Source: Promethearchaeota archaeon (GTDB lineage: Archaea > Asgardarchaeota > Thorarchaeia > Thorarchaeales > Thorarchaeaceae). From it: a stretch of DNA of 6,450 bases. Shown here piece after piece: positions 1-6,450 of the stretch (within the stretch, counting starts at the first letter, position 1; each line of letters begins with the position of its first letter). The notes below the pieces were generated by a model, which saw only the letters and a list, made by a program, of their open reading frames with translations, was not told the origin of the DNA and made no database searches. Both the position numbers and the translations under genes were made by a program. Where the stretch lies: positions 1 to 6,450 of the forward strand of contig JALVPN010000198.1 in the NCBI GenBank assembly GCA_027031765.1, written 5' to 3'.

Positions 1-1
1 A

Positions 2-187
2 ATCAAACAGTGTCCGAACATCAAGATAGTTTCCAAGTACGGTGGTACCATTGTCGTACAGGACAGGGTGCCGGGTCACCCCGACCAAGGTGCCGAGTTC
101 GTCATATCGCTACCAGCGGCCACAGTGCCACCACAGACCCAATCCAATGCCTCACATGCCGCCCACTCAGTAGCACCGGAGGGATAG
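2..187 (+). CDS. C-terminal fragment (5'-truncated by the window) of a sensor histidine kinase / HATPase_c-domain protein
   Basis: Frame +2 is open from base 2 to TAG at 185-187 and reads IKQCPNIKIVSKYGGTIVVQDRVPGHPDQGAEFVISLPAATVPPQTQSNASHAAHSVAPEG*. The stretch 'IV..YGG.I.V.D......G..F.I.LP' matches the end of the HATPase_c fold (final helix, GG turn, two strands, G-x-x-F-x-x-x-LP). It is absent from the ORF track because there is no start codon in the window. Confidence 0.7.
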   Translation: MKQCPNIKIVSKYGGTIVVQDRVPGHPDQGAEFVISLPAATVPPQTQSNASHAAHSVAPEG

Positions 188-463
188 AGAACCCCCGACT
201 GGCCGGCCCGGGCATGTCCATAGCAGCACGGGTACGCCAACAGAACACGGCACACAACAACCTACACTGGACCACGGAGGGGCTGTGCTAGTGAGCAGTA
301 CTGCAGTGCAAGACCCGGCAGTCTACCAGTGGCCCATCCCTAGCTCCGGACAAGCACGAGGTGATGTGGGGTCGGCGTGCTGGCCACCCCAAGGGCATCT
401 GTACCCGTAGCAGAGTGGCTGGACGTATCACAGCCGGGCCACAATGACGGTGACCACTAGCTT

Positions 464-490
464 GGCGTCCGGGCGGTGTGACAGGACGCC
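464..490. other. GC-rich 7-bp inverted repeat in the convergent intergenic gap (possible RNA hairpin or 3'-end structure)
   Basis: GGCGTCC (464-470), 13 nt, GGACGCC (484-490). There is no adjacent U-tract, so it is not called a terminator. Confidence 0.25.
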
Positions 491-573
491 GCCAAAGGGC
501 GCACCCGCCGGCTCAGACATGACCCCAGGCACACTGCTACTGATGGGTCTGCCCCTCACACTACTGTCGTGGC

Positions 574-3510
574 CTAGCCGCCGCGCCGGGCCCTGACAAT
601 CAGTACGACCATGATGACAATCACGACTACCATGCCAATGATGATGAGCCTGAGCACATTCGGGTCGTCGAAGATGTTGATGTTCGTCGTACTCGTGGTC
701 GCAGTTGCAGTCGTCGTATTCGTGTTCGTAGTTGTGGTAGTTGTGGTCGTACCTGTTGTCGTTGTTGTTGAGGTGGTTGTTGTGGGCCCGCCGGCAGTGA
801 CGGTCACGAAGAGCGTATCACTGACGGACGCACCGCACATGGCCCAGACGGTGATGGTGACGTTGTGGGCCCCCATGCTGAGGCCATCGACAGTCACGAT
901 GATTGGGCTACCGTCCCAGTAACCGGATGTCCAGTCCGCCCCGTCGACCGTCACCTCGAACCTGTACGGACACGATGCCGAGGGCGCCCACGTGACATAG
1001 TGGCCTGTGGTCCCGGTGGGATAGGTGATGTCATCGGGATGGTCGATTTCCAGGTCACTCGCGAAGACCCGGGCGTGGTGGTCACGTACAGTCCCGGTAC
1101 TGGGGATCCAGTACGCGCCAAGACCGTGATAGTCATCCCACGCGTTGCCGAGAGTGGTGCTGTTCCAGTTGCTGTACCCCATAAGGTCGTATGCATTTGC
1201 CACCGATGCGCCCGCGAAGCTGTTGCCGAAGACCGTCCAGTCCTGCGTGAAGCCGCCGAGCAGGATACAGATTGACCCGCCGCACACGGTATTGTTAGAG
1301 ACGTCGCAGGCCACAGTGAATGAGCCCTCAATGCCAGGACCGGTCTCGCTGCAGACCTTGTTGCCGGATATCGTCCCGGCACTAGAGCCTATGACAGAGA
1401 TGCCACCGTCATGTGACCGCCAGACCGTGCAGTCGAGGACGACGAAGCTCCCACTGAAGTGGATATTGATACCGTTCGTGCAGTCGCGGACCTCACATCC
1501 GATGACACGTGTCCCCGCCGAGTGGCACGAGAACACACCTGCTGTGCACTCCGTCATCTGTGTGCTGTAGACCGAGCAGGAGTCGCACGCTACAAGGGTG
1601 ACGCCGATACCTGCCTGTTCGAAGGTGCCCCCAACGACGGTCACACCAGTACAGTTTGCAAGGATGACCTGTCCGTACTCGTCGCCCGAGACCACGGAGC
1701 CGGACTGATTCAGGAAATAGCCAAGTGGACGGCCGTTGACCGTGTTGCCGGAAGCGTACATCCGTGCATACAGCGCGTTGGTGGCTCTCAGGTGAACCCC
1801 GCTCCCCGTCATAGTGTTGTGCTGCAGCGTGCAGTCCTGGGATGAATAGATGTGCACTGCTGCATCCCAGGGACCTGACACTTGGTTGTATGACACGTTC
1901 GCCGTGGAAGATGCATATACACTGATACCATAGACCTCAGAGCCAGAGACCGAGTTGTTGAAGACCGTTGATGTAGGCGACATATACAGACGTATGCCGA
2001 ACTGGTCGGCCCCGTCGATGCTACAGTTGGTGATGGTCGAGCTAGCACAGCGGTAGAGGTAGATGCCAGCGACCGTGGCCCCCGTGACCGTCGTGTTCCG
2101 GAGGCGTAGGTTGCCAGAGGTGATTGCGTAGACACCATATGGGACATTCATGAACCGCCCATTGAGCAGCTCGCAGTTCGGCGAGTCCACAATGATCACT
2201 TGGCCCGCGCCTGAGCAGTCTATCCCCACGGGCGGCAAGTCCCGGAGTACCATCAGCTCCTTTCCATTGACCGTGTTGTCGACATTGACAATCTTGTAGT
2301 CGTCCGGACTCGTACTGACAATGCGGAGTCCGCAGCCGTTGAAGGTGTTCCCAGTGAGGTTCCCGCTAGATGAAGACGACAGGTGCGCACCTGCACGAGT
2401 GCAGTCAGTAAGGGTATTCTCTTCCAGGACCACATTGTCAGAAGCTACGGTCAGAATGCCCTCCTCACAGCCCACAGTGCGGCAGCGATAGACATGCGCG
2501 GCCGGACTGTACCATATCTTGACACCACGAGTACAGTCGGTCAGCTCACAGTCCACCACTGTGACGGCAGACGAGTCCGAACACGTGATGCCAGAGTAAC
2601 AACCCACAGCGCTCACCCCACTCGTAGTCACATTGTCACAATGGAGCAGCTGTACGCCGTCTGCGAGTCCTTCGAAAACACCGCCGACGACGCGGGAGTC
2701 ACTACAGTTGACGAGAAGGAGCTGACCATACAGAGAGCCGTCGACGACAATGCCGGTCTGGTTGGCGATGTAGCCGATGGGCTCCCCGCTGACAGTATTG
2801 TTGTCGAACTGGCCAAAGCAGTGCGAGAGCTTCCCATTTATGTCAATGCCACCCGCTGCGAACACATTGTCCGTGATGGTCAAGCCGTCCACGGTGACCA
2901 CCGAAACACTGCCGCCCTGTCCTACAGTAGTGCACTCACGTACCTGTAGGTCCCCACCACTTCTCACGTCAAGGAACATGGCACAGTACTCAGCACGACA
3001 CAGTGAAATGCTGACACCGTGACAGCTGGTGAGGTATGCACCGGTGGAGCAGTTCCGCAGCCGCACATCTGTCAGCCGCAGCGAGTCGCATCCGGACGCA
3101 GCAATACCATACGGCCTACCGATAATCGTACAGTCCTCGACAACACCGTTGTCCGCCGAGGCAAGACGTATCGCTTCTGAGAACGGTTCTCCGGGGCTCT
3201 CGAAGATGCAGGAACGGATCTCAAAGTATACATCCGTCGACCTGATTGAGATGCAAGGGTCGGCCGAAACAAAGTGTAGTCCGGAGATCACGTAGGGGTC
3301 TGCAAAGGTGCCACTGCCAGGCCATCCCTGGTCGGCAAAGTCAGCGTTCGACATTATACGGATGGGTTCATGTGGCACGTAGTCCATCTGTGCGGGTCGC
3401 TCTGCGTGCATGCCACTACCTGTCAGAGTAGCTGGTAGTACGTTCGGCACGACAGACACTGCCAGCAGGACAGCAACAAGGGCAATACATGCAGGCCATT
3501 CTCTCAACAT
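574..3510 (-). CDS. Large type I membrane surface protein, 978 aa: signal peptide, NosD/CASH-type right-handed parallel beta-helix repeats, Ig-like domain (~796-1047), Thr-rich linker (685-783), C-terminal TM helix (595-648) and basic tail
   Basis: Long ORF 574..3639. The start is moved to ATG 3510 (MLREWPACIALVAVLLAVSVV, signal-peptide-like), which has GGAGG 6 nt upstream. N-terminal cap HEPIRIMSNADF..GWPGSGT..DPY; many ~22-aa repeats such as 'GI.l..s.n..i.nN.v'; C-cap GNAWDDY.G.G.Y.I; beta-sandwich PDDITY..G.TG..VTW...VDGLSMGAHNVTITV; TM LIIIGMVVVIVIMVVLIV followed by RARR. TAG at 574-576. Confidence 0.9.
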   Translation of the reverse strand: MLREWPACIALVAVLLAVSVVPNVLPATLTGSGMHAERPAQMDYVPHEPIRIMSNADFADQGWPGSGTFADPYVISGLHFVSADPCISIRSTDVYFEIRSCIFESPGEPFSEAIRLASADNGVVEDCTIIGRPYGIAASGCDSLRLTDVRLRNCSTGAYLTSCHGVSISLCRAEYCAMFLDVRSGGDLQVRECTTVGQGGSVSVVTVDGLTITDNVFAAGGIDINGKLSHCFGQFDNNTVSGEPIGYIANQTGIVVDGSLYGQLLLVNCSDSRVVGGVFEGLADGVQLLHCDNVTTSGVSAVGCYSGITCSDSSAVTVVDCELTDCTRGVKIWYSPAAHVYRCRTVGCEEGILTVASDNVVLEENTLTDCTRAGAHLSSSSSGNLTGNTFNGCGLRIVSTSPDDYKIVNVDNTVNGKELMVLRDLPPVGIDCSGAGQVIIVDSPNCELLNGRFMNVPYGVYAITSGNLRLRNTTVTGATVAGIYLYRCASSTITNCSIDGADQFGIRLYMSPTSTVFNNSVSGSEVYGISVYASSTANVSYNQVSGPWDAAVHIYSSQDCTLQHNTMTGSGVHLRATNALYARMYASGNTVNGRPLGYFLNQSGSVVSGDEYGQVILANCTGVTVVGGTFEQAGIGVTLVACDSCSVYSTQMTECTAGVFSCHSAGTRVIGCEVRDCTNGINIHFSGSFVVLDCTVWRSHDGGISVIGSSAGTISGNKVCSETGPGIEGSFTVACDVSNNTVCGGSICILLGGFTQDWTVFGNSFAGASVANAYDLMGYSNWNSTTLGNAWDDYHGLGAYWIPSTGTVRDHHARVFASDLEIDHPDDITYPTGTTGHYVTWAPSASCPYRFEVTVDGADWTSGYWDGSPIIVTVDGLSMGAHNVTITVWAMCGASVSDTLFVTVTAGGPTTTTSTTTTTGTTTTTTTTNTNTTTATATTSTTNINIFDDPNVLRLIIIGMVVVIVIMVVLIVRARRGG
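685..783 (-). repeat. Low-complexity ACN-codon tract encoding a 33-aa Thr-rich linker (26 Thr)
   Basis: Translates to TTTTSTTTTTGTTTTTTTTNTNTTTATATTSTT. On + it is an imperfect GTN triplet repeat with mixed third positions, so it is a coding repeat rather than a pure microsatellite. Confidence 0.9.
1600..2802 (-). repeat. Three internal protein-level repeats (period 174-177 aa) in the beta-helix protein
   Basis: NTVSGEPIGYIANQTGIVVDGSLYGQLLLVNCSDSRVVGGVF (Asn codon at 2799), NTVNGKELMVLRDLPPVGIDCSGAGQVIIVDSPNCELLNGRF (2277) and NTVNGRPLGYFLNQSGSVVSGDEYGQVILANCTGVTVVGGTF (1746). Spacings are 522 and 531 nt. Confidence 0.85.
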
Positions 3511-3516
3511 TGTTTT

Positions 3517-3521
3517 CCTCC
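3517..3521 (-). promoter_or_regulatory. Shine-Dalgarno-type ribosome-binding site (GGAGG) of the beta-helix gene
   Basis: The minus strand reads caatGGAGGaaaacaATG, giving a 6-nt spacer to ATG 3510. Confidence 0.7.
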
Positions 3522-3659
3522 ATTGCTCAGATTGTACGTGCAGTAGCAGGTACTGGCCCGGCCCACCACAACGAGTGGGGGCCACACCGGTCCCATACCA
3601 CAGGCACGCGGTAGTACGCAGCGGCCCACCACTGCACACACAGCCCTAGTGAGAGGCCG

Positions 3660-3693
3660 CCCACTTGTACAGTGGGTCAGACAGGCGTCTGAC
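3660..3693. promoter_or_regulatory. Two abutting perfect inverted repeats in the divergent intergenic region
   Basis: CCCACT-tgtac-AGTGGG (3660-3676) and GTCAGAC-aggc-GTCTGAC (3676-3693). The sequence is seen directly; the regulatory role is inferred. Confidence 0.3.
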
Positions 3694-3831
3694 ACACCAC
3701 TGAACCCCCGTATGACGACTCACCGAAATAAGCGTTTGCCGTGGTGGAGGCTGGCCACAGGAAGTGAGATGACGGCTGGGCCCGAACCCCCACTGGTGTT
3801 GCACCTGACCGGGACAGCATCTGTGCCTGCG

Positions 3832-3884
3832 GCCCCTGTTGACAGGGCACTGCGACACAGTAATTAGGTGGCGGCAACAGGGGC
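3832..3884 (+). promoter_or_regulatory. Candidate sirtuin promoter: TAATTA (3861-3866) bracketed by a perfect 10-bp inverted repeat
   Basis: GCCCCTGTTG (3832-3841) and CAACAGGGGC (3875-3884) with a 33-nt spacer. The only pure-AT hexamer nearby lies inside the spacer, about 40 nt upstream of ATG 3904, consistent with archaeal TATA spacing and a short leader. Confidence 0.4.
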
Positions 3885-3903
3885 ACATGACCGGGGAAAA
3901 CGC

Positions 3904-4659
3904 ATGCCCGTCACTGACATGGAGACCATCGTGCGTGCAGCAGAGGTCATAGTGAGTGCCAGGCACATGGTGGCACTGACCGGCGCCGGTATCTCTCAGG
4001 AGTCGGATGTGCCGACCTTCCGGGGAAACGATGGCCTGTGGCGGCAGTACGACCCAATGGAACTGGCGACTCCAGAGGCCTTCAAGAGAGACCCGGGCCT
4101 CGTGTGGGAGTGGTACTCGTGGCGGCAGGGCCTCATTGCCAACTGCCGTCCCAACCCAGCACATACCACGCTCGCGCGGTGGGCACGTGACGGACTGCTG
4201 AAAGCACTGATTACTCAGAACGTCGACGGACTCCACGAGCGTGCAGGTTCAGAAGACGTAATCGAGGTACACGGGAACCTGTGGCGGGTGCGCTGTACGG
4301 AGTGTGACTACAGGGCCCACCTGTCAGCCCCTGCGAGCGGCGTCCCGGAGTGCCCCGAGTGTGGTGCACTGTTGAGGCCTGATGTCGTGTGGTTCGGTGA
4401 GGCACTCGACGCGGCCGTTCTGGCGCGGGTCTGGCAGGAGCTGCACCTTGCCGACGCATGCATTGTCATTGGGACATCCGCAGTGGTATACCCGGCGGCA
4501 CAGTTCCCAGCCACTGTGAAGTCCCAAGGTGGTGCGGTCATAGAGGTCAATGTTGAGGAGACCCCACTCACACCCATTGCGGATGTCCACGTACGGGGCA
4601 GGGCTGGAGAGGTGCTGCCGGCCATAGACAGGGCAATTGCAGCACTCCGCGGGCAGTAG
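3904..4659 (+). CDS. cobB: NAD-dependent protein deacylase, Sir2 family class III (CobB/NpdA type), ~251 aa
   Basis: All sirtuin motifs are present: GAGISQES.VPTFRG..GLW, QNVDGLH (4216), catalytic HG (4270), Zn ribbon CTEC (4294) and CPEC (4351), LRPDVVWFGE, GTSAVVYPAA and EVNVE.TP. The start is uncertain (GTG 3868, ATG 3904 or ATG 3919). ATG 3904 gives the typical ~250-aa length and lies downstream of the TAATTA box. TAG at 4657-4659. Confidence 0.95.
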   Translation: MPVTDMETIVRAAEVIVSARHMVALTGAGISQESDVPTFRGNDGLWRQYDPMELATPEAFKRDPGLVWEWYSWRQGLIANCRPNPAHTTLARWARDGLLKALITQNVDGLHERAGSEDVIEVHGNLWRVRCTECDYRAHLSAPASGVPECPECGALLRPDVVWFGEALDAAVLARVWQELHLADACIVIGTSAVVYPAAQFPATVKSQGGAVIEVNVEETPLTPIADVHVRGRAGEVLPAIDRAIAALRGQ

Positions 4660-4749
4660 AGGTGGCTGCAGGAAACGGCGGACATGCCCGTGGTCTGGCT
4701 GCAATTGCGGGACGACAATAGATAGTATAGCGACCAGGAGCGCACACTG

Positions 4750-6450
4750 TCACCTATGGCGGCCAACAGGACCAGCGCCCTGTGCCTCGACCCCTGTAAT
4801 CCCTTTGCCCCTGTTCTGTGACCCGGTTGGCGGTGTGTCGGACAGCCTGAGTATGCTCTGTATGACCCGTCTGGCCACGTAGAGGTACGCTACCAGGGGT
4901 GGCAACAGCACCAGTGGAGAAATGGTGGCTATCGAGTGGTAGACTGGGAACTCAAGCATGCAGGTCCTGTTGCCAGCCGACGACACCATGTCGACACGCA
5001 GGACATGCGTACCTGAGAGCACCGGCATGAACTGGGCAGCAAGGTGATACCAGTCTGGCACCCCCGTCTGCTGTACTACAACGGAGCCGTCAGGGGCGCG
5101 CACTGTGAGCGACACCTCCGTGTCCTCAGGGCCAAAGACATCAACACTCACCTGGAACACCTGGCCCGTCTGAAGACCATCGACACCGACACTGTGGATG
5201 ACAGGTCTACGGGGCACCGAAGATGACACGAGGCGCTCTAGGAAGAGGAGGTTGTCGGCGCCGAGAAGCGCCCCATCGCCCATTGCGATGTCATCAACAA
5301 TGGACGACGAAGACAGTACGACCACGTTGCCCACTGATGGGTCTGTCCGTGCCAGGACCGCACCTGAGGCTGGGGTGTCCGTCAAGACCAGCCCCTTGGC
5401 AGTGGTGTTATCGGTGACCTGGACCAGTGCACCCCAAGCGACATACAGGGCCCGCACCCCATCCGTCAGCTCATCAGGTACGACCGTACCACCGTGGCCC
5501 GTGCCGTACAATTCACCGTGACGCAGGTCGTAGCCAGCGCCAACGCCTGTGCGAGTGAACCGCAGCCCGTATGGTGTCAGCAGGTTGTTGAGGTCACCGG
5601 TCCACCCAGTGTATGCACCCTCATCCGGGGCCCCCGGATACGTGCCCATGACAAGCAGCGTGCCACCACTGGCCACGAAGTCCCTCACGGCATCCCACTC
5701 AGACGCCGTATGGTTCCTGGTCGAAGCGACAATCACCAGTACGTCGACGAGCTGCAGCCAGTCACCACTCATCTCATCCGTGTGGGTCTCCACCACTACA
5801 TTGTCCTCTGCATAGAGCCGGGCCAGTGTGGTCCAGTAGACTGACGGCGTCAGTGGGACACCGTGGCCCATGTCGACCGCAACACGTCCACCAAACGGGT
5901 GCACCAGGAACCCAATCGGGATGCTGAGCATCACACCTGACAGGCCGACCAGGTCTAGTGCTCCAGGGTACGCAGCGTAGTCCTCTGGCCGCGCCCTCGA
6001 CGGGACACAGAACGACACCTCGAAGCCCGAGTAGCCACGGTATACGTCCAGGCGGTCTTCAGAGAGATCGATGTACGGCGACGCATTGCCCCTCACCGAC
6101 AGGGTGACGGCCCCGACGGGTTCTGTCGATATGACCGTCACCTCCTGCGTAAGTGAGGCGCCGTCTGGAGCACACACCCGGTCACCCACCGGCAGCGTGG
6201 GGAGCCTGCATGGTGCTGCCACCACAGTCGGCTGTACGGCACTGCTGACGAGTGCGAGCGACGCTGTCAGGTTCAGGGCCCCTGCACCCTGTTCCATCGG
6301 GTCGGCACCGGTATCATCCGCCCCGGCCATCAGCGCCACCTTGATGTCAAGTGGGGTCGCAGATGGTACGGCTTGGAGGAGGAGCGCCACAGCACCCGCC
6401 ACCTGCGGCGCTGCAGAAGATGTGCCTGAGAAGAGGGTATAGTACTGGCC
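4750..6450 (-). CDS. Membrane-anchored S8 (subtilase) serine peptidase, 5'-truncated (566 C-terminal aa visible): S8 catalytic C-terminus, beta-sandwich, GIFT/DUF4350-like domain, Ig-like domain, TM helix and tail
   Basis: The frame is open from the window edge (6450) and reads GQYYTLFSGTSSAAPQVAGAVALLLQAVPSATPLDIKVALMAGA...EQGAGALNL. GTSSAAP is the subtilase nucleophile motif (Ser codon 6418-6420). The ORF-track GTG start at 6402 lies inside this helix and is not the real start. The alpha/beta domain at ~5221-5886 has RVAVDMGHG, VDVLVI, DFVASGGTLLVMG, LNNLL..YGLRF and GNVVVL. A hydrophobic segment at 4873-4932 is followed by RR. TGA at 4750-4752. Confidence 0.9.
   Translation of the reverse strand, partial: GQYYTLFSGTSSAAPQVAGAVALLLQAVPSATPLDIKVALMAGADDTGADPMEQGAGALNLTASLALVSSAVQPTVVAAPCRLPTLPVGDRVCAPDGASLTQEVTVISTEPVGAVTLSVRGNASPYIDLSEDRLDVYRGYSGFEVSFCVPSRARPEDYAAYPGALDLVGLSGVMLSIPIGFLVHPFGGRVAVDMGHGVPLTPSVYWTTLARLYAEDNVVVETHTDEMSGDWLQLVDVLVIVASTRNHTASEWDAVRDFVASGGTLLVMGTYPGAPDEGAYTGWTGDLNNLLTPYGLRFTRTGVGAGYDLRHGELYGTGHGGTVVPDELTDGVRALYVAWGALVQVTDNTTAKGLVLTDTPASGAVLARTDPSVGNVVVLSSSSIVDDIAMGDGALLGADNLLFLERLVSSSVPRRPVIHSVGVDGLQTGQVFQVSVDVFGPEDTEVSLTVRAPDGSVVVQQTGVPDWYHLAAQFMPVLSGTHVLRVDMVSSAGNRTCMLEFPVYHSIATISPLVLLPPLVAYLYVARRVIQSILRLSDTPPTGSQNRGKGITGVEAQGAGPVGRHR

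Follow-up and report, generated by a model that had tools for sequence, protein, structure and literature searches.

A predicted membrane-anchored subtilase of Thorarchaeota with a domain layout resembling that of eukaryotic site-1 protease

Site-1 protease and other described relatives

Site-1 protease (S1P, also termed SKI-1 or MBTPS1) is a Golgi protease that makes the first cut in regulated intramembrane proteolysis, cleaving after RxxL/K-type motifs, with S2P making the next; it initiates both SREBP and ATF6 signalling. Its layout (PDB 8UW8, 8UWC, 9CSD) consists of an S8 (subtilase) catalytic domain, a P-like β-sandwich, a GIFT domain, one C-terminal transmembrane (TM) helix and a short tail, and it is made with an inhibitory N-terminal prodomain that it removes itself at the A, B and C sites. 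Many subtilases need their propeptide for folding. The GIFT domain occupies residues 617-998 of S1P, which is the sole eukaryotic proprotein convertase to carry one, and packs on the loops that bear the oxyanion Asn (PMC11231238). GIFT-type domains are also found at the N-terminus of IFT52 (PDB 5FMS, 5FMR), which is cytoplasmic, in OST48/Wbp1, of which OST48 is a non-catalytic subunit of oligosaccharyltransferase, and in GldG/ABC_transp_aux and DUF4350 proteins. Among subtilases, Tk-SP of Thermococcus kodakarensis (PDB 3AFG, 9UES) is a secreted enzyme made of a propeptide, an S8 domain and a C-terminal β-jelly-roll.

The protein described here is encoded by a Thorarchaeota genome and shares the S1P order of domains; unlike S1P, it is not known to have a SPRING-like partner, substrates or coupling to S2P. 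It is read as a type-I membrane, surface-tethered S8-sandwich-GIFT-Ig protease with an S1P-like layout, a reading to which we give a probability of about 0.75. A literature search returned no paper linking Asgard archaea with S1P, MBTPS1 or IFT52 and none on this Asgard S8-GIFT family, and the origin of the S1P body plan was not discussed in the papers found; a survey from 2026 that compared Asgard and eukaryotic homologues by structure makes no mention of S1P, subtilisin, GIFT or proteases.

The gene and its domain layout

Within the 6,450-nucleotide stretch of DNA analysed (the window), a 566-aa open frame runs along the - strand at 4750-6450 and is still open at the window end. The total protein has ~900 residues, of which the window holds the last 566, encoded by the 3' two-thirds of the gene. 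Beyond the window the gene continues on the same contig, past a 10-N scaffold gap that sits within the S8 domain, into the S8 core and a signal peptide. The source genome is that of a Thorarchaeota (Asgard) archaeon, as had been suspected from the sequence: the family's relatives all come from Candidatus Thorarchaeota, Promethearchaeota or Hermodarchaeota MAGs, and more distant named relatives from Asgardarchaeia, Helarchaeota and Lokiarchaeota. A sequencing-run look-up found the stretch in one hydrothermal-vent metagenome run and listed no RNA run as carrying it.

The S8 assignment is carried by both sides of the gap, which score 37.4 bits (window side) and 140 bits (upstream side) against a Pfam PF00082 cut-off of 21.8 bits. 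The original prediction had looked to the full gene for the rest of the triad and a prodomain, and the first of these was recovered: the upstream part contains the signal peptide and the DTGAD, HGT and GNAG motifs, so that the Asp-His-Ser triad is present in order together with the oxyanion-hole Asn, all four motifs being intact across the gap. No recognisable prodomain was present: only ~50 residues separate the signal peptide from the S8 domain, and neither Inhibitor_I9 nor any other Pfam family matched between them. In this the window copy differs from S1P, and the lack counts against its being a working protease. Judged by its intact motifs, the gene product is apparently an active subtilisin-type protease. 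A gap in such a position raises the thought that two genes were joined during assembly, or that the product is a scaffold or pseudoenzyme, and Logan contigs of the hydrothermal-vent metagenome run leave L001:3194-3274, which includes the 10-N gap, uncovered and the gap unbridged. Both sides of the gap are nevertheless in frame with the orthologs P0006 and P0009 (51-54% identity on the S8 side), and it is on these two genes, unbroken at this point, that the continuity of the interrupted gene rests. With the four catalytic motifs intact as well, a chimera or a non-working protease is very improbable.

An AlphaFold2 model of the window protein, built on 22 homologues (pLDDT 84.4, pTM 0.77), allowed domain borders to be mapped back to coordinates, all on the - strand. 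The frame enters the window in the last 69 residues of the S8 domain (6244-6450), which include the catalytic-Ser motif GTSSAAP (6406-6426) and the motif EQGAGALNL (6268-6294). This is followed by an all-β sandwich of ~110 residues (5896-6231, pLDDT ~90), for which the window protein matches no Pfam family, and whose likeness to the P-like subdomain of S1P is drawn from multidomain alignments. The next domain, of GATase-like α/β type, lies at 5206-5892 and contains the motifs RVAVDMGHG (5860-5886), FVASGGTLLVMG (5644-5679), LNNLLTPYGLRF (5557-5592) and GNVVVLSSSSIVDD (5290-5331). Next to the membrane lies an Ig-like domain resembling filamin repeats (4936-5205), modelled with seven strands at pLDDT ~90; the family profile matches filamin repeats at this point (E 7e-6), and one relative clears the Pfam PKD cut-off at the Ig position (25.6 vs 23.5 bits, E 1.2e-5). 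A single TM helix (ATISPLVLLPPLVAYLYVARR...) at 4861-4929 is the most hydrophobic stretch of the C-terminal part, corresponds to model helix 512-537 and keeps its position throughout the family alignment. The protein ends in a mildly basic tail of ~36 residues (4753-4860), predicted to be cytoplasmic and modelled as disordered (pLDDT ~30), before the stop codon at 4750-4752. This order of domains had been proposed in the original prediction, and its borders for the sandwich (~5900-6220), the middle domain (5221-5886) and the Ig-like domain (4935-5215) agree with those of the model to within a few codons; the five window motifs that it quoted all lie where it had placed them.

The middle domain is, as modelled, a GIFT domain, with the non-catalytic class-I glutamine-amidotransferase-like fold that it has in common with IFT52. 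By VIA it aligns with the GIFT domain of IFT52 (5fms_A) at Z 22.8, with an rmsd of 2.8 Å and 205 of 228 residues aligned, and its profile scores E 6e-7 to IFT52 vs 1.8e-5 to S1P 628-736. The proposal that this region is a GIFT domain is thereby upheld by structure and profile alike, and the domain is not nearer to S1P than to IFT52. At the level of Pfam the outcome was mixed: the window domain stays below the cut-offs of IFT52_GIFT (24.5 vs 27.2 bits), ABC_transp_aux (22.8 vs 34.7) and DUF4350 (21.2 vs 30.4) and does not match the MBTPS1 models, whilst a paralog in the same genome does clear DUF4350 (37.1 vs 30.4 bits). OST48 aligns at VIA Z ~20 over the window GIFT domain, the domain following it and the TM helix. 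Unlike the window protein, IFT52, OST48/Wbp1, GldG/ABC_transp_aux and DUF4350 proteins have no protease domain, and IFT52 differs further in being cytoplasmic.

Likeness to site-1 protease and to other subtilases

When whole layouts are compared, S1P stands first. The family profile, run against the PDB, finds human S1P as its best match (E 9.4e-20) as a single collinear alignment reaching from S8 across the sandwich to GIFT, in which profile positions 7-277 pair with S1P 416-736, crossing the sandwich; with a full-length profile, positions 147-676 pair with S1P 198-737. Foldseek, too, placed S1P first, in keeping with the predicted likeness, both for the window model (5.8e-16, 501 columns) and for a full-length ortholog model (4.2e-38, 719 columns, the next match being at 2.8e-31). 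VIA aligned 377 residues of the window model (covering 2-413) and 583 residues of the full-length ortholog model with S1P, the latter at Z 41.4 (model 38-690 vs S1P 196-873). Among solved structures, only S1P matches S8, sandwich and GIFT together. Short motifs are also shared by the two proteins: EQGxG follows the catalytic Ser, RVxxDxxH opens the GIFT domain, and GxxVxxxDSxxxDD occurs late in it. The human counterparts of the window motifs had been given in the original prediction, and when PDB chains 8UWC and 8UW8 were aligned with HMMER four of the five proved real, with EQGHGKLDL, RVLWDQYHN, DVDNGLSLVIFS and GRIVLYGDSNCLDD collinear with the window motifs; the fifth human motif is presumably LNELLSVWNMGF.

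Findings of this kind would be expected if a fused S8-sandwich-GIFT-TM gene had been present in an Asgard ancestor and had become S1P by vertical descent, with the Asgard family orthologous or sister to MBTPS1. The shared domain order, the single HMM alignment spanning three domains and the top rank of S1P among PDB structural matches all argue in its favour. So do searches of the ESM Atlas, in which the nearest clusters by language-model features, to be taken as a lead only, were of eukaryotic MBTPS1 (0.86, 0.83), and in which a eukaryotic MBTPS1 cluster was one of the best two by whole shape (TM 0.49/0.50, 484 residues aligned). The occurrence of the family in nearly all Asgard genomes sampled and the failure of the queries used to find S8-GIFT fusions in bacteria (both described below) point in the same direction.

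The individual domains tell another story. Searched alone against the PDB, the S8 domain is closest to Tk-SP (157 bits, 36-38% identity), far ahead of S1P, which is absent from the best 60 PDB chains; Tk-SP is also the closest solved catalytic domain by structure (rmsd 2.4-3.4 Å). In sequence the window S8 domain is much nearer to Tk-SP and the bacterial subtilisins than to S1P, and with the full-length profile S1P scores 196 bits, below the ~210 bits of bacterial subtilisins, although it is the sole match to reach beyond S8. As the S8 domain is nearest to Tk-SP and the GIFT domain to IFT52, the resemblance to S1P is one of layout and not of any single domain. The Pfam models specific to S1P agree with this picture: the window protein matches neither MBTPS1_3rd (PF23094) nor MBTPS1_4th (PF23090) at E values up to 1, no relative scored matches PF23094, and relatives reach only E 1.5e-4 to 9e-3 with PF23090 (16-22 bits, cut-off 27). 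In the window's own genome MBTPS1_4th touches the long-type paralog alone, again below the cut-off. Of the S1P architecture that was originally proposed, the order S8-sandwich-GIFT-TM-tail has held, and no match to PF23094 or PF23090 above cut-off accompanies it. True orthology is a candidate reading to which the nearest relatives of S8 and GIFT and the MBTPS1 models lend no support; ranking by score, for its part, does not amount to a phylogeny. Geometry differs as well: superposed on S1P as a rigid body the models fit poorly (rmsd 9-10 Å, TM 0.41-0.44), the domains being oriented differently in S1P and in the window-family model. The window GIFT domain is ~230 residues long vs residues 617-998 in S1P (PMC11231238), and the filamin-like Ig domain that precedes the TM helix, regarded as an extra in the original prediction and present in the model, has no counterpart in S1P. 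With this evidence on both sides, direct descent of S1P from such a gene is a tentative reading.

The same observations can be read as convergence, in which a protease made of S8 and a β-sandwich, as in Tk-SP, Vpr and cucumisin, gained GIFT and a TM helix on two separate occasions, once in the Asgard archaea and once on the eukaryotic stem lineage, and the likeness to S1P reflects shared building blocks and not a shared fused ancestor. An S8 domain followed by a β-domain is widespread; the β-jelly-roll of Tk-SP partly aligns with the window sandwich, the sequence alignment with Vpr too runs into the sandwich, and by VIA Tk-SP aligns at Z 41.3 over positions 37-453 of the full-length ortholog model. 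Asgard genomes are rich in GIFT and DUF4350 domains, which are mobile there; another peptidase-GIFT fusion (S49 with DUF4350) exists in archaea of the Thermoproteota, and the nearest solved relative of each domain is a protein other than S1P. Two points stand against convergence: three domains in one and the same order, and a C-terminal TM anchor with them, would have had to arise twice in two lineages that are each other's closest relatives, and no other multidomain subtilase scores as high as S1P by profile or by Foldseek. Convergence is as tentative a reading as direct descent. The window copy is in any case not of the Tk-SP type (propeptide, S8, C-terminal β-jelly-roll, secreted): it has no Tk-SP-type propeptide, and it has GIFT, Ig and a TM anchor, none of which is found in Tk-SP.

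Family, distribution and possible roles

A profile of the sandwich-GIFT-Ig region found matches in 150 of the 151 Asgard genomes sampled. In seven of the nine full-range matches that were fetched (seven other Asgard families), Pfam places an S8 domain upstream of GIFT; several GIFT-only matches were also found per Asgard genome. That the fusion might be widespread in bacteria had been raised in the original prediction as a point against a special link with eukaryotes, and the queries used retrieved no S8-GIFT fusion from bacteria. Word-indexed protein searches gave one close homologue, and four matches for the longer proteins, and are too insensitive to speak for bacteria or eukaryotes. A back-translated scan of genome contigs with the window protein gave no match, and the 22-sequence alignment offered no stretch sufficiently conserved for such a scan; the scan worked with the long-type alignment alone.

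Within this Asgard-wide family the window copy is, by sequence, a rare and divergent short paralog. It falls into a clade with 100/100 support and a long stem, in which only P0006 and P0009 were found besides it. The long-type Thorarchaeota S8-GIFT subtilases (e.g. L019, L036, L062) are proteins of ~960-1000 aa with the same S8-sandwich-GIFT-Ig-TM layout, 29-33% identical to the window protein over the C-terminal 566 residues, and one long-type copy is present in the window's own genome. The long type has a propeptide in common with Tk-SP (profile 36-458 vs Tk-SP 13-417) and an invariant cytoplasmic C-terminus, ...EWE..PPxIE, whereas the window copy has neither, its tail lacking this end.

From this layout a mode of action can be proposed. 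The N-terminal signal peptide would direct export of the protein, so as to place the S8 domain with its intact catalytic motifs, the β-sandwich, the GIFT domain, itself non-catalytic, and a stalk formed by the filamin-like Ig domain outside the cell, and the C-terminal TM helix would anchor the protease at the cell surface, leaving the short tail in the cytoplasm; the predicted location is thus the archaeal surface, as against the Golgi for S1P. In this position it may, as a tethered endoprotease, cleave proteins outside the cell or the external portions of membrane proteins, near the membrane. It might thereby mature or shed proteins of the envelope, or serve to scavenge peptides. By analogy with the S1P structure, the GIFT domain might lie beside the catalytic domain and either stabilise it or gate substrate access. 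The Asgard S8-GIFT family would offer a tractable prokaryotic model of GIFT control over a subtilase.

A more specific role, suggested by analogy, would be that of a site-1-type regulatory protease, which cleaves a membrane-bound regulator first, outside the cytoplasm, before an archaeal S2P (M50) makes the intramembrane cut, as with SREBP and ATF6. The S1P layout, the membrane anchoring and the near-universal presence in Asgard archaea would suit such a role, but no S2P gene or candidate membrane-bound substrate adjoins the short-type loci, and none adjoins the 35 long-type loci either, which makes the role unlikely. The three short-type loci have no neighbour genes in common with the window, and the conserved neighbours of the 35 long-type loci are an oxidoreductase, a second S8 gene and an uncharacterised protein; neither set gives a functional clue. 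Equally improbable is the combined proposal that the fused S8-sandwich-GIFT-TM gene was present in the Asgard ancestor, was inherited as S1P and was already handing substrates to an archaeal S2P close to the membrane; if true, the Golgi would be younger than SREBP/ATF6-type regulated intramembrane proteolysis.

The S1P-like layout hints at an archaeal root for S1P, and descent and a signalling role would both go beyond what the sequences show. A subtilase with the S1P layout and intact catalytic motifs that is nearly Asgard-wide would add a new candidate to the eukaryotic signature proteins; if the link is merely convergent, the family remains a conserved, uncharacterised component predicted to lie at the Asgard cell surface. 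The ESM Atlas also contains an archaeal S8 cluster of similar shape (839 aa, TM 0.52), which is annotated with PPC and I9 and not with GIFT. The phylum is known for five of its 202 members, the commonest being Methanobacteriota, and similar shapes could exist outside the Asgard archaea.

The protease gene and its domains

The protease gene lies on the minus strand, where its frame runs from 6450 to 4753 (566 residues, open at the window end) and translation places the stop codon at 4750-4752. The contig (C198) comprises 9311 bases, of which the window is 1-6450, and belongs to a genome of 2.95 Mb that is 95% complete. Directly after the window end, a scaffold gap of 10 N falls inside the S8 domain (contig 6451-6460, or L001:3199-3208 in the locus that continues past the window); judged against the orthologous protein P0006, the gene probably lacks about 10 loop residues here. 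The sole run listed with this stretch is a hydrothermal-vent metagenome, with no RNA run beside it; Logan contigs from this metagenome leave L001:3194-3274 uncovered and do not bridge the gap. Beyond it the frame resumes across the S8 core, with the motifs DTGAD (catalytic Asp), HGT (catalytic His) and GNAG (oxyanion Asn), and begins with an N-terminal signal peptide, MRVLALFMSLSVLVLVMAPVLHS; the catalytic-Ser motif GTSSAAP is found within the window at 6406-6426 (minus strand). The approximately 50 residues between the signal peptide and the S8 domain matched no propeptide family in Pfam.

The 566 residues were modelled with AlphaFold2 from a 22-homologue alignment (pLDDT 84.4, pTM 0.77). The model resolves on the minus strand the S8 C-terminus (6244-6450), a beta-sandwich (5896-6231), an alpha/beta GIFT domain (5206-5892), a seven-stranded Ig-like domain (4936-5205), a TM helix (4861-4929) and a disordered tail (4753-4860), from which the boundaries in the original prediction deviate by only a few codons. 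In Pfam, S8 passes its cut-off, whilst IFT52_GIFT (E 1.7e-5), ABC_transp_aux (6e-5) and DUF4350 (3.7e-4) fall slightly under theirs. A fold search matched the middle domain to the GIFT domain of IFT52 (Z 22.8, rmsd 2.8 A, 205 residues aligned), which settles its identity as GIFT and bears out the GATase-like/GIFT assignment made from the sequence alone. The Ig-like domain is matched by filamin repeats in a profile search (E 7e-6).

Likeness to site-1 protease and its limits

The solved ectodomain of the eukaryotic site-1 protease (S1P; MBTPS1/SKI-1) is made up of three parts, the peptidase S8 subdomain, a beta-sandwich termed 'P-like' and the GIFT subdomain (617-998), the last of which is packed against loops bearing the oxyanion Asn (PMC11231238). 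This domain layout is shared by the Asgard protease. A PDB search with a profile that starts at the catalytic Ser and extends to the C-terminus gave human S1P as the best match (E 9.4e-20); a single alignment pairs profile positions 7-277 with S1P 416-736, taking in the S8 end, the sandwich and GIFT as far as its middle. The runners-up were S8-only matches at 1e-15 to 1e-14. Of the 60 matches listed for the full-length profile, S1P alone has an alignment that reaches beyond the sandwich into GIFT (147-676 vs 198-737). Four of the five S1P motifs named in the original prediction were recovered in the alignments. In Foldseek, S1P headed the ranking both for the window model (5.8e-16) and for a full-length model of P0006 (pLDDT 85.9, pTM 0.82), where the match extended over 719 columns at 4.2e-38, the second match being at 2.8e-31; 583 residues were aligned to S1P by VIA, with a Z of 41.4. 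Among whole-shape matches in the ESM Atlas, a eukaryotic MBTPS1 cluster was one of the two best (TM 0.49/0.50), and by language-model features the closest clusters were those of MBTPS1 (0.86 and 0.83), which serve as a lead only.

The S1P-like architecture is confirmed and the interpretation placed on it is partly supported, but the likeness does not yet amount to orthology: the layout agrees in profile and Foldseek searches, whilst the S8 domain is nearer to Tk-SP, the subtilisin-like protease of Thermococcus kodakarensis, and no MBTPS1 family model is matched above its cut-off. For the S8 domain alone, Tk-SP was by far the closest (157 bits, 36-38% identity) and S1P was outside the best 60 chains; for the full-length profile, S1P totals 196 bits against approximately 210 bits for bacterial subtilisins, though its alignment is longer. 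When S8 was left out of the profile, IFT52 (6e-7) scored ahead of S1P (1.8e-5). IFT52 too has the late GIFT motif GxxVxxxDSxxxDD, which therefore marks GIFT domains generally, not S1P. The beta-sandwich had no significant sequence match of its own, and is overlapped likewise by the Tk-SP jelly-roll and the Vpr post-S8 domain. Each single domain was found to have a nearer solved relative than S1P. In the comparison with MBTPS1 profiles that had been proposed alongside Foldseek, Pfam MBTPS1_3rd was never matched and MBTPS1_4th stayed under cut-off in every family member tested. Rigid superposition on S1P was poor (rmsd 9-10 A, TM 0.41-0.44), and the TM gained over S8-only matches is worth about one extra domain, so that the domains appear to be packed differently from those of S1P. 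Direct descent of the fused gene from an Asgard protease to S1P, to which the common layout points, and independent fusion in Asgard archaea and eukaryotes, with which the closer relatives of the single domains are consistent, are considered to have about equal odds.

Distribution and paralogs in Asgard archaea

The nearest homologue, at 38% identity, is the 851-aa protein P0006 from a MAG in GCA_016840845.1. The non-S8 part, run exhaustively with phmmer against 1.84 billion representatives, retrieved only 31 proteins at E <=1e-3, 14 of them with the subtilase Ser motif; those with a named source belong to Asgardarchaeia, Helarchaeota or Lokiarchaeota. Relatives occur in 23 of the other 24 genomes of the taxonomic family to which the window belongs, and scanning named genome records with an alignment of these same-family relatives gave 59 loci. 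All taxon-named loci are from Candidatus Thorarchaeota, Promethearchaeota or Hermodarchaeota MAGs; the window genome is therefore thorarchaeotal, and the guess of a probably Asgard host was right. When the phylum was sampled with a sandwich-GIFT-Ig profile (E <=1e-5), 150 of 151 genomes gave matches, spread over 27/27 sampled families; many of these matches covered the whole profile in frames of 800-1440 residues. Of nine such matches retrieved from other families, the seven scanned with Pfam all have S8 upstream of GIFT, and the remaining two showed subtilase motifs only. A bacterial S8-GIFT fusion was not found with these queries, which does not imply a wider absence.

The protease is elaborated in other Asgard lineages (L079, L080 and L086 of families f7 and f19; L082 and L083 of f9 and f15): some members have approximately 500 additional residues between S8 and GIFT together with a conserved helical C-terminal tail (...DDFEKIRIIHEKL...), and others terminate in cytoplasmic zinc ribbons behind the TM region. 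ESM Atlas clusters also include stand-alone IFT52_GIFT proteins of approximately 390 aa in Thorarchaeota and, in Thermoproteota, a cluster in which S49 (SppA-type) peptidases are joined to DUF4350; this other kind of archaeal peptidase-GIFT fusion is a further reason not to equate the layout shared with S1P with orthology.

Most Thorarchaeota members of the S8-GIFT family are of a long type (960-1000 residues), with an N-terminal propeptide alignable to that of Tk-SP and a near-invariant cytoplasmic C-terminus, ...EWE(L/V)PPP(S/A)IE (L003:4-1200 (+), L002 and loci L019-L075). This EWE..PPxIE end looks like a recognition or sorting signal. The window's genome has a long-type copy too, its halves at the ends of contigs C73 and C219, terminating in ...PPPVIE. 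Compared with the long type, the window gene is shorter and has neither the propeptide nor the PPxIE end. In a maximum-likelihood tree, the window protein, P0006 and P0009 alone form a 100/100 clade of short-type proteins, which branches outside the long type on a long stem; the short type is found in just 2 of 27 sampled genomes of the window's family (the window genome and G011).

Possible role and gene neighbourhood

With a signal peptide, intact catalytic motifs, folds and a C-terminal TM helix established, the protease would be exported and held by its C-terminal anchor approximately one Ig domain above the membrane, where its substrates may be extracellular proteins or the outward-facing portions of membrane proteins. 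If the analogy with S1P holds, the GIFT domain might steady the protease domain or gate access to it. The protease's job might be envelope-protein maturation or shedding, peptide scavenging or a regulatory first cut, and gene neighbourhoods are of no help in choosing between these. The searchable literature yielded no paper that connects Asgard archaea to S1P, MBTPS1 or IFT52, and a 2026 structural survey of homologues shared by Asgard archaea and eukaryotes lists OST48 and makes no mention of protease, subtilisin, S1P or GIFT. What the window adds is the short propeptide-less paralog, the phylum-wide count and, for every domain, the nearer solved relative.

Among the long-type loci L019-L075, 35 have full flanks, and the same neighbours are kept in 33-35 of them. 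A gene for a pyridine-nucleotide-disulphide oxidoreductase lies convergent to the protease gene, with another S8 subtilase gene on its far side, and an uncharacterised protein of approximately 410 aa is encoded divergently; no S2P gene is among these conserved neighbours. The three short-type loci have no neighbour in common with the window. Immediately upstream of the protease gene and on the same strand, L087:1128-2804 (minus strand; contig C198 7578-9254) encodes a polytopic membrane protein of 558 aa whose C-terminal part is soluble; the protein had no Pfam match at E <=1, and its gene was not found beside the two orthologues of the protease gene. A Sir2/CobB-type NAD-dependent protein deacylase (3868-4659, plus strand; NCBIfam NF001753 315 bits vs a cut-off of 243, Pfam SIR2 178 bits) is encoded convergently to the protease. 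At 574-3639 (minus strand) a 1021-aa surface protein is encoded; its right-handed beta-helix repeats (Pfam NosD 192.7 bits, Beta_helix 189.7 bits) give way to a stalk rich in Thr, after which come a C-terminal TM helix and the end RARRGG.
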